Part shown: positions 1 through 59,613 of the stretch, piece by piece
Position numbering within the stretch: position 1 is the stretch's first letter
How the letters are laid out: every line of letters starts with the position of its first letter
Source: a virus
Taxonomy: Duplodnaviria > Caudoviricetes
Virus record (IMG/VR): IMGVR_UViG_3300031578_000031
Span: 1-59,613 of that record
Reading direction: 5' to 3' (one strand)
Length of the DNA: 59,613 nucleotides
Program-made: the position numbers and the translations under genes
Notes under the pieces: generated by a model
What the model saw: the letters and a program-made list of their open reading frames with translations, nothing else
Told to the model about the DNA's origin: nothing
Database searches by the model: none

Positions 1-441
1 CTTAATTGCACACTAAAAATAGGGGTGTTTCAGTTCTGCCTCGCTTGGGCTTGGTCGTACACCTAAATAGTTTAGATTATCGGCAAAGTTCATTTTGTTG
101 TCGTCTCCTGACATTTGCAGACAAACAGCACAAAAGGACGTTTTCTGCTTGAAATATGCCGATTTTCTTAGTAGTCGGTTTTCTTTTTTCGTTCGGACTC
201 GCTGAAAGGCCGATAAACACTGTATTTTTAAGTCTATTTAACATAATACAAATTATAGGCAAGTCAGGACAGGCAGAAAAGGAGACAAGGAAGGCAGGAA
301 CAACCCAAAAAAAAACAGGGAATGCCGATAAACAGGGGGCAGGGGGGGCAAAAAAAGCGATTCCCTAACCGAGATCCGTACCCCCTTCGCATTATAGATA
401 CCCTGTAATTATGGTTGAGCACAATTTTTTTTGGCTATTTT

Positions 442-473
442 ATTGCAAATAATCAGGTTTTCCGCTACCTTTA
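442..473 (+). promoter_or_regulatory. Putative Bacteroidota sigma-A-type promoter (variant)
   Basis: ATTG(442-445)-N20-TACCTTTA(466-473) versus the consensus TTTG-N19-21-TAnnTTTG, upstream of the first gene. Confidence 0.4.
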
Positions 474-586
474 CAAGAGAAATGTACTAATTGAGTTTTG
501 TTAATAAGTCAAGCAATGATAGTGGTAGTGTAGGGTGTAGCCAAAAAAGTTCTATAAAAAATAGTACATTCTTGCAAAATTTTAAG

Positions 587-835
587 ATGGAAATCGGGAA
601 AGCTATAAGAAAAATACGGGATGCTAAGAAGGTTTCGAGGCGAAAATTGTCTATTGATTTGCAGATAGATTCCGAGACAATTAAGAGAATTGAGTTGGGT
701 CATATTAAGAATCCGAGATTTTTGACATTGGCTCTTATATTGGATTATTTTGGTTATCAGTTTAATATTGGTTTAATCTCAGACAATTTCTTGAACAATG
801 AAAGTGAATCAGAAGAAGATGAGTCCTTTGGATAG
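587..835 (+). CDS. XRE-family helix-turn-helix regulator
   Basis: MEIGKAIRKIRDAKKVSRRKLS...ETIKRIELG..NPRF matches the HTH_3 pattern. ATG at 587 preferred over the TTG at 491. Confidence 0.8.
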   Translation: MEIGKAIRKIRDAKKVSRRKLSIDLQIDSETIKRIELGHIKNPRFLTLALILDYFGYQFNIGLISDNFLNNESESEEDESFG

Positions 836-1196
836 TTTAACTCATAGTATGGTATCTCGTGTCCAGAATTTAATTTATGCTATGGGTCGAAGGTCTATGA
901 ATCCGATTGGTTATGCTAATGATGTTGTTGTGCATATAGAGATGACTGAGGGGATGTATCGGGTGTTGTTGGATGAGGTGGGGGATGAGTTTTACCGGTA
1001 TTATGAGGAGATGGATGCTTGGACTGCGACTATGGTTATTGACTTTGATTATTATGGGTTTAAGTTTTCTATGAAGTTTGATTATTTCATTCATATAGTT
1101 CCGAAGGATTATCCTGTGAACTTTTTGAGTTATACGGTATCTGTGTTATCTGATTCTCAGATTGTGAGTGATGTATTTGAGTCTATATACAATTAA
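798..1196 (+). CDS. Hypothetical protein
   Basis: 132-aa ORF in operon context, followed by a terminator. Confidence 0.7.
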   Translation: MKVNQKKMSPLDSLTHSMVSRVQNLIYAMGRRSMNPIGYANDVVVHIEMTEGMYRVLLDEVGDEFYRYYEEMDAWTATMVIDFDYYGFKFSMKFDYFIHIVPKDYPVNFLSYTVSVLSDSQIVSDVFESIYN

Positions 1197-1216
1197 GTTT
1201 TCATTTTTATTACTTG

Positions 1217-1257
1217 GCCGGGAGGGGTTTTGTGGGTAATATCCTCTTCCGGTTTTT
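1217..1257 (+). terminator. Intrinsic terminator-like hairpin
   Basis: GCCGGGAGGGG...TCCTCTTCCGGT stem followed by a T run. Confidence 0.6.
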
Positions 1258-1271
1258 AACAACTAAACATT

Positions 1272-1640
1272 ATGGCAGAGAAAGTGATTGAGTTTGATGG
1301 GCCTGAGCCGAAGGGTCCTTTTATGGATAAGAAGGTAAAGGGCAAGGGTATTGAACAAATTAAGTCTTGGTTTGAGTCGAAGAGTGCTTGGAGGGAGTAT
1401 GGTGGTAATTACACGAAGGATGGCTATGGCAATTATTTGGAGAGGTATGTTACTTATGTGAGTGGGCCTATTATGGTTGCGTTGGAGTTTGTTGGTGGGA
1501 AGGTGAGTGTTCATACTCATGATGGTAAGACGTTGGTTGCGTTTAATCGGACGATGGTAAAGAGTCCGGAGATGTTGTATGAGGTATTGGGTGAGTTGTT
1601 GGAGATGGTTGCTGCTGCTTCTATACAGGAGGGAGTGTAA
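1272..1640 (+). CDS. Hypothetical protein
   Basis: 122-aa ORF; stop overlaps the next start (TAATG). Confidence 0.7.
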   Translation: MAEKVIEFDGPEPKGPFMDKKVKGKGIEQIKSWFESKSAWREYGGNYTKDGYGNYLERYVTYVSGPIMVALEFVGGKVSVHTHDGKTLVAFNRTMVKSPEMLYEVLGELLEMVAAASIQEGV

Positions 1641-1984
1641 TGAATGCATTTTATGTAAATGCTTTAGCTCATAGGGAGGCGATTATAGAGGTATGTAATG
1701 AGTATGGCATATCGGAGTTGGATATATTTGTGTTGATGATGGTACATGGGAATATTCGTCCTATGTATGTGAAGGATGTTGTTAGGGTATTGGGTTCTGT
1801 TGATGGGCATAAGATTGTGTCGTTGGTTGAGCGGTTATGGAAGGTAGGGTGGTTACAGAGTCCTGGTCATGAGTTGCAGTTAATAACGAAGCGGTTGTAT
1901 GGTATTAGTTTATCGGGTATAGCTGTTTTGGATTCGTATAAATATCATTTTGAGAATATTCATAAAAAATTGGAATTAGGATGA
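1640..1984 (+). CDS. Putative winged-helix (MarR-like) DNA-binding protein
   Basis: YGISELDIFVLMMV...VVRVLG...IVSLVERLWKVGWL...RLYGISLSG resembles a MarR/wHTH fold. Confidence 0.5.
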   Translation: MNAFYVNALAHREAIIEVCNEYGISELDIFVLMMVHGNIRPMYVKDVVRVLGSVDGHKIVSLVERLWKVGWLQSPGHELQLITKRLYGISLSGIAVLDSYKYHFENIHKKLELG

Positions 1985-3729
1985 AGACATATACTACTCG
2001 GCCAAGGAGGTCGGAAGAGATTAGGGGGGAGATTGGGGAGGCTTTGGAATTGGTATCTGACATTGTATGTTCTACGATGGGTCCTGGGGGTCGCAATGTG
2101 ACGTTACATAGTGATGCTGGCATATCGACTACGAAGGATGGAGTTACTGTTGCTCGTCATTTGAATTTGGAGGGTGGTGTTGCTAATGCTGTTGGGTTGT
2201 TGGCTGTTGATGCTGCGTATCGGACGGTGAAGGAGGTGGGTGATGGTACTACTACGTCAATTTTGATGTTGAAGACATTGTATAAGAATTTGGAGGATTT
2301 GACGGCTGACCGGGGTTTGAATTTATTTGCTGTTGGTCGTGGAGTTGATATGGCTGTGGATCATGTGAAGGGTTGTTTACATGGGATGGCTTTGCCGGTG
2401 AAGGATTCGGATGGTGGGATTGATAAGGCTTTGTTGAGGGATGTGAGTGTAATTTCTGCTAACAATGATGAGATATTGGGTCGGATGATTTCTGATTTGG
2501 TTTATCAGGTTGGGGAGAATGGGATTGTTGAGGTGAAGGATAGTATTGATGGGAGTACGTATGCTGTTAAGACGGATGGTTATGTTTTCAATACGATTGC
2601 GTTGAAGCAGTTTGTTCCTGTTGGTCAGAGTCATGTGGAGTTGGTGAATCCGGTTATAATGATAATTGATATGCAGTTATCGGATTATGATCAGATACGG
2701 GATATTGTACAGACGTGGAATGTGAATTGCAAGGATGGCAATGGGAAGTTACGTCCATTGGTATTGATTGTGTCGGATATAGAGGGTAGTGCGTTGGCTA
2801 CGATGACTATCAATAGTCGGACGATGCCGATATGTGTGGTAAAGAGTCCGGGATTTGGGTTGGTTCGTAGGGACTTGTTGGAGGACATTCAGGTTGTTAC
2901 GGATACTCGTCAGGTGTTTAACAATACGACTGGTCATACGTTGGATCGGTTTGGGTATGGTTTGAATGGGAAGAAGGAGATGGAGTTTGGTCGTGCGGAT
3001 AAGGTGATTGTGTATAAGGATAAGGTAATTATTTCTAATGACAAGGAGATGAAGCGGTGGAATACGGAGCAGACTGTGGTGGAGTTGGTGGAGAGGTTGA
3101 AGGTTATGGCTTCGGAGTGTGAGGGTGAGCAGGAGCGTGGCTGGATACGGGAGCGTATTAGTCGATTGACGAGTGGAGTGGGTACTATTTATGTTGGGGC
3201 TGATTCTGAGTTGGAGTTGGGATTTAAGCGGATGGTTATTGATGATGCTCAACGTGCTTGTTTTTCTGCGTTGGATGGAGGGGTTGTTATTGGTGGTGGA
3301 CAGGCCTTGTTGAAGTGTTATGCTTCGTTACAGGAGTTGATTGATACGATGGATGCTCATGGAGATGAAGCGGAGATGATTGGTGCTCTTGCGGTGTTGC
3401 GGAGTTTGTCTGCGCCAATTAGGATGATTATGAGGAATTTGTTTATGGGGGAAGCGAGTGTGGTGATGTTGAATGAGATTTCTAAGAGTGGTGGTGATAA
3501 GGCGTTTATGGGATGGGATTTTATGTCTTTTGAGGATGGCAATGGGGATGTTAGGGGAAATTTTGTAAATATGTTGACGGCTGGTATTGTTGATCCTGTG
3601 AAGGTGACGGTATCTGCGTTGAAGAATGCTGCGAGTGTGGCGAAGCAGTTATTGACTACGGAGTGGTTTTTATTTTTGGAGTCGAATAAGGATATGGATT
3701 TGGGTAAGATATTCTATCCGGAGCGTTAG
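1981..3729 (+). CDS. groEL: Phage-encoded group I chaperonin (GroEL-like)
   Basis: TMGPGGRNV, TTKDGVTVA, GDGTTT, ISANND, GVVIGGG and GIVDPVKV...AASVA motifs. 582 aa. No C-terminal GGM repeats. Confidence 0.96.
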   Translation: MKTYTTRPRRSEEIRGEIGEALELVSDIVCSTMGPGGRNVTLHSDAGISTTKDGVTVARHLNLEGGVANAVGLLAVDAAYRTVKEVGDGTTTSILMLKTLYKNLEDLTADRGLNLFAVGRGVDMAVDHVKGCLHGMALPVKDSDGGIDKALLRDVSVISANNDEILGRMISDLVYQVGENGIVEVKDSIDGSTYAVKTDGYVFNTIALKQFVPVGQSHVELVNPVIMIIDMQLSDYDQIRDIVQTWNVNCKDGNGKLRPLVLIVSDIEGSALATMTINSRTMPICVVKSPGFGLVRRDLLEDIQVVTDTRQVFNNTTGHTLDRFGYGLNGKKEMEFGRADKVIVYKDKVIISNDKEMKRWNTEQTVVELVERLKVMASECEGEQERGWIRERISRLTSGVGTIYVGADSELELGFKRMVIDDAQRACFSALDGGVVIGGGQALLKCYASLQELIDTMDAHGDEAEMIGALAVLRSLSAPIRMIMRNLFMGEASVVMLNEISKSGGDKAFMGWDFMSFEDGNGDVRGNFVNMLTAGIVDPVKVTVSALKNAASVAKQLLTTEWFLFLESNKDMDLGKIFYPER

Positions 3730-3757
3730 GGGTTGTTTTTTTCATTGGTTATAAAAT

Positions 3758-4045
3758 ATGATTATGAGTGGTATAGGTTTGGTAGTAAGGGATATTCGTA
3801 AGTTGCGTAAGTTGACTCAGGCTGAGTTGGCTGTACGTTGTGGGGTATCGAGTTCTTATGTATCTACGATTGAGGTGGGTCGTCAGTTGCCGACTTTGAC
3901 GGTTATGGAGAAGTTGGCTGATGGTTTAGCTGTTCCGTTGCCTATATTATCTTTTTTATCTTTGGATGCCGAGCTTATTCCGGTTGATAAGCAGATGTTG
4001 TTTGCTTATGTACGGAAGGAGGTTGAGGGGATATTTTTGAAATAA
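3758..4045 (+). CDS. XRE-family HTH regulator
   Basis: IRKLRKLTQAELAVRCGVSSSYVSTIEVGRQLPT is a canonical HTH_3 pattern. Confidence 0.9.
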   Translation: MIMSGIGLVVRDIRKLRKLTQAELAVRCGVSSSYVSTIEVGRQLPTLTVMEKLADGLAVPLPILSFLSLDAELIPVDKQMLFAYVRKEVEGIFLK

Positions 4046-4054
4046 AGTTCTTAC

Positions 4055-4114
4055 CCGGCTGCGTTTGGGCGTTTAGTTATGTCAGTTTTTTCATAGGGGA
4101 TGCAGCCGGTTTTA
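4055..4114 (+). terminator. Long-loop terminator-like hairpin
   Basis: CCGGCTGCGT(4055-4064) pairs with ATGCAGCCGG(4100-4109), followed by a T run. Confidence 0.5.
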
Positions 4115-4143
4115 TGTTAAACATGGTGTCTAAGGCATCTGAT

Positions 4144-4265
4144 GGGGATATGAACTGACGTACTGAGGCGCATGGTAGGTTCTGAAAGCGGAAACGCAAA
4201 GTCGAGGGTATCTCAGATTGCCCGATGTAAAGGCGAGGTGTAGGGTTCGAGTCCTACTATCCCCA
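4144..4265 (+). ncRNA. tRNA-like structured RNA (atypical, 122 nt)
   Basis: 7-bp acceptor-like stem GGGGATA/TATCCCC plus discriminator A. T-arm GTAGG-GTTCGAGT-CCTAC. Interior has a GNRA hairpin and is too long for a normal tRNA. Confidence 0.6.
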
Positions 4266-4290
4266 CTATTAAGAGTTCTGGTGTGTATTT

Positions 4291-4330
4291 ATGTGTCCCC
4301 GGTCATGCTCATTCTACGGGGGCACATTTT
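4291..4330 (+). terminator. Hairpin/terminator downstream of the tRNA-like RNA
   Basis: ATGTGTCCCCG...CGGGGGCACAT followed by TTT. Confidence 0.5.
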
Positions 4331-4348
4331 AAACTAAAAAAATAGTGT

Positions 4349-4624
4349 ATGTTAAACGAAAACAGAAGAACAGGTAGGACTACTCGACTGATTGATGGAT
4401 ATATTCAGCAATTGTTTGAGGAAGGAAGTGTTCTAATTAAGGACCATCATGATTCACCGGATAGTCATTGTTATTTATTCAGGAAGGTATTGGCTCGACT
4501 TAAAGCAGAGCATAGATTCCAAACGATGATGGATAATAAATGGGTTGTAGTAGATGAACCAACTTTACAGATTATTTTTACGGGCAATTACTTAAAATTA
4601 TTAGAGGAGGGCAAGTCGAAATGA
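4349..4624 (+). CDS. Hypothetical protein
   Basis: 91-aa ORF beginning RRTGRTTRLID, coupled to ruvA (ATGA overlap). Confidence 0.7.
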   Translation: MLNENRRTGRTTRLIDGYIQQLFEEGSVLIKDHHDSPDSHCYLFRKVLARLKAEHRFQTMMDNKWVVVDEPTLQIIFTGNYLKLLEEGKSK

Positions 4625-5208
4625 TAGAAATAATCAGAGGAAACGTTTCAAGCTTAAAGCCGTCTCATGTCATTCTTGACGTAGGTGGTATAGGCTATTT
4701 TATCAATATAAGTCTCCATACTTTTTATGCTATTGAAAAGACAGGAAGGCCTATTGCTACAATATTTACGAGGTTCATTGTAAAGGAAGATAGTCAAAAG
4801 TTGTATGGGTTTGATGATGAGGAAGAGAGGGATTTGTTTGACAAATTGACAAGTGTATCGGGCATTGGCCCAAATACTGCCTTGGTTGTACTTTCTCACA
4901 TGACGGTATCGGAAGTTAAGGTTGCTATTGGAAGTGGCAATGCTGATGCTATTAAGAAGGTGAAGGGTATAGGTGGGAAGACTGCCGATAGGTTGATATT
5001 GGAATTAAAGTCAAAGTTTGAGGCGGAGGTGAAGGATGTTGTTGCCGTTGAAGTTACCGGTCCTATTAAAAATGTACAAGTAATTTCGGATGCGATTGCT
5101 GCCCTTGTCGTTCTTGGTATTGATAAGAAAAAAGCTACTGAAGCTATTAAGTATCACCTTGGCCCTACTGTTCAGGATTATGTGAAGCAGGTGTTAGCAA
5201 AAATGTAA
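4621..5208 (+). CDS. ruvA: Holliday junction branch migration protein RuvA
   Basis: VILDVGGIGYFI, IVKEDSQKLYGF, LTSVSGIGPNTAL, VKGIGGKTADRLILELK, and a C-terminal DAIAALVVLG. Confidence 0.95.
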   Translation: MIEIIRGNVSSLKPSHVILDVGGIGYFINISLHTFYAIEKTGRPIATIFTRFIVKEDSQKLYGFDDEEERDLFDKLTSVSGIGPNTALVVLSHMTVSEVKVAIGSGNADAIKKVKGIGGKTADRLILELKSKFEAEVKDVVAVEVTGPIKNVQVISDAIAALVVLGIDKKKATEAIKYHLGPTVQDYVKQVLAKM

Positions 5209-5211
5209 ACT

Positions 5212-5895
5212 ATGAAGTATTTTATGAATGAGAATACGCAAATGTTTCAGTATTTCACTGAGCTAATGGGTAAATTCTTAAAAGAGGTATTTAGTAGATG
5301 CGATGTACAACATGGCTTTGATGGAGAGGATCTTGCCGAGTATATGTACAACCATTTTTTAATGGAAAATCCGGTATATGGAGACGATTATTATTTCTTT
5401 CCAATAGACGATTATTTTAACAAAGTGGTAGTTCCGCATAAGATTGAAGTTTTCTTAGCAGGATATGCAATGATTCCAATGATAGAGGAATATAGTAAAG
5501 TTTTTAGAGTTGACAGCAATGAATTTATCAAGCAATTACTTGTACATGATTTGTCGAAGTTTTCTATAAATGAAATTGCATACGCTTTTTATAACTTTAA
5601 GGATAAGTCTAAAAATCCTGAATCTAATCGCATTGCTTTTGAATTAGCTTGGAATCATCATAAGCACATGAATCCACATCATCCGGAGCATTGGCTTGGA
5701 TTTGGAAGGGCAGGTGTGTTGGAGAGTGAATTTGATATGCCCTATAAGTATGTCCTTGAAATGGTAGCGGATTGGATTGGTGCAGGTGAAATTTATGGAA
5801 GCAGCCTGGACGAGTGGCTGCCCAAGAATAGAGGAACTTTTAATTTCAGTTTAGAAACATCTGTTAGGTTGGACATAATCTTAAATGCGATATAA
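5212..5895 (+). CDS. HD-fold metal-dependent phosphohydrolase (DUF5662-like)
   Basis: HDLSKFS...AWNHHKHMNPHHPEHW...EMVADWIGA motifs. Confidence 0.7.
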   Translation: MKYFMNENTQMFQYFTELMGKFLKEVFSRCDVQHGFDGEDLAEYMYNHFLMENPVYGDDYYFFPIDDYFNKVVVPHKIEVFLAGYAMIPMIEEYSKVFRVDSNEFIKQLLVHDLSKFSINEIAYAFYNFKDKSKNPESNRIAFELAWNHHKHMNPHHPEHWLGFGRAGVLESEFDMPYKYVLEMVADWIGAGEIYGSSLDEWLPKNRGTFNFSLETSVRLDIILNAI

Positions 5896-6457
5896 TATGA
5901 TAGATATGCCTGATAATAAAATGACTGTGGATGATTACAAACGGTTGCTTGATAAAATAGGCCTTTCTTTGTATGAAGCACCTGTTGGTGTGGAGTTATT
6001 AGAAGTAGTTATTCCGATAGAGCCTATGGGTGCTGTTCGGGAGAATAAGAATACGAAGTGGGGGTCCGGAGCTGCAGCTAAGAAAGCGAACGAATACCAT
6101 GCCTGGAAACATTCTGTGCAAGTTTTATGGATTCAGGCGATGTTGAAGTTAAAATTACCGAAAGATACCATACCTTTAGGAGTTATTCACTCGTTTGAGT
6201 TTGGCTTGTCGATACCTAATCCGGATGTAAAGAGCTTGTCTAAGGTAAAAAGGCAAGAGCGATTGGACTTGATAGGTACTCCTCATAAGAAGAAGCCGGA
6301 TTGGGATAACTTATGCAAGGCATTTATTGATGCGCTGTATTATAAGAAGGATATTGATGATGGGTCTATTTGGAAGGTAAGTGCTGGTATTGAGAAAGTA
6401 TATACTGCGTATGGTAAGGGATATGTAAAGATAGTGTTCCCGATAATCAAAAAATAA
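5885..6457 (+). CDS. rusA: RusA-family Holliday junction resolvase
   Basis: KKPDWDNLCKAFIDAL...DD catalytic motif; N-terminal PMGAVR. Confidence 0.85.
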   Translation: MRYNMIDMPDNKMTVDDYKRLLDKIGLSLYEAPVGVELLEVVIPIEPMGAVRENKNTKWGSGAAAKKANEYHAWKHSVQVLWIQAMLKLKLPKDTIPLGVIHSFEFGLSIPNPDVKSLSKVKRQERLDLIGTPHKKKPDWDNLCKAFIDALYYKKDIDDGSIWKVSAGIEKVYTAYGKGYVKIVFPIIKK

Positions 6458-6462
6458 GTTGT

Positions 6463-6936
6463 ATGAAAAATCTTGTATTGTTTTTATTGCTAAGTATCGC
6501 TACGGTTTGCCAAGGGCAGCAGGTGGATACGGTACTGGTGTATGGTCAAACGAAGATGCGTATTATTGTGGCCGGGGATACGGTGATGATGTCTATCCGT
6601 CAGTTTGATGGCATTCGGAATGTGTTCAAGAGCTTTGAGGTCAGTGATTCTTTGAATAAGGATCAGATTGCAAGATTGAAAGAGATTATTGAGACCTCGG
6701 AAGAAATTGAGGAGAAGTATAAGAAGATGGATGAAGTTCGGGAGGCTCAATTGAATCTATACAAGCGAGAGTATAATACGCTTCAGGAGATTGCTGCTAA
6801 TCAGAATCAGAGGCTATTGGATATTAGTGATAGTATTTTCAGAAAGAATAAATCAGGTATGTGGCAGGGGATAGCTATTGGTGCCGGAGTTGGTGCTTTC
6901 TTGACAAGTTTTGTTTTCATCTTAATAAGTAAGTGA
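6463..6936 (+). CDS. Secreted or membrane-anchored coiled-coil protein
   Basis: N-terminal signal peptide, central coiled coil, C-terminal TM helix (GIAIGAGVGAFLTSFVFIL). Confidence 0.65.
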   Translation: MKNLVLFLLLSIATVCQGQQVDTVLVYGQTKMRIIVAGDTVMMSIRQFDGIRNVFKSFEVSDSLNKDQIARLKEIIETSEEIEEKYKKMDEVREAQLNLYKREYNTLQEIAANQNQRLLDISDSIFRKNKSGMWQGIAIGAGVGAFLTSFVFILISK

Positions 6937-7283
6937 TGAGAGAAAAGATAATTATTGGAGTCGTGTACGTTGTTCTCACTGCGATTGTGACGACTATATC
7001 GGTTATCATTGTAAAGAATGCGATGAATAACTTTAAAGAGGAATTAAGAATTGAGATACGGAAGGAAGCTCAGTCTTGGTCGGATTCTATTGAGGTAAGT
7101 AGGAATAGAGTAAAGATGATTGATAGTTTGTCCTATGAGGAGATAACAGCTATCAAGGAAGATATTGTTTCGCTGTGGAATATCCGGAGGATGACTTGGA
7201 CGGAAGTTCAGGAAGCTGAAAAAAAGGCGGAGCAGGAATTAGAAGAGAGGAAAACTATTGGTAAAACATTATTAGATTGGTAA
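6933..7283 (+). CDS. Single-pass membrane coiled-coil protein
   Basis: N-terminal TM helix (IIIGVVYVVLTAIVTTISVIIV) followed by a charged helix. Confidence 0.65.
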   Translation: MMREKIIIGVVYVVLTAIVTTISVIIVKNAMNNFKEELRIEIRKEAQSWSDSIEVSRNRVKMIDSLSYEEITAIKEDIVSLWNIRRMTWTEVQEAEKKAEQELEERKTIGKTLLDW

Positions 7284-7285
7284 TT

Positions 7286-7678
7286 ATGAATGAAGGACAT
7301 TTCCCGTATGCCGTAGCCGATGGGCACGTGGCATTGAAGTATGAAGAAGGATATGTGGAGAAAGATGGTATCCAGGAGCCACACAAGAAGATAAAGATTC
7401 GGACGGCTATTGTCGTTGCCGTTGGCAATTCTTCCAAGAAGTCTTGGGATGAGATTAGCCCTATGTTGGTCGTTGGCCGAAAGGTGCTGATGCCTTCGGT
7501 GAATAAGCAGGAGTTCCGGATAGATGGTACTTCATATTTTGTGTGTCACCATAATGACATCAAGGTTATTGATCCAGCCGATGATACTACCCTTATGTTG
7601 GAGTTGTTGGAGAATCACATGAACTCATTGCCGAAGGATGTTGTGTCGAAGTTCACTCAGAAATTTGGTGGATTATGA
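7286..7678 (+). CDS. groES: GroES-like co-chaperonin (single domain)
   Basis: GHVALK...AIVVAVGN...VGRKVLMP...EFRIDGTSYFVCHHNDIKVI follows the Cpn10 pattern. ATG at 7286. Confidence 0.75.
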   Translation: MNEGHFPYAVADGHVALKYEEGYVEKDGIQEPHKKIKIRTAIVVAVGNSSKKSWDEISPMLVVGRKVLMPSVNKQEFRIDGTSYFVCHHNDIKVIDPADDTTLMLELLENHMNSLPKDVVSKFTQKFGGL

Positions 7679-8409
7679 TTATTACAAATAACAGTGTACT
7701 AATACTTCCGGACCCAAACTTTGTTAAGGATGGAGAGATACAGTTATTTGATGCATTTGAGCCTGCTAAACATTTTTCTGTAAAGGGTACGGTATTGGCT
7801 GTGCCGAATAAGCTGAATTATTATGGGGATGAGATTGAACGATTGAAGCAATTACCAAGGAGTTTAGATAGAACTAAAACGATTCAGGAGCTAAATAGGT
7901 GGAGCTTGCCTTGGGATACGAATTTAGGCATTGTGGTTGGTGACGAAGTTTACTTCCACTACATGAACAGGATAGCAGGAGTAGAGGACAACTTGGTACT
8001 CGGCAAAGATGAGCTTGGAGAAAGGGGCTTATTGTTTGTTGATTATGACCAATTGTATATGGGTACGCATGAAGGCTTGTCATGGATGCTGAATGGATAT
8101 ATCTTAGTTGAAGCAATTGAGTATAGTGACGATGAATTGATGAGCTTAGGTGGAGGATTTGAGAAGTATGTCAAGTCAAAAGAAAAGCCTGGCTTTGGGA
8201 TTGTTAGGTCTCTTGGAATTGGTTCTTGTGGTCCAAATAAATCTTATCTTGATGGCAGTGTTGAAGGACCTGAAGTATGGGATGGGATGGAAGTATTGTT
8301 TCGACATAGTAATGCGGTGCCATTTGAGTATAAATATCACAAGACTGTGAATGAAGGCAAGTATGCTTTTTACAAGATGCAGCGAAAAGATATTTTGGCA
8401 TATAGATAA
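7675..8409 (+). CDS. Tandem (two-domain) GroES-like protein
   Basis: Domain 1: NSVLILPD...KGTVLAVP...VVGDEVYFHY...FVDYDQLY. Domain 2: NGYILVEAI...FGIVRSLG...DGMEVLF...YKMQRKDILA. Confidence 0.7.
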   Translation: MIITNNSVLILPDPNFVKDGEIQLFDAFEPAKHFSVKGTVLAVPNKLNYYGDEIERLKQLPRSLDRTKTIQELNRWSLPWDTNLGIVVGDEVYFHYMNRIAGVEDNLVLGKDELGERGLLFVDYDQLYMGTHEGLSWMLNGYILVEAIEYSDDELMSLGGGFEKYVKSKEKPGFGIVRSLGIGSCGPNKSYLDGSVEGPEVWDGMEVLFRHSNAVPFEYKYHKTVNEGKYAFYKMQRKDILAYR

Positions 8410-8460
8410 ATGTTTGTAATTTAGTGTGGTAATATCATTTTTCAATAAAAAATTAAAACG

Positions 8461-9075
8461 ATGAAAGTAAAGTATAATCCATTTTCCGCAGCAAAAATCT
8501 TGATGGCCCTACTCGTAGCTGTGCTAATTAGTCAAAATGTCTCAAAGTCAGAAGAGGTAGAGTTTGAGCCTGATGAAAATGAAGCCAATCCTGAAGCGGT
8601 TGGAGGTAATGTCTTGGCATTTTTCAAGCAACACCAAGCAGCAGCCAAAAAAGATATATCGCATCTGTACTATCCGAAGAACAGTGTATTCCGGAATAGC
8701 GATGTTCCAATGTTGCTATGGGCTGTAAGTGAAGAAGAAGTTGCAAAGCAATGGAAAATCAAAGAGAGCGAAAAGGTACAGGCCTTTATCGTTTCTCGCT
8801 ATGGCAACTTAAAAAACAAAGCTGCCTATCAGGAATTGCTCAATAGGTTACGTGCCCAACAGATGCAGGAGCAGACAATGAATGCCTTGACATTAAAGGG
8901 AGGGGAGTTGATTGAATCAGGATTATATGCACTGGTACAATCTGAAGTTGGACGTAAATTTATGCTTGATCTATGGGCTGGCGTTGAGGAAAAGGAAACC
9001 GAAGAAGAGACGGAAGCTGAAGAGACGGAAGCAGGAGGCCCTGCCGATTCCAAAAGTTCTATTGACGAAGTGTAA
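8461..9075 (+). CDS. Hypothetical protein with acidic tail
   Basis: 204-aa ORF followed by a terminator. Confidence 0.7.
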   Translation: MKVKYNPFSAAKILMALLVAVLISQNVSKSEEVEFEPDENEANPEAVGGNVLAFFKQHQAAAKKDISHLYYPKNSVFRNSDVPMLLWAVSEEEVAKQWKIKESEKVQAFIVSRYGNLKNKAAYQELLNRLRAQQMQEQTMNALTLKGGELIESGLYALVQSEVGRKFMLDLWAGVEEKETEEETEAEETEAGGPADSKSSIDEV

Positions 9076-9087
9076 TATCAACTTAGA

Positions 9088-9126
9088 AAAGGCTATACTG
9101 AATGTATCGGTGTAGCCTTTATTTTT
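9088..9126 (+). terminator. Intrinsic terminator
   Basis: AAAGGCTATACTGA-atgta-TCGGTGTAGCCTTT followed by ATTTTT. Confidence 0.75.
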
Positions 9127-9132
9127 AAAGAC

Positions 9133-9780
9133 ATGGCAAAGAAAGATTATAGTGAGTTTGAGGATATGAGTCTAAATCCATTCGCTGTTCCGGCAGGATT
9201 GGCGATGGACCATTATAGGATATTCAAAGCGAAGAGCTTTTGGGTAAGGAAGTTTGATAATACTGACTATGAAGATACGTTCTCAAATGCGGATGTCGAT
9301 GAGATTATTCGATATGCGGTGTTGCTGGTGGACCCTGAAAGTCCTATGTACGATGAACGTAACTTTGAATTGAGGATGGAGCGTTGTCGTAGGATACTCG
9401 ACATTGACCCAAAAAGCCATGTGTGGAAAGAGATTAAGGAAGATGGAGAATTGGTGACGAATATCATTTATGAGTTCTTTAAAAGAATCAATAGCCATGT
9501 CTATGAGACTTGGTTTAGTATGAAGATGAATATCCATGAGCTTAACTCTTACTTGCGTAAGAAATTGAGTACGGATAGAAACGGTAATGTGGCCCAAGAT
9601 GTAAATGCCCGTAGGCAATTATCTCAGGTAATTACTGAATTGACCTTTGAATTGGTTGAAATGGAATATCAACTATTCCCCGATGATAGGTTGTTAAAGA
9701 TGATTAACGAAAGGAGTTCTGATGATGGACTGGGCGGATATGCCGAAGAACACGCTGAGGAACCAAGGTATAATAAGTAG
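9133..9780 (+). CDS. Hypothetical protein, possible terminase small subunit
   Basis: Helical 215-aa ORF immediately upstream of terL. Function is positional inference only. Confidence 0.45.
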   Translation: MAKKDYSEFEDMSLNPFAVPAGLAMDHYRIFKAKSFWVRKFDNTDYEDTFSNADVDEIIRYAVLLVDPESPMYDERNFELRMERCRRILDIDPKSHVWKEIKEDGELVTNIIYEFFKRINSHVYETWFSMKMNIHELNSYLRKKLSTDRNGNVAQDVNARRQLSQVITELTFELVEMEYQLFPDDRLLKMINERSSDDGLGGYAEEHAEEPRYNK

Positions 9781-9816
9781 CATGGACGTAACATTTGAAA
9801 CAAAAGGTAAGGGGAA

Positions 9817-12027
9817 ATGGCTGCAGGTATAAAATCTGACGAATATTTTTACATTAAAGAATTTGACTCTGATCCGGAGATGATAGAAATTGAAGGATTT
9901 GAGTTAGCTATTCCTTTGCCTAAAAAGCCAAGTAAGAAACATTTTAAGAATTACGGCAAGCAGATAAAAGACCAAAAATTTAAGAAAGAATTTATTCCAC
10001 CTGATTTGCGGTACTGGGCAAAGCGAGACTTAGATGCGTTTGTGTCTTTGATGTGGCATAAGCGAAAGAATGGGGAGTGGTGGCTTATTGGAGGGAAGGA
10101 AGTTTATGTTCCGGGCAAAGCCTGGATGTTCTTAAATTTTTGGTACACACAAAAAGGTCCATTGCCCGATTTCCGTATGGAAGTCATTGACTTCTTTACC
10201 GTATGGGATTTTGCGGAGGAAGATCCGAATTGCTATGGCATTGTTGACATCAAGCCTCGGCGTATTGGAGATACGGAGAAGACATTGTTCTTAGTGTGGG
10301 AGCATTGCTCAAGGGTGAAGTATCAGCGTGGCGGTATGCAGAATGTAAAGGACGATGCTGCTGAAAAGAACTTCAAGCGATTGGTAAAGGGGAATAAGAA
10401 GATGATATGGTTCTTTCGTCCTACCATCAAGGGTAGCGATACGCCATCTAAAATATTAGAGTTCACCTATCCGGAACAGAAGGTCACTCGAAAGAAATTA
10501 AAAGAAGCTGCCCGAAAGAATGCAGGTGGCACTAAGGTTGTGGATAATGAGTATAAATTCAACCCTATTGAGAGTTCTATTGACTACGAGGCAAGTATTC
10601 AAGGCCGGTATGACGGGGAGCAATTAGGTATCTACCATTTGGATGAGCCTGGAAAGATTACGGCCTTTGACATTAAGGACCAATGGCCGGTAATTAGACG
10701 GGCACTATCATTGAATAATGACCGTTTGATTGTAGGTAAGGCGATATTCACCACAACAGTAGAGGATTATCAGAAGGGGAGTAAGAGTGGAGAAAGTTTA
10801 TCTACCCTGAAAAACATTGAATACTTTTGGAAAAATTCAGACCCGACTAAAAGGGATGGGAATGGTAGAACGATAACAGGACTATATCGGTATTTCCGAA
10901 ATTGCGTGTTGTCTGATGAAACGGATGAGTTTGGGTTTTATAATAGAGCAAAGACTATTGAATGGGTTATGAATACCCGACAATCGTTAGAGGACATTAG
11001 TGACTGGGACCGGCTATCACAAGTAAAGAGGCAGTACCCAATAACTATTCAAGATGTATTTACAGTCTCAATGGATGATTGTGTACTCATGCCAATCTTA
11101 CTTGACCGTAGAAAAACACAGATTGAAGATGGCTTGACTTGGAATAATAAAGTTGATCCGGATGGCTATATCAAGCCAAAAACAGTTGTTGGGGATTTAA
11201 TATGGGAGGGAGGAGCCTTTGGAGGGCTTGTTGAATTTTACCCAAATCCCAATGGCCGATTTGTTATAAGTCAATTTCCTACGAAACGAAACTTCAAAAT
11301 TATCGTAAGTGATAATATAGTCAAGCCTGGTAATGATGATACTTATACATTTGGAGTTGACCCTTATGACCACATGGTTGAAGGTAAGGCTGGAGAAGAT
11401 GGTAGTCCTATACATTCAAAGGGAGCCGGCATTGTGTATCGAAAATATAGTGAGCTACTTGACGGCCAACTTGAAAAAGATGAGGATGGCCGGATAAAAG
11501 AGAGTGAAGTTCACAAGATGAAGTCAGATACTTTTGTCTTGTCGTATGCCCATCGTCCACAAGATCCGCATGAATTTTATGAGGATATGCTTAAAATTTC
11601 GTTATATTATGGAGTGGCCATGTTCTATGAGAAGGATAAGCCCGGTGTAGGTAACTTCTTTAGAGCGAATAAGCTACCTACTGGGCAGACATTTGGGACC
11701 TTCCTAAAAACAAGGCCCAAGGAAACTAAGACTGCTTATAGTGCAAAGAAAGAGAAAGGGGTAAAGGCTTCAGTGCCAATTATCCAAATGTATGTAGATT
11801 CATTAAAGTGGCACGTTATCCATCGTATTCATAATTATCACCATCTTGACATTTTGGATGATTTTAGAAAGTTTAAAGTCCATAATAGGACTGAATGTGA
11901 TATTACCGTAGCTGCAGGTATGGCACTATTGGCTGCCGGACAAATATCCATACAGCGAGTAGTTGAAAACAAGAAGCAGATGAGTAATAATGTTGCATTC
12001 TTTAGGAAACATAAATTTAACCGATGA
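9817..12027 (+). CDS. terL: Terminase large subunit
   Basis: KPRRIGDT variant Walker A, YHLDEPGK Walker B, FGVDPYD RNase H-like nuclease motif, C-terminal DITVAAGMAL. Confidence 0.92.
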   Translation: MAAGIKSDEYFYIKEFDSDPEMIEIEGFELAIPLPKKPSKKHFKNYGKQIKDQKFKKEFIPPDLRYWAKRDLDAFVSLMWHKRKNGEWWLIGGKEVYVPGKAWMFLNFWYTQKGPLPDFRMEVIDFFTVWDFAEEDPNCYGIVDIKPRRIGDTEKTLFLVWEHCSRVKYQRGGMQNVKDDAAEKNFKRLVKGNKKMIWFFRPTIKGSDTPSKILEFTYPEQKVTRKKLKEAARKNAGGTKVVDNEYKFNPIESSIDYEASIQGRYDGEQLGIYHLDEPGKITAFDIKDQWPVIRRALSLNNDRLIVGKAIFTTTVEDYQKGSKSGESLSTLKNIEYFWKNSDPTKRDGNGRTITGLYRYFRNCVLSDETDEFGFYNRAKTIEWVMNTRQSLEDISDWDRLSQVKRQYPITIQDVFTVSMDDCVLMPILLDRRKTQIEDGLTWNNKVDPDGYIKPKTVVGDLIWEGGAFGGLVEFYPNPNGRFVISQFPTKRNFKIIVSDNIVKPGNDDTYTFGVDPYDHMVEGKAGEDGSPIHSKGAGIVYRKYSELLDGQLEKDEDGRIKESEVHKMKSDTFVLSYAHRPQDPHEFYEDMLKISLYYGVAMFYEKDKPGVGNFFRANKLPTGQTFGTFLKTRPKETKTAYSAKKEKGVKASVPIIQMYVDSLKWHVIHRIHNYHHLDILDDFRKFKVHNRTECDITVAAGMALLAAGQISIQRVVENKKQMSNNVAFFRKHKFNR

Positions 12028-12362
12028 TTTATTTTATACTGGTGTGTAGCTGTATTCTACTCGTAAGTATTGACTCTAAGGTGTATCACCACATGAGTTT
12101 TAGCTATATAATGGCAAAGAGCATGATTGTAGGTTTAATTGCTTTTATGAGCTTAATGAGTGGGGTCTATATTGATTTTGGAGTTGCACTTAGTTTATCA
12201 ATAGGTGCAATGTCTGTCAATTTTTTTGTATGTTTACTTGTACATTTGCATATATTTGTATTATATAAACTTAGAAAGCTTACAATTGCCTCTGTTTGGC
12301 TATCCTTTGGTGCAGGATATTTTATTGTTTTTATTGCTGTCCAATATCTTAATAACCTATGA
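12024..12362 (+). CDS. Small multi-pass membrane protein
   Basis: About four hydrophobic segments, AT-rich, overlaps both terL and portal by 4 nt. Confidence 0.65.
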   Translation: MIYFILVCSCILLVSIDSKVYHHMSFSYIMAKSMIVGLIAFMSLMSGVYIDFGVALSLSIGAMSVNFFVCLLVHLHIFVLYKLRKLTIASVWLSFGAGYFIVFIAVQYLNNL

Positions 12363-14743
12363 GCGAAAGAAAGGATTTATACGTAGGAACCTCCCAGTTT
12401 CAAGATGGGTATAAAAAGGGAAAGTATAGTATGCCTACGGAAAAGGACCCTGAAAAGAAGGATAATCTTTATTATCTTGCATGGGCAAGGTATGTGTGGA
12501 GCCAATACGTATGTGACCGAACAGTTGTAGGATATGGTGGGTATAATGATTCCGGGCGTTCTTTTGAAGAGCTTAGGGCTTATGGGCTTGGCAAGCAAGA
12601 CAAGTCCATATATATGGATTTATTGGATGACTGCGACCCAAACAAAACTGAGGGCTATCTGAATATCAATTGGGATAATGTTCAGATTATGACCAAGTTC
12701 AGGGACTTAGTTAGAGGTAAGATGATCACAATGGACTTCGATGTGGTTACTTCTGCAATAGATGAAACATCTATTAAGGAACGGATGACAGAAGTAAACC
12801 TAATGAAGCTTCTGACTAATCCGGTAATACAACAAGTAATTCAGGAAACAGGAGTCGCACCTTCTTATGCGAAGCTTCCTCCGGGCCTTGAAACGGCAGA
12901 AGATGTTGATATGTATGTCAAGCTTGGTGGGATTCGATTAAGCCAGGAGTTGATGATAGGGGATGCGATTGAGTCCACCAATTATGAGTCAAGGTGGGAT
13001 ACCCTTAGAGGGCATATTTCTGAAGACATTATTGATTTTAATATCGCAGCAACTATCACCTATCTTGAAAAAGCTACCGGTATTGTAAAGGTTGATCATA
13101 TTGACCCAAAAGAATTGATTGTTCGTCCAAGCAAATATCAGGATCATAGAGATATAGACTTTGCAGGATTTGTAAAGAGAAAAACTATTCAACAAATACG
13201 CATAGAGAGTGACCTTTCTGAGGAAGCTTTATATGCCATTGCTAAAATGTACAAAGGTAAATTTGGCAATGGTACAGATGTAGGCCTTATGAATGATAGC
13301 CTTGACTATCAGAACACTACAAATAGTGGTATCAACAACGGGATAGGGGATGTGAAGTATAATAACTTTGCTGCTGATATAATGGAGTTTTACTTTATTG
13401 CTAAGGAAGCAGAAGCTTATGTAATTGGGTATCATAAAGATGGCAACAAAATATTTGACCAAGTTGACTTACAAGCAGAGTTAGATAAGCGAGACGAGAA
13501 ACGAGGAAAAACGATTGATGAGAAGGAGATTGAGTATGTGTATAAGTGCAAATGGATTGTAGGCACTGAGTATGTCTATGATTGTGGAAAAGAGTACGCA
13601 GTAGTACGCCAAGGGTATAATGGAGTAAGAAGAGCTTTGTTGCCCATCACTATCTATTCGGATAGATCATCATCTTTGGTGGAGCGATGTATTCCTTTCA
13701 TTGACGATTTACAGTTGGCTGTATTGAAAAAGCGGAATGTTCTTGCAAAGATGCCTCCGGGTCCCCGTATGGCTATTGATAAGTCTTTGTTGATGGATAC
13801 TGTTCAAATTGGCAATAGAGACTATACCCTACTTGACTTGATAGAGATTTTCCCTAAAACAGGGGTACTCGTCTATGAGTCAGTAGGCGAATGGGAAGAT
13901 ACAGAACAGGCCGGTAGTAATCGACCACCGATTACATTTATGGAGTCAGGAGTAAGTGAGGATATAAATATCCTATTACAAGATGTTGCATTCAATATTG
14001 ACCAAATGCGTCAAGTTACTGGTATCAACGAAGTTGCGGATGGTTCTTCGCAACAACAAGATATGTTGGTTCAGGTGATGGAAGGGTTAGCTTCTGCCAC
14101 AAATAATTCCTTGCGTCCAGGGTTTCAATTATACTATGGGCTATATCAAAATCAATGTAGATATGTAGCTCAGAAATGGCAGGTAGCTGTTTTGTCCGGA
14201 GAAATAAAAACAGGATACGTACCTATTGGCGAAAACATCTTAAAGCCGGTACTACTAAGTAAAGACTTATATGACTATGATTTTGGTATTAAAATTGAGC
14301 TAAAACCTACACAGGAGAATAAGCAAGTGTTGTTGCAAGATTTGATGCAAGCTAAAGCCATGAATCAAATATCTACTGCTGATTATTTTGTAGTTTACAA
14401 CATGATCCAATCCGGCGACTTCAAGAAGGCTCAATTGTATTTGGCTAAAGCTGCCGAACGTTGGCAGAAGCAAATGCAAGCTATGGAGATTGAAAAGATG
14501 AACGCCCAAGCACAAGGTAATGCGGAAGCAGCACAAGTAGCAGCACAAGCTCAAGCGCAAAATATGCAATTAGAAGCTCAACTCAAAGCGCAAAATATGC
14601 AACTGGAAGCTCAACTTAAAGCCCAAGAAAACGAGCAGAAGCATCTTCATCGTATAAAAGAACTTGCCCTACAAGGTAGAACAAAAATGGAAGGAGAGAT
14701 GGCTTTATCCGCTATGGAGCAAGGGTTTAATAGTCCTGCGTAG
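12359..14743 (+). CDS. Portal protein
   Basis: 794 aa after terL. YLNINW..VQIMTKF, SSLVERCIPFIDDLQL, QVTGINEVADGS, and a Q-rich C-terminal coiled coil, as in crAss-like portals. Confidence 0.9.
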   Translation: MSERKDLYVGTSQFQDGYKKGKYSMPTEKDPEKKDNLYYLAWARYVWSQYVCDRTVVGYGGYNDSGRSFEELRAYGLGKQDKSIYMDLLDDCDPNKTEGYLNINWDNVQIMTKFRDLVRGKMITMDFDVVTSAIDETSIKERMTEVNLMKLLTNPVIQQVIQETGVAPSYAKLPPGLETAEDVDMYVKLGGIRLSQELMIGDAIESTNYESRWDTLRGHISEDIIDFNIAATITYLEKATGIVKVDHIDPKELIVRPSKYQDHRDIDFAGFVKRKTIQQIRIESDLSEEALYAIAKMYKGKFGNGTDVGLMNDSLDYQNTTNSGINNGIGDVKYNNFAADIMEFYFIAKEAEAYVIGYHKDGNKIFDQVDLQAELDKRDEKRGKTIDEKEIEYVYKCKWIVGTEYVYDCGKEYAVVRQGYNGVRRALLPITIYSDRSSSLVERCIPFIDDLQLAVLKKRNVLAKMPPGPRMAIDKSLLMDTVQIGNRDYTLLDLIEIFPKTGVLVYESVGEWEDTEQAGSNRPPITFMESGVSEDINILLQDVAFNIDQMRQVTGINEVADGSSQQQDMLVQVMEGLASATNNSLRPGFQLYYGLYQNQCRYVAQKWQVAVLSGEIKTGYVPIGENILKPVLLSKDLYDYDFGIKIELKPTQENKQVLLQDLMQAKAMNQISTADYFVVYNMIQSGDFKKAQLYLAKAAERWQKQMQAMEIEKMNAQAQGNAEAAQVAAQAQAQNMQLEAQLKAQNMQLEAQLKAQENEQKHLHRIKELALQGRTKMEGEMALSAMEQGFNSPA
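14555..14620 (+). repeat. 33-bp tandem duplication in the portal C-terminal coiled coil
   Basis: GCGCAAAATATGCAA(T/C)T(A/G)GAAGCTCAACT(C/T)AAA twice, encoding AQNMQLEAQLK twice. Confidence 0.9.
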
Positions 14744-14785
14744 TTTTTTTAATGCAATTGTTTATATTTTATAGATATTTTTTTA

Positions 14786-14793
14786 TATTTTTG
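14786..14793 (+). promoter_or_regulatory. Possible Bacteroidota -7 box
   Basis: TATTTTTG upstream of the scaffold gene. No well-spaced -33 box, and the context is AT-rich. Confidence 0.3.
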
Positions 14794-14813
14794 AGTTAAA
14801 TACAAAACGAATT

Positions 14814-15884
14814 ATGGAAGGTAATGCAGAAATGGGTGGTCAAGAAGTTCAACTGTCTGAGGAGTTTGCAGCACTACAACAGGAATTATTAGGGGGGCAA
14901 CAAAGTTTGGAGCAACCTCAATTACCTGAGAAAATTGGCGAACTTGGACGGGAAGATTTTGAAAAATTGCTGGAGGAGGCCTCTGGTGGAACCATCAAAA
15001 ATTTTAATGATTTTAAAGAAGTTACGAACTATCGTTCTGAACGCACTGAATTACAGAATAAGTTAAAAGAGTACGAACAAATTTCTAAGCTAAACGAGGG
15101 AGGCCCGAAGTTCGCAAATGAATTGGTTCAGAAATTGAATGACTTTTACTCAAACGGTGTGCCTGAAGAACAAATTTACGAGTTCCTACGAGTTCAGAAG
15201 ATGAATGTAGAGGAACTTGCTGATATGGACGTTCTTCGCATGAAGTACAACAAAGAGTATCCTGGATTAACGGATGACGATTTTGAAAAGCTCATAGATG
15301 CTGAGTTCGGCGATTTGGAAGGAATCGGTGGATTGAAGATGAAAAAAGCTGCAATGGTGGGTCGTAAGGAGTTGGCTGAATTGAAAGTTAGCCTATCCGA
15401 ACCGGAACATCTCAGAATGCAGAAAACAGTCCAAGAACAACAAGAAAATCGTTTCAAAAACTGGCATACCCTTTTGAATGCTACCCAAGGAAACAAGGAA
15501 CAAACTCAATTCAAAGTCCCAGTAGGGGATGATGTACATGAGATTAACTTTGCGGTTCCAAAGGAATACCGAGATTTGTTATCTCGTGAAATGGCAAAGT
15601 ATGCAACGATGCACAATATCCCTGCAACAAAAGAAGGGATAGCTGCACTCGATGACTTTGCACAGCGCAGCATCATGTGGAAGTATGGCACTGAAATTAT
15701 GGCCACACTTTTCCGAGATGTACAAGCAACCACGAAGGACCAAATTCTTGGCAAAGTTCACAATATTGAGATTACCCCAACAGGAACAGGTGGCAATAAA
15801 GCCCCTATCCCGTCAAAGAAAACCCCAATGCAAGAAGCTATTTCTAAGATAGCAAAAGAAGGCATGAATGGGGCATGGAAGTAA
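14814..15884 (+). CDS. Putative capsid scaffolding protein
   Basis: Acidic helical protein located between portal and capsid genes. Confidence 0.65.
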   Translation: MEGNAEMGGQEVQLSEEFAALQQELLGGQQSLEQPQLPEKIGELGREDFEKLLEEASGGTIKNFNDFKEVTNYRSERTELQNKLKEYEQISKLNEGGPKFANELVQKLNDFYSNGVPEEQIYEFLRVQKMNVEELADMDVLRMKYNKEYPGLTDDDFEKLIDAEFGDLEGIGGLKMKKAAMVGRKELAELKVSLSEPEHLRMQKTVQEQQENRFKNWHTLLNATQGNKEQTQFKVPVGDDVHEINFAVPKEYRDLLSREMAKYATMHNIPATKEGIAALDDFAQRSIMWKYGTEIMATLFRDVQATTKDQILGKVHNIEITPTGTGGNKAPIPSKKTPMQEAISKIAKEGMNGAWK

Positions 15885-15934
15885 GTGTATAGGTAGGGTG
15901 AAAAACAATTTCGTAAAAATTAAATTTCATCTAT

Positions 15935-17440
15935 ATGTCTTATAGTCCATTTGTAACACCGGGAGGTCAAGATTTATCTCCAAACGCTTTTAGCGATGTA
16001 GGTGGTGGCGTTCAGTCACAAGGCGTAATCAGCCAATACCAAGCATATAAGCCGAATGAGCTTGTGCAAGTGTTCGAGCGTCACAACTACGCTCCGAGCT
16101 TCCGATTGATGCTCAAAACGATGGGATTCCGTAGAGGCTCCTATGCGCCCACTATTGGTCACTACGAGTACCCTTGGCGTAAAAACCTTGTTACCGTAGG
16201 TGCTATCATTACACCTTCCGGCGGACCGGGAACAGATGTAGTAATCGAATTGGATGCTGCCGATATGTATAATGCCGGTGTGAATGTCAATGGAGTTGCT
16301 GCTCAAGCATCTTATCCGATCAAAAATGAAATTCTTATCTTCCAAGATGGTAACGCAGGTTTCATCAAAGACAAGAACACAAGTGTAACTCCTCACCAAC
16401 TTACAATTTCTCCGGTAACGGCAGCTATTGACTTGGTGGCTTCTATCGTTGTAGGTCAATCGTACTTCGTTGCGACTAATGCACATGGAGAAGGTTCAGG
16501 CTTGCCAAAAGGCCGTTTGCCTCGTGTAATCAAATATTCCAACACATTCCAAATCGTAAAAACTGCTGCTTATTCAACGGGTAGTGAGTTGACGAATCAG
16601 ATGTACTTCGAGCCACTTCCGGGCCAACCAGGTTCTTTCTTTGCGAAAGTATCAATGGATGCCATGTATCGCTTTGAGGAGAATTGTGATGGTGCTTTGA
16701 TTTGGGGTAAACAAATTTCCAACGTTGTAGAATTTAATGCTGACCTTGGATTTGATGTACCGGTAACAGGTACAGAAGGTTTGATTGACTTCGCAACGGT
16801 AAATGGAAACAATGATACCTATGTTGTAGGTAACTTCCAATTGGCAGACTTTGATGATATATCTAAATACTATGAGCGTGAACGAATTGGTACTCGTGAC
16901 ATCATGGCATTGCAAGGTATTGACATCAATATTGAGGTTGAGAATACCCTTATTGATATTCTCGATGGTGACTTGGCTGCTATGTTGACCAAAAACTACC
17001 TTTGGGGTGACGGTGTATTCAGTGATGAGTTCCAACCTCAAAACGATGCTGGTACATTTGCCGTAGAGTTCAACTACCGTGCTGTCCGTAAATCCAACTA
17101 CCGTTATTTCTTTAACTTGCTACACATCTTCAATGAAAATGTTGGAGCAGGTGCGAATGGCTACGACTATGCTAACTGGCAGGTGTTGATGCCTATCGGT
17201 TATGCAACGGAGAAACGCTCAGGTACAAGCACACCTACAATTGGTTATGAGTACAAAACACTTGGCAAATATAGCCGTGAAGAGGTTATTGCAAGCTTTA
17301 GTGGTGTTGGTGTTGCCGGTAGCGGTACTCCGTACTCGGTAGCAGTAAATGACAAGGACATTCACAATATGGGTATGGTGACTGAGATCGCCTTTCATGG
17401 TACTTGTGCCAACCATATTACGTTGTCTCGCCCTGCATAA
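15935..17440 (+). CDS. Major capsid protein (crAss-like, HK97 fold inferred)
   Basis: 501 aa. GEGSGLP...NTFQIVK...TGSELTN and GTEGLIDF motifs. Position after the scaffold. Codon usage typical of high expression. Followed by a terminator. Confidence 0.88.
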   Translation: MSYSPFVTPGGQDLSPNAFSDVGGGVQSQGVISQYQAYKPNELVQVFERHNYAPSFRLMLKTMGFRRGSYAPTIGHYEYPWRKNLVTVGAIITPSGGPGTDVVIELDAADMYNAGVNVNGVAAQASYPIKNEILIFQDGNAGFIKDKNTSVTPHQLTISPVTAAIDLVASIVVGQSYFVATNAHGEGSGLPKGRLPRVIKYSNTFQIVKTAAYSTGSELTNQMYFEPLPGQPGSFFAKVSMDAMYRFEENCDGALIWGKQISNVVEFNADLGFDVPVTGTEGLIDFATVNGNNDTYVVGNFQLADFDDISKYYERERIGTRDIMALQGIDINIEVENTLIDILDGDLAAMLTKNYLWGDGVFSDEFQPQNDAGTFAVEFNYRAVRKSNYRYFFNLLHIFNENVGAGANGYDYANWQVLMPIGYATEKRSGTSTPTIGYEYKTLGKYSREEVIASFSGVGVAGSGTPYSVAVNDKDIHNMGMVTEIAFHGTCANHITLSRPA

Positions 17441-17464
17441 TTGAAATAGTCCATGTACTATATA

Positions 17465-17510
17465 TAGTCCCACTTCTGCCGTTGTCCAACTAAGGAAGTG
17501 GGCTAATTTT
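17465..17510 (+). terminator. Terminator after the capsid gene
   Basis: TAGTCCCACTTC...GAAGTGGGCTA followed by ATTTT. Confidence 0.65.
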
Positions 17511-17544
17511 AGTTTAGTTTTTATCATACAAAACAATTGTTCAA

Positions 17545-18834
17545 ATGGGTTTAATTATTAACGGAAATATCAATGGGAAATCATATTCCGACCAAATGGT
17601 ATCGGCAGATGAAGTCCTTGAAATATTCAAACTAAAAGAGGAATTTGCTCGCTTAGGTAAAGTTTTAAGATTTGACTTAGATGAGTCGAAGCTTAAAAAA
17701 GCAGGAGGGGAAATTCTGCATCCACAACAAGAAGCTATTATGTGTACTACCAATGGTACGATAAATGGTGATAATTTTGAGTTGATTTATTTTAAAACTC
17801 GTACTCGTATAAGTTCGCCTTCAAAAGGAACAGGAGTAGAGTATAACTTAAATCCTCGAAAGATTCTGATTGTAGGGATGTCTCACATGGTAAATTTGAT
17901 GGATAATAAAGAGATGGGTGTCTTTATGTATCTACATCAATCTTGTGTAGAATCTCCGGTACGCCATATTGGTAGCCGAGTTATCTATACGGTCCATGAC
18001 AGTGAAAGAAAGTCCAAAGAGGCTTTCAAGAAGAATCGTCTTATCATGGATGTTTATGAGGAATTGATGAAAGGGAATATTATGGACCTACGCCTTAAAG
18101 CTCAAGGCTTACGCTTAGGTAATATGACCAAAAAAGAGGATGATATTGTTCGGATGGAATTAGTTGCTCATTTCGAGAAAATGAAGCAACAGGGCAAAAT
18201 GAACAAATTTATTGAAGAGTTCAATGCACCTTATTCTATGTTCACCGGATTGGTGATGGAAGCTATCAACCGAGCTATCTTGCAACAGAAGCAAGGTAAG
18301 GGGAGGTTTGAGTACGTTTGGGGGCCTGGAACAGACATGGAAGGCAATGTTGCTTGTGTAGTTCCTGCCGGAGAACAGCCCGTAGAAGCTCTTATCAAAT
18401 ACGCACACGGTAATTATGAGTATTTCTTGTCGAAAATTGACGGGGAGATTCAAAAAGACAAAAAGCGTGAAAAACTTGGCAGCTATTTGGAGCGCATCAA
18501 AAATCGAATGAACGAGCCTAACGAAATCACCGATGAGGAGATTGTGGAAATTGAAGCACTATCTGCTTACGAAATGGGTATTCCTGAGCTGATCGTATCT
18601 GCAGTTGAGCATGATTGCATTGAATATAATCGCAAGACTAAAGAGGTTTACCTTGTAGCAAAGGGAGAGTTGGAAGAGGATGCTTGCTTTATTCCGAAAG
18701 AAGGAGAGGATTGGAAAGAAGCTTTTACTGACTTTTTGAATGATGATAAAAATAGTGACTTGCTGAAGACTATTCGACAAAAGCTAAATGGGCATTTGTC
18801 TTTGTCCAAGAAAAAAGCAAAAAGTAAGAAGTAA
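17545..18834 (+). CDS. Conserved-position virion/assembly protein
   Basis: 429 aa directly after the capsid gene, with a basic C-terminus. Function unknown. Confidence 0.55.
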   Translation: MGLIINGNINGKSYSDQMVSADEVLEIFKLKEEFARLGKVLRFDLDESKLKKAGGEILHPQQEAIMCTTNGTINGDNFELIYFKTRTRISSPSKGTGVEYNLNPRKILIVGMSHMVNLMDNKEMGVFMYLHQSCVESPVRHIGSRVIYTVHDSERKSKEAFKKNRLIMDVYEELMKGNIMDLRLKAQGLRLGNMTKKEDDIVRMELVAHFEKMKQQGKMNKFIEEFNAPYSMFTGLVMEAINRAILQQKQGKGRFEYVWGPGTDMEGNVACVVPAGEQPVEALIKYAHGNYEYFLSKIDGEIQKDKKREKLGSYLERIKNRMNEPNEITDEEIVEIEALSAYEMGIPELIVSAVEHDCIEYNRKTKEVYLVAKGELEEDACFIPKEGEDWKEAFTDFLNDDKNSDLLKTIRQKLNGHLSLSKKKAKSKK

Positions 18835-18850
18835 CTAAAACGAAATACTA

Positions 18851-20437
18851 ATGGCATTTAATCCAAGTGCGGTATTCAATCTCTTAGAAGGGAATGTGAA
18901 TTACCGGAAAATTGAGGCTCAAATTACAGCAGTCCCTACGCCGGGATTAGATGCCTATAATGTGTACTATCAAGTAGATGGCCCGATTGCGCCAATGAAG
19001 GTCCCCAACTTTGGGGTTCCTGATGGAGTCCTAAATAGCGGAAATCCAACGGCAATTATGCCGTTGGTTAATCTTCCGTTAGATTCAAGTGGAAGTACAT
19101 TAGAAGGCCTTTATAAATTGACATATTGGATAGAAGATGTTTCTATTCCAGGTATCTATACAGAGGTAGTTTCTTCAATCAATTTGGATGTATTAAAAGA
19201 AGGGCCTGAAGATTGCCGGATACAAGGGAATATTCAATTTGAAGTGGATTGTGTATGTTATCGGATAACCATTACGGATAGAACTTTTTATGGAAGTCCG
19301 AATGAAGTTACACTTGATTTTCGGACGATGACCATCATCTATCCAACTATCCCCGGCCAAGCAACACCTACTCCGGATGCCACTACTGACATTACGCTTA
19401 CGGTAGGATTTGATTACAGTAATGTAACCTATATCGTAAACTTGCTATCAGAATACCATCACCAAAATGAAGATGGGACAATTATAGTAAGGGAGAATTT
19501 GGTAGCTCAATTTAGCCAAAAAGTTGTGTGCGACTTTAACTTATGTAAGTTAATTGCGTGTATTACTGAAGCATTAGTGAAGCTTGAACACAAAGCTGCC
19601 CGATTGGGTGGGTATCCTAACCTTCCAATCGAAGAAAGGGACCTATTACAGCAGTTGTATGAGAATTGGATGCTAATGTCTATGGCCCGTGAATGCGGTG
19701 ACTATAAGAAGGTATATGACATCTATAATCGCATTTCCGAATTGGTGAATTGCGACTGTGGTTGTGGAGACAAAGGACCAAGGGGCAATACAGAACATCC
19801 AATACCGGTATCCCCTTCTTGCGGTGGAGCCGGAGGAAATATTACGCAAATAAACGGCACATTGCCGGTGGTAGTAAATCAAGCAGGTCAAACGGCTGTT
19901 ATCAGCTTAGACCCTTCATTTATTGCTGCTGCATTAGCGGATACAGTTGGATTACTTGGTGTTACTGTAAATGTAGGATCAGCAGCGTATTTAACGGCTA
20001 CGCCAAATACTCCAACAGCAGGGAATACAGAATTAGCTTTTAATCCTTCGGCAGTCGGATGGAGTGCTTGGACGGTTCTTGATGATAGCTATGTAACTCA
20101 AGTAGCATCTATAATTAGATACTCTACGGTTCCAATGCCTGTCCGTTATGCTTTGAATACCTTTACTGGACAAATGAAAGTAGATGGACAATTTGAGGCT
20201 CTTCTATATTTCTCACCAATATGTCTAAATGTAGATATAGAAATTATATTACCGGCAGGTGTTAGAGTTGGTATGCCAATATCTGCGTTTAATAGCACCG
20301 GGGACTGTGTTGGATACGTAGCTCTTGTAAATTCATTTGGAGGTGCCCCTACGGATTATCGTATGTTTTTCTATCCTAATGCAGCATTCGTTCCGGCGAG
20401 TGTTATTTCAATAAACGGAATTTTCAACATAAACTAA
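18851..20437 (+). CDS. Virion structural protein (Cys-rich, beta-rich)
   Basis: Beta-rich N-terminus, CDCGC cluster and fibre-like C-terminus, within the structural operon. Confidence 0.6.
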   Translation: MAFNPSAVFNLLEGNVNYRKIEAQITAVPTPGLDAYNVYYQVDGPIAPMKVPNFGVPDGVLNSGNPTAIMPLVNLPLDSSGSTLEGLYKLTYWIEDVSIPGIYTEVVSSINLDVLKEGPEDCRIQGNIQFEVDCVCYRITITDRTFYGSPNEVTLDFRTMTIIYPTIPGQATPTPDATTDITLTVGFDYSNVTYIVNLLSEYHHQNEDGTIIVRENLVAQFSQKVVCDFNLCKLIACITEALVKLEHKAARLGGYPNLPIEERDLLQQLYENWMLMSMARECGDYKKVYDIYNRISELVNCDCGCGDKGPRGNTEHPIPVSPSCGGAGGNITQINGTLPVVVNQAGQTAVISLDPSFIAAALADTVGLLGVTVNVGSAAYLTATPNTPTAGNTELAFNPSAVGWSAWTVLDDSYVTQVASIIRYSTVPMPVRYALNTFTGQMKVDGQFEALLYFSPICLNVDIEIILPAGVRVGMPISAFNSTGDCVGYVALVNSFGGAPTDYRMFFYPNAAFVPASVISINGIFNIN

Positions 20438-20438
20438 T

Positions 20439-20846
20439 ATGGAGCCTTGGAAAGATTATATTGGGAATGATTCAGGTGTATTAGTTTTAATGCGTCCGGA
20501 AACTGCCAATGGAGCTATTTTGACTGACGACTATCTTGGTACAATAGGATTATTGTCAGGGATGGCATTGCCCAATATGAAAAAGCAGTTGGCCGAATCA
20601 TTTGGTATCTTCACAAACTCGACAGAGAAGAAGGCATTTTTCTATGGGAAAATAAAATCGACTACCTTTCGACTTGATGTTGCGGAGTATTTCTTTGTAA
20701 ATAAAATCTATTATAACCCATCTACGGACCAAGCTTCTGTACTTCAACTTTTGCAAGAGAATGATTTCAATACATTCTTAACAGATGTGAATACGGTAGA
20801 GTTGACAGCAGGGAACGGGGCAGACTTTTTGAATTATTTACTATGA
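20439..20846 (+). CDS. Hypothetical virion protein
   Basis: 135-aa ORF coupled to its neighbours. Confidence 0.6.
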   Translation: MEPWKDYIGNDSGVLVLMRPETANGAILTDDYLGTIGLLSGMALPNMKKQLAESFGIFTNSTEKKAFFYGKIKSTTFRLDVAEYFFVNKIYYNPSTDQASVLQLLQENDFNTFLTDVNTVELTAGNGADFLNYLL

Positions 20847-21538
20847 TAAATGTTCAATACATATTTGAGGCCACTAATGACTTGACACGAAAGAACAATG
20901 CCGGTTATACATCCTCAGAGGAGTTTAACCGGCATTTGAATCAATGCCAAGATATGCTTATGCGCTATTACTATAAATTATTTGAGGAGTCTCAAATAAT
21001 TGTAGATAGCCTACTGCCTTTTTTAAAGGAAGTTCAATTGACGATTGGCACCAAAGGTGTAGTCCAGTTGCCGGTAGATTATCGGTACAGATTAGAAGTT
21101 GGATACTTGGAGATACTGAATGCAGGGTGCGAAGGAGGTGCCCCTAATGTGAAGCCAAAGCCTATGCATTATTTGGCTGCCAATGAGGTGATAGAAACCC
21201 TATCATCCCCTATCAGAAAACCAAGTAAAGCTAAGGGAATTTATAAACATACATTTGTCAACGATGCAATGTATGTTTACCCAATAGACTTAACCGGATA
21301 TGTGAATTTCAAGTATATTGCAGATCCAATTCAAGCTGCATACAATACAACTGTTGATACTGTAAATAGGATAGAAGTGTACGATTCAGCAACTTCGGTT
21401 AATTTACAATGGAATGAGCAAGATAGAGATAATTTAGTTGATTTGTTATTGCTAATGAAAGGCATAAGCATTAGGGAATCAGCATTGACACAATGGGTTG
21501 CCCAAAAGAATCAGTATCTATCAAATAAACAACCATGA
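20843..21538 (+). CDS. Tail ring / head-tail connector protein
   Basis: KNNAGYTSSEEFNRHLNQCQ N-terminus and LPVDYRY resemble crAss-like ring proteins. Confidence 0.7.
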   Translation: MINVQYIFEATNDLTRKNNAGYTSSEEFNRHLNQCQDMLMRYYYKLFEESQIIVDSLLPFLKEVQLTIGTKGVVQLPVDYRYRLEVGYLEILNAGCEGGAPNVKPKPMHYLAANEVIETLSSPIRKPSKAKGIYKHTFVNDAMYVYPIDLTGYVNFKYIADPIQAAYNTTVDTVNRIEVYDSATSVNLQWNEQDRDNLVDLLLLMKGISIRESALTQWVAQKNQYLSNKQP

Positions 21539-22206
21539 CAAAAGGTGAAATGGTAGAGTTGGTTTATCTGTACGTTTCAGGTGGCCAATTGAATGCCGAC
21601 ATAAATATTAAACGAGAAGATATTTCAGCGATGTTAGCACCGGCTGTTAATCTTATCGTATTGAGGGAAACCCGAATCCGGAAACAGGAAGAACGCTCCA
21701 TGTGGGAGGGAAGTTCTACTGGGGTGGATTCAGACTTTTTAGCGACCTTTTATTTGGACGTTTTGTATGACGAGGAGCGGTGCTTACGATACATTGAACC
21801 CATTGTTAGAGTAGTACCGTTACCTTTTAATCGAGGGATAAATACAATCGCATCCATGAATGGGGAGATTGAATTTAAGGGTCTAAAAAGCCAATATGAG
21901 GATCATGGATTACATGGTGTATTGAGGAATGTTACTCGTTATTGGTTTGAGCGAATTGGAGAGAAGCAGATTATCTTTTTTAAGAACATCCCCGAAATCG
22001 TAAAAAAAGTCATTCTAAAAGCTGTAATTTCAGCAAATGACCTTGGGGAGGATGACGAGATACCGGTGCCTTCAGGTACAGAATTTGAAGTATTGCAACT
22101 ACTTCAAGGATGGTTCTCAGGAGAGAAGCAAGTGCCGGAGGATTTGAGAAATAATAATAGCGATGGAAGTGCGCCAATAAACATTCAGAAAAACCCAATT
22201 AGATAA
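21535..22206 (+). CDS. Tail ring protein paralogue
   Basis: MTKGEMVELV...GG...DINI N-terminus; C-terminal EIPVPS...VPEDLRNN; similar size to the previous gene. Confidence 0.65.
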   Translation: MTKGEMVELVYLYVSGGQLNADINIKREDISAMLAPAVNLIVLRETRIRKQEERSMWEGSSTGVDSDFLATFYLDVLYDEERCLRYIEPIVRVVPLPFNRGINTIASMNGEIEFKGLKSQYEDHGLHGVLRNVTRYWFERIGEKQIIFFKNIPEIVKKVILKAVISANDLGEDDEIPVPSGTEFEVLQLLQGWFSGEKQVPEDLRNNNSDGSAPINIQKNPIR

Positions 22207-23069
22207 TGGCAGGAATACCAAAGAAAAACTTACCTCGCCAAGATGCTGAGGCGTTCAGAACATTCTACGATACCGTTGTAGATATTTGTTCATATATGGG
22301 GGATGATGAGGCTAAGACCTTATTTATCAAGGTGTCTCGATTCCTACGCCTTGCATTGGAAGAGTTGAATTTATATCTATTTGTGCATGGAGTGAAATCT
22401 GTGGTATTAAAAATCAATGATAACATGACCGTTGATTTGCCAAGAGATTTTCAGACTATGGGCAAAGTTGGGGTGTGTTGTAGTAATGGAACCATCCGTT
22501 TTATAGGAAGGAATGACAAATTGTGTGCGCCAAAAGATGTTCCTCTATTTGAATGTTGCGACTGCAATAAAGGCGTAAAAACTGAGGAAGAATTAAGTGC
22601 ATTGGTGGCTCCGGAAGAGTGCTGTGCTGCTTGCACCTTCCATAATGTAGAAGGGATAGGCAAGTCGAGACTCGGCAGTGAGCTTGGCATCAATGGCCTA
22701 TACCATAATTACCTGTATGGGTACAATCCTCAGATGTTCAGAAATGGGACTTATCGACTTGACGAGACCAATCATAGAATTATCCTTGGGGATGGTTGTG
22801 ATACCATGCCTGGGAAAGAGATTATTGTAGAGTACAATGCAGCAATGACGGATGATAGATATGACTTGATTCCAATTAAAGCAGTCCCTACGCTTATGTA
22901 TAAGACTGCTGCAATGATTAAGGCTAATAAGAATCCAAATGCGTCTAACTTTGAGTTTAGACAATTTAAGGTTCATTACCGACAATTGAAAAAAACATAC
23001 GAAACATGGACCTTGGAAGATCTTGTAGCTTCCCTTCGGAAGGGATACAGGTCGTCCCCTAAAAGATAG
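22206..23069 (+). CDS. Tail ring protein paralogue (Cys-rich insert)
   Basis: KSVVLKINDNMTVDLPRDF..MGKVG, GTYRLDE...IIL, IIVEY; located before the muzzle gene. Confidence 0.65.
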   Translation: MAGIPKKNLPRQDAEAFRTFYDTVVDICSYMGDDEAKTLFIKVSRFLRLALEELNLYLFVHGVKSVVLKINDNMTVDLPRDFQTMGKVGVCCSNGTIRFIGRNDKLCAPKDVPLFECCDCNKGVKTEEELSALVAPEECCAACTFHNVEGIGKSRLGSELGINGLYHNYLYGYNPQMFRNGTYRLDETNHRIILGDGCDTMPGKEIIVEYNAAMTDDRYDLIPIKAVPTLMYKTAAMIKANKNPNASNFEFRQFKVHYRQLKKTYETWTLEDLVASLRKGYRSSPKR

Positions 23070-23074
23070 CGATT

Positions 23075-26000
23075 ATGGCAATGCCGGAAGAACACTTAAA
23101 TAAGCCAAATATTTTCATTGGTGGCCTCAATCTTGATGACGATAAGCACTTGATTGAGGCTACTGATATGGTAGATGCGCTAAACATCCGTAACTTGATG
23201 GGTGGAGTCAATGGAGCTACTACTAACATGAAGGGGAATGTCTTGATTGACAATCCGGAGCTTCCGGCAGGGGTAAACACTGTTATCGGAGTATGTGAAG
23301 ATAAGAGGGAGACAAGTGTGATGTACTTTGTACACAATAGCAATGGAGACCATACTATCTTTCGATATTATCCAACAAAAACAGCTATTAACCCAAATGG
23401 GGAGATAGAATTAGTCATGAAGGGCCAAGCCCTTAATTTCAATCTTGACTGGAAGGCACATTCGTCAAGATTTATTGATAGCAAATATCTATATTGGATT
23501 GATGTGTTTAGCGATCAGGATGCTATTGAAGGCAATCCTCCTCGAAAAATAAATGCTGTAAAAGGCAATATCGTAGGTAAGTTACTTGAATATGAGCTTT
23601 TTGCAGGACTTCCAAATCAAGGCCAATTTGCTGCGTCTCCTGGTGACGGGAATCAGGTAAAGGTTGAAGTGTATGACAGGGCAACGGCTACGCTTATTGC
23701 TGGATTCAATACCCTTCCTGCTACGTTGGCAGGGTATCAAGATGACCCTTATGGATTTTTAGACTACATAGCTACTCAGACAAATTCAAGCTTGAGTACA
23801 TGGGTAGAAGCGGAATATTGCGATGAGTGCCGAGTGACGTTTGTAATGAAGCAAGCAACAACTTATCTTCTTATCAGCGAAACTAATCCACCTACCCCAC
23901 TCGTAAATATCATGTTTGTCCGGTTGAATCATTATCCGGATACAATTCGATTGGAGCATATAGATGTTTTGAAATGGCCTCCGCATTGCGAGCTAACATC
24001 AAGATACATTGTCGATACTGAATTTTCTGCAAACAATGTTAATCAAAGTATATTCCAATTCCGAGTAAGGTATTGGTATGATGATGGGGAGAAGAGTGCT
24101 TGGGGCCCAATCTCCTTATTGGCATTGCCAATTGATAAATCGGGCAAATTCCTTAGTGGATTGAATGCTATTGAGTTGAATTTCACTGATGAAAGACTCA
24201 ATGATGTAGATTCATTGAATATAATCAGGAAGGTAGAAATAGCTTTCCGTGAAGGTAATTTGGGTGACTTTAGAAGCATGGAAACATTGTCTCCATGTGA
24301 GATAGGTATAAATACCCAATTATACTATTTCCGAAACGATAAGCTATATTCGATAATCCAAAGTGATGACATTAACACGGATGGCCAATCCCAATCATTG
24401 AAGCTATTTGATTCTGTACCTCGAATTTCCGGGGCTATGGAGACGATGGCAGACTTGAAAGGGAATAATAGATTGTTCTATGGGGCCAATCTTGAAAACT
24501 ACAATGGAGTAGAATGCCTTGACCTGAAATGGCAACTTGGGACTAATCCTGAAGATGAGTGTTTTATAAATATAACAGGAAGAGTAGATATTACATACCT
24601 TCCATTTGATAATAATGATGGATATTTCAGAACGAGAGATGCTGACGATACCGTTATAAGTGGATTTGTAGTTTACTTGGCAGGGACTACATATTACGGG
24701 ATAAGCGAAAGTTTTGAAGTTCCTGCTGTGGTTACACCTACGGGAGAGTTTGAAATTAAAAATGTTCCAAAAGGCGTTTATGTTATGCGTGTCGCAAATT
24801 ACAGATGTAGATTTGACGATACAAAAGGTCAAATATATAACTTAAATAATGGCATAGCATGGCAACGGACTTCTGCTGCTGTACTAAATTGTGCCGGGTC
24901 AAATGCTGCTACCGGATGGCCATACGAACGTGTTATTGATTTAACAGGTGTTGTAGGAAATACGTTTGATTTACTTACAGAAGTAGGATTTGGACCAATA
25001 GAAGTGATAAACTTAGAAAGGGGTACATTCCCATTAGCAGCATGGGGCTTAGGAGAGTATTATGTTTACGACAATGATGCTTTAGCAAGTACGAATGAAG
25101 AGCGACTTGGTTCTATTGCCGTAGAACGGCAGTTAGTTAGATTTACGGCAGGAAGAGCCGTTCCCGGAACAGACCCATATCCTGATTTTAATTTTCCACA
25201 AGCACTAACAGACCCATTTGTTCCACCTACTTCGGTATATGGCAACATGGTAACAGACCACAATGGCTTTGTATGGGCTATGTGGGCCACTCCTGGCAAC
25301 CCTCAATCAATAAACCAATTTCATGTTGAAGTTGCAGATGTATGTGGTGTTGGGACAAGATTTTTAGAAGATGGGAATGCAGTGTTATTCCGAGGGGGAT
25401 TAACTGCTTTGTATGCGGATACAGAATCTAATGTAAGTGGTGCCCTTAGACCATTATTAGGTTCTCCTGCACAAGATTCGAGTGAAGTTGCATTGCAGCT
25501 TATTCTATACAATACCGATGTAGAGTTTACAGAAAAAAACAAAACGATAATTAACGGAAATTCTGTTGAGACGACTAACACACCGGTCCCTGATGTATTA
25601 TTTTTTTATACAAGGAATGGTCGTCAACAATTTACGGATGTTACAGGCGGATATTCTATATCAGTATATTGTCCTTACGATTCTTTTGGAAGAAATGATG
25701 ATACCCTTTGGGCAACATATCCTACGGATAATTGCTACGAATATCCACCTGCTCCGGCATCCCAAGTGCCTAATATTTCTGACTTCTGTACAAATCCGTA
25801 TGATATTGAAAATCCATTCAATGCAACACTTGTTATCTTCCCCTTTCTTGGAGCGATAGTCCAATTTGCTCGATACCTTAAATCAGGTGGAGTTTATAGG
25901 ACCGGAGTAGTCTATGAAGACAGGGGTAATAGAAAATGTACAGTAGTTGAAGGCGATACGTTCCGCATTCCATTCTTTACCGAAATAGGAGATTTTAAGA

Positions 26001-27871
26001 AAATATCACCTACATGGAGTATCTATTCTGTTCCTCCTGAATGGGCTACGCATTACCGTATCGTAATAACTAAGGATAGTTTTTACCGAAGATATTTACA
26101 ATGGGTAGCAGAAGAAGTTCAATATGTCCTTATTGATAGTGTTGGTGCAGCTCCAATTGTAACATCATTTGCAAATGGGAACTCTACCCATATAATGATA
26201 AAAATATCTTCGATAATTACAGAGGAAGATGCTAATGCCAATCCGGTAGAATGGTTCTTTTTTGGGACTAACTTACAAGGATTCAGCGCACAACCAAAAG
26301 ATAGAATCCGACTGATATTAGATGAAGTTGGTGATTTAGCTATAACAAATGACATTTATGACTTTGAGATAGTAGGAGTGTTCAGATCAGGCACCGATTA
26401 TTTTGTAGTAATCGAAACTCCTGAAATTTTCAAAGAGATAAAAGCCAATTGGCTTGTTGAGTTATATACCCCGAAGCTATCTGAAGAGGTAGTTTTCTAT
26501 GAGGTAGGGGAATGCCACAAGATATTGAATCCAGGGCAGCCAAATCGGACGCATGAAGGGTCTTCTCAAAATCAAATAGTTGGCGTACAGCCGGCAACGG
26601 GATTCCTTGCAGGAGGAGATACCTATTGGAGGGATAAAAACTTTACAGTGGACAATTCTGTACTGTTCACTTATCAAGTTGAGAATCCTAACATTACGGA
26701 TAGATTTGATAGTACCTTTTCGGATATTGGCCGGCCAAACATTAAGGATGATGATTTTGGAGAAAGGTTTTATTTTAATAGAATCCGATTGTCAGGCATA
26801 TACATTCCGGACTCAAAAATTAATGGCTTATCAGCATTCCGTGCTATTGATGTACAGTCGTTGAATATGAAGTTCGGAAACATTATGAAGCTTATCCAGG
26901 CTGACAATGTAATGTTAGCTATTTGCCAATTCAAGACACAGCCAATTTATGTTGGCAAGGACAGAGTTATGGACCTATCCGGAGCAGGTTCTATTGGCCG
27001 AAGTGACCAAATCCTGAATCTTGGCAATGAGTTGAAGTATGACTTAGGTACACAGAGTCCTGAGTCTATTGTAGAGCAGGATGGTTCGGTTTATGGGATT
27101 GACTTGTATCAAGGAGCTGTTTGGAGATATAGCACCAATGGTCAATTCCCTATATCAAAATATAAGGCTCAACGGTACTTTAATGATTTAGGCAAAACAT
27201 TATATGCGCTAAATCGTAAAACGACTAAGGTATATGGCTTCTATGATAGAGAGTATGATCTATATGGTATAACTATTGCGCCTAATAATTCCTATCCGGA
27301 TGGGTTCACTATACTCTTCTCCGAAGAAAAGAATCGTTGGAATAATTTTGTATCTTTCGTAGGAGAATATTATTCAGGAGTAATAGATAGATTAGTTTCT
27401 TTCAAAGGTGGAGACTGTTATATGCATGAAGGCGTTGGCCACACTTACAATAATTTCTATGGGGTACAATACCCAAGTAGAGTTAAGTTTGTGAGTAACA
27501 ATGGGCCAAGAGCTGTTAAGAATTGGTGGAATCTATCAATCCAAGCAGACAATCAATGGTATGCCCGTGACATCGAAGCTCCGGCAAGTTATTCCTACCC
27601 GAATGGGATGCGTAGTGAGATACCACCAATGGCCTTTTCTATTGAGGAAGGTATATGGAAGGCAGACTTTTTAAGGGACAAAATAGACCCAAATCCATCA
27701 TTCAATACTATTGCCAATCCGGTAGAGCGTGAAATTTCTAAATTATATAAAGGCAGGGTATTAAGAGGTGAAATTTTGATTATTGAATTAGAATTACTAA
27801 ATTCGTATGAATATTCCATATTACGTAGGGCAGATGTAGAGCATACCCTTTCTATGGATACAAAAGGATAA
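23075..27871 (+). CDS. Tail muzzle / stabilisation protein (P22 gp10-like)
   Basis: 1598 aa. GGLNLDDDKHLI...DALNIRN N-terminus, NPPRKIN, FQFRVRYWYDDGEKSAW, NRLFYGAN, GTQSPES and FSEEKNRW beta-propeller-like motifs. Confidence 0.85.
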   Translation: MAMPEEHLNKPNIFIGGLNLDDDKHLIEATDMVDALNIRNLMGGVNGATTNMKGNVLIDNPELPAGVNTVIGVCEDKRETSVMYFVHNSNGDHTIFRYYPTKTAINPNGEIELVMKGQALNFNLDWKAHSSRFIDSKYLYWIDVFSDQDAIEGNPPRKINAVKGNIVGKLLEYELFAGLPNQGQFAASPGDGNQVKVEVYDRATATLIAGFNTLPATLAGYQDDPYGFLDYIATQTNSSLSTWVEAEYCDECRVTFVMKQATTYLLISETNPPTPLVNIMFVRLNHYPDTIRLEHIDVLKWPPHCELTSRYIVDTEFSANNVNQSIFQFRVRYWYDDGEKSAWGPISLLALPIDKSGKFLSGLNAIELNFTDERLNDVDSLNIIRKVEIAFREGNLGDFRSMETLSPCEIGINTQLYYFRNDKLYSIIQSDDINTDGQSQSLKLFDSVPRISGAMETMADLKGNNRLFYGANLENYNGVECLDLKWQLGTNPEDECFINITGRVDITYLPFDNNDGYFRTRDADDTVISGFVVYLAGTTYYGISESFEVPAVVTPTGEFEIKNVPKGVYVMRVANYRCRFDDTKGQIYNLNNGIAWQRTSAAVLNCAGSNAATGWPYERVIDLTGVVGNTFDLLTEVGFGPIEVINLERGTFPLAAWGLGEYYVYDNDALASTNEERLGSIAVERQLVRFTAGRAVPGTDPYPDFNFPQALTDPFVPPTSVYGNMVTDHNGFVWAMWATPGNPQSINQFHVEVADVCGVGTRFLEDGNAVLFRGGLTALYADTESNVSGALRPLLGSPAQDSSEVALQLILYNTDVEFTEKNKTIINGNSVETTNTPVPDVLFFYTRNGRQQFTDVTGGYSISVYCPYDSFGRNDDTLWATYPTDNCYEYPPAPASQVPNISDFCTNPYDIENPFNATLVIFPFLGAIVQFARYLKSGGVYRTGVVYEDRGNRKCTVVEGDTFRIPFFTEIGDFKKISPTWSIYSVPPEWATHYRIVITKDSFYRRYLQWVAEEVQYVLIDSVGAAPIVTSFANGNSTHIMIKISSIITEEDANANPVEWFFFGTNLQGFSAQPKDRIRLILDEVGDLAITNDIYDFEIVGVFRSGTDYFVVIETPEIFKEIKANWLVELYTPKLSEEVVFYEVGECHKILNPGQPNRTHEGSSQNQIVGVQPATGFLAGGDTYWRDKNFTVDNSVLFTYQVENPNITDRFDSTFSDIGRPNIKDDDFGERFYFNRIRLSGIYIPDSKINGLSAFRAIDVQSLNMKFGNIMKLIQADNVMLAICQFKTQPIYVGKDRVMDLSGAGSIGRSDQILNLGNELKYDLGTQSPESIVEQDGSVYGIDLYQGAVWRYSTNGQFPISKYKAQRYFNDLGKTLYALNRKTTKVYGFYDREYDLYGITIAPNNSYPDGFTILFSEEKNRWNNFVSFVGEYYSGVIDRLVSFKGGDCYMHEGVGHTYNNFYGVQYPSRVKFVSNNGPRAVKNWWNLSIQADNQWYARDIEAPASYSYPNGMRSEIPPMAFSIEEGIWKADFLRDKIDPNPSFNTIANPVEREISKLYKGRVLRGEILIIELELLNSYEYSILRRADVEHTLSMDTKG

Positions 27872-27875
27872 GATT

Positions 27876-28592
27876 ATGAATCCATTTACACTAATGGGCG
27901 GATTATTCTCCGCTATCCCTGAAATTTATAAATTAACGCAAGGGATTAAGCAAAGGAAAGAAGGTACGAAAGGCTTAGAGGGCCTTACTCGACCTGAATA
28001 TGTTATGCCTGAAGAGGCTAAAAGGGCACTTGGTATATCTCAAATGAGATACGCTGATAAGTTTATGCCTGGGGAAGGTGCTTATACGGACCGTATTGAG
28101 CAGCAAGCAGCGAATGCTTATGGGCAAAGCTCAGAAGCAGGTAATCCGTTTGCACTAATTTCTAATCTTCATGCACAATCGGGGAATCAGTTGCAAGATA
28201 TGCAAACAAAAGCAGCTCAATTTCAGCTCCAAAACGAGAATGCGTATAAGCAACAATTGATGTCAACTGCGGATTATCGTGACCAAGAATGGCAAATGAA
28301 TGAGTTTGCTCCATACAAAGAAAAATACACAGAGTATCGAGATATGATTGGGGCTGGGACTCAAAACATATACGGGGGCATGGATTCATTGGCAGCTATT
28401 GGCACAGGACTATTAGGTAGTTTTGGGCAAGGATTTGGAATGGGTGGCAAGAAAAGTGCAGGGCCAAATCAGCAAGCTATATCAGGTCTCGTAAGTGGGT
28501 ATAATGGTAATCCTCAACAAGGGCAATTAGGACCACAAGAAATCGTACCTGGACAGGGATTAAATTCAACAAACTTTTTTGGATCATGGTAA
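27876..28592 (+). CDS. Putative ejection/cargo protein
   Basis: Gly/Gln-rich with amphipathic ends; located after the muzzle gene. Confidence 0.55.
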   Translation: MNPFTLMGGLFSAIPEIYKLTQGIKQRKEGTKGLEGLTRPEYVMPEEAKRALGISQMRYADKFMPGEGAYTDRIEQQAANAYGQSSEAGNPFALISNLHAQSGNQLQDMQTKAAQFQLQNENAYKQQLMSTADYRDQEWQMNEFAPYKEKYTEYRDMIGAGTQNIYGGMDSLAAIGTGLLGSFGQGFGMGGKKSAGPNQQAISGLVSGYNGNPQQGQLGPQEIVPGQGLNSTNFFGSW

Positions 28593-30289
28593 ATGTAGGC
28601 ACAAATCAAGGAGTAGCGTATAGTGGACAGGAAGGGAAGGGTAAAGCCTTTATCCTTCCTGAAGGCGATGATTCTATGTTAGCTTTTCAGCAATTATTGA
28701 AAGGTGATGCGGAGAATAAAGATGCTATTAAGAAAGAGAAGTTAGACGCTGCAAAAAAAGAGAAGGAAACAAAGGCAAAGCTAAAGGAAGAGGTTCCGGA
28801 TTGGTGGCTTCGCCATGATACAGAGATGCAGGGGCTAACGGATAAGGTTCTTGAACTTGGGGCCGGACTAATGGCTGCCGGAGTTGAAGATCCTATGGCC
28901 GGGACTGACCCTGGTTCTGCTTTATTCAAAAAAGAGTTGAATCGCTTAAAGTCTTTGGGTGGCTTGTCGAAACAATACAAGGGGCAATTTGAAGAAGACA
29001 GAAAGGTAATATTGGCGGATAAGGACAACCATTTTACTGAGGAGTCCAAGGATGCCTTGGTAAAATTCTATGACGAAAAAACCTTAGCTGAACGCCTTGT
29101 GAATGGTGACTTGCCTCCTCGTTTATTGGTAAAAGAACCTGAGTTCAAGAGGGCCGAGTACAACGGAAAGTTGGCTGAGGCGATGGGCAAAGAAAATAAG
29201 GAGCCTACTGTTGAGAACTTTAAGAACATGGTCAAGATGGCCATGAATGACCCATCTGCTAAAGGGTATCAGGATAATTTATTTACCGATATAACCAACT
29301 TAGAGAATGACAATCCGGATGCTTTTCTTGCATTGGAAGAAGAAGCCAAGCTCAATAACATGACCCCAATGGAAATGCTTGGAACGAAGCATCTCCAATC
29401 ATATTTCGATGTAGAGCCTGTTGACATAACTGCTACAATAGAGAAGTTCATGCCGGCAGTAGATACTAATAAATGGTCTAATGAAGATAAAGATAACATT
29501 ACTGAGTTTGGAGAAACACAAAAATTAGACCCTGTAAAGCTGACTAAGGCTGCTACGGCATATCTTGACTTTAATCCTAAAGCCCTTACACAGCTTACTA
29601 ATAGCGGATTAGCAAAAGACAAAGCTTCTGCTGTCAAGTATATTGAAGAGTTAATGAAGGCGAGGTCAAAGGAGCTGACAAGTTCCGGAGTTAGACGAGA
29701 AGGCGATGGCTATGAAGGGACGGGGTATGGTGAGGATGATATTAAGAAAGCTGCTGATGAGTGGTTTAAATATCTATCCGGTGGTGGAGAAGGTACTGCT
29801 GCTGAGAAATTCAAAGCGCAGAAAAAAGCTGCAGAGTTCTTACGGGGGATCAAAGGAATTGAAGGAGAAACTTTTCAATGGGGTAGAACTTATTCTGCTG
29901 CTGCTTATGGTATCCCTGGTGTTACTACGGAGTACGGCAGTGAGGATGATTACAATCCTGATAAGATTGCATTTGGAGTATTAAGAGAGAAAAAAGTAAA
30001 AACGCCAATGGATGATGGGTCTGAAGTTACTGAAACAGTAATGGAAGATGATGTAATGGACTTTCAATTTACGGATCCAACGAAGAAAAATTATCTTAAT
30101 TTTGACGCAGCATTACCTTACTTCGTTAAAGCTGTTAAAAATCAAGGTCGATTGTTTGAGCCTGATTTAGGAAGAGGGCCTGATGAAACGGAAGCAGAGC
30201 GTGAAGCGACTAAGAAAGAAATAAGTGGGGGTGGATTGAAAAGCAAAACAAAAGAACAAAGAGAATCTAAAGCAGGAGCATTAGATTAA
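28586..30289 (+). CDS. Putative ejection/cargo protein
   Basis: Highly charged helical 567-aa protein preceding the giant gene. Confidence 0.55.
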   Translation: MVNVGTNQGVAYSGQEGKGKAFILPEGDDSMLAFQQLLKGDAENKDAIKKEKLDAAKKEKETKAKLKEEVPDWWLRHDTEMQGLTDKVLELGAGLMAAGVEDPMAGTDPGSALFKKELNRLKSLGGLSKQYKGQFEEDRKVILADKDNHFTEESKDALVKFYDEKTLAERLVNGDLPPRLLVKEPEFKRAEYNGKLAEAMGKENKEPTVENFKNMVKMAMNDPSAKGYQDNLFTDITNLENDNPDAFLALEEEAKLNNMTPMEMLGTKHLQSYFDVEPVDITATIEKFMPAVDTNKWSNEDKDNITEFGETQKLDPVKLTKAATAYLDFNPKALTQLTNSGLAKDKASAVKYIEELMKARSKELTSSGVRREGDGYEGTGYGEDDIKKAADEWFKYLSGGGEGTAAEKFKAQKKAAEFLRGIKGIEGETFQWGRTYSAAAYGIPGVTTEYGSEDDYNPDKIAFGVLREKKVKTPMDDGSEVTETVMEDDVMDFQFTDPTKKNYLNFDAALPYFVKAVKNQGRLFEPDLGRGPDETEAEREATKKEISGGGLKSKTKEQRESKAGALD

Positions 30290-30300
30290 ATATAAAAATT

Positions 30301-33300
30301 ATGCCTGGTACACCAAAGGAAGAAAGAAAGAAAATGTATGACCTGCTCAAATCTGAGAAGGAATACGATGGAGACTCTTTTGAAGATTTTGAAGCTGATT
30401 TCGGTACAGCCGAAGGTCAAAAAATGTTATTTGACCATGTTTCTAAAAAGGGGCTTTATACTAAAAAGTATGAGGATTTTGTTGGCAAATATTATGCTGA
30501 CGTAAACCAAGAGCAAGTTACCGAAAAAAAAAAGGAACAAAAAGCTGCAATCCAAGAAGAGGTTGGTGGCGGTTGGTTCGATGTTGGCTTGCCCGAAGAA
30601 TCTACCCCGAAGGATTCTCCGAAGCCGGCTACAATACTAATGGACCCGAAAAAGGCCGCAGCTCAAATTGTAAACAGTAACGAGAAAATAAATTCTGAAA
30701 GTCTTAATGAATTGTCAAAGCGCATGGGTGCAGCATTTGGCACGAATGAGGTATGGGATAATAATGTAAAAAATGCTGAGAAAAAGCTAAATACGGAGCT
30801 ATCTGTTTTAGAGGAAAGAAAGGCTGCTGGCGACATTAAGGATGAAGCTATCTATAAAAAACTTGTAGAAAAATCTCAAAAAAAGCACGATAACACCGTA
30901 AAGGTTGCACAAGATGCGAAGCTATATGAAAGAAAATTGTCGAATGAAGGGATTGCTCCTCCGACTTATTTAGCATTAGAAACATTGAAAACCATGCAGC
31001 CGGAAGAGGAATGGGTAGATAAGCCCATTTCTGATAAATTATTTCATCAAATAGATGAAATGTCGAAGAAAGATGGTTCTTACCTATCACTTGATTTGCC
31101 TGAAAGAGCTGACCCAAGCATGATGATAATTCCTTTCTCAAGGAGTGCTCCACTTGCTGATAATGTAGATAAAGTATTAGATGCAGAGGGATTTACGGGA
31201 ACAGAACGTTCCGCTATGCGATTACATCTACTACAAAGACTGGTTAATCAGCCAAGAATTGATAAAATAGAAACGAAATTAGCAAAATCCCTAAAGAAAT
31301 TAGGAATGCCCTCTCCTGCGGAGTTTGAGAAAGAGGCTTCTATTATTCAAGACATTCAGAATAATGTAAATAATCAAGTTGTTAAGTATCGTGCCAATTG
31401 GGAGAACCAAGGGAAGGTGCTTGACGATGCCTTTAAAGTGAAAAGTGACTCTTATAAAGAACAGAAAACATTAGAACTTGAAGGACTTGTTGCTGCCTAT
31501 CAAACTGCATTTGAAAAAGGAGAAGTAAGTGATAAGGTTGCAAACGAAGCAATTAAGAAGAAACAGGAAGAGATAAATGCTGAGTTCAAGACTATGTATG
31601 ATGATTACATAGTCAAGCGTAGTGCAATTCAAGAGCAAAGTGCAGTAGAATATGGTAATATTCATAAGCTAAATGAAGAGTCAGTAGCGAAAATAGCCAA
31701 ATTCAAAGAAAAGTATAAGCTGGTGGACGGTAAGTTCTCTGAAGAATACAAAGAAAAATACCAAGCGGTTGTCGAAAGTGTATGGGAAGAGCAAGATTTG
31801 ATTGACAAATCGGCTCAAGCAGATGCTTGGAATAAAATGAATTACCTGCAAAAATTTGAGACATCCTTACAAGGTGGATTTATGAATTTGGCAGAGATGG
31901 GATTTGGCGGATGGAAGTATTTCGCACCTGGTGCGGAAATGCCGGATATTGGATTGATTGATATTGATATTGCCCGTAAAAATGCACCGGCACCTGATCT
32001 TGGTGATTTTAATTTACATCACCTATATAGCCCTGATTGGTGGGTAAAGAATTTAGGAGAGCAGCTTCCTATTATGTTACCCCTAATGGGTACAGGTGGA
32101 GCTGTAATGAAAGGAGTTACATTAGGATTAGGCACAAAAGGGGCTACGAGTGCCCTTTCAAATGTGCTTGGAAAGTATGGACAACTAACTTTACAGACTC
32201 GCCAAGCGATTGGGTCTGTTTTTGGTGGTGGTGCATCAAGGTACATTGAGTCTTACATGGAAGGGTCATTGACGTTTACAGAATCTCTAAAAGATGGTAA
32301 GAGTTGGGAGGAATCAATGAAAAACTTCCAAACTGTTCGAGATTCTAATCTTATGTTAATGGGACTGGATGCTATGCAGATGTATATGACTTTTGCAAAA
32401 GGGCCTAAGATAATGGCATCTAAAGCTCCTTATTCCGGCATTCCAAAGGGCTTGAAAAACGCATATTCCTTTGGGGGAAAAATGGGCATTATGATTTTCT
32501 CCGAAGGAAAAGAGGAGCAACTTCAAGAGTGGTTCCAAGCAAGGGTAAACAATCCTTACTTATCCTTTGGTGCATTCGCTAATTCTGAAGCAGGTAAAGA
32601 AGTGTTTTGGGTAGGTGGTATGATGGGCGTAGGGACCTCAGCAATGTTTGGTGGATTCCGTGACCGTTCTGCTATCGGTATGATAAATAAACAGGTCCAA
32701 AGCTATTATAGCATGATGGACTCAGGAGATGTTTCACTGGATGAAGTAGAGAATAGGCTCCACCAATTAGGAAGTACGATTGAAACATTAAAAGCTCAAG
32801 GCGTTCTTTCTGACAAAGAAATCGGGAATGCCCAAGAAATACTTGCACATAGTGGGCGTATGTTCAATCAAGTATATAATGGCATTTTACCATTTGAGTA
32901 TGATAGTCCTCAGTTCAACGAATATTCAGCCCTTACATGGGAGCATGAACAATTAAGAAAAAAAGCGGAACAGTACGATAAAGCTGTCCCTAATGAAGAT
33001 ACAGCAGTAGAGAAGGAGTTGATAAAATCTCAACAAGAGAATATCAATGACCGGATAATGGAAATAGTATCAGACCCTAAAGCAAGTAGCTATGGGGTAG
33101 ATGATATGCCATTGACAAAAACGGAGTTTGAGTCACTTGTATTTGATCCTGCAAACAGAGAAGCCTTAGACCAAGGTAGGCTTACTACTAATGACCCTGA
33201 AATATTAGCCAGGATGAGGTCAGAAGGCATTAAGGAAGAAATGTTCCTTGGCAATGCTGAGAATGTTATGACGGAATTAACCGGCAGCACTGACTTTTCT

Positions 33301-36300
33301 ATGGAGAATGTCGATGATTCCATAATGATAGCAGAAGATAAATTGGCCATTGCCAAAGAGGAAGCTGCAAAAAATGAGAATAGCTCAAAATACCCTAAGT
33401 TCCTGAATGCGGAAAGGGATGCTCAAAGAAATCTCGATGATTTGAAGTATTATAAAGGGCATCTTGAAGAGCAACAATCTATTTTAGATAAAGGAGTGAT
33501 TCAAACAGAATATACTCCAATCACCAATACGCAAGATTTACTTGATACTAAAAAAGATGATGTATTCGAGGGGCCTGATGGAAAACAATGGACTGTTGTA
33601 AACAACTCAGAGGGCAGGGGAATGATGAAGTCTGAAGATGGTAAGTATAAAGTATTTACAGCTTCGGAGGAGTCTATAAAAGAATTAGAAGGCTTTCGTA
33701 GAGTTTCGGAAGTCGCTGCTGTTACACCTGTTGTTAAGGAAGACATTACTCCGGCAAAAGAAGAAGGAGTAGTGGTACCCGAAGGGGATGGTGAAGTTAT
33801 TCTTGAAAACGAAGATGGGACACCGAGTGTTACTGCTTATACATCTGAGGAAAATGGGGTGACAACTACAAGAATCGAGAGCGAACCAAATAAACACGGT
33901 CACAAAGGGATGGACTGGTTTAATGGAGAGTTATTCGTAAAAGATTACGGGGTTCCGGAAGCTGAAATCCTAAATCAATTGCCGGGGGCGGAAGCTATAT
34001 CTGATGTCAATTCAGTTGTTGTTAGTGAAGAAAAAATAGATGCAGATGGTAATAAATCTGTTAGAATAACAGGGCGATACGAAAACCTGAACACAGGGAC
34101 AATGGAAGACTTCGATATAGAAGTTCCTGTTGCTAATTTAAACTATACGCTTACTCCGGAGCAAAAGAAGTTGATAGGCGAAACTATTGCTAAAGCTAAG
34201 GTTGAACCCACTCCGGCCAAGGAGAAAGCACCTGTCGTTGAAGAAAAAACAGAAGGTGAGCCTACTACCGAGGCTAAGGTTGAGCCGGTAAAAGAAAAGA
34301 AGGGTGTTATAAATGTAAATGCCCCAAACGAGCAAGGTAAACTTAATAATAAAGAAGTGAATCTCGATGTATCGGATGAAAATTCTATGTACGAGATATT
34401 CAATTCTATCGGAGATAATGCCGAAATTGATATAACAAGAGACCCTAAGAAGTTAGATCGTATGTTGGGAATGCCTAAAGAGTTTATGCTTGGGGCAATA
34501 GAGAATCCGCCTAAATCATCAGTTAAAACAGGTGAAGATTTACTAAATAATTATGAGATTATTCCTGGAAAAGTTAAAAAGGCTGGGCAAGGATATAAGG
34601 TAACGCAAAAAATAAAACTCGTTCCCAAGCAAGGGAAAAGTGTAGTTACACCTATCACCGAAACCAAAGTAGAGCCGGAACCTATTATAGAGGAAGAAGA
34701 AGATGTTGAAGGTGAATTGCAAGACACCCCTATCAATGCGGCCGAAGATGTTAAGCGTGGATATAGGGTTGTTGGTGGTATCCGATATGACCGTCCGGCT
34801 GTTATAGAAGATATGCATACCGGCGATGAGATTGGAGTTCGATTTGGGCCAAATGATAAGGTTCAAGCTAAGTTTGCAGTAATGGAAGCAAGTGACGTAG
34901 AGCAGTCACACATGAAAACCATGCCCAATCCTAAATTCTTTGTCAATCAGCCAAAGGGTAGAGGGCATGGCGACTTTATGAAAATCACCGGAACCATCAA
35001 GGCGATGGCCTTAGATAATGAAGCGTTGGCATATTCGGCCAATGCTTACTTTGGTCCACCGGTAGTCAATACAAGGGGAGAAGTCCTACAAGGGAATGGC
35101 CGGACTGAGGGTATCAAGATTGCTTATAACGAATATGGGAGTAACGCTGCGAGCTATAAGCAATACCTGATTGACAATGCAGCTAAATTCGGACTGGACC
35201 CTGATGTGATAGCAAAGATGGAACGGCCAATGATGGTTCGTGTCATTGATGTGACTGATGATGCCGGAAAGAAGCTGTCGAGCTTTAAATCTTCTGACCT
35301 TGAGGATCAAGGAGGAGCGAAGAGCGAAGCTATTTCAATGGTTCGTAAAGTTACGCCTGAGCAATTAGATAGCATTATTAGTGCTTTTGAAGGTAGATTG
35401 GATGCGTCAAAGTCTCTAAAAGAGATTGTGATGAATATAAAAATAATCAATGCCCTTCATAAGGCAGGGGCAATTTCGGACCAAGACTATTCCTCCGGAG
35501 TAACCGGTAGTGTTGTTAGTTCGGAATTGGCAGATAAAGCTGTCTCTTTCTTTAAGCAATTAGTATTAGAGGGGGGTATTCCTGACTTAGCATTTCACTT
35601 AGATCAATTGCCGTTCTATATCATGGATGGCATTGAGCGTTCAACGGTATCGCTATTAAGTACGAATCCACTACGGGATATTATGCCCGACTTGCACATA
35701 GCTATCCTTGGTGTTAGAGATTATCTATTCGGTAGAAAAAGTCAAAACTTAGGCAAATCTCAAACAATTGAGGATTGGTTAAATATTCTCGAATCGGATG
35801 GTTCAACGAAAAGAGACCAATATACACCCGTAGAGCTTGCGTTGATAGAGTTTATGGTGGATAAAACGGCTAAACAAAAAGAGATTGCTAAATTATTTGC
35901 CGACTATAAAACAGCAGTAGAACCTATTGTGGGGGATATGTTTACAGAATCCTTTGACGGTATATCGAAAGTAGAAGCTATAAATCAAATTCTTGGAACA
36001 AATATAGACGAAAATGAAAACAGAAGAAAAGAACTTGAACTTTCCCGAACTGGTGAAACAGCAACGGGAGTTCCGAGCAAAACAGAATCAACCGAAGCAA
36101 CAACCGGAGAATCAGGAGAATCGGTTAGCAAACAACCTACTACAACTGAGCAAGAACGCCAAATTGATAGAGATGAATCGGAAGTAGAGCCTTCTGAGAT
36201 GGAAATGAGCGATGTCTTTGCTGAATTTGATAGACTAATCAATTCAGGAGTAGATCATGTTATTGCTATGGATACAGCGATGTCCTTAGCTGAAAATTCA

Positions 36301-39300
36301 GGACTATCGGCAGAGGCCTTGGAAGAGATTGAGGATATTTTGGAGCAGGATGTCAAGCTTGAAAAAATCAAGAAGGGCGTTACAGAAAAAGCTTCCGAAA
36401 TAGAGATTGAGCTATCTGAAGATGTAACGCCGGCCAAGGTCGAAGAATTGGCTGAGGAGAACGATAAGCTTCTTGATGAGGCTATCCTCCCTACGGAGCT
36501 AAATGATGCGCTGATAGACCAATTAAGCCAAGGTGGATTGATTAGTATTGATGATGCCCATTATGCTAAAAAGCATTTAAAAGAGCCTAATGAAATTACG
36601 CAAGATTTCTATGACTTAGCTTTATCCAAGTTACCTGAATTTGCCGAAAAACAAAAAACTTCTAAAAAAGCTAAAGCAGAAAGAGCTAAAGCAGAGAAAG
36701 TCACTGGGAAGAAAAAAACAAAACCTACTGAAGAGAAGGCTGAAAAACCAAAAAATGCCAAAGAGAAAAACACTCAACTGGATAAAAAACTCGACATAGC
36801 TAAAACTAAGTTGCAGGATTTGTTGGATAAACTAAAAAATAACGATAAGAGCCAAAAATCAGGTGGGCCTACTATTGGAGAGGTACGTATGGCTGCAATG
36901 ACTTATGGTGCGCTTTATGCTGATAAAATAGCTGAGATTCATGCAGATAATCCGGAAAAGATAAACAAGGCAAATTGGAGACAAGGCATGATTGATACTT
37001 TTGGAGATATTATTAGTCCTTATTTGGATATGATTTTGGGAATGACTACACCTCCATCTGTCCATAATGACACTCCTATCCTATCTGACCATATAGCGAA
37101 TCTCAGGAAGATTGCCAAGGGCAAAGAGGTTGTTATCAATACAGAAACACCTGCTCCGGAAGGAAAGCAGGGCAAGCCAAAGGTAGATGAACGAGTAGGT
37201 AATGAGAGACCTCCTATAACTTATGTGAATTATGAAAAGCTACCAAGCTCAGTAGATGAGTTTATTCCGGAGTCTCGATATGGCACCGAATTAGACAAAC
37301 ATCAACGATTTGCTGTTAATATGGCTTTGACCAATTTCCTATCCAATGGCAAGCGTGGATTCTTATTGTTAGATAGTATGGGAGTTGGTAAGACTCGTCA
37401 AATTATAGCCACTGCTATCGAATATGCGAAACGGACCGGTAAAAAGGTTGTTATCGTAACTCAAAATCAACAAATAATTGATACGGCATTCATGCCGGAT
37501 GCCTTGGCTATGGGGATAGATTTAAGTAAGGAAAACGTTGAGCTTATTACCTATACCCAATTAGAAAAAGCTTCTAAGAATCAGTATGGGCTGGTAATCT
37601 ATGATGAATCCCAAAACTTGAAAAATCCAAGCAAAAGATTTGAAGCAAGTGGAGCAATAGTTAGTACCCATGTCATGTATTCTACGGCTACGCCTGGTGA
37701 TAATATAGGTAATGCTATATATTTCCTATCAGACCTACTTGGTATTTCAAGGGAAGAAATGATGGGGGAATTAGGTATTACTAAAACAAAGGAAGGAACT
37801 TGGGAGCTTCGTGCTAACAAGTCGGAGCTGGATGCCATTACTGCTATCAATGATTACATTCAAAAGAGCTTTGAGGATGGGCAGATTATTCGTAGAGAGT
37901 ACCCTTATTGGGGTACTATTGGAGAAGACATTATACCAATTGACTCTGATCAAGAATTAGAAATTGAAGGAATCAATGCTGCTTATGATGAACAGATAGA
38001 CAAAACGAGACCTAACCAAACATTCTATGATGGCAAAACCGGCCAAATGAAAAACTCCGGTAAAGGTAGGAGAGGTTGGGATAATCGGTATAAAGGCTTA
38101 TCGGATGATGCTGCTAATGTATTGGATGATGACATCATCCGTTCATTGAGGGAGCAAAAAATCAATATGCTTGACAAGCTTGTAGAGACATACAAAGTTA
38201 AAGCTGCTGTTTTGCGTATCAAGGCCAACCTGGCCGAAGGAAAAGCAGTAGTCGTTACATCTCAAAATGTGAACGAGCTAAATATTAAAGGATTAAATGG
38301 CGACATGACTACAACGGAGAAACGCCAATCTTTCCTACAAGAATTAGCAAAAGCCTTAGACAAGGCTGGTATCCCTTATGTAGAAATAAATGCAAAAACT
38401 GACAAGTCAAAAGCAGTTGAGGATTTTCAATCAGGGAAAGTAAATGTAGTAATAGGCTCCATGCAATCTATGTCCACTGGCATTAACTTAGATGATGTTA
38501 CCGGAGACAAGCCAAGGGTATTGTATGTTGCTTCTGCTTCATACGATGCTAATGCATTCAATCAGGTGCAAGGAAGAATTTCTCGTAGGAATACAAAAAC
38601 ACCTGCTGAGACAAATATTCTATATGGCAATACTGCTTCGGAAACAACCAAAAGAGGCAAGGTAGAAAGAAAGACAGGCGTACTTGGAGTATTCCAAGGA
38701 GCCGGATTAGATGCGGATAGTGCCAAGGAAATCGAAGAAAACGATAAATTACGTAAAGGTAAAGCCTTGGATCGCAAAAAACCTTATATCGAAACTTTTG
38801 AGGTAAAGGGGTCTATTGTATCCGGAGGCTTCATCCTGGTAAAGGATTCATTCGACATTAAAAACCTTCTCAAAAATATTGGGGCAAAACCTCATACTAA
38901 ATGGGAGAAACAATCCGATGGTACGAATAAAAAGGTATTCCAAGGGTGGGAGTTCCCAATCAGTCGTAAGGCTGAGATAGAGGAGTTGGTTGAGAAGTAT
39001 AATGCAGGGGAGTTGGATATAAATTATGCCCGAAATTCTAAGGCTAATTTTCAATTTTCTACGATGGCCGGCACAAATGCCAACCGTCAAGTGAATGCTA
39101 CTGCTCCAAAAGGAGGTACTGGCACTGCTCCTCGAATAGACGTATCTGTTATTACCGGTAAAAAGCCAAAACCTATTCGAGAGATTATTGGGGACGTTAG
39201 AAGAGCTTTTACTGTTTACATGAAGTATGGCAAATATCAACCTGGCAGCCGTGCTGCCGGTTCATATCAGGCAGTAAATTCTGCTATCCATGCAGCAACA

Positions 39301-42300
39301 CCTAATGATATAGATGTAATTGCACATGAATTAGGACATCTCCTCGATGATAGGCTAAAAATATCTCCTATGGATGATGCATTAGATACGGAATTGATGG
39401 ATTATTGGGCTTATGGGTCTGCTGCTCCGGCAAGCCATCCAAATCCTCAGCAATATATCCGTTCTGAAGGTATTGCTGAGTATATCCGTGCAATGATATA
39501 CAATCCTGCAGAAGCAAAGTCAAGGTCCCCTATCTTATGGGACTTGGTAATGAATAAATTATCAGAGGCAGAAATTAAAGCGTTAGAGACGTTTTCAGAA
39601 GATGTTAGAACGTTACATGGTGCTGATATTTTAGATCAGATGGCAGCCACTATGCAAGAAACTGAGGCTGATAGAAAAGCTCGAAGTAATGCTTATCAAA
39701 ACAAGAAAAGAGCTTGGGATAATATGATGCGCCGATTTGGATTCAAATCGGATGGAATGTCTAACTTTAATATTACGTGGTGGGATAAGTTGAATCGAAA
39801 TTGGGCAGACAAGTATGCTCCATTTAAAAAATCTATGCGTGAATTGCAGAAGATAAATGGAGTAACAGAGCAAGATATTCTACCGGAAGATAATCCATAC
39901 ACACTCGCAAGGTTATTCTCCGGACTGGGGAGTAAGATTAAGAATATGTTCCAACAAGGAGTTGTTACAATTGGCAAAGATGGACTCGGATATTCTCGAT
40001 TAACTGATTTATCGGATATTAGTAAACAAACCTATTTCAATAATGTCAAGAAAGGTGATATAGTGCAAAAGGGTGACGATAGTTACACTGTTGTTGAGGT
40101 CGAAAAAAAGCCTGGCACTAAGGATTCTGTTAAGATAACTGCATTTAAGAACTATGGGAAGGATGTAGATTCTTCCAAGTCAATTGAAATTGTATTTGGG
40201 TCAAAAGAAGCTACTGAATACAAAAAACAATCGCCTATTACAATGGATTGGCTGTTAGCCCCTATTCAATTGGCTATAAATGGAAAATCATCTAAATATG
40301 GTGCTGTTTCATTTAAGGGTAAAAATGTAGCGATAAGGGATTTTAAGGATTATGTAGGATTCTACATGGTAGCCGAAAGGACTATTGAATTAGCAAACAG
40401 GTTTAATAGAGAGGATGTTCTTACCGGTATAGGTATTGGCATGACAGATTTGGATGCAGCTCAGAAGTTTTTAGATAAGTTTGAAACAGAAGGCCCTGCC
40501 TTTCAGGAACAGGTACAAGAGGCAGCTCGCCGATACCGGATATTCGCTGATTCTATGTTACGATATATGCTTGACTCCGGAAGGATTAGTCAAGAGCAGA
40601 TTGACTTAATTAAGGCCAATAATCTCCAATACGTTGCAATGCAACGGGTACAGGATATGAATCCTGGAGAAGATTTTGATTTTATAGAGTCATCCGGTGG
40701 AGGCCAATTTAGCCTTGACAAAGCTGTAAAAGGTTCAAAGAGAGATAGATTTGACCCTTATGAAAACTTAATGACTAATTTTCATAAGGTAGTGGAGAGT
40801 TCTGACTTGAATCAGATTTATAATGCTTATGTAGATTTGATGAGAAATGATAGGTCTATGTACGAAGGAGATGTAACTCCTACGGCAGATATTGGCCGAC
40901 AAATTCATATAACTCCGACTACTGATATTAGCAACCGGCCAATTATTATTGTTTATAATAAAGGGGTAAAAGAATATTGGGAATTAGATCAAGATGTATA
41001 TGATTCAATTCAGCTAATTTCTCGTAGCATACAATATTCAGATGTTGTTAAATTGTTATTGAAAATAACAGGTGTTTACACCAAGGTTCTTCGTGGAACC
41101 GTTACAAAAAGTCCTATTTTTGCCTATCTAAGAAACTTGCCAAGGGATATTCAAGCAAGATGGGTTCAATCAAGAACAGCAGGGAAAGCAGATATTGCAG
41201 GATTCAGGGAGCATTACTTAAAGTTAGGACTGGATGAGAATACAGTTGAGGGGCTTATTAAAGATTTGAATAAGTCAAAAAAAGAGACTATATCTAACTT
41301 TGAGTTATATGGTGGGGACCAAGCAGGATATTATACAAAGTCTCGTGAACATTACTATGCTGCGATGGATGTAGCTATCAGAAAGATGGCAAAAGAAGGC
41401 AAAATTGTGATAGATTCTCAGACATTATCTGAAGTTTGGGATAACTATGACAATTGGTTAGCAAAGGGGGAGCGTAGCACCCGTGTAGCTGAATATAAAT
41501 CGGCATTCAAATACGCTAAGACGAAATTGAAGTATGACGATTATAATGCATCTTTATATGCAGCATTCCAAGCGAGAGACTTAATGGACTTCGCTGTTGT
41601 TGGGGTTCACATGGATTTCTTTAATAAAATAATTCCGTTCTCGAATGCCTCATTACAAGGTACATTGAGAACGATAAAAGCATTCAAGGAAAATCCAAAA
41701 GGGACTTTATTGAAATGGATGTTGATAAATGGTGCGCCTCATGCTTTGTTCATGGCTTTATCTATGCTTGGCGACTATGAGGATGAGTATGACGAATTGC
41801 CGGCATATCAAAAAGATATGTTCTATAATTTCAAGATACCACAACTTTCTAAGGACTTATGGTTCACTATACCTAAGCCATTTGAGTTAGGTATCACAGG
41901 GACGGCTTTTGAAAGGATGGCTACAATGATTAAAAATGGAGAAACATTCGACAAAGCATTCCAAGGATATAATGGTAGTTTGTACCGTGCCATGATACCG
42001 TTTGCTCCTGAAGATATGCTTGGCCCGTTCAAAGCGATAAATGAAGCAACATCTAACTATTCTGCGTTCTATCAATCGTCAATCATCCCTGGATATGAGG
42101 AACCATTGGCCGTTGGGATGCGAAAAGGGACATCAAAGGCATCTAACCTTGGGAAAGTAATTGGGTCTGCAATGGGATTTGGTGGAGAAGGGGTTGATCC
42201 TCGTAAAGTAGATTATGTTATTAAAAACTGGTTCTCTTATTTTGGGGACTTAGCTATGAAAACATCAGATCTATTCCCAAGCGGAGAAGAAGGTGATACG

Positions 42301-42663
42301 GGTTCTAACGACTTTAACTCAGGTATGTTAGGGGTGCTTAAAGATAGGAATCCCGGCAAGATGCGTTCGGTACAGTATATGTATGACAACATGGGAAAAT
42401 ACAAGCTATGGGATACCAAAGATGGAGAAGGGCTTAAAGCCCAATTGGGAGGTATGAATGATTTGAATACAGGAGAAGCACGGGATGAGCAAACAAAACT
42501 TATTATTGAGTATTCCCGTAATATAGAAAAAAAATGGAAAGCCAATATTCCAATTTATGACAAATTCCTTTTAGGTAAGGATGTAGAAATAAATGGGAAA
42601 ATTTATAATAAAAAAAATACGCACCATGCTAAAAGAGTACGCCATTTTTTGTTTAATAATTAA
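30301..42663 (+). CDS. Giant polyvalent (DarB-like) virion protein: ParB-like + SF2 helicase + zincin peptidase + LPD38-like C-terminus
   Basis: PVVNTRGEVLQGNGRT (~35060, ParB-like). LLDSMGVGKTRQ, YDESQNLK, STATP, STGINLD and QVQGRISRR (~37280-38700, strawberry-notch-like SF2). AHELGH...EGIAE (~39320-39480). ARDLMDF, IPFSNASLQG, IPKPFELG and PRKVDYVI (LPD38-like). Confidence 0.85.
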   Translation: MPGTPKEERKKMYDLLKSEKEYDGDSFEDFEADFGTAEGQKMLFDHVSKKGLYTKKYEDFVGKYYADVNQEQVTEKKKEQKAAIQEEVGGGWFDVGLPEESTPKDSPKPATILMDPKKAAAQIVNSNEKINSESLNELSKRMGAAFGTNEVWDNNVKNAEKKLNTELSVLEERKAAGDIKDEAIYKKLVEKSQKKHDNTVKVAQDAKLYERKLSNEGIAPPTYLALETLKTMQPEEEWVDKPISDKLFHQIDEMSKKDGSYLSLDLPERADPSMMIIPFSRSAPLADNVDKVLDAEGFTGTERSAMRLHLLQRLVNQPRIDKIETKLAKSLKKLGMPSPAEFEKEASIIQDIQNNVNNQVVKYRANWENQGKVLDDAFKVKSDSYKEQKTLELEGLVAAYQTAFEKGEVSDKVANEAIKKKQEEINAEFKTMYDDYIVKRSAIQEQSAVEYGNIHKLNEESVAKIAKFKEKYKLVDGKFSEEYKEKYQAVVESVWEEQDLIDKSAQADAWNKMNYLQKFETSLQGGFMNLAEMGFGGWKYFAPGAEMPDIGLIDIDIARKNAPAPDLGDFNLHHLYSPDWWVKNLGEQLPIMLPLMGTGGAVMKGVTLGLGTKGATSALSNVLGKYGQLTLQTRQAIGSVFGGGASRYIESYMEGSLTFTESLKDGKSWEESMKNFQTVRDSNLMLMGLDAMQMYMTFAKGPKIMASKAPYSGIPKGLKNAYSFGGKMGIMIFSEGKEEQLQEWFQARVNNPYLSFGAFANSEAGKEVFWVGGMMGVGTSAMFGGFRDRSAIGMINKQVQSYYSMMDSGDVSLDEVENRLHQLGSTIETLKAQGVLSDKEIGNAQEILAHSGRMFNQVYNGILPFEYDSPQFNEYSALTWEHEQLRKKAEQYDKAVPNEDTAVEKELIKSQQENINDRIMEIVSDPKASSYGVDDMPLTKTEFESLVFDPANREALDQGRLTTNDPEILARMRSEGIKEEMFLGNAENVMTELTGSTDFSMENVDDSIMIAEDKLAIAKEEAAKNENSSKYPKFLNAERDAQRNLDDLKYYKGHLEEQQSILDKGVIQTEYTPITNTQDLLDTKKDDVFEGPDGKQWTVVNNSEGRGMMKSEDGKYKVFTASEESIKELEGFRRVSEVAAVTPVVKEDITPAKEEGVVVPEGDGEVILENEDGTPSVTAYTSEENGVTTTRIESEPNKHGHKGMDWFNGELFVKDYGVPEAEILNQLPGAEAISDVNSVVVSEEKIDADGNKSVRITGRYENLNTGTMEDFDIEVPVANLNYTLTPEQKKLIGETIAKAKVEPTPAKEKAPVVEEKTEGEPTTEAKVEPVKEKKGVINVNAPNEQGKLNNKEVNLDVSDENSMYEIFNSIGDNAEIDITRDPKKLDRMLGMPKEFMLGAIENPPKSSVKTGEDLLNNYEIIPGKVKKAGQGYKVTQKIKLVPKQGKSVVTPITETKVEPEPIIEEEEDVEGELQDTPINAAEDVKRGYRVVGGIRYDRPAVIEDMHTGDEIGVRFGPNDKVQAKFAVMEASDVEQSHMKTMPNPKFFVNQPKGRGHGDFMKITGTIKAMALDNEALAYSANAYFGPPVVNTRGEVLQGNGRTEGIKIAYNEYGSNAASYKQYLIDNAAKFGLDPDVIAKMERPMMVRVIDVTDDAGKKLSSFKSSDLEDQGGAKSEAISMVRKVTPEQLDSIISAFEGRLDASKSLKEIVMNIKIINALHKAGAISDQDYSSGVTGSVVSSELADKAVSFFKQLVLEGGIPDLAFHLDQLPFYIMDGIERSTVSLLSTNPLRDIMPDLHIAILGVRDYLFGRKSQNLGKSQTIEDWLNILESDGSTKRDQYTPVELALIEFMVDKTAKQKEIAKLFADYKTAVEPIVGDMFTESFDGISKVEAINQILGTNIDENENRRKELELSRTGETATGVPSKTESTEATTGESGESVSKQPTTTEQERQIDRDESEVEPSEMEMSDVFAEFDRLINSGVDHVIAMDTAMSLAENSGLSAEALEEIEDILEQDVKLEKIKKGVTEKASEIEIELSEDVTPAKVEELAEENDKLLDEAILPTELNDALIDQLSQGGLISIDDAHYAKKHLKEPNEITQDFYDLALSKLPEFAEKQKTSKKAKAERAKAEKVTGKKKTKPTEEKAEKPKNAKEKNTQLDKKLDIAKTKLQDLLDKLKNNDKSQKSGGPTIGEVRMAAMTYGALYADKIAEIHADNPEKINKANWRQGMIDTFGDIISPYLDMILGMTTPPSVHNDTPILSDHIANLRKIAKGKEVVINTETPAPEGKQGKPKVDERVGNERPPITYVNYEKLPSSVDEFIPESRYGTELDKHQRFAVNMALTNFLSNGKRGFLLLDSMGVGKTRQIIATAIEYAKRTGKKVVIVTQNQQIIDTAFMPDALAMGIDLSKENVELITYTQLEKASKNQYGLVIYDESQNLKNPSKRFEASGAIVSTHVMYSTATPGDNIGNAIYFLSDLLGISREEMMGELGITKTKEGTWELRANKSELDAITAINDYIQKSFEDGQIIRREYPYWGTIGEDIIPIDSDQELEIEGINAAYDEQIDKTRPNQTFYDGKTGQMKNSGKGRRGWDNRYKGLSDDAANVLDDDIIRSLREQKINMLDKLVETYKVKAAVLRIKANLAEGKAVVVTSQNVNELNIKGLNGDMTTTEKRQSFLQELAKALDKAGIPYVEINAKTDKSKAVEDFQSGKVNVVIGSMQSMSTGINLDDVTGDKPRVLYVASASYDANAFNQVQGRISRRNTKTPAETNILYGNTASETTKRGKVERKTGVLGVFQGAGLDADSAKEIEENDKLRKGKALDRKKPYIETFEVKGSIVSGGFILVKDSFDIKNLLKNIGAKPHTKWEKQSDGTNKKVFQGWEFPISRKAEIEELVEKYNAGELDINYARNSKANFQFSTMAGTNANRQVNATAPKGGTGTAPRIDVSVITGKKPKPIREIIGDVRRAFTVYMKYGKYQPGSRAAGSYQAVNSAIHAATPNDIDVIAHELGHLLDDRLKISPMDDALDTELMDYWAYGSAAPASHPNPQQYIRSEGIAEYIRAMIYNPAEAKSRSPILWDLVMNKLSEAEIKALETFSEDVRTLHGADILDQMAATMQETEADRKARSNAYQNKKRAWDNMMRRFGFKSDGMSNFNITWWDKLNRNWADKYAPFKKSMRELQKINGVTEQDILPEDNPYTLARLFSGLGSKIKNMFQQGVVTIGKDGLGYSRLTDLSDISKQTYFNNVKKGDIVQKGDDSYTVVEVEKKPGTKDSVKITAFKNYGKDVDSSKSIEIVFGSKEATEYKKQSPITMDWLLAPIQLAINGKSSKYGAVSFKGKNVAIRDFKDYVGFYMVAERTIELANRFNREDVLTGIGIGMTDLDAAQKFLDKFETEGPAFQEQVQEAARRYRIFADSMLRYMLDSGRISQEQIDLIKANNLQYVAMQRVQDMNPGEDFDFIESSGGGQFSLDKAVKGSKRDRFDPYENLMTNFHKVVESSDLNQIYNAYVDLMRNDRSMYEGDVTPTADIGRQIHITPTTDISNRPIIIVYNKGVKEYWELDQDVYDSIQLISRSIQYSDVVKLLLKITGVYTKVLRGTVTKSPIFAYLRNLPRDIQARWVQSRTAGKADIAGFREHYLKLGLDENTVEGLIKDLNKSKKETISNFELYGGDQAGYYTKSREHYYAAMDVAIRKMAKEGKIVIDSQTLSEVWDNYDNWLAKGERSTRVAEYKSAFKYAKTKLKYDDYNASLYAAFQARDLMDFAVVGVHMDFFNKIIPFSNASLQGTLRTIKAFKENPKGTLLKWMLINGAPHALFMALSMLGDYEDEYDELPAYQKDMFYNFKIPQLSKDLWFTIPKPFELGITGTAFERMATMIKNGETFDKAFQGYNGSLYRAMIPFAPEDMLGPFKAINEATSNYSAFYQSSIIPGYEEPLAVGMRKGTSKASNLGKVIGSAMGFGGEGVDPRKVDYVIKNWFSYFGDLAMKTSDLFPSGEEGDTGSNDFNSGMLGVLKDRNPGKMRSVQYMYDNMGKYKLWDTKDGEGLKAQLGGMNDLNTGEARDEQTKLIIEYSRNIEKKWKANIPIYDKFLLGKDVEINGKIYNKKNTHHAKRVRHFLFNN

Positions 42664-42677
42664 ATTTATTATCTTTA
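42648..42677 (+). promoter_or_regulatory. Putative promoter for the tail fibre/lysis block
   Basis: TTTG(42648-42651)-N18-TATCTTTA(42670-42677). Confidence 0.4.
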
Positions 42678-42700
42678 CTTAATATAAAGAAAATCATACT

Positions 42701-44614
42701 ATGCTGAGAGTAACAAAATTAAATGGTGAGCCTTTGCTTTTGTCGAACGAAGATGTTGACAGGATAGAAAAATCAAGCGCAACAGATACAATAGTGTATT
42801 ATAGCTCGTCAAAGAAAGAAGTCGTACAAGAAACTCCGGCAGCTATCTATGCTACAATAGGACCAAAAGCAGCATTGCTTGTAACATATTCAAACAATAC
42901 GAGCGTTGTAGCTATATTGATGATGCATGGCATCAAGTCTATTGAAGAGTACCCAGGGAATAAGAGTAGAATATCATTCAACTCTAAAACTCCGCTTGTT
43001 GTAGAAGAATCCTTACCAACATTACAAGCACAGATAGTTTCTGCAGGCGGTGGAGGTGGATGTTTACCTATAAACAATTTTACATGGTCCGGGGCACCAA
43101 ATTACTTGCTTACCATTACGGATTGTGGTAGCCCTTATGTAGTGGATTTGTCAGACTTAGCACCGGACGGTACTGTTGTAGCTGTATTGTATAATCCCCT
43201 TACAAGAGAACTTATCATTGATACAGATGAGCCAAATCAATTTATTGTAACTGTACCTGATTTCTTAGTAGGGAATACAGTATTTGTATCTCCGGATGGT
43301 AGTGATGATCCTCTGACAGGGGGTAAAAGGGAGCGAATTGATAGACAATTCGCTACACCTTGGGCAGCCATTGCCTCTGCTCAATCAGGCGATACCGTAG
43401 TTGTTTATCCAGGCACTTATACGTGGCCCAATCAGGTAACTACACAACGATTGATAAAAAATGGCGTAAATATGTTCTGCCATCCAGGTGTAAAGATAAA
43501 CTTTACATCTACTGCTACGACTACCGGCACTTCCCCTTTTTCTGATGATAACGTTCAAGTGATAGGTGGTATCTATGGACAAGGGGAGTTTACTTTTTTA
43601 GGCACAAGTCCGGGTAACCTGACTATAGCTCTTCAAAACATCAACTCTGAAGTTACGATAGAGTGTAAGACATTCTACAACAGAACCCGACTCACTTGTA
43701 CAGGAGCCAAGAAGTTTATCATGCGTGGGGAGAAACATAGCGGTGGAGATACTTCTATTATACGTATGTTCAATGCTACGGCACAGCCTACCATATTTAT
43801 ACATGGGTTTGATGAAGTAATACAAGACAACACTTATAATCCCTCTACTGCCGGCAATGGTGTCTTCTCCCCTTATCAGCTACGTAACTTTACAGAACAG
43901 GGTAGCATCAATATCAAAGCAAAAAGATTACAGTACAGAACTTCTTTCTTTTCACAGGGATTGTTTTTCTGTCAGCTTCTCTCTTGCCCCGTAAATATAG
44001 ATACGGAAATAGAGTATCTTGGCGATGGTACAGGCTATGATGCTCACTACAACCTTATTGGTAGCTCCGAAGCTTGTAGTGCTTTATGGAATGTAAATGT
44101 TAGTTCTAAAAACCATTCAGGTATGGGATGGCGGTGGGGAGTTGGAGGAGGCGTTGGCCCGAACTATGGCAAGTTTACTTTTACCGGAGTACACAAAACA
44201 CCTATTTCCGGAACTATAAATGCAGCCGGACGAGGAACTTTCGTAGGTATGTCAGCCGGGTCAAAACTTGATATGGAGCTTGACTTACAAGTTGAGAATC
44301 GAACCACTACTCTTGATTATTGGTATGACTGTATTATCAATAGTGCTAACATACACTACATCACCGGCAAGCTTCGCTTTGTCACGCCTGACGTAACAGC
44401 AGCTCCTTTCCGGATACCAAACTCTGCATCAAACGGAGTCCCTTATCTAAAGAATCTTGCAGTAGAAACGGACTCTACCTACCTTGCAGAAGGTGGTGGT
44501 GCGCCACAACTATCTGTTCCTTGTATGAGTGTGTTTAGTAACAAGGGCTTTGATCCTGTACTCCACGCTGCTGCCATCGAACCATTAACTGTATCACCTG
44601 CCGTAAAAGTATAA
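42701..44614 (+). CDS. Tail spike with two N-terminal FlbD-like repeats and a right-handed beta-helix
   Basis: MLRVTKLNGEPLLLSNEDVDRIE...DTIVYYSSSKKEVVQET is FlbD-like. TVFVSPDGSD...FATPWAAIASAQSGDTVVVYPGTY is a pectin-lyase-like helix entry. Confidence 0.75.
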   Translation: MLRVTKLNGEPLLLSNEDVDRIEKSSATDTIVYYSSSKKEVVQETPAAIYATIGPKAALLVTYSNNTSVVAILMMHGIKSIEEYPGNKSRISFNSKTPLVVEESLPTLQAQIVSAGGGGGCLPINNFTWSGAPNYLLTITDCGSPYVVDLSDLAPDGTVVAVLYNPLTRELIIDTDEPNQFIVTVPDFLVGNTVFVSPDGSDDPLTGGKRERIDRQFATPWAAIASAQSGDTVVVYPGTYTWPNQVTTQRLIKNGVNMFCHPGVKINFTSTATTTGTSPFSDDNVQVIGGIYGQGEFTFLGTSPGNLTIALQNINSEVTIECKTFYNRTRLTCTGAKKFIMRGEKHSGGDTSIIRMFNATAQPTIFIHGFDEVIQDNTYNPSTAGNGVFSPYQLRNFTEQGSINIKAKRLQYRTSFFSQGLFFCQLLSCPVNIDTEIEYLGDGTGYDAHYNLIGSSEACSALWNVNVSSKNHSGMGWRWGVGGGVGPNYGKFTFTGVHKTPISGTINAAGRGTFVGMSAGSKLDMELDLQVENRTTTLDYWYDCIINSANIHYITGKLRFVTPDVTAAPFRIPNSASNGVPYLKNLAVETDSTYLAEGGGAPQLSVPCMSVFSNKGFDPVLHAAAIEPLTVSPAVKV

Positions 44615-44617
44615 TTC

Positions 44618-44953
44618 ATGGATTTATGTATAACAGAGTTAAATGAAAGTGTGCTGTATAAGCACCACCAAAATGGAACCAAAGAATCTGTGGTTATTAC
44701 CGCAGATAGTTATCCTAAAATACAAGCATTCTTAAAAGAATGTTGCGAGATGGTACAGACAAGCTCTGTAACTGTACTTGATAAGTATTTAGGTTATGAG
44801 CTTTTTATACAGGTGCCTGATTATGAAGGAGAACTTATGCCTAACGCTGCCACTGTTCTATATAGTAATCCAGGGGCAGATATTCAAGGCTATGAATTAC
44901 TAACTAACGAGGTCAAGGCTGAACTTGATGCGCTCGTTGCATTGATACCATAA
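44618..44953 (+). CDS. Hypothetical protein
   Basis: 111-aa ORF within the tail operon. Confidence 0.65.
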   Translation: MDLCITELNESVLYKHHQNGTKESVVITADSYPKIQAFLKECCEMVQTSSVTVLDKYLGYELFIQVPDYEGELMPNAATVLYSNPGADIQGYELLTNEVKAELDALVALIP

Positions 44954-46230
44954 TGGGAAAAACTTACAACAGAGAAACCACAGAAGCAGGGATAGCTTTT
45001 ATCCCTACAACTGTCACTTGGGATATACCCAATGATGGAACGCCTTACAATGTACAGGTGCCTATCACCAATATGCGTGACGACCTGAACTTTGAGATAC
45101 CTAACAATGATGTAACTGTAACCATTGCAGACATCTTGCCGGGTGGCTATGTACTGACTATCACTATACCAAACACGGTTTCCCCTTCTTCTCTGTCCCT
45201 TATAGTCATAACGCCTGGCGGTTCTACCAACGTAGATCTACAAGGGCAGTTGGCTGGTAATGAAGCTTTACGCATTGCAGCCGTGACAGGCCCTTTCTCC
45301 GTAAATGGAGATGATGATATATCAGGCACTTATTTACCAATCATAGAAAAAGGTGCAGTTAATGGTGTAGCTTCCTTGGATGGTACAGGAAAAGTTCCTG
45401 CATCACAACTACCATCCTATGTTGATGATGTGTTGGAGTTTGCTAACCTTGCTGCATTTCCCGGAACAGGTGAAACAGGTAAGATTTATGTAGCTCTCGA
45501 TACAAACAAAACATATCGGTGGTCTGGATCTGTATATGTAGAGATTGCAGCCACTCAGCCAACAACGCTTACCGGTGATGTAACAGGTAGCGGTACAGGT
45601 TCTTTTGCAGCAACTATATCGGCCAATGCTGTTACCAATGCTAAACTTGCTCAGATGGCTGCCAACACCGTTAAGGTAAATGCGACAGCATCAACGACCA
45701 ACGCACAGGATCTTGTAATGGGATTAAGTACCATGCTTGCAAGATTGGCATCAGGTAACATAGTTGCTGCTACTCCTACACAAATAACAGCATTACTTAA
45801 TGTTTTTACATCAGTACTAAAAGGCTTAGTGCCTGCAAGTGGTGGTGGTACGACAAACTTTCTACGAGCAGATGGTACATGGAATGCTATAAAAATGTTT
45901 AATGCTACGGTAACACCTGCTCAGATAACAGCTAACCAAAACGACTATGCGCCTGCCGGATTGGCACCGGGCGTTGTTTTACGATTGGATTTAAATAGCA
46001 ACAGAGAGATTACAGGGTTTTCTGCTACGGATTTTGCAGAAAGAGATTTAGTGCTTATTGTAAATATATCGACATTTAACCTCAAACTAAAAAACAATAA
46101 TGCAGCATCGTTAGCAGCAAACAGAATACTGCTTGACGGCGACTTGACTTTAAGAAGCAACATGAGTGCGTTGCTTATCTATGATGCAGTAAGTTTACGA
46201 TTTAGAGTTGTTTCAATCCAAAAAGCATAA
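44953..46230 (+). CDS. Tail fibre protein
   Basis: KGAVNGVASLDGTGKVPASQLPSYVDDVLE...TGKIYVALDTNKTYRWSGS, LTGDVTGSG and NFLRADGTW are common phage fibre modules. Confidence 0.85.
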   Translation: MGKTYNRETTEAGIAFIPTTVTWDIPNDGTPYNVQVPITNMRDDLNFEIPNNDVTVTIADILPGGYVLTITIPNTVSPSSLSLIVITPGGSTNVDLQGQLAGNEALRIAAVTGPFSVNGDDDISGTYLPIIEKGAVNGVASLDGTGKVPASQLPSYVDDVLEFANLAAFPGTGETGKIYVALDTNKTYRWSGSVYVEIAATQPTTLTGDVTGSGTGSFAATISANAVTNAKLAQMAANTVKVNATASTTNAQDLVMGLSTMLARLASGNIVAATPTQITALLNVFTSVLKGLVPASGGGTTNFLRADGTWNAIKMFNATVTPAQITANQNDYAPAGLAPGVVLRLDLNSNREITGFSATDFAERDLVLIVNISTFNLKLKNNNAASLAANRILLDGDLTLRSNMSALLIYDAVSLRFRVVSIQKA

Positions 46231-46231
46231 T

Positions 46232-46888
46232 ATGGCATACGAGATATACAGCGAAAACAATGAAGCTATACCTTCTATAAAATGGGGGTTAGTCGGTGGA
46301 ACAGTACCAACCGGATTTACAAAAGTAACAGATATTGTTACGCTAAACATTATAGCCTCAAAAGAAATCGGTATAGATTACAAGGCTGTTCGAGACATTA
46401 TAAAAGATGAGGTGATATTAAAGGGGTTTGAAAATCTTACCCCGGATGAAGGTCTTATCGCTGCAACACACAAGATAGGCAATCATGCACAACGCTTGGC
46501 GTTTGTAGGGGGTAATGTTGACATACTGGTAGCTTTAGGTACGCAGTATCATGGGAATGTATATATGTGCAGACAAACAAGAATGGCATGGGCTATATCT
46601 TGTGTACATAATCACTTGGAACATATAATGGTAGGACCGTACTCTGCTCCTGAAATCATCTTGTCAGAAATACCTGTTGCGTATATAGACAACTGGGTAG
46701 GTAATGGTTTAGGAGGTCTATGTGATGGAGATAACACAGAAGGTCTTTTTGATTATCTAAACAGCACAGTAGGTTCTACATGGGAAAACACTGGACTACG
46801 TTCTAAAACATGGACACCGGAAAGCTTGGCTGATATGAACGCCTTTTGTGATAAGTTGATGGGAATCGTTCAAAATGGGATATACTAA
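46232..46888 (+). CDS. Hypothetical tail-associated protein
   Basis: ATG at 46232 directly after the fibre stop codon. Confidence 0.6.
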   Translation: MAYEIYSENNEAIPSIKWGLVGGTVPTGFTKVTDIVTLNIIASKEIGIDYKAVRDIIKDEVILKGFENLTPDEGLIAATHKIGNHAQRLAFVGGNVDILVALGTQYHGNVYMCRQTRMAWAISCVHNHLEHIMVGPYSAPEIILSEIPVAYIDNWVGNGLGGLCDGDNTEGLFDYLNSTVGSTWENTGLRSKTWTPESLADMNAFCDKLMGIVQNGIY

Positions 46889-47764
46889 ATGATACTACAT
46901 TCATACTCAGGTGGTGGGTTTTACCTAAAGGGCATAGCCAAGGCAGCAGCACAAGCCGTGATGAATCATGGCAGTGTGCCCAATGCAGTAGCAGGTGTTT
47001 CCGCAGGTGCATATACCGCAGCAGTTATGGCTATGCGAGGTGCAGCCGTACTGGAATTTGAAGCAGGAAATGTGAAGATGAGTGATGCTTTTGATAGTAT
47101 CCCCTTGACAAAAAAAGGCAACCTTTCATGGAGAGCTTGGCTGAATGTGCTATGTGGAAAGAACTATCTGTCTGACCAAGATGGTCGTCCATTCCTCGCA
47201 AGCATTATCAGTCCGGAGCATTTTTACAACTATCAGCAGCTTGGTACTATCGACTGTTGGGTGATGGCAGTAAAAGTAGAAACAGGAGAAAGAACATTTT
47301 GGAATCTACGCACTGATCCTCGTTCCTACCAAGAAATGTTGGACATGGTAGAAGCAAGTAGCCGGATACCGGTAATGACACAGGCCGTAAAGGTTCGTGG
47401 TAGCTACTACTGGGATGGTGGTAATCGTGACCACAATCCATCTGAGTTGCTGATAAGACAGTATGGCGATAAAGCCACTGAGCTGTTTTCTATATACGCT
47501 CGTCCGGAAGACTTTCAAGTAGTCAACCCTGAATGGGCAAAAGGTTTTGTTTCTACGATAATGAGGTCCATAGAGATCTTTAGTGTAGAAGTAAGTAAGT
47601 CCGATGAAGAGATTGAGAAGCTTCTATGTAAGGAGCTAAACATAAAGAGACAGGCGGTTTATCTGCCTCGCATTTTGAAACATTATTATGATGCTACGCC
47701 TGAGAAGCTGAAAGAGTTAGAAGCTCATGCCGTAGCTCTCACAGAACAAGCATTTAATCAATGA
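46889..47764 (+). CDS. Patatin-like phospholipase
   Basis: SGGG oxyanion loop, GVSAG nucleophile elbow, ASSRIP, and YWDGG catalytic Asp. Confidence 0.92.
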   Translation: MILHSYSGGGFYLKGIAKAAAQAVMNHGSVPNAVAGVSAGAYTAAVMAMRGAAVLEFEAGNVKMSDAFDSIPLTKKGNLSWRAWLNVLCGKNYLSDQDGRPFLASIISPEHFYNYQQLGTIDCWVMAVKVETGERTFWNLRTDPRSYQEMLDMVEASSRIPVMTQAVKVRGSYYWDGGNRDHNPSELLIRQYGDKATELFSIYARPEDFQVVNPEWAKGFVSTIMRSIEIFSVEVSKSDEEIEKLLCKELNIKRQAVYLPRILKHYYDATPEKLKELEAHAVALTEQAFNQ

Positions 47765-48369
47765 ACATGGGAATCTATAACCACACTACAATTTTAGGCT
47801 TTCAATCGTGGAGAGAAATATTTAAACAGATGTTTAAGTACCATCAGATGCGATTAAGCCTTCTCATCAACATCAGCATCGCTATGACACTTATCTTTCT
47901 TACAGTCCCTCTCTTGGAAGAGTGGCTATGGTCCCCATTGTGGACATTGTTTCTGCTTATTGCAGTAATCATCCTTGACTTCATATCTGCCGTTGCATCC
48001 AACTGGGAAAAAGACAAGGGGCTAAAAACAGAGAAAGCAATCAAGGTTCCGGTGACTATCGCCGCTTACATTATACTGTTAGCCATTATGAACAGCCTTG
48101 GCAAGGCCGTCACAGCGTTTGAGATGGACGAGATTTTCAATCCGGTAGCGTTTGACTACATGGCCAAGTCCGTGTACTTCCTATGCTTCTCTATCAACTT
48201 TATCTCGGCACTAAAACACATGAGCAACTTGGGCCTTATACCTAAACCGGTAGCCAAGTTCATAGAACGATTCATAGACACACATAAGAATCGTATAGAA
48301 GAAGTTATCGACAATAAAATTATATCACCACAGGAGCCGGGTGAGGCCCCTTCCAAATCCGAAAAATAA
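47761..48369 (+). CDS. Putative holin (phage holin 4-like)
   Basis: Three to four TM helices. LIAVIILDFISAV and FISALKHMSNLGLIP patterns. Charged C-terminal tail. Confidence 0.7.
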   Translation: MNMGIYNHTTILGFQSWREIFKQMFKYHQMRLSLLINISIAMTLIFLTVPLLEEWLWSPLWTLFLLIAVIILDFISAVASNWEKDKGLKTEKAIKVPVTIAAYIILLAIMNSLGKAVTAFEMDEIFNPVAFDYMAKSVYFLCFSINFISALKHMSNLGLIPKPVAKFIERFIDTHKNRIEEVIDNKIISPQEPGEAPSKSEK

Positions 48370-48370
48370 C

Positions 48371-48955
48371 ATGACTGGACAAGGCCAAATGATTTTAGTT
48401 ACTCCTATCGGAGCTACTGAACCAACAATAATCCTCGTAGATAGACTAAAAGCTATCTATGAAACAGATGACCAATTAAGAGTTTTTATTGGATACAGAG
48501 GTGGCCGTGAACCACTCGAAGTTCAAGAAACGCTTATCGAAATTTGGAATCAACAAAATACTGACGGCAATAACCTCAACATGGTACTATGTACTAATGT
48601 AGAGAAAAATCGTAGAACGATTGAGTTCACACATCAAATGAAGCAAATCTGTACAGAAGGGACAGGGGCTAAAATTACTTTCGATGATGGACGTTCCAAT
48701 CTGATCACAGTAGAAACCTTGCCGGTATTATATGCTTATCAGGGAAATGCAGGTGCGAAGAACTTGGGGATGATTTTTATCACAAGAAAATCGGATGGGC
48801 AAAATTTTATTGAATTTACCCATAAGGTGAAAAGTATGGACCCATATCCGAGTACAGGTGTTGTAACTGGCAGTATCATTACCTTTGCCCCTACCCGTGA
48901 CAGGGTAATCATTGATGAAACGCCTGCTGTTCTTTACGCAAATCAACCGAAATAA
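48371..48955 (+). CDS. Protein of three tandem FlbD/SwrD-like repeats
   Basis: Three ~60-aa units starting MILVT/MVLCT/MIFIT and ending VQETLIEI/TVETLPVL/IDETPAVL. Confidence 0.7.
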   Translation: MTGQGQMILVTPIGATEPTIILVDRLKAIYETDDQLRVFIGYRGGREPLEVQETLIEIWNQQNTDGNNLNMVLCTNVEKNRRTIEFTHQMKQICTEGTGAKITFDDGRSNLITVETLPVLYAYQGNAGAKNLGMIFITRKSDGQNFIEFTHKVKSMDPYPSTGVVTGSIITFAPTRDRVIIDETPAVLYANQPK

Positions 48956-48984
48956 ATATTTTTAATAAAATAAGTTTTAAAATG

Positions 48985-49016
48985 CTTGTTTTTTAAAAAT
49001 ATTAAACATACATTTG
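48985..49016 (+). promoter_or_regulatory. Bacteroidota sigma-A promoter for the replication operon
   Basis: CTTG(48985-48988)-N20-TACATTTG(49009-49016). Confidence 0.7.
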
Positions 49017-49041
49017 TATTGTTAAGATTTAGAATTACATT

Positions 49042-49079
49042 AAGCAACGCATCTTGACCGGTGTGTTGCTTTCTGTTTT
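49042..49079 (+). terminator. Leader hairpin / attenuator-like terminator
   Basis: AAGCAACGCATC-ttgacc-GGTGTGTTGCTT followed by TCTGTTTT. Confidence 0.55.
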
Positions 49080-49097
49080 AAAAACATAAGTAGGATT

Positions 49098-49568
49098 ATG
49101 ATAATAGGATTCACAAAAAAACTTAACAGTGGACATCTAAAAGGATGGACTACTGATTTTGAGAAGAAGATTCTCAATGGGACTAAGCGGCATACTATTC
49201 GCAAAGCCGGCAAGCGTAACTTCCGTGAAGGAATGATGCTTCAACTTTCACACGGAGTACGTACAAAGCATTACTACTGTTTTCTCGAAACAGAATGTAG
49301 CCAAGTTCAAACAATTGTATTTAAAAGCTGGAATGCCATCCATCCGGAACTGGCTAAATGGGGAGCTTCGTATTACGAATACGATAGCGGATTCATAACA
49401 ATTGAATTAGATTACAAAAAATATTTAACACTTCCTGAGATGGAATCCTTAGCTATCAATGATGGCTTTGATAACCTTGAAGATTTTTTCAAATGGTTCG
49501 ATGTAAAGAAGGGGGAGCATTTCATTGGCGAACTAATACATTGGAAGCATGAGCAGCACAACACGTAA
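49098..49568 (+). CDS. ASCH/PUA-like domain protein
   Basis: FEKKILNGTKRHTIRK...GMMLQL..GVRTK...LAINDGF...FFKWF. Confidence 0.75.
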   Translation: MIIGFTKKLNSGHLKGWTTDFEKKILNGTKRHTIRKAGKRNFREGMMLQLSHGVRTKHYYCFLETECSQVQTIVFKSWNAIHPELAKWGASYYEYDSGFITIELDYKKYLTLPEMESLAINDGFDNLEDFFKWFDVKKGEHFIGELIHWKHEQHNT

Positions 49569-49806
49569 AGAAATTATGGCTTGGTTCCTAATAGATGGCA
49601 ATGAAACCATCACCACAGCACAAGCCAATACCCTATCTGCCGGGAATTACTTTTACAATGGCAGGAAGCACGTACAAGAATCTCTTAGCCGACTTGTAAA
49701 GTCAGGAGATCTTGTGAGGGTAGCAAGGGGGGTGTATAGAAAAGGTACTGGAAACGGAAGCAAGTATGAACCTCCTCCGGACAATCAACTAAATCTATTC
49801 GATTAA
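49549..49806 (+). CDS. Small winged-helix protein
   Basis: ITTAQA...LSRLVKSGDLVRVARGVY resembles an AbiEi N-terminal wHTH. C-terminal QLNLFD resembles a beta-clamp-binding motif. Confidence 0.6.
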   Translation: MSSTTRKEIMAWFLIDGNETITTAQANTLSAGNYFYNGRKHVQESLSRLVKSGDLVRVARGVYRKGTGNGSKYEPPPDNQLNLFD

Positions 49807-49830
49807 AACATACTTTACTCTATATTATCG

Positions 49831-49925
49831 GGTCGCAGCAATAACATAGAGTCCTTATATTTTTTTTAACAAAGCCCTTGGCATTGATAGAGACTGCGAC
49901 CTCTTGATTTGTACAGGGGCTTTTT
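49831..49925 (+). promoter_or_regulatory. Structured leader (terminator with a loop complementary to upstream RNA) before the replication initiator
   Basis: AAAGCCCTTG(49871-49880)/CAGGGGCTTT(49914-49923) stem plus T run. Loop CTGCGACC(49894-49901) is complementary to GGTCGCAG(49831-49838). Confidence 0.55.
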
Positions 49926-49943
49926 ATATAAAAAAGGCTCGAT

Positions 49944-50972
49944 ATGATCATAAAAGTAAAACACAGAGAATCCCCATACGTCACTATTGATAAGGGGCCT
50001 ATCAACCGAAAAGAACTATCTTACAGAGCGAAGGGAATACTCGCTTACCTCCTATCCAAGCCGGAAGATTGGCAGGTGAAGGAGCAAGATATAGTAAATC
50101 ATGGTACAGAAGGGCGAGATGCTATCCGTACAGCGATAAAAGAGCTTATTGCTTGCGGATATATGGTCAAGGAGCAAGGAAGGTCTGAGAAGGGCCTTTT
50201 TGACGAAGTTGACTATTTAGTATCAGACCATCCGTTTACTGGAAATCCGTCGACGGATAATCCGTCGACGGATAATCCACTGCATACTAATATAGAGTGT
50301 ACTAATAAAGAATTAAATAAAGAAAAGGAAATATCGGAAAATCTCACAGAATCCGATCAACTAAAATCCCAACTCGCTAAATGCTATTACCCTCGATTGA
50401 ATTACTTCGATATGAGTGACGCAAAAGAGAAATTGGAGCTTTTCTTAACTGAGCCTGAAAATGTAAAGTATTGCAGAGATATGGCTAAAAGCAAAAAAGA
50501 TGATGCTGCCATAGTTGCTTATGTCAACACCTTTGTTGCTTTATCCTACGATACAAAGTACATAAAGCACATACAAAGCTTTCCTCAATTGCTAAATCGC
50601 TTCATTGAGTGGTTAAGCAGAGACCGGCCAAAGACTACCTCGGCACCTGAAGCTAAATTAGAGGATAGACGTATTGCATTTGTTTCTGCCTTAGAAAACT
50701 CAAAGGTAGATCAGGAGCTTATTGATAAATTCAATACCCTTGACCTTGATGATTTTGCTAAAAGCTTATTGTTGAGAATAGAGAAATCGAAAATCCTATC
50801 TAAGATGGGTAAATTAGAGCTGGATGATATTATCCGTCTCGGATTCAAATACGGGATGTTTTATACCCGAAAGAATTGGCTATATGAGCTACTGACCAAG
50901 ATTGAGAGTGAGGCTTGGCTTCAGAATTACAATAAATTATTTGATGCAATTGAAAAAGCAAACAAACAATGA
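49944..50972 (+). CDS. Phage replication initiator (N-terminal HTH, lambda O/DnaD-like organisation)
   Basis: ELSYRAKGILAYLLSKPEDWQV...GRDAIRTAIKELIACGY. Internal repeats. Directly upstream of dnaB. Confidence 0.85.
   Translation: MIIKVKHRESPYVTIDKGPINRKELSYRAKGILAYLLSKPEDWQVKEQDIVNHGTEGRDAIRTAIKELIACGYMVKEQGRSEKGLFDEVDYLVSDHPFTGNPSTDNPSTDNPLHTNIECTNKELNKEKEISENLTESDQLKSQLAKCYYPRLNYFDMSDAKEKLELFLTEPENVKYCRDMAKSKKDDAAIVAYVNTFVALSYDTKYIKHIQSFPQLLNRFIEWLSRDRPKTTSAPEAKLEDRRIAFVSALENSKVDQELIDKFNTLDLDDFAKSLLLRIEKSKILSKMGKLELDDIIRLGFKYGMFYTRKNWLYELLTKIESEAWLQNYNKLFDAIEKANKQ
50230..50330. repeat. Putative replication origin: tandem palindromic iterons plus AT-rich tract
   Basis: AATCCGTCGACGGAT twice (50244-50273), each containing the perfect palindrome ATCCGTCGACGGAT, with degenerate flanking copies and an A-rich run after. 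Confidence 0.7.
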
Positions 50973-52591
50973 GTATTAACCACAGAGAGATATTAGACCT
51001 CGTAAATGAGGTTATGGCTTGGAATAAGTCACTGGGCATGAAAGAGTCCTTGGCCATGCAAGATGTGTTGAATAAGGGGATAAAGGCCATCATCCGCAAG
51101 GGGACAATCGGGAAAGAAGCTTTATCGGAGTTCCTTTTCCAAAAAAAACCTCCACATAACCTTGAAACTGAAGGTTCTCTTATCGGCAAGGTGTTACTAT
51201 TTCCTGGAAAGACAATGCCATCATGCAACATCATTACCACTGATTTTTTCTACGACTTGAGGCATAGCTTGATATGGGAAACCATTCGTTACTTGTGGGA
51301 CGGCCAAAAAAAGGTTACAATGGATTCCGTTGTAACACACCTTACAAGCATGGGTAAGTTAGATGCTACATTATCCAAAACTTATATCGAAGCATTGGCC
51401 AAGGACCAATCAACGGTAGCAGACTTTGAAGATAGAGTAGCGGAACTGACATCATTCTATCAGCTCAGAGGGATATGGAGAGTTGCAGCCGAAGCTGTAC
51501 AAAACTCTTACTCTATCCTACCGGAAGAAGCGGAAGCGTTTCGACACAAAGTGATAGAGCAGATTACTGAGTTCGGCCAATCTCAGGTTAAAAAGTATGA
51601 TGATGGGGCCTCCCTTGCTGTAAAGCTACGGGCCTTGAAAGACAAAAAGGAATTAGCCCTTGCAATGGGGGGCTATTCAGGGAGTCATTCTCCGGTATTG
51701 GAATTGGATGCTATTACGGATGGATGGCAAGATACGGATGTGATTGTAATTGCAGGTAGGCCGGGCATGGGTAAAACTGCCCTCGCCATATCGGATGTAG
51801 CTATTGCTTTAAAAAACAATGAGCCGGTACTATTCTTTTCCCTCGAAATGTCTGCGGTACAATTAGCTGCCAGGTTATTCTCAGTAATGGAAGGATATAG
51901 TCTGAAAGACTTATTTGCAAAAGCTCCTCAGCAAATGAGTCCAACGGAAGCTGAGGTTGAGCAATTCAAAAATCTAAAAAGTTTAGCTCAAGCAGCCTAC
52001 GATAAGTTTGAGCTAAAATTGGCAACTATGCCAATCTTTATAGACGATACCCCAGGCGTAAATTGGAGATACATCCAAGACAAGGCCATGTACTTCAAAC
52101 AGAAGTACGGCATTCGCCGAATCTATGTCGATTATCTTCAGCTAATGTCAGGTATTGACCCTCGTGTTACTAATTCCGAACAGGTGATAAGTGAAAATAG
52201 TAGAGGGCTAAAGATTGTGGCTAAGACTTGTGGTTGCCCATTGTTTGAGCTATCCCAACTATCTCGTTCTTGTGAGAATAGACCGGATAAAAGGCCAAAT
52301 CTATCCGATTTGAGGTCGTCCGGAGCTATCGAGCAAGATGCAGACATCGTAATATTTACTTATCGAGATGAATATTACGGAATCTTGGCAGGGGATAATG
52401 GTGAGTCCCTTGAAGGAGTGGGTGAGTTGATTATTGCAAAGCATCGAAATGGGCCACTTGGAACAGTCAAGGCGTTTTTCAATGCGCCATACACCAAATG
52501 GAATAACCTTCACTCTATGCCGGCAGGATATACTTCCGGATTGAAGCCAAAAGAGGAAGATCCTGATTTTAATGTAAATATGCCTTTCTAA
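50969..52591 (+). CDS. dnaB: Replicative DNA helicase DnaB
   Basis: PPHNLETE, IAGRPGMGKT, FFSLEMS, VDYLQLM, LSQLSR, DLRSSGAIEQDAD, IIAKHRNGP. Confidence 0.97.
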   Translation: MSINHREILDLVNEVMAWNKSLGMKESLAMQDVLNKGIKAIIRKGTIGKEALSEFLFQKKPPHNLETEGSLIGKVLLFPGKTMPSCNIITTDFFYDLRHSLIWETIRYLWDGQKKVTMDSVVTHLTSMGKLDATLSKTYIEALAKDQSTVADFEDRVAELTSFYQLRGIWRVAAEAVQNSYSILPEEAEAFRHKVIEQITEFGQSQVKKYDDGASLAVKLRALKDKKELALAMGGYSGSHSPVLELDAITDGWQDTDVIVIAGRPGMGKTALAISDVAIALKNNEPVLFFSLEMSAVQLAARLFSVMEGYSLKDLFAKAPQQMSPTEAEVEQFKNLKSLAQAAYDKFELKLATMPIFIDDTPGVNWRYIQDKAMYFKQKYGIRRIYVDYLQLMSGIDPRVTNSEQVISENSRGLKIVAKTCGCPLFELSQLSRSCENRPDKRPNLSDLRSSGAIEQDADIVIFTYRDEYYGILAGDNGESLEGVGELIIAKHRNGPLGTVKAFFNAPYTKWNNLHSMPAGYTSGLKPKEEDPDFNVNMPF

Positions 52592-52599
52592 CTTTCTAA

Positions 52600-52722
52600 A
52601 ACATAATAGTATAAGGTTTCGTTGCGACCTTGAAACAGCAACTAACTTAATTAAAAGACAGAAATTATGAGTAAAGAAAACAGTAACCAAAAAGGCAAAA
52701 GCAATGAACTTTATACAGTGTT
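52600..52722. repeat. attC-like imperfect inverted repeat 1
   Basis: AAC-AT-AAT-AGTATAAGGTTTCGTTGC ... GCAATGAACTTTATACA-GT-GTT; 123 bp from AAC to GTT. Confidence 0.6.
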
Positions 52723-52879
52723 ACCTACCGTTATTGACGATGTAGTTAAAAGACTATCACAAATACAGATTGACTTTATGAAAACAACAATGCAAGCAAA
52801 AGACTTTAATGAAATATCTGGACAAATTACTGACCTAAAAGAATACCTTATAAACTCTGATTCTTATAATGGTAGGTAA
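52667..52879 (+). CDS. Small cassette-like hypothetical protein
   Basis: 70 aa. Starts inside attC-like site 1 and stops at the TAAC of site 2. Confidence 0.6.
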   Translation: MSKENSNQKGKSNELYTVLPTVIDDVVKRLSQIQIDFMKTTMQAKDFNEISGQITDLKEYLINSDSYNGR

Positions 52880-53001
52880 CGTTTGATTATAAAAAATCGG
52901 TGGGGAATTTGAAGCACCCACCTATCAAATTGAAATAATGTTTAACCTAAGCAGATGGGCTAAAAATTGCACCTTAACCCCACTGTTTTTTATAATGTGT
53001 T
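52878..53001. repeat. attC-like imperfect inverted repeat 2
   Basis: AAC-GT-TTG-ATTATAAAAAA-T-CGGTGGGG ... CCCCACTG-TTTTTTATAAT-GT-GTT; 124 bp, with an unpaired T. Confidence 0.7.
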
Positions 53002-53018
53002 AGGGTGCGTTTTATTTT

Positions 53019-53240
53019 ATGATAGTAGAAATAACAAAAGACAGCAGTAAATACGGTGTTAGATTCCCATTAGTAGGTGAATTTTATAAAGCAAAGCCTT
53101 ATAGATATGATTCTGAAAAAGTAACCTTACTTTACAAGGTTGACTCAAAAACTCACGAAAAAAGCAAAGACCAATATTGGGATGAACCTATGTACAATGA
53201 ATACAGATACAATTTAAGGGTTGTTTCAAATGCCCTATAA
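53019..53240 (+). CDS. Small cassette-like hypothetical protein
   Basis: 73 aa. Starts 18 nt after the GTT of site 2 and stops in TAAC. Confidence 0.65.
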   Translation: MIVEITKDSSKYGVRFPLVGEFYKAKPYRYDSEKVTLLYKVDSKTHEKSKDQYWDEPMYNEYRYNLRVVSNAL

Positions 53241-53368
53241 CACATTTATAAACGCATTGCGCATATATATTTAATTAGGCTGTATATGCGTAATAAAACC
53301 CACAATAATGATAGAAGTAGTAAAAGCTTACCAATATCGGGCGGTGGAATGAATAAAAACAGAGCAAA

Positions 53369-53737
53369 ATGAAAAAATGTAGATATATCAAAGACCCAAT
53401 AGCAGGAAAAGTCTTAATACCGGAGTGCATGAGCGTTGTTATTTCAAATGACATAGATGATTGTATATGCCAAAAATCACCCGAAGTGCCAATAGATATG
53501 CCCAAGTCCCTAACGGCAGAGAATGGGGCTAAAGCATTGTTAATGGGTGAGTTTTTTGAAACAATTGAGGTATTAAATAAAGCCTATTGTGGTTGTGGAA
53601 AATGTGACCACTGCTATGATTTTCCGGAAGAACCGGAAATGATTACTCAGAAGGTGCCCGTTAGTTGGACCACTATAAAAGCGATTTACGCTAAAATTGT
53701 ATCACACTTTAACGACCAAAACAATGGCATACGATAA
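53369..53737 (+). CDS. Hypothetical Cys-rich protein
   Basis: CGCGKCDHC cluster; PVSWTTIKAIY. Confidence 0.65.
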   Translation: MKKCRYIKDPIAGKVLIPECMSVVISNDIDDCICQKSPEVPIDMPKSLTAENGAKALLMGEFFETIEVLNKAYCGCGKCDHCYDFPEEPEMITQKVPVSWTTIKAIYAKIVSHFNDQNNGIR

Positions 53738-54974
53738 AAAAGACTTTGAAAGAGTAGGAGACCTCGCTGACATCGTTCAGGAAATAGGCTCCCGAATAGA
53801 ATTAAAAAAAGTAGGTAGCAATTACCAAGGATGCTGCCCATTCCATAGCGAGAAAACACCATCCTTCACAGTATCCCCTACCAAGAAGATATGGAAGTGC
53901 TTTGGATGTGGAGAGTCCGGAGATGTAATCGCTTTTGTAGCAAAACATGAATCCATATCCCAAGTAGCGGCCATGCGTAAGTTGGCCGGTAGCTACGGGA
54001 TAGAAGTATCCTCAAACCACAAAGAGGAAGAAGGTGGTGCTACGGATAAACAGGAGGCATATACTGCACTAAAGATAGCTCAGATTGTATTTGAGTCTGC
54101 CCTACTACATAATGTGGCAGCCAAGCGGTATATCGTGTCAAGGGGCATCAGCAACATTGACATCGTAAAAACTTGGGGAATTGGATACGCTGCCTCAGAT
54201 TACCGTGTCGAAGCATCTGAGATAGGGATGAATCTATCAGGCTTGAAAAAAGATGGTAGGTGGTTCTTCCGGAACCGGATCATGTTTCCAATTGAAGACA
54301 TTTCAGGAAGAGTTATCGGATTTGGTGGACGTAGAGAGGAAGGTGGAAAGTCAAAGGCTAAATACATTAACAGCCAAGAAACTCCACTTTACAATAAGAG
54401 TAGTGTCCTATATGGCATCCGACAAGCATTGCCACATATCCGTAAAACAAAAACCGTCATCATCACTGAAGGCTACTTTGATGTTATTATGCTACATCAA
54501 GTGCCTGGACTCAACAAGGCAGTAGCTCCCTGCGGTACAGCACTAACAGTTAGTCAAGCTGCAATTCTCGCAAAGTATGCCAACACTGCTGTCATTATGT
54601 TCGATGGGGATGCTGCCGGACTAAAGGCTACGGCTAATGCCATTGAGTCACTTATTCAGGCAGGATTCAAGGACATTGAAATTACCTTATTCCCTGATGG
54701 ATGTGATGCTGCGGATATGGCAGTTGATTCAGGATTCGACCTGAGTACATTCATCGACAATGTAAAGCAGATCTCCGCAATTGATTTTCTACTGGATAAG
54801 ATAGTAGGGGATAGCGAAGAGAAGTGTAAGGTGTTACTTGACATAATTTCCAAATGCCCATCCCCTCTTCGTAGAGATGATTATATCCGCATTATTGCGG
54901 AGAATACTACATATTCCCAAAACTCTTTAACTGAGGAATTAAATATTATCCTCAAACGAAGGGCTTATTCATAA
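53724..54974 (+). CDS. dnaG: DNA primase DnaG
   Basis: CHC2 zinc finger CPFHSEKTPSF...CFGC, RIMFPI, KYINS, and TOPRIM motifs ITEGYFDV and FDGDAAG. ATG at 53724. Confidence 0.97.
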   Translation: MAYDKKDFERVGDLADIVQEIGSRIELKKVGSNYQGCCPFHSEKTPSFTVSPTKKIWKCFGCGESGDVIAFVAKHESISQVAAMRKLAGSYGIEVSSNHKEEEGGATDKQEAYTALKIAQIVFESALLHNVAAKRYIVSRGISNIDIVKTWGIGYAASDYRVEASEIGMNLSGLKKDGRWFFRNRIMFPIEDISGRVIGFGGRREEGGKSKAKYINSQETPLYNKSSVLYGIRQALPHIRKTKTVIITEGYFDVIMLHQVPGLNKAVAPCGTALTVSQAAILAKYANTAVIMFDGDAAGLKATANAIESLIQAGFKDIEITLFPDGCDAADMAVDSGFDLSTFIDNVKQISAIDFLLDKIVGDSEEKCKVLLDIISKCPSPLRRDDYIRIIAENTTYSQNSLTEELNIILKRRAYS

Positions 54975-55005
54975 AAAAAGCGACGATCCTTGGTAGAATC
55001 GTCAC
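54973..55005 (-). terminator. Minus-strand intrinsic terminator
   Basis: Minus strand reads GTGACGATTC-taccaa-GGATCGTCGC-TTTTTTT. The G:U pairs form only on the minus strand. Confidence 0.7.
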
Positions 55006-55032
55006 TCGAAAAGTAGTGCATAAGTAGGACTG

Positions 55033-55064
55033 CAAATCTAATTAAAAATAACATAAAAAATAAA
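55033..55064 (-). promoter_or_regulatory. Minus-strand Bacteroidota promoter
   Basis: Minus strand reads TTTA-N20-TAGATTTG (55033-55040). Confidence 0.5.
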
Positions 55065-55070
55065 TAATCA

Positions 55071-55691
55071 ATGAAAAATTTACTAATAGGCCTTAGAGCT
55101 TGCGATGAATCGTTAGAATGGGTTAAAGATTTAACAATAGAAGAAGCAGTTGAAAAATGTAATCAAGCAGATTGGATGCTTTGGTTAGCAAAGAGAGTGC
55201 AAGTTCACCCTAAAAAGACGGTATTAGCGGCTTCGTTATGTGCAAAACTCGGCACAAAATTTTTAGAAGATAAATGCCCCTCGATATTATTGGCCTTAGA
55301 TGTATTTATTAAATACGGGAGAGGCAGAGTAAGCAGAACTACGTTAGACCAAGCTGTTTTTACTGCGTATAATAAATATGAATATCTCCGTAAATGGAGA
55401 AGCAGTCAAAATGATGACCCGATAATTCTTGCAGCAGAAGCTATATTTGCTGTATCTAATATGATAATTAGTCCTACTGCATATATACCGTATAATGTTG
55501 ACGTAGAACTTGCTGCACTATCAACATATAGAGCTTTTTATAAGGATTCATTGAATAGTAATGGAAATTTAATCATAGCCGGAATGATAGCAGATAAAGT
55601 AAATATTGAAATGTCGAATATTTGCAGAGACATTATCGGAAGAGATATTGTGTCAAAAGTAAAAAAAAGATTATTGAAAAAAAAGTGTTAA
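55071..55691 (+). CDS. Hypothetical protein (phage ACxxxxEW...DWMLW type)
   Basis: LRACDESLEWV...ADWMLWLA N-terminal pattern. Confidence 0.7.
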   Translation: MKNLLIGLRACDESLEWVKDLTIEEAVEKCNQADWMLWLAKRVQVHPKKTVLAASLCAKLGTKFLEDKCPSILLALDVFIKYGRGRVSRTTLDQAVFTAYNKYEYLRKWRSSQNDDPIILAAEAIFAVSNMIISPTAYIPYNVDVELAALSTYRAFYKDSLNSNGNLIIAGMIADKVNIEMSNICRDIIGRDIVSKVKKRLLKKKC

Positions 55692-55695
55692 AATG

Positions 55696-55727
55696 TTTGT
55701 TAATACAAAACATTTTAAATACCTTTG
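55696..55727 (+). promoter_or_regulatory. Consensus Bacteroidota sigma-A promoter
   Basis: TTTG(55696-55699)-N20-TACCTTTG(55720-55727). Confidence 0.8.
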
Positions 55728-55769
55728 ATTTAAGGAAGCGATAATTTTAAAAACATTAATAATAATAGC

Positions 55770-56741
55770 ATGAGTAGTAAAGTAGGAAGTATCAAAAATG
55801 CATGGGAAACAACGAAATGGCTGTTCACACAGCTATTTTCATCGACTCCCGATCCATCGGTTAGTTCCGGTGTCAAGATGTTACAATGGGTGTCTAAGGG
55901 GCTACTTATTGTTGGAGCTTTATCTTCAGTGTCATACACTGCCCCTACCTTCTATAATATTTGGTCCGGCATTATGGCATTGTTCGTAGCTCAAATCGCT
56001 ACAATCATCTGCGTAGTTCTAATACTCTTCCTTATCGAACTATCCTTTGGAGCGTTGACTCCCTTTGCTCTTGACTTTACCTTTTCAGGCCAAGCCAGTC
56101 AAAATGATATGAGCAAGATTGGAGCAACCTTATTATGGATATTTGTAATATTCCTTGGAGGAGCCAGTGTTGTTTTTACTTACAATGGGGCAAGCACACC
56201 TGTCCATGCCTCAATAGTTGCACCGGAGATGATTGACATCTCCTCAGTTGAAGCTCAAAAGCAATTCGCTTTGAGCAAAGAGGAGCATCGCTATGATGCC
56301 TTGGTAGATAAATACCACAAAGAAGATAGTGCCGGAATAGCATCCCTTTCCCTTTATCATCACAACAATATCAAAAATATTGAGGCGTATGCCATCAAGA
56401 AGTATGGAGAGTATAGCCATCTTGTAGATGAATCAGTTTCCAAAGCAAGAAAGGACTCCACCATAAAAGTCCAAGATTACGAGTCCACAAAACTCAAAGC
56501 ACCTTACTACGTCCGTGAAAGAAATCAAGCGATCAATGATGCTCGGAAAACTTGGAATGGGCTTATCGAAGAGAAAAAAGCAGCGAACGAGAAGTTGGAG
56601 AAACTTCACAATTTCAAAGTTTCAGCAGCGATAATGCTTATTCAAAACTTCGGGGCAGGGTCAACGATTCTCTTCTTTATCCTACAAGTTATAATTTCAA
56701 CACTTCGAGTAGGTGAAACTTCGGTAAAAAAAAAGTGGTAA
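55770..56741 (+). CDS. Multi-pass membrane protein with coiled coil, ending in an A9G slippery site
   Basis: Three N-terminal TM helices, a coiled coil and a C-terminal TM helix. Ends GTA AAA AAA AAG TGG TAA. Confidence 0.8.
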   Translation: MSSKVGSIKNAWETTKWLFTQLFSSTPDPSVSSGVKMLQWVSKGLLIVGALSSVSYTAPTFYNIWSGIMALFVAQIATIICVVLILFLIELSFGALTPFALDFTFSGQASQNDMSKIGATLLWIFVIFLGGASVVFTYNGASTPVHASIVAPEMIDISSVEAQKQFALSKEEHRYDALVDKYHKEDSAGIASLSLYHHNNIKNIEAYAIKKYGEYSHLVDESVSKARKDSTIKVQDYESTKLKAPYYVRERNQAINDARKTWNGLIEEKKAANEKLEKLHNFKVSAAIMLIQNFGAGSTILFFILQVIISTLRVGETSVKKKW

Positions 56742-57178
56742 CTAATTCGAGTTTCAAGCCCACTCCTATCAGAGATAAGGCTGATACTAAGAAGCCTGAA
56801 ACCATTGAATTTCAGAACATTCCGTTCGACATTGAAACTGAAACTTACTCAGATACGGGAGAGGGGCTTGAAACTGAAACTCAAAGCATCGACCTTTTTT
56901 CTGAAACTGAAACTGTTCTCGGCGAGGATAATCTTGAAACTGAAACTTTTTGGATTGACGGATTCAGCACTCCTTTTAACTTGGCAGGTTTACGAAGAAA
57001 CGTACAGCAATATGCCAATAAGTTTCACCAAAATAACGGTAGGCCTGAAACCAATATTTCCAACGGAAAGAAGTTTTTCCTGAAATACATAAGCAGGGCA
57101 AAAATAAATGAGGTAAACGATTTGAAGCAAATGCTTCGTAAGAGTTACCCAATTTTTCTAAATGAAATACTAAAATGA
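56735..57178 (+). CDS. ETET-repeat protein, probably the -1 frameshift extension of the upstream gene
   Basis: No ATG near its 5' end. Begins exactly at the slippery site in the -1 frame. Confidence 0.65.
   Translation: MVTNSSFKPTPIRDKADTKKPETIEFQNIPFDIETETYSDTGEGLETETQSIDLFSETETVLGEDNLETETFWIDGFSTPFNLAGLRRNVQQYANKFHQNNGRPETNISNGKKFFLKYISRAKINEVNDLKQMLRKSYPIFLNEILK
56833..56947 (+). repeat. Phased direct repeats TGAAACTGAAACT x4
   Basis: Copies start at 56833, 56869, 56902 and 56935 (spacing 36, 33, 33). Confidence 0.9.
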
Positions 57179-57423
57179 GACATTCCTTAATCATACAAGT
57201 ATTGGCAGCAGCCATAATGACCGGAATTGTATGGGTGTGGATAGAAATGTTCGGACTTATAGATAGAGACGATGGATGGTTTATTGTAGGGGCTACTTAT
57301 CCAACATACATTACGCTCTGCACGATACTCGCAGACATCATTGAAAACATAAAGATAAAACTATGGGATTACAATCGCTCCCCACGCTCACAGAAGCGGA
57401 AAGGAAAATCGCCTTCTCGGTAG
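57175..57423 (+). CDS. Small membrane protein
   Basis: Two hydrophobic segments; ATGA coupling to the previous gene. Confidence 0.55.
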   Translation: MRHSLIIQVLAAAIMTGIVWVWIEMFGLIDRDDGWFIVGATYPTYITLCTILADIIENIKIKLWDYNRSPRSQKRKGKSPSR

Positions 57424-57707
57424 CAGTAGCACTAAAAGCTAACCATACCGGCCAAGCCAAGGCTATCTCAAATTCTAAGATGGTAAAAGCCTTGGCTAAG
57501 GTCCAGGTGAAAACATCTGATACTGTAATGCGGAAAATCATAAATTATTTGCGCCACGAAGGAAAACCTATCTGCTCCGGATCAAGCGGATATTGGTGGG
57601 CAGCAAATAAAAACGAGTTGGCAGAATGTCTCGCTGCCCTAAAAGATAGGGTAGAAGCACAGATAGCTACATTAAATCAATTGAAGGAAATTTATCAAAA
57701 CTACTAA
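57363..57707 (+). CDS. Putative winged-helix DNA-binding protein
   Basis: AISNSKM...DTVMRKIINYLRHEGKPICSGSSGYW. Confidence 0.7.
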   Translation: MGLQSLPTLTEAERKIAFSVAVALKANHTGQAKAISNSKMVKALAKVQVKTSDTVMRKIINYLRHEGKPICSGSSGYWWAANKNELAECLAALKDRVEAQIATLNQLKEIYQNY

Positions 57708-57708
57708 A

Positions 57709-58056
57709 ATGGAACAGAACATAGATTACGAAGGCCTACCAAAGGCAGAAGATATTGGACGCATCCGTAAAATGCTATCTTGCCTTGAGTCACCCAGTCG
57801 AAGATTGATTCTTTCCATCCTTATGGATGGCAAGCGTCATAAATTCGTAAGATTGGCTGAGGCTTGCGAAAACACAATGGAGAACCCTCCAAAACACATC
57901 TACTCAGACATCGGGACTCACCTGCGCTATATGCTAAAGGTAGGTCTCGTAGAGAAGCACGACAAGGGAAAAAACTCCGTAAAAGGAGCATACTATTCTC
58001 TTGACCCAAACAAAATCAAGGAAATTAATTTATTCATCAACACGTCAAATCTATAA
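57709..58056 (+). CDS. ArsR-like winged-helix protein
   Basis: LESPSRRLILSIL...IGTHLRYMLKVGLVE...YYSL. Confidence 0.7.
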   Translation: MEQNIDYEGLPKAEDIGRIRKMLSCLESPSRRLILSILMDGKRHKFVRLAEACENTMENPPKHIYSDIGTHLRYMLKVGLVEKHDKGKNSVKGAYYSLDPNKIKEINLFINTSNL

Positions 58057-58062
58057 ATCATC

Positions 58063-58929
58063 ATGGGAGAAATATCCAGCACAAGTAAGAATAGATCTTA
58101 CTACGAAATAAACGGGCAGCAGAAATGCATCCTAAAATATGTAAAAGGGGAAGAGAACATCCCTATCAAAGGCCTTGAAGGATACCTTCAAGATATTACC
58201 CTAAAGAAAGGCCAAAAGCCGAATGGAGATATTGTATTTTCCTACCGACTTGTACTAACAGAAGAAAGAGACCCAAGCCATGAAGATGAGGAGATGGTGT
58301 TATCATTCAAGGAAGGTACATACCTCACCGAACGAATCATCAATACCATGCTTGGCATTGATAGACCTGAGAAGCTAACTATCCTTGTATATCCGTCAAA
58401 TGGCATCAAAGATAGCCCAGGCGTTATGATTAAAATCGACAACAAGCCTGTCACTTTTAAATTTGACGTATGGGATGATCAACTACGGGGCTATAAAGGC
58501 ATCCCTGGCGGCAAGCCTGAAGGCCGTATCCAATTTTGGAGAGACCAAATGTTCAAGGAAATTTATGTTAACCTTCTCGGAAGAGAATGGGATGGTGAGA
58601 TTGAGCTTGACTACGCTCTAACCCAAGGAAAAACCACCTCAGCACCAAAAGAGGAAATTGGCTGTTCCGTTGATGCTATCCTTGCCCTGAATACCATCAA
58701 GAAAAAATTGCCAGGATACGAAGCAGCAGGAGACCATATCGCTTTGTGTAAAGCATGGGCAGATATGGTAAAATTCATCCAATCAAAAAGTACCTCCCCA
58801 GGAGATGCTAAAATCTTGGATGATGCCCTCCTCGAAGCACAAACCGTATTAGATAGAATTTGTCCTGCCGGTTCCCCTATGAAGTTAGAGAAGGATGGTA
58901 CCTATGGGGCAGAAGACTTGCCATTCTAA
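58063..58929 (+). CDS. Putative single-stranded DNA-binding protein
   Basis: Beta-rich OB-like N-terminus and an acidic C-terminal EDLPF tail. Confidence 0.55.
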   Translation: MGEISSTSKNRSYYEINGQQKCILKYVKGEENIPIKGLEGYLQDITLKKGQKPNGDIVFSYRLVLTEERDPSHEDEEMVLSFKEGTYLTERIINTMLGIDRPEKLTILVYPSNGIKDSPGVMIKIDNKPVTFKFDVWDDQLRGYKGIPGGKPEGRIQFWRDQMFKEIYVNLLGREWDGEIELDYALTQGKTTSAPKEEIGCSVDAILALNTIKKKLPGYEAAGDHIALCKAWADMVKFIQSKSTSPGDAKILDDALLEAQTVLDRICPAGSPMKLEKDGTYGAEDLPF

Positions 58930-59039
58930 TGAATATAATCAGAAATATTTTAGGTATAATAGTGGCAGTCGTATTGGCTGCCACGCTTGCCTTGACTATC
59001 AAAATAATCATAGACCTATGCAAGAATTTATATCAATAG
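58929..59039 (+). CDS. 36-aa single-TM peptide (below the ORF-track cutoff)
   Basis: MNIIRNILGIIVAVVLAATLALTIKIIIDLCKNLYQ. TAATG coupling to the upstream stop codon. Confidence 0.5.
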   Translation: MNIIRNILGIIVAVVLAATLALTIKIIIDLCKNLYQ

Positions 59040-59410
59040 AAGAGGTAAGGAGACAAGTTCTCATACTTCGCCGAAACTACCGAGTAAACGTACAGAAGAA
59101 TCTCAATGGAGACTTCCAAGTGTACGTTATGAAAAACAGCGATGTCCTTGCTCACATTGAAGTGTTATTCAACTCTGATAAGAACCACTATGTAGTGGAT
59201 TGGGTAAGTGCAACGGGTAAAATGTTGGGTAAAGGGAAATTACTATACTACATGGCTATGGATGAGGCATTCCCTCGATTCCTTAGTTCCGGAATCCGTA
59301 CAAACCAAAAGGCCAATAGCGTATGGGATGCTATTGAAAAATTGGCCGAGAAAGGGAAAATTGTAAAATCTGAGAAGGGCTATAAGCTCCATTCAAAAAT
59401 CGGAGAATAA
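59018..59410 (+). CDS. Hypothetical protein, possible GNAT fold
   Basis: YVVDWVSA...GKGKLLYYMAM...SSGIRTNQKANSVW resembles acetyl-CoA binding motifs A/B. ATG at 59018. Confidence 0.45.
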   Translation: MQEFISIEEVRRQVLILRRNYRVNVQKNLNGDFQVYVMKNSDVLAHIEVLFNSDKNHYVVDWVSATGKMLGKGKLLYYMAMDEAFPRFLSSGIRTNQKANSVWDAIEKLAEKGKIVKSEKGYKLHSKIGE

Positions 59411-59613
59411 TGGGGCTACCTAAAAAATCTTACAAGAAAAACAGTGATATTGTACCGGAGCTGACAACAGTGTTGTCATTTTCAGGTGGACTGTCTTCCG
59501 CAAGGATGTTATCTCTATGGGGGAATGCAGTGGATCATGTGATTTTTGCCAATACTGGGAAGGAACATCCTGGCACACTGGACTTCGTTAGAGATTGCGA
59601 GCAACACTTTAAC
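59410..59613 (+). CDS. PAPS reductase / PP-loop family protein (3' truncated)
   Basis: Translates as MGLPKK...VLSFSGGLSSARML...VIFANTGKEHPGTLDFVRDCEQHFN and runs off the end of the window. Confidence 0.85.
   Translation, partial: MGLPKKSYKKNSDIVPELTTVLSFSGGLSSARMLSLWGNAVDHVIFANTGKEHPGTLDFVRDCEQHFN

What the first reader, a model, noticed from the sequence alone, without database searches (positions are those of the whole stretch)
52600..53260. Integron-like attC/gene-cassette array carried by a phage, between dnaB and dnaG
Seen: two imperfect inverted repeats of nearly equal length (52600-52722, 123 bp; 52878-53001, 124 bp). Both have the same geometry (AAC, 2 nt, 3-nt bulge, TATAA-containing arm with an unpaired T ... 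arm, GT, GTT) but different sequences. A third left half-site (TAACACATTTATAA) starts at 53238. Each intervening unit holds one small ORF whose stop codon lies in the TAAC. The ends of unit 1 are complementary: GTTACCTACCGTTAT(52720-52734) versus ATAATGGTAGGTAAC(52866-52880), 14 of 15. Unit 2 is partly so: GTTAGGGTGCGTTT versus AAATGCCCTATAAC. Known: this end complementarity is the signature of cassettes that excise as circles by recombination at G/TT. No integrase is in the window, and ORF 1 takes its N-terminus from inside the site. Inference: a phage-borne cassette shuffling or capture system using a host or remote tyrosine recombinase, placed in an expressed early operon.
Basis: partly seen in the sequence, partly recalled or inferred. 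Interest (0 to 1): 0.85.

Follow-up and report, generated by a model that had tools for sequence, protein, structure and literature searches.

The report
Integron-like gene cassettes in a phage
Between the helicase and primase genes this phage carries two small swappable gene cassettes, each headed by a folded DNA site of a family that also fills Flavobacteriaceae chromosomes next to a Xer-like recombinase, so phages and hosts seem to share an integron-like gene-exchange system.

Summary
A covariance model built only from other genomes finds exactly two significant sites in the 59.6-kb window: 52592-52730 (89.5 bits) and 52870-53009 (38.4 bits). The third half-site is not detected.

The site is a ~123-nt hairpin: AAC, spacer, a 16-bp stem with two invariant G.T pairs, a loop, spacer, GTT. 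Of its 16 stem pairs, 10 show compensatory change.

The same family forms co-oriented arrays in 108 of 121 sampled genomes of the family of Formosa sp. A9. In 6 of 6 genomes examined, these arrays are headed by a Xer/IntI-like tyrosine recombinase that lacks the integron-specific insert.

In related phages, site-plus-gene units recur at 98-100% identity in different orders and contexts, and similarity breaks at AAC. The two ends of each cassette are complementary to each other.

The window has no recombinase. Phage cassettes face the opposite way to the host ones, and ORF1 starts inside its site.

Recombination itself is inferred, not shown. This scan has noted the same system before on other DNA. 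In print, the nearest descriptions are phage CALINs (attC clusters lacking an integrase) and the rAID-1 arrays of gut Bacteroidales.

The parts
50969..52591 (+). dnaB-type replicative helicase gene, left flank of the array
   Evidence: Pfam DnaB_C 1.2e-72 and DnaB 1.5e-14.
52592..52730 (+). Site E1: hairpin recombination-site-like element. The core AAC..GTT is 52600-52722 (123 nt). Its loop holds the ORF1 start codon and 18 codons.
   Evidence: R1 match of 89.5 bits, E 1.6e-17, full length. It is 73-88% identical to elements in Tenacibaculum phage PTm1 and Cellulophaga phages phi13:2 and phi19:3.
52600..52880 (+). Cassette A (E1 plus the ORF1 body), bounded by AAC at both ends
   Evidence: The boundary rule comes from relatives. 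The own-end repeat is 52720-52734 against 52866-52880, 14 of 15 with the mismatch a G.T. The circle-junction form folds at -17.0 kcal/mol, z -3.0, against z +0.5 in array form.
52667..52879 (+). ORF1, 70 aa, function unknown. Residues 1-18 are encoded inside E1.
   Evidence: only residues 1-23 match phrog_23798. The same nucleotides are read in another frame in other family members.
52870..53009 (+). Site E2: a divergent member of the same hairpin family. The core is 52878-53001 (124 nt).
   Evidence: R1 match of 38.4 bits, E 3.6e-6, with all 19 model pairs formed. The ssDNA fold has z -2.3.
52878..53241 (+). Cassette B (E2 plus ORF2)
   Evidence: An ORF2 homologue sits in another array (L227) behind a different site, with near-perfect own-end repeats (9 of 12 ungapped). 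The window copy's ends match 7 of 12. The circle-junction form folds at -18.8 kcal/mol, z -3.6.
53019..53240 (+). ORF2, 73 aa, function unknown
   Evidence: Seven homologues at 50-91% identity. No Pfam family. The atlas gives only unnamed small phage-protein clusters.
53239..53262 (+). Left half-site only (AAC, 5 nt, TATAA-type arm, TTGCG). Possibly a decayed third site or the original target.
   Evidence: Read from the sequence. No R1 match at E up to 10.
53256..53294 (.). Local 12-bp hairpin just after the half-site
   Evidence: I17, 92% complementary. The fold is not above shuffles.
53369..53737 (+). ORF3, 122 aa, right neighbour of the array. Only its first 36 residues match a phage family.
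   Evidence: phrog_24654 at 7.1e-11, residues 1-36. It is not bounded by detectable sites.
53697..54974 (+). dnaG-type primase gene, right flank
   Evidence: Pfam Zn_ribbon_DnaG, DNAG_N and Toprim.

Best explanation
The 52592-53260 interval holds two mobile gene cassettes of an integron-like system of Flavobacteriaceae and their phages.

Each cassette begins with a ~123-nt site. On the + strand the site can fold as follows: AAC, a 5-6-nt unpaired spacer, a 16-bp stem with two invariant G.T pairs, a variable loop, a 2-3-nt spacer, GTT. A small ORF follows the site. The cassette ends in (T)AAC, which is also the first triplet of the next site.

The bases just after GTT pair with the bases just before the next AAC. 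An excised circular cassette would therefore rebuild one long hairpin: an outer box of about 15 bp, AAC/GTT, and the inner stem.

In host chromosomes the same sites separate cassettes in long arrays, each headed by a Xer/IntI-like tyrosine recombinase. The phage has no such enzyme, so exchange would need the host's enzyme during infection.

Phage cassettes are turned round relative to host cassettes. The site lies 5' of the gene, and in E1 its loop supplies the leader, the start codon and 18 codons.

Shown: site-family membership, structural covariation, the link between arrays and recombinase in hosts, cassette reordering and context change in related phages, and own-end complementarity.

Inferred: single-strand folding in vivo, crossover at AA|C (G|TT on the other strand), circular intermediates, action of the host enzyme on phage DNA, and any role of ORF1 and ORF2.
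For: 1. Model R1, built without window sequence, gives two and only two significant hits in the window.
2. On 31 family members, 98.1% of cells pair and 10 of 16 stem pairs show changes on both sides. None of 500 shuffles reaches this, and slid controls pair at 33-47%. Two G.T pairs are invariant or nearly so (31 of 31 and 30 of 31).
3. Site length stays at 121-126 nt in 16 distinct phage copies, even where the interior differs.
4. Formosa sp. A9 has 22 or more co-oriented sites over 38 kb. They lie 1.3 kb from a 390-aa recombinase that scores NF040815 215 bits and TIGR02249 209 bits against a cut-off of 265, with model positions 180-238 unmatched.
5. R1 matches 108 of 121 sampled genomes of that family. 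In 5 further genomes, 7 of 8 recombinase homologues at E up to 1e-30 sit 0.9-9.4 kb from an array end, always on the strand opposite the site.
6. L006 and L007 share seven blocks at 98-100% identity, ordered 1-2-3-4-5-6-7 in one and 1-2-5-3-6-4-7 in the other. Where shared blocks abut, their ends overlap by 13-33 nt at the sites. A second cassette occurs in three unrelated contexts and breaks at AAC.
7. Own-end complementarity averages 7.18 of 12 over 68 bodies, and 34 of them reach 8 or more. Across a site the mean is 4.10 (2 of 86 reach 8). With shuffled pairing the mean is 4.11 and the maximum 4.99 in 1000 shuffles.
8. Circle-junction forms of both window cassettes fold better than array forms, z -3.0 and -3.6 against +0.5 and -1.9.
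9. In four metagenome runs, E1- and E2-like copies carry other flanks and contigs break at the sites.
Against: - No recombination event, circle or deletion form of the window's own cassettes was seen. One search shows no joints, but it used contigs only.
- E1 alone does not fold better than shuffles.
- The ends of cassette B match poorly (7 of 12).
- ORF2 homologues carry different sites upstream, and one (L224) has none. Site and gene are therefore not always linked over long times.
- None of 10 phage records with arrays, 7 of them at least 90% complete, encodes the host-type recombinase. That fits action in trans but also passive inheritance.
- In phages the sites lie on the sense strand upstream of genes, so an RNA-level leader role could explain part of their conservation.
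- R1 E-values are rough because calibration was short.
Confidence: 0.75

Rival explanations
1. The elements are regulatory leaders: promoter, 5' UTR hairpin and start-codon modules in front of small early genes. They would be shuffled by ordinary homologous recombination between repeated copies, as proposed for the promoter-stem-loop cassettes of T4-type phages (recalled, not read here). No site-specific recombinase would be needed.
For: In viral arrays, 54 of 58 bodies have their longest ORF on the site's strand, and 25 of these start inside the site. The loops of the E1 subgroup keep an A-rich leader and an ATG. The G.T pairs would be G.U pairs in the mRNA.
Against: In the Formosa chromosome, 15 of 17 bodies are antisense to the site, yet the same G.T pairs are kept. 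The right arm is conserved in two reading frames. Breakpoints fall at the AAC triplet, with unrelated sequence outside. Own-end complementarity and the recombinase at array heads have no role in this model. A leader role in phages may still co-exist with recombination.
Confidence: 0.1
2. They are true integron attC sites, that is, a CALIN (a cluster of attC sites lacking an integrase), handled by a classical IntI integrase of some host.
For: The sites have AAC..GTT ends, two paired boxes with an unpaired spacer, lengths inside the attC range, and cassette-specific outer boxes. Qi et al. 2023 (PMC9892861, passages read) report a CALIN with two methyltransferase genes in Polaribacter phage P12002L, one of whose sites IntI1 recombined. 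R1 finds 8 sites at E up to 0.001 in that phage, four of them just upstream of the four methyltransferase genes.
Against: The recombinase at array heads lacks the IntI-specific region and scores below the cut-off. The outer boxes do not fit RYYYAAC/GTTRRRY in E1 (CTAAAAC/GTTACCT). Per one passage of the IntegronFinder 2.0 paper (PMC9024848), earlier surveys found only In0 in Bacteroidetes, and IntegronFinder 2.0 itself reports a single complete integron, in Salinibacter. I could not check whether the published P12002L sites are the R1 sites, because the coordinates are in closed supplements.
Confidence: 0.08
3. They are miniature inverted-repeat transposable elements, or other transposase-driven repeats, that happen to sit between genes.
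For: The terminal inverted repeats have a conserved consensus, the length is fixed at about 123 nt, and there are many copies per genome.
Against: No target-site duplication is seen. The sequences flanking a site are not related to each other (across-site control mean 4.1 of 12). The units that move include the adjacent gene. The arrays are strictly co-oriented and headed by a tyrosine recombinase. The window has no Y1 transposase.
Confidence: 0.04
4. The inverted repeats arose by chance in AT-rich intergenic DNA.
For: The geometry scan does not exceed shuffles, and the E1 fold is not significant.
Against: R1 E-values are 1.6e-17 and 3.6e-6 with no window sequence in the model, and nucleotide identity to elements in cultured phages is 73-88%.
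Confidence: 0.01

Closest known systems
CALINs (attC clusters lacking an integrase) in virulent phages, Qi et al. 2023, PMC9892861 (passages read)
   Same: Cassette-like genes in a phage are bounded by AAC..GTT hairpin sites, with no integrase in the phage. One example is a phage of a Flavobacteriaceae host (Polaribacter phage P12002L), in which my model finds 8 sites.
   Different: That study used classical attC models and IntI1. Here the sites belong to a family tied to a non-IntI recombinase, the genes face the other way, and one gene starts inside its site. Whether their P12002L sites are the same sites could not be checked, because the supplements are closed.
Sedentary chromosomal integrons with long, uniform attC sites (general knowledge, recalled; listing of PMC4889954 seen only)
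   Same: Long co-oriented arrays have species-typical sites of about 120 nt. Only AAC and GTT are fixed, and the outer box is rebuilt from the cassette's own start. The strand opposite the genes carries the better hairpin in host arrays.
   Different: The recombinase lacks the integron-specific insert and points the same way as the cassettes. The RYYYAAC/GTTRRRY consensus is not kept.
rAID-1 recombinase-associated arrays of gut Bacteroidales, Ross et al. (bioRxiv 10.1101/471110, passages read)
   Same: In the same phylum, a XerD-family tyrosine recombinase sits at the 5' head of co-directional gene arrays, with repetitive intergenic sequences that the authors call reminiscent of integrons.
   Different: Those arrays are described in gut Bacteroidales chromosomes as stores of immunity genes. 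No phage copies, hairpin model or cassette boundaries are given in the passages I read. Identity of the Formosa recombinase to the rAID-1 recombinase was not tested.
Promoter-stem-loop regulatory cassettes of T4-type phages, and phage morons (recalled, not read)
   Same: Small accessory genes with their own upstream signal are shuffled between related phages.
   Different: Those elements are thought to move by homologous or illegitimate recombination. They have no host-chromosome arrays, no recombinase link and no own-end complementarity.

Membership tests
Hairpin site family modelled by R1 (Flavobacteriaceae and phage cassette sites) | A full-length match to a covariance model built from 31 members of other genomes | tested here: met
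   E1 scores 89.5 bits and E2 38.4 bits. The third half-site gives no match.
Hairpin site family modelled by R1 | AAC and GTT triplets, a 16-bp stem, and G.T pairs at fixed places | tested here: met
   E1 keeps both G.T pairs. E2 keeps one and forms all 19 pairs.
Integron-like cassette (this system) | The first bases after GTT pair with the last bases before the next AAC of the same cassette | tested here: met
   Cassette A matches 11 of 12 and cassette B 7 of 12. The family mean is 7.18, against 4.1 in the controls.
Integron-like cassette (this system) | The same cassette is found in other orders or contexts, with breaks at the sites | tested here: inconclusive
   This is met for relatives of the E1 family. 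For the window's own genes there is only ORF2, at 62-69% identity and in other contexts. No close relative of the phage was available.
Integron-like platform (recombinase plus array) | A tyrosine recombinase at the head of the array | tested here: not met
   No PF00589 match in the window, a record about 89% complete. The feature is met in 6 of 6 host-family genomes examined.
Classical integron / CALIN | An IntI integrase with the integron-specific insert, scoring above the TIGR02249 cut-off | tested here: not met
   There is none in the window. The array-head recombinase scores 209 bits against a cut-off of 265, and model positions 180-238 are unmatched.
Classical integron / CALIN | Outer boxes that fit RYYYAAC and GTTRRRY | tested here: not met
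   E1 has CTAAAAC and GTTACCT. E2 has AGGTAAC and GTTAGGG. The consensus is recalled.
Classical integron / CALIN | Detection by the attC models of IntegronFinder or HattCI | not testable with these tools
   Those models are not on hand. Rfam has no matching family.
Classical integron / CALIN | The gene precedes its site and lies on the strand opposite the folding strand | tested here: not met
   The window genes follow their site on the same strand.
rAID-1 | A recombinase at least 44% identical to the B. fragilis rAID-1 recombinase, followed by two or more co-directional low-GC genes (criteria read) | not tested
   No rAID-1 recombinase sequence was fetched, and the window has no recombinase.
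MITE | Terminal inverted repeats plus a target-site duplication | tested here: not met
   The repeats are present but no duplication is seen, and the flanks of a site are unrelated.

The most novel reading that the evidence does not exclude
Phages of Flavobacteriaceae-type hosts keep their small accessory genes as reversed integron-like cassettes. They trade these cassettes, among themselves and with host chromosomal arrays, by borrowing the host's Xer-like cassette recombinase during infection. The folded recombination site doubles as the gene's expression leader and can even donate a start codon and leader peptide. A single recombination event would therefore install a ready-to-express gene in the replication operon.
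Probability: 0.4. Interest if true: 0.85.

Novelty: new variant of a known kind. Interest (0 to 1): 0.68.

Why it matters
Integrons are the textbook gene-capture device of bacteria and are defined by the IntI integrase. Here the same cassette grammar appears with a simpler Xer-like enzyme: folded AAC..GTT sites, cassette-specific outer boxes, and arrays headed by a tyrosine recombinase. It occurs in a bacterial family where published surveys found almost no integrons (one passage of PMC9024848), and it occurs inside virulent-type phages that lack the enzyme.

If the host enzyme acts on phage DNA, this offers a concrete and testable route by which phages gain, lose and reorder small early genes and exchange them with host defence or immunity arrays. 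It would also show a recombination site serving as a translation leader.

My searches found no paper describing this site family or its recombinase in Flavobacteriaceae. That is no proof that none exists.

Tried and rejected
- Rfam: nothing matched at the gathering threshold in the whole window. Only noise appeared at E up to 10 around the sites and in a Formosa array stretch.
- Promoter and terminator scan: 3 promoter-like and 0 terminator-like sites, no more than in shuffles.
- Motif TTATANNGTGTTA: 2 hits in the window against 1.6 expected, so it is not informative alone.
- Plain hairpin geometry scan: not above shuffles.
- Close relatives of the phage: DnaB peptide patterns found none in IMG/VR or in JGI metagenomes. 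A DnaB alignment brought only relatives at 30-44% identity (best segment). The 46-63% identical homologues could not be placed on DNA. The dnaB-dnaG interval was therefore not compared.
- phi19:3 gp036, a tyrosine recombinase just after that phage's array, is unrelated to the host array recombinase (BLASTP E 0.22; only a 27.6-bit XerD match). I dropped it as evidence.
- Host-type recombinase in phages: 0 of 10 records. The tool itself notes that an empty answer shows little.
- Function of ORF1 and ORF2: no Pfam family above cut-off, only N-terminal PHROG matches, and only unnamed clusters in the atlas.
- Reads: no RNA holder was listed. Contigs of four runs showed no joints. Contigs cannot show rare excision products, so this counts neither way.
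- My first right-arm regular expression missed the Formosa sites. A structure-based scan replaced it.
- An early idea was that the conserved N-terminal peptide is a targeting signal. I rejected it because the same nucleotides are read in two frames.
- The idea that a site had inserted into a palindromic target was rejected by the across-site control.
Full report
**What is there.** The window is a 59,613-base virus record, about 89% complete, with all long genes on the + strand. Between a DnaB-type helicase gene (50969-52591) and a DnaG-type primase gene (53697-54974) lie three small ORFs: ORF1 at 52667-52879, ORF2 at 53019-53240 and ORF3 at 53369-53737. AAC lies at 52600, GTT at 52720, AAC at 52878, GTT at 52999 and AAC at 53239, and the stop codons of ORF1 and ORF2 lie inside TAAC.

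**Is it more than chance?**
- Taken alone, the evidence is mixed. Element 2 has an 11-nt perfect arm plus a second arm, and its ssDNA fold has z -2.3.
- Element 1 does not fold better than shuffles (z +0.5). A plain scan for AAC-stem-GTT geometry finds as many hits in shuffled sequence as in the window.
- The decisive evidence is homology. A blastn search of the interval hit Tenacibaculum phage PTm1 over exactly 52600-52723 (73%, in unannotated DNA). It also hit Cellulophaga phages phi13:2 and phi19:3 over the right 90 nt (88%).
- Pattern scans of IMG/VR brought 16 distinct full copies of 121-126 nt. Most are 123 nt, even where the interior has diverged.
- In different members the conserved right arm is read in two different frames, and in PTm1 the start codon is missing. 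The constraint is therefore on the nucleotides, not on a peptide.

**Structure.** I aligned 31 members from other genomes, 18 from a Formosa chromosome and 13 from phage or viral contigs, with none from the window. I then tested one structure: AAC paired with GTT, plus a 16-bp stem.
- 98.1% of cells pair and 10 of 16 stem pairs change on both sides. None of 500 shuffles reaches this, and slid controls pair at 33-47%.
- Two positions are G.T in 31 of 31 and 30 of 31 sequences. Only the strand written here as + forms the full hairpin; the other strand would have C.A mismatches.
- Model R1, built from this alignment, was run over the whole window on both strands with filters off. It gives two significant full-length matches: 52592-52730 (89.5 bits, E 1.6e-17) and 52870-53009 (38.4 bits, E 3.6e-6). 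The next hit scores 15.6 bits (E 0.42).
The third half-site at 53239 resembles a left arm by eye but gives no match.

**Where else the family lives.**
- A scan of one genome per species found the right-arm pattern only in Flavobacteriales genomes, 6 of 6 hits.
- In Formosa sp. A9 a structure-based scan shows 22 or more co-oriented sites between 1,645,204 and 1,683,666.
- About 1.3 kb past the GTT end of that array lies a 390-aa tyrosine recombinase on the opposite strand. It is the genome's best match to the integron-integrase model. However, it scores 209 bits against a cut-off of 265 and leaves model positions 180-238 unmatched. It scores about as well against an archaeal XerA/integron model (215 bits) and resembles XerA, XerC-like and IntI4 chains in the PDB.
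- R1 matches 108 of 121 sampled genomes of that family. Counts per genome were capped there, and five genomes searched more fully gave 25-95 matches each.
- In those five genomes, 7 of 8 recombinase homologues at E up to 1e-30 lie 0.9-9.4 kb from the same end of an array, always on the strand opposite the sites. The eighth lies 84 kb from any listed site and is probably an ordinary Xer.
- Rfam has no family for these elements.

**Do the cassettes move?**
- Two IMG/VR contigs, L006 and L007, share a 341-bp unit at 100% identity. It runs from the AAC of an E1-type site to the TAAC at the end of the following ORF, and its immediate flanks are unrelated.
- Over the whole loci they share seven blocks at 98-100% identity. 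The order is 1-2-3-4-5-6-7 in one and 1-2-5-3-6-4-7 in the other. Extra blocks are unique to each, and where shared blocks abut, their ends overlap by 13-33 nt at the site junctions.
- Another cassette occurs in three unrelated contexts (the L012 group, L085 and L157), with similarity ending at AAC on both sides.
- In these recent events the unit that travels is the site plus the gene that follows it on the site's strand.
- Host arrays, read on the other strand, show the integron rule of gene first, then its site. In Formosa, 15 of 17 bodies have their longest ORF antisense to the site. In twelve viral or metagenomic arrays the longest ORF is sense to the site in 54 of 58 bodies, and 25 of these start inside the site. 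In that script the window's ORF2 body was delimited by the half-site that I supplied, and L227 is a metagenome contig of unknown origin.

**Own-end complementarity.**
- I compared the 12 bases after GTT with the reverse complement of the 12 bases before the next AAC, over 68 bodies in 13 arrays.
- L007 was left out because it duplicates L006 cassettes. Pairs more than 3000 or fewer than 40 nt apart were dropped, as were sites whose triplets could not be located within 3 nt.
- The mean is 7.18 matches, and 34 of 68 bodies have 8 or more. Across a single site the mean is 4.10 (2 of 86 at 8 or more). With shuffled partners the mean is 4.11, and the maximum in 1000 shuffles is 4.99.
- Many of the mismatches fall at the eighth base and are G against T, again on the + strand.
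- Window cassette A scores 11 of 12 and cassette B 7 of 12.
- When each window cassette is closed into a circle in silico, the site region folds at -17.0 and -18.8 kcal/mol (z -3.0 and -3.6). In the array form the values are z +0.5 and -1.9 (DNA parameters, 100 mononucleotide shuffles).

**The window's own genes.**
- ORF2 has seven homologues at 50-91% identity. On DNA, one (L227) lies in an array of four sites with near-perfect own-end repeats (9 of 12 ungapped) but a different upstream site. Two others (L225, L226) are followed by a site, and one viral copy (L224) has no site at all. Over long times, gene and site therefore part company.
- ORF1 resembles gp030 of phi13:2 and gp029 of phi19:3 mainly in the site-encoded part.
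- Neither protein has a known family.
- In contigs of four metagenome runs, depth rises about three-fold over E1 and E2, and contigs break there. E1- and E2-like copies continue into other sequence at about 52608, 52723-52732, 52883-52892 and 53012. No joint was seen.

**What is missing.**
- The window has no tyrosine recombinase or Y1 transposase.
- None of ten phage records with arrays has the host-type recombinase.
- The integrase next to the phi19:3 array is unrelated.

**Comparison with what is known.**
- Qi et al. 2023 (passages read) report attC clusters without an integrase in virulent phages. One is Polaribacter phage P12002L, in which IntI1 recombined one site from its bottom strand only.
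- R1 finds 8 sites at E up to 0.001 in that phage. Four lie just upstream of the four annotated DNA methyltransferase genes, on the genes' strand. I could not check whether these are the published sites, because the coordinates are in closed supplements.
- Ross et al. (passages read) describe rAID-1 arrays in gut Bacteroidales. A XerD-family recombinase heads co-directional genes, with repeats 'reminiscent of integrons'.
- Per one passage of the IntegronFinder 2.0 paper, earlier surveys found only In0 in Bacteroidetes, and IntegronFinder 2.0 itself reports a single complete integron, in Salinibacter.
- Smyshlyaev et al. [quoted passage not shown]
- My literature searches found no description of this site family.
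- Earlier notes of this scan describe the same system in Flavobacteriaceae chromosomes and in several phages on other DNA. I reached the host arrays independently before reading those notes. The rAID-1 lead came from them.

**Verdict.** The interval holds two cassettes of an integron-like system that is not a classical integron, carried by a phage without the enzyme. The cassette nature is well supported. The recombination chemistry, the use of a host enzyme and the role of the genes are inferences.

Noticed in passing
L309 (Polaribacter phage P12002L) 30001-30063, 30902-30962, 32216-32288, 38872-38943, minus strand: Short (61-73 nt) R1-type sites lie directly upstream of each of the four annotated DNA methyltransferase genes. 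These anti-restriction-type genes therefore look like cassettes in a cultured phage.
   Followed up: partly
L001 (Cellulophaga phage phi13:2) 1768-4522 and L002 (phi19:3) 2754-4254: Cultured Cellulophaga phages carry 5 and 3 co-oriented R1 sites among runs of small hypothetical genes. These are possible laboratory models for testing the system.
   Followed up: partly
All arrays; window 52727 paired with 52873: The eighth base after GTT is often G where its partner before the next AAC is T. This gives a recurrent G.T in the outer box, on the same strand as the two invariant G.T pairs of the inner stem.
   Followed up: partly
L177 (Formosa sp. A9) about 3805-3868; L006 5588-5796 and 6710-6910: Site length ranges from about 60 nt (arms joined by an 11-nt loop) to about 210 nt, with the variation in the loop, as in the variable terminal structure of attC sites.
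   Followed up: no
L221/L222 (Formosa array) 1,645,204-1,648,276 against 1,668,159-1,669,491: Part of the chromosomal array is present twice with near-identical sites and outer boxes, which suggests a segmental duplication of several cassettes.
   Followed up: no
L178 and L179 (Aestuariibaculum and Flavobacterium records): The same site and at least 400 nt downstream of it look identical by eye in the printed stretch, in genomes labelled as two genera. This may be recent transfer or contamination.
   Followed up: no
window 53369-53476: Only the first 36 residues of ORF3 match a phage protein family (phrog_24654, 7.1e-11). This is another N-terminal module shared between otherwise different small proteins. 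A GTTGTTA motif lies at 53434-53440.
   Followed up: no
window 52939-53004: A 21-codon ORF lies wholly inside the loop and right arm of E2 and ends in the GTGTTAG of the site. It is probably not a gene.
   Followed up: no
window 52327-52366: Contig depth in four metagenome runs jumps 3- to 7-fold over 40 bases of dnaB, with unrelated flanks. This is a short stretch shared with other organisms' helicase genes.
   Followed up: no
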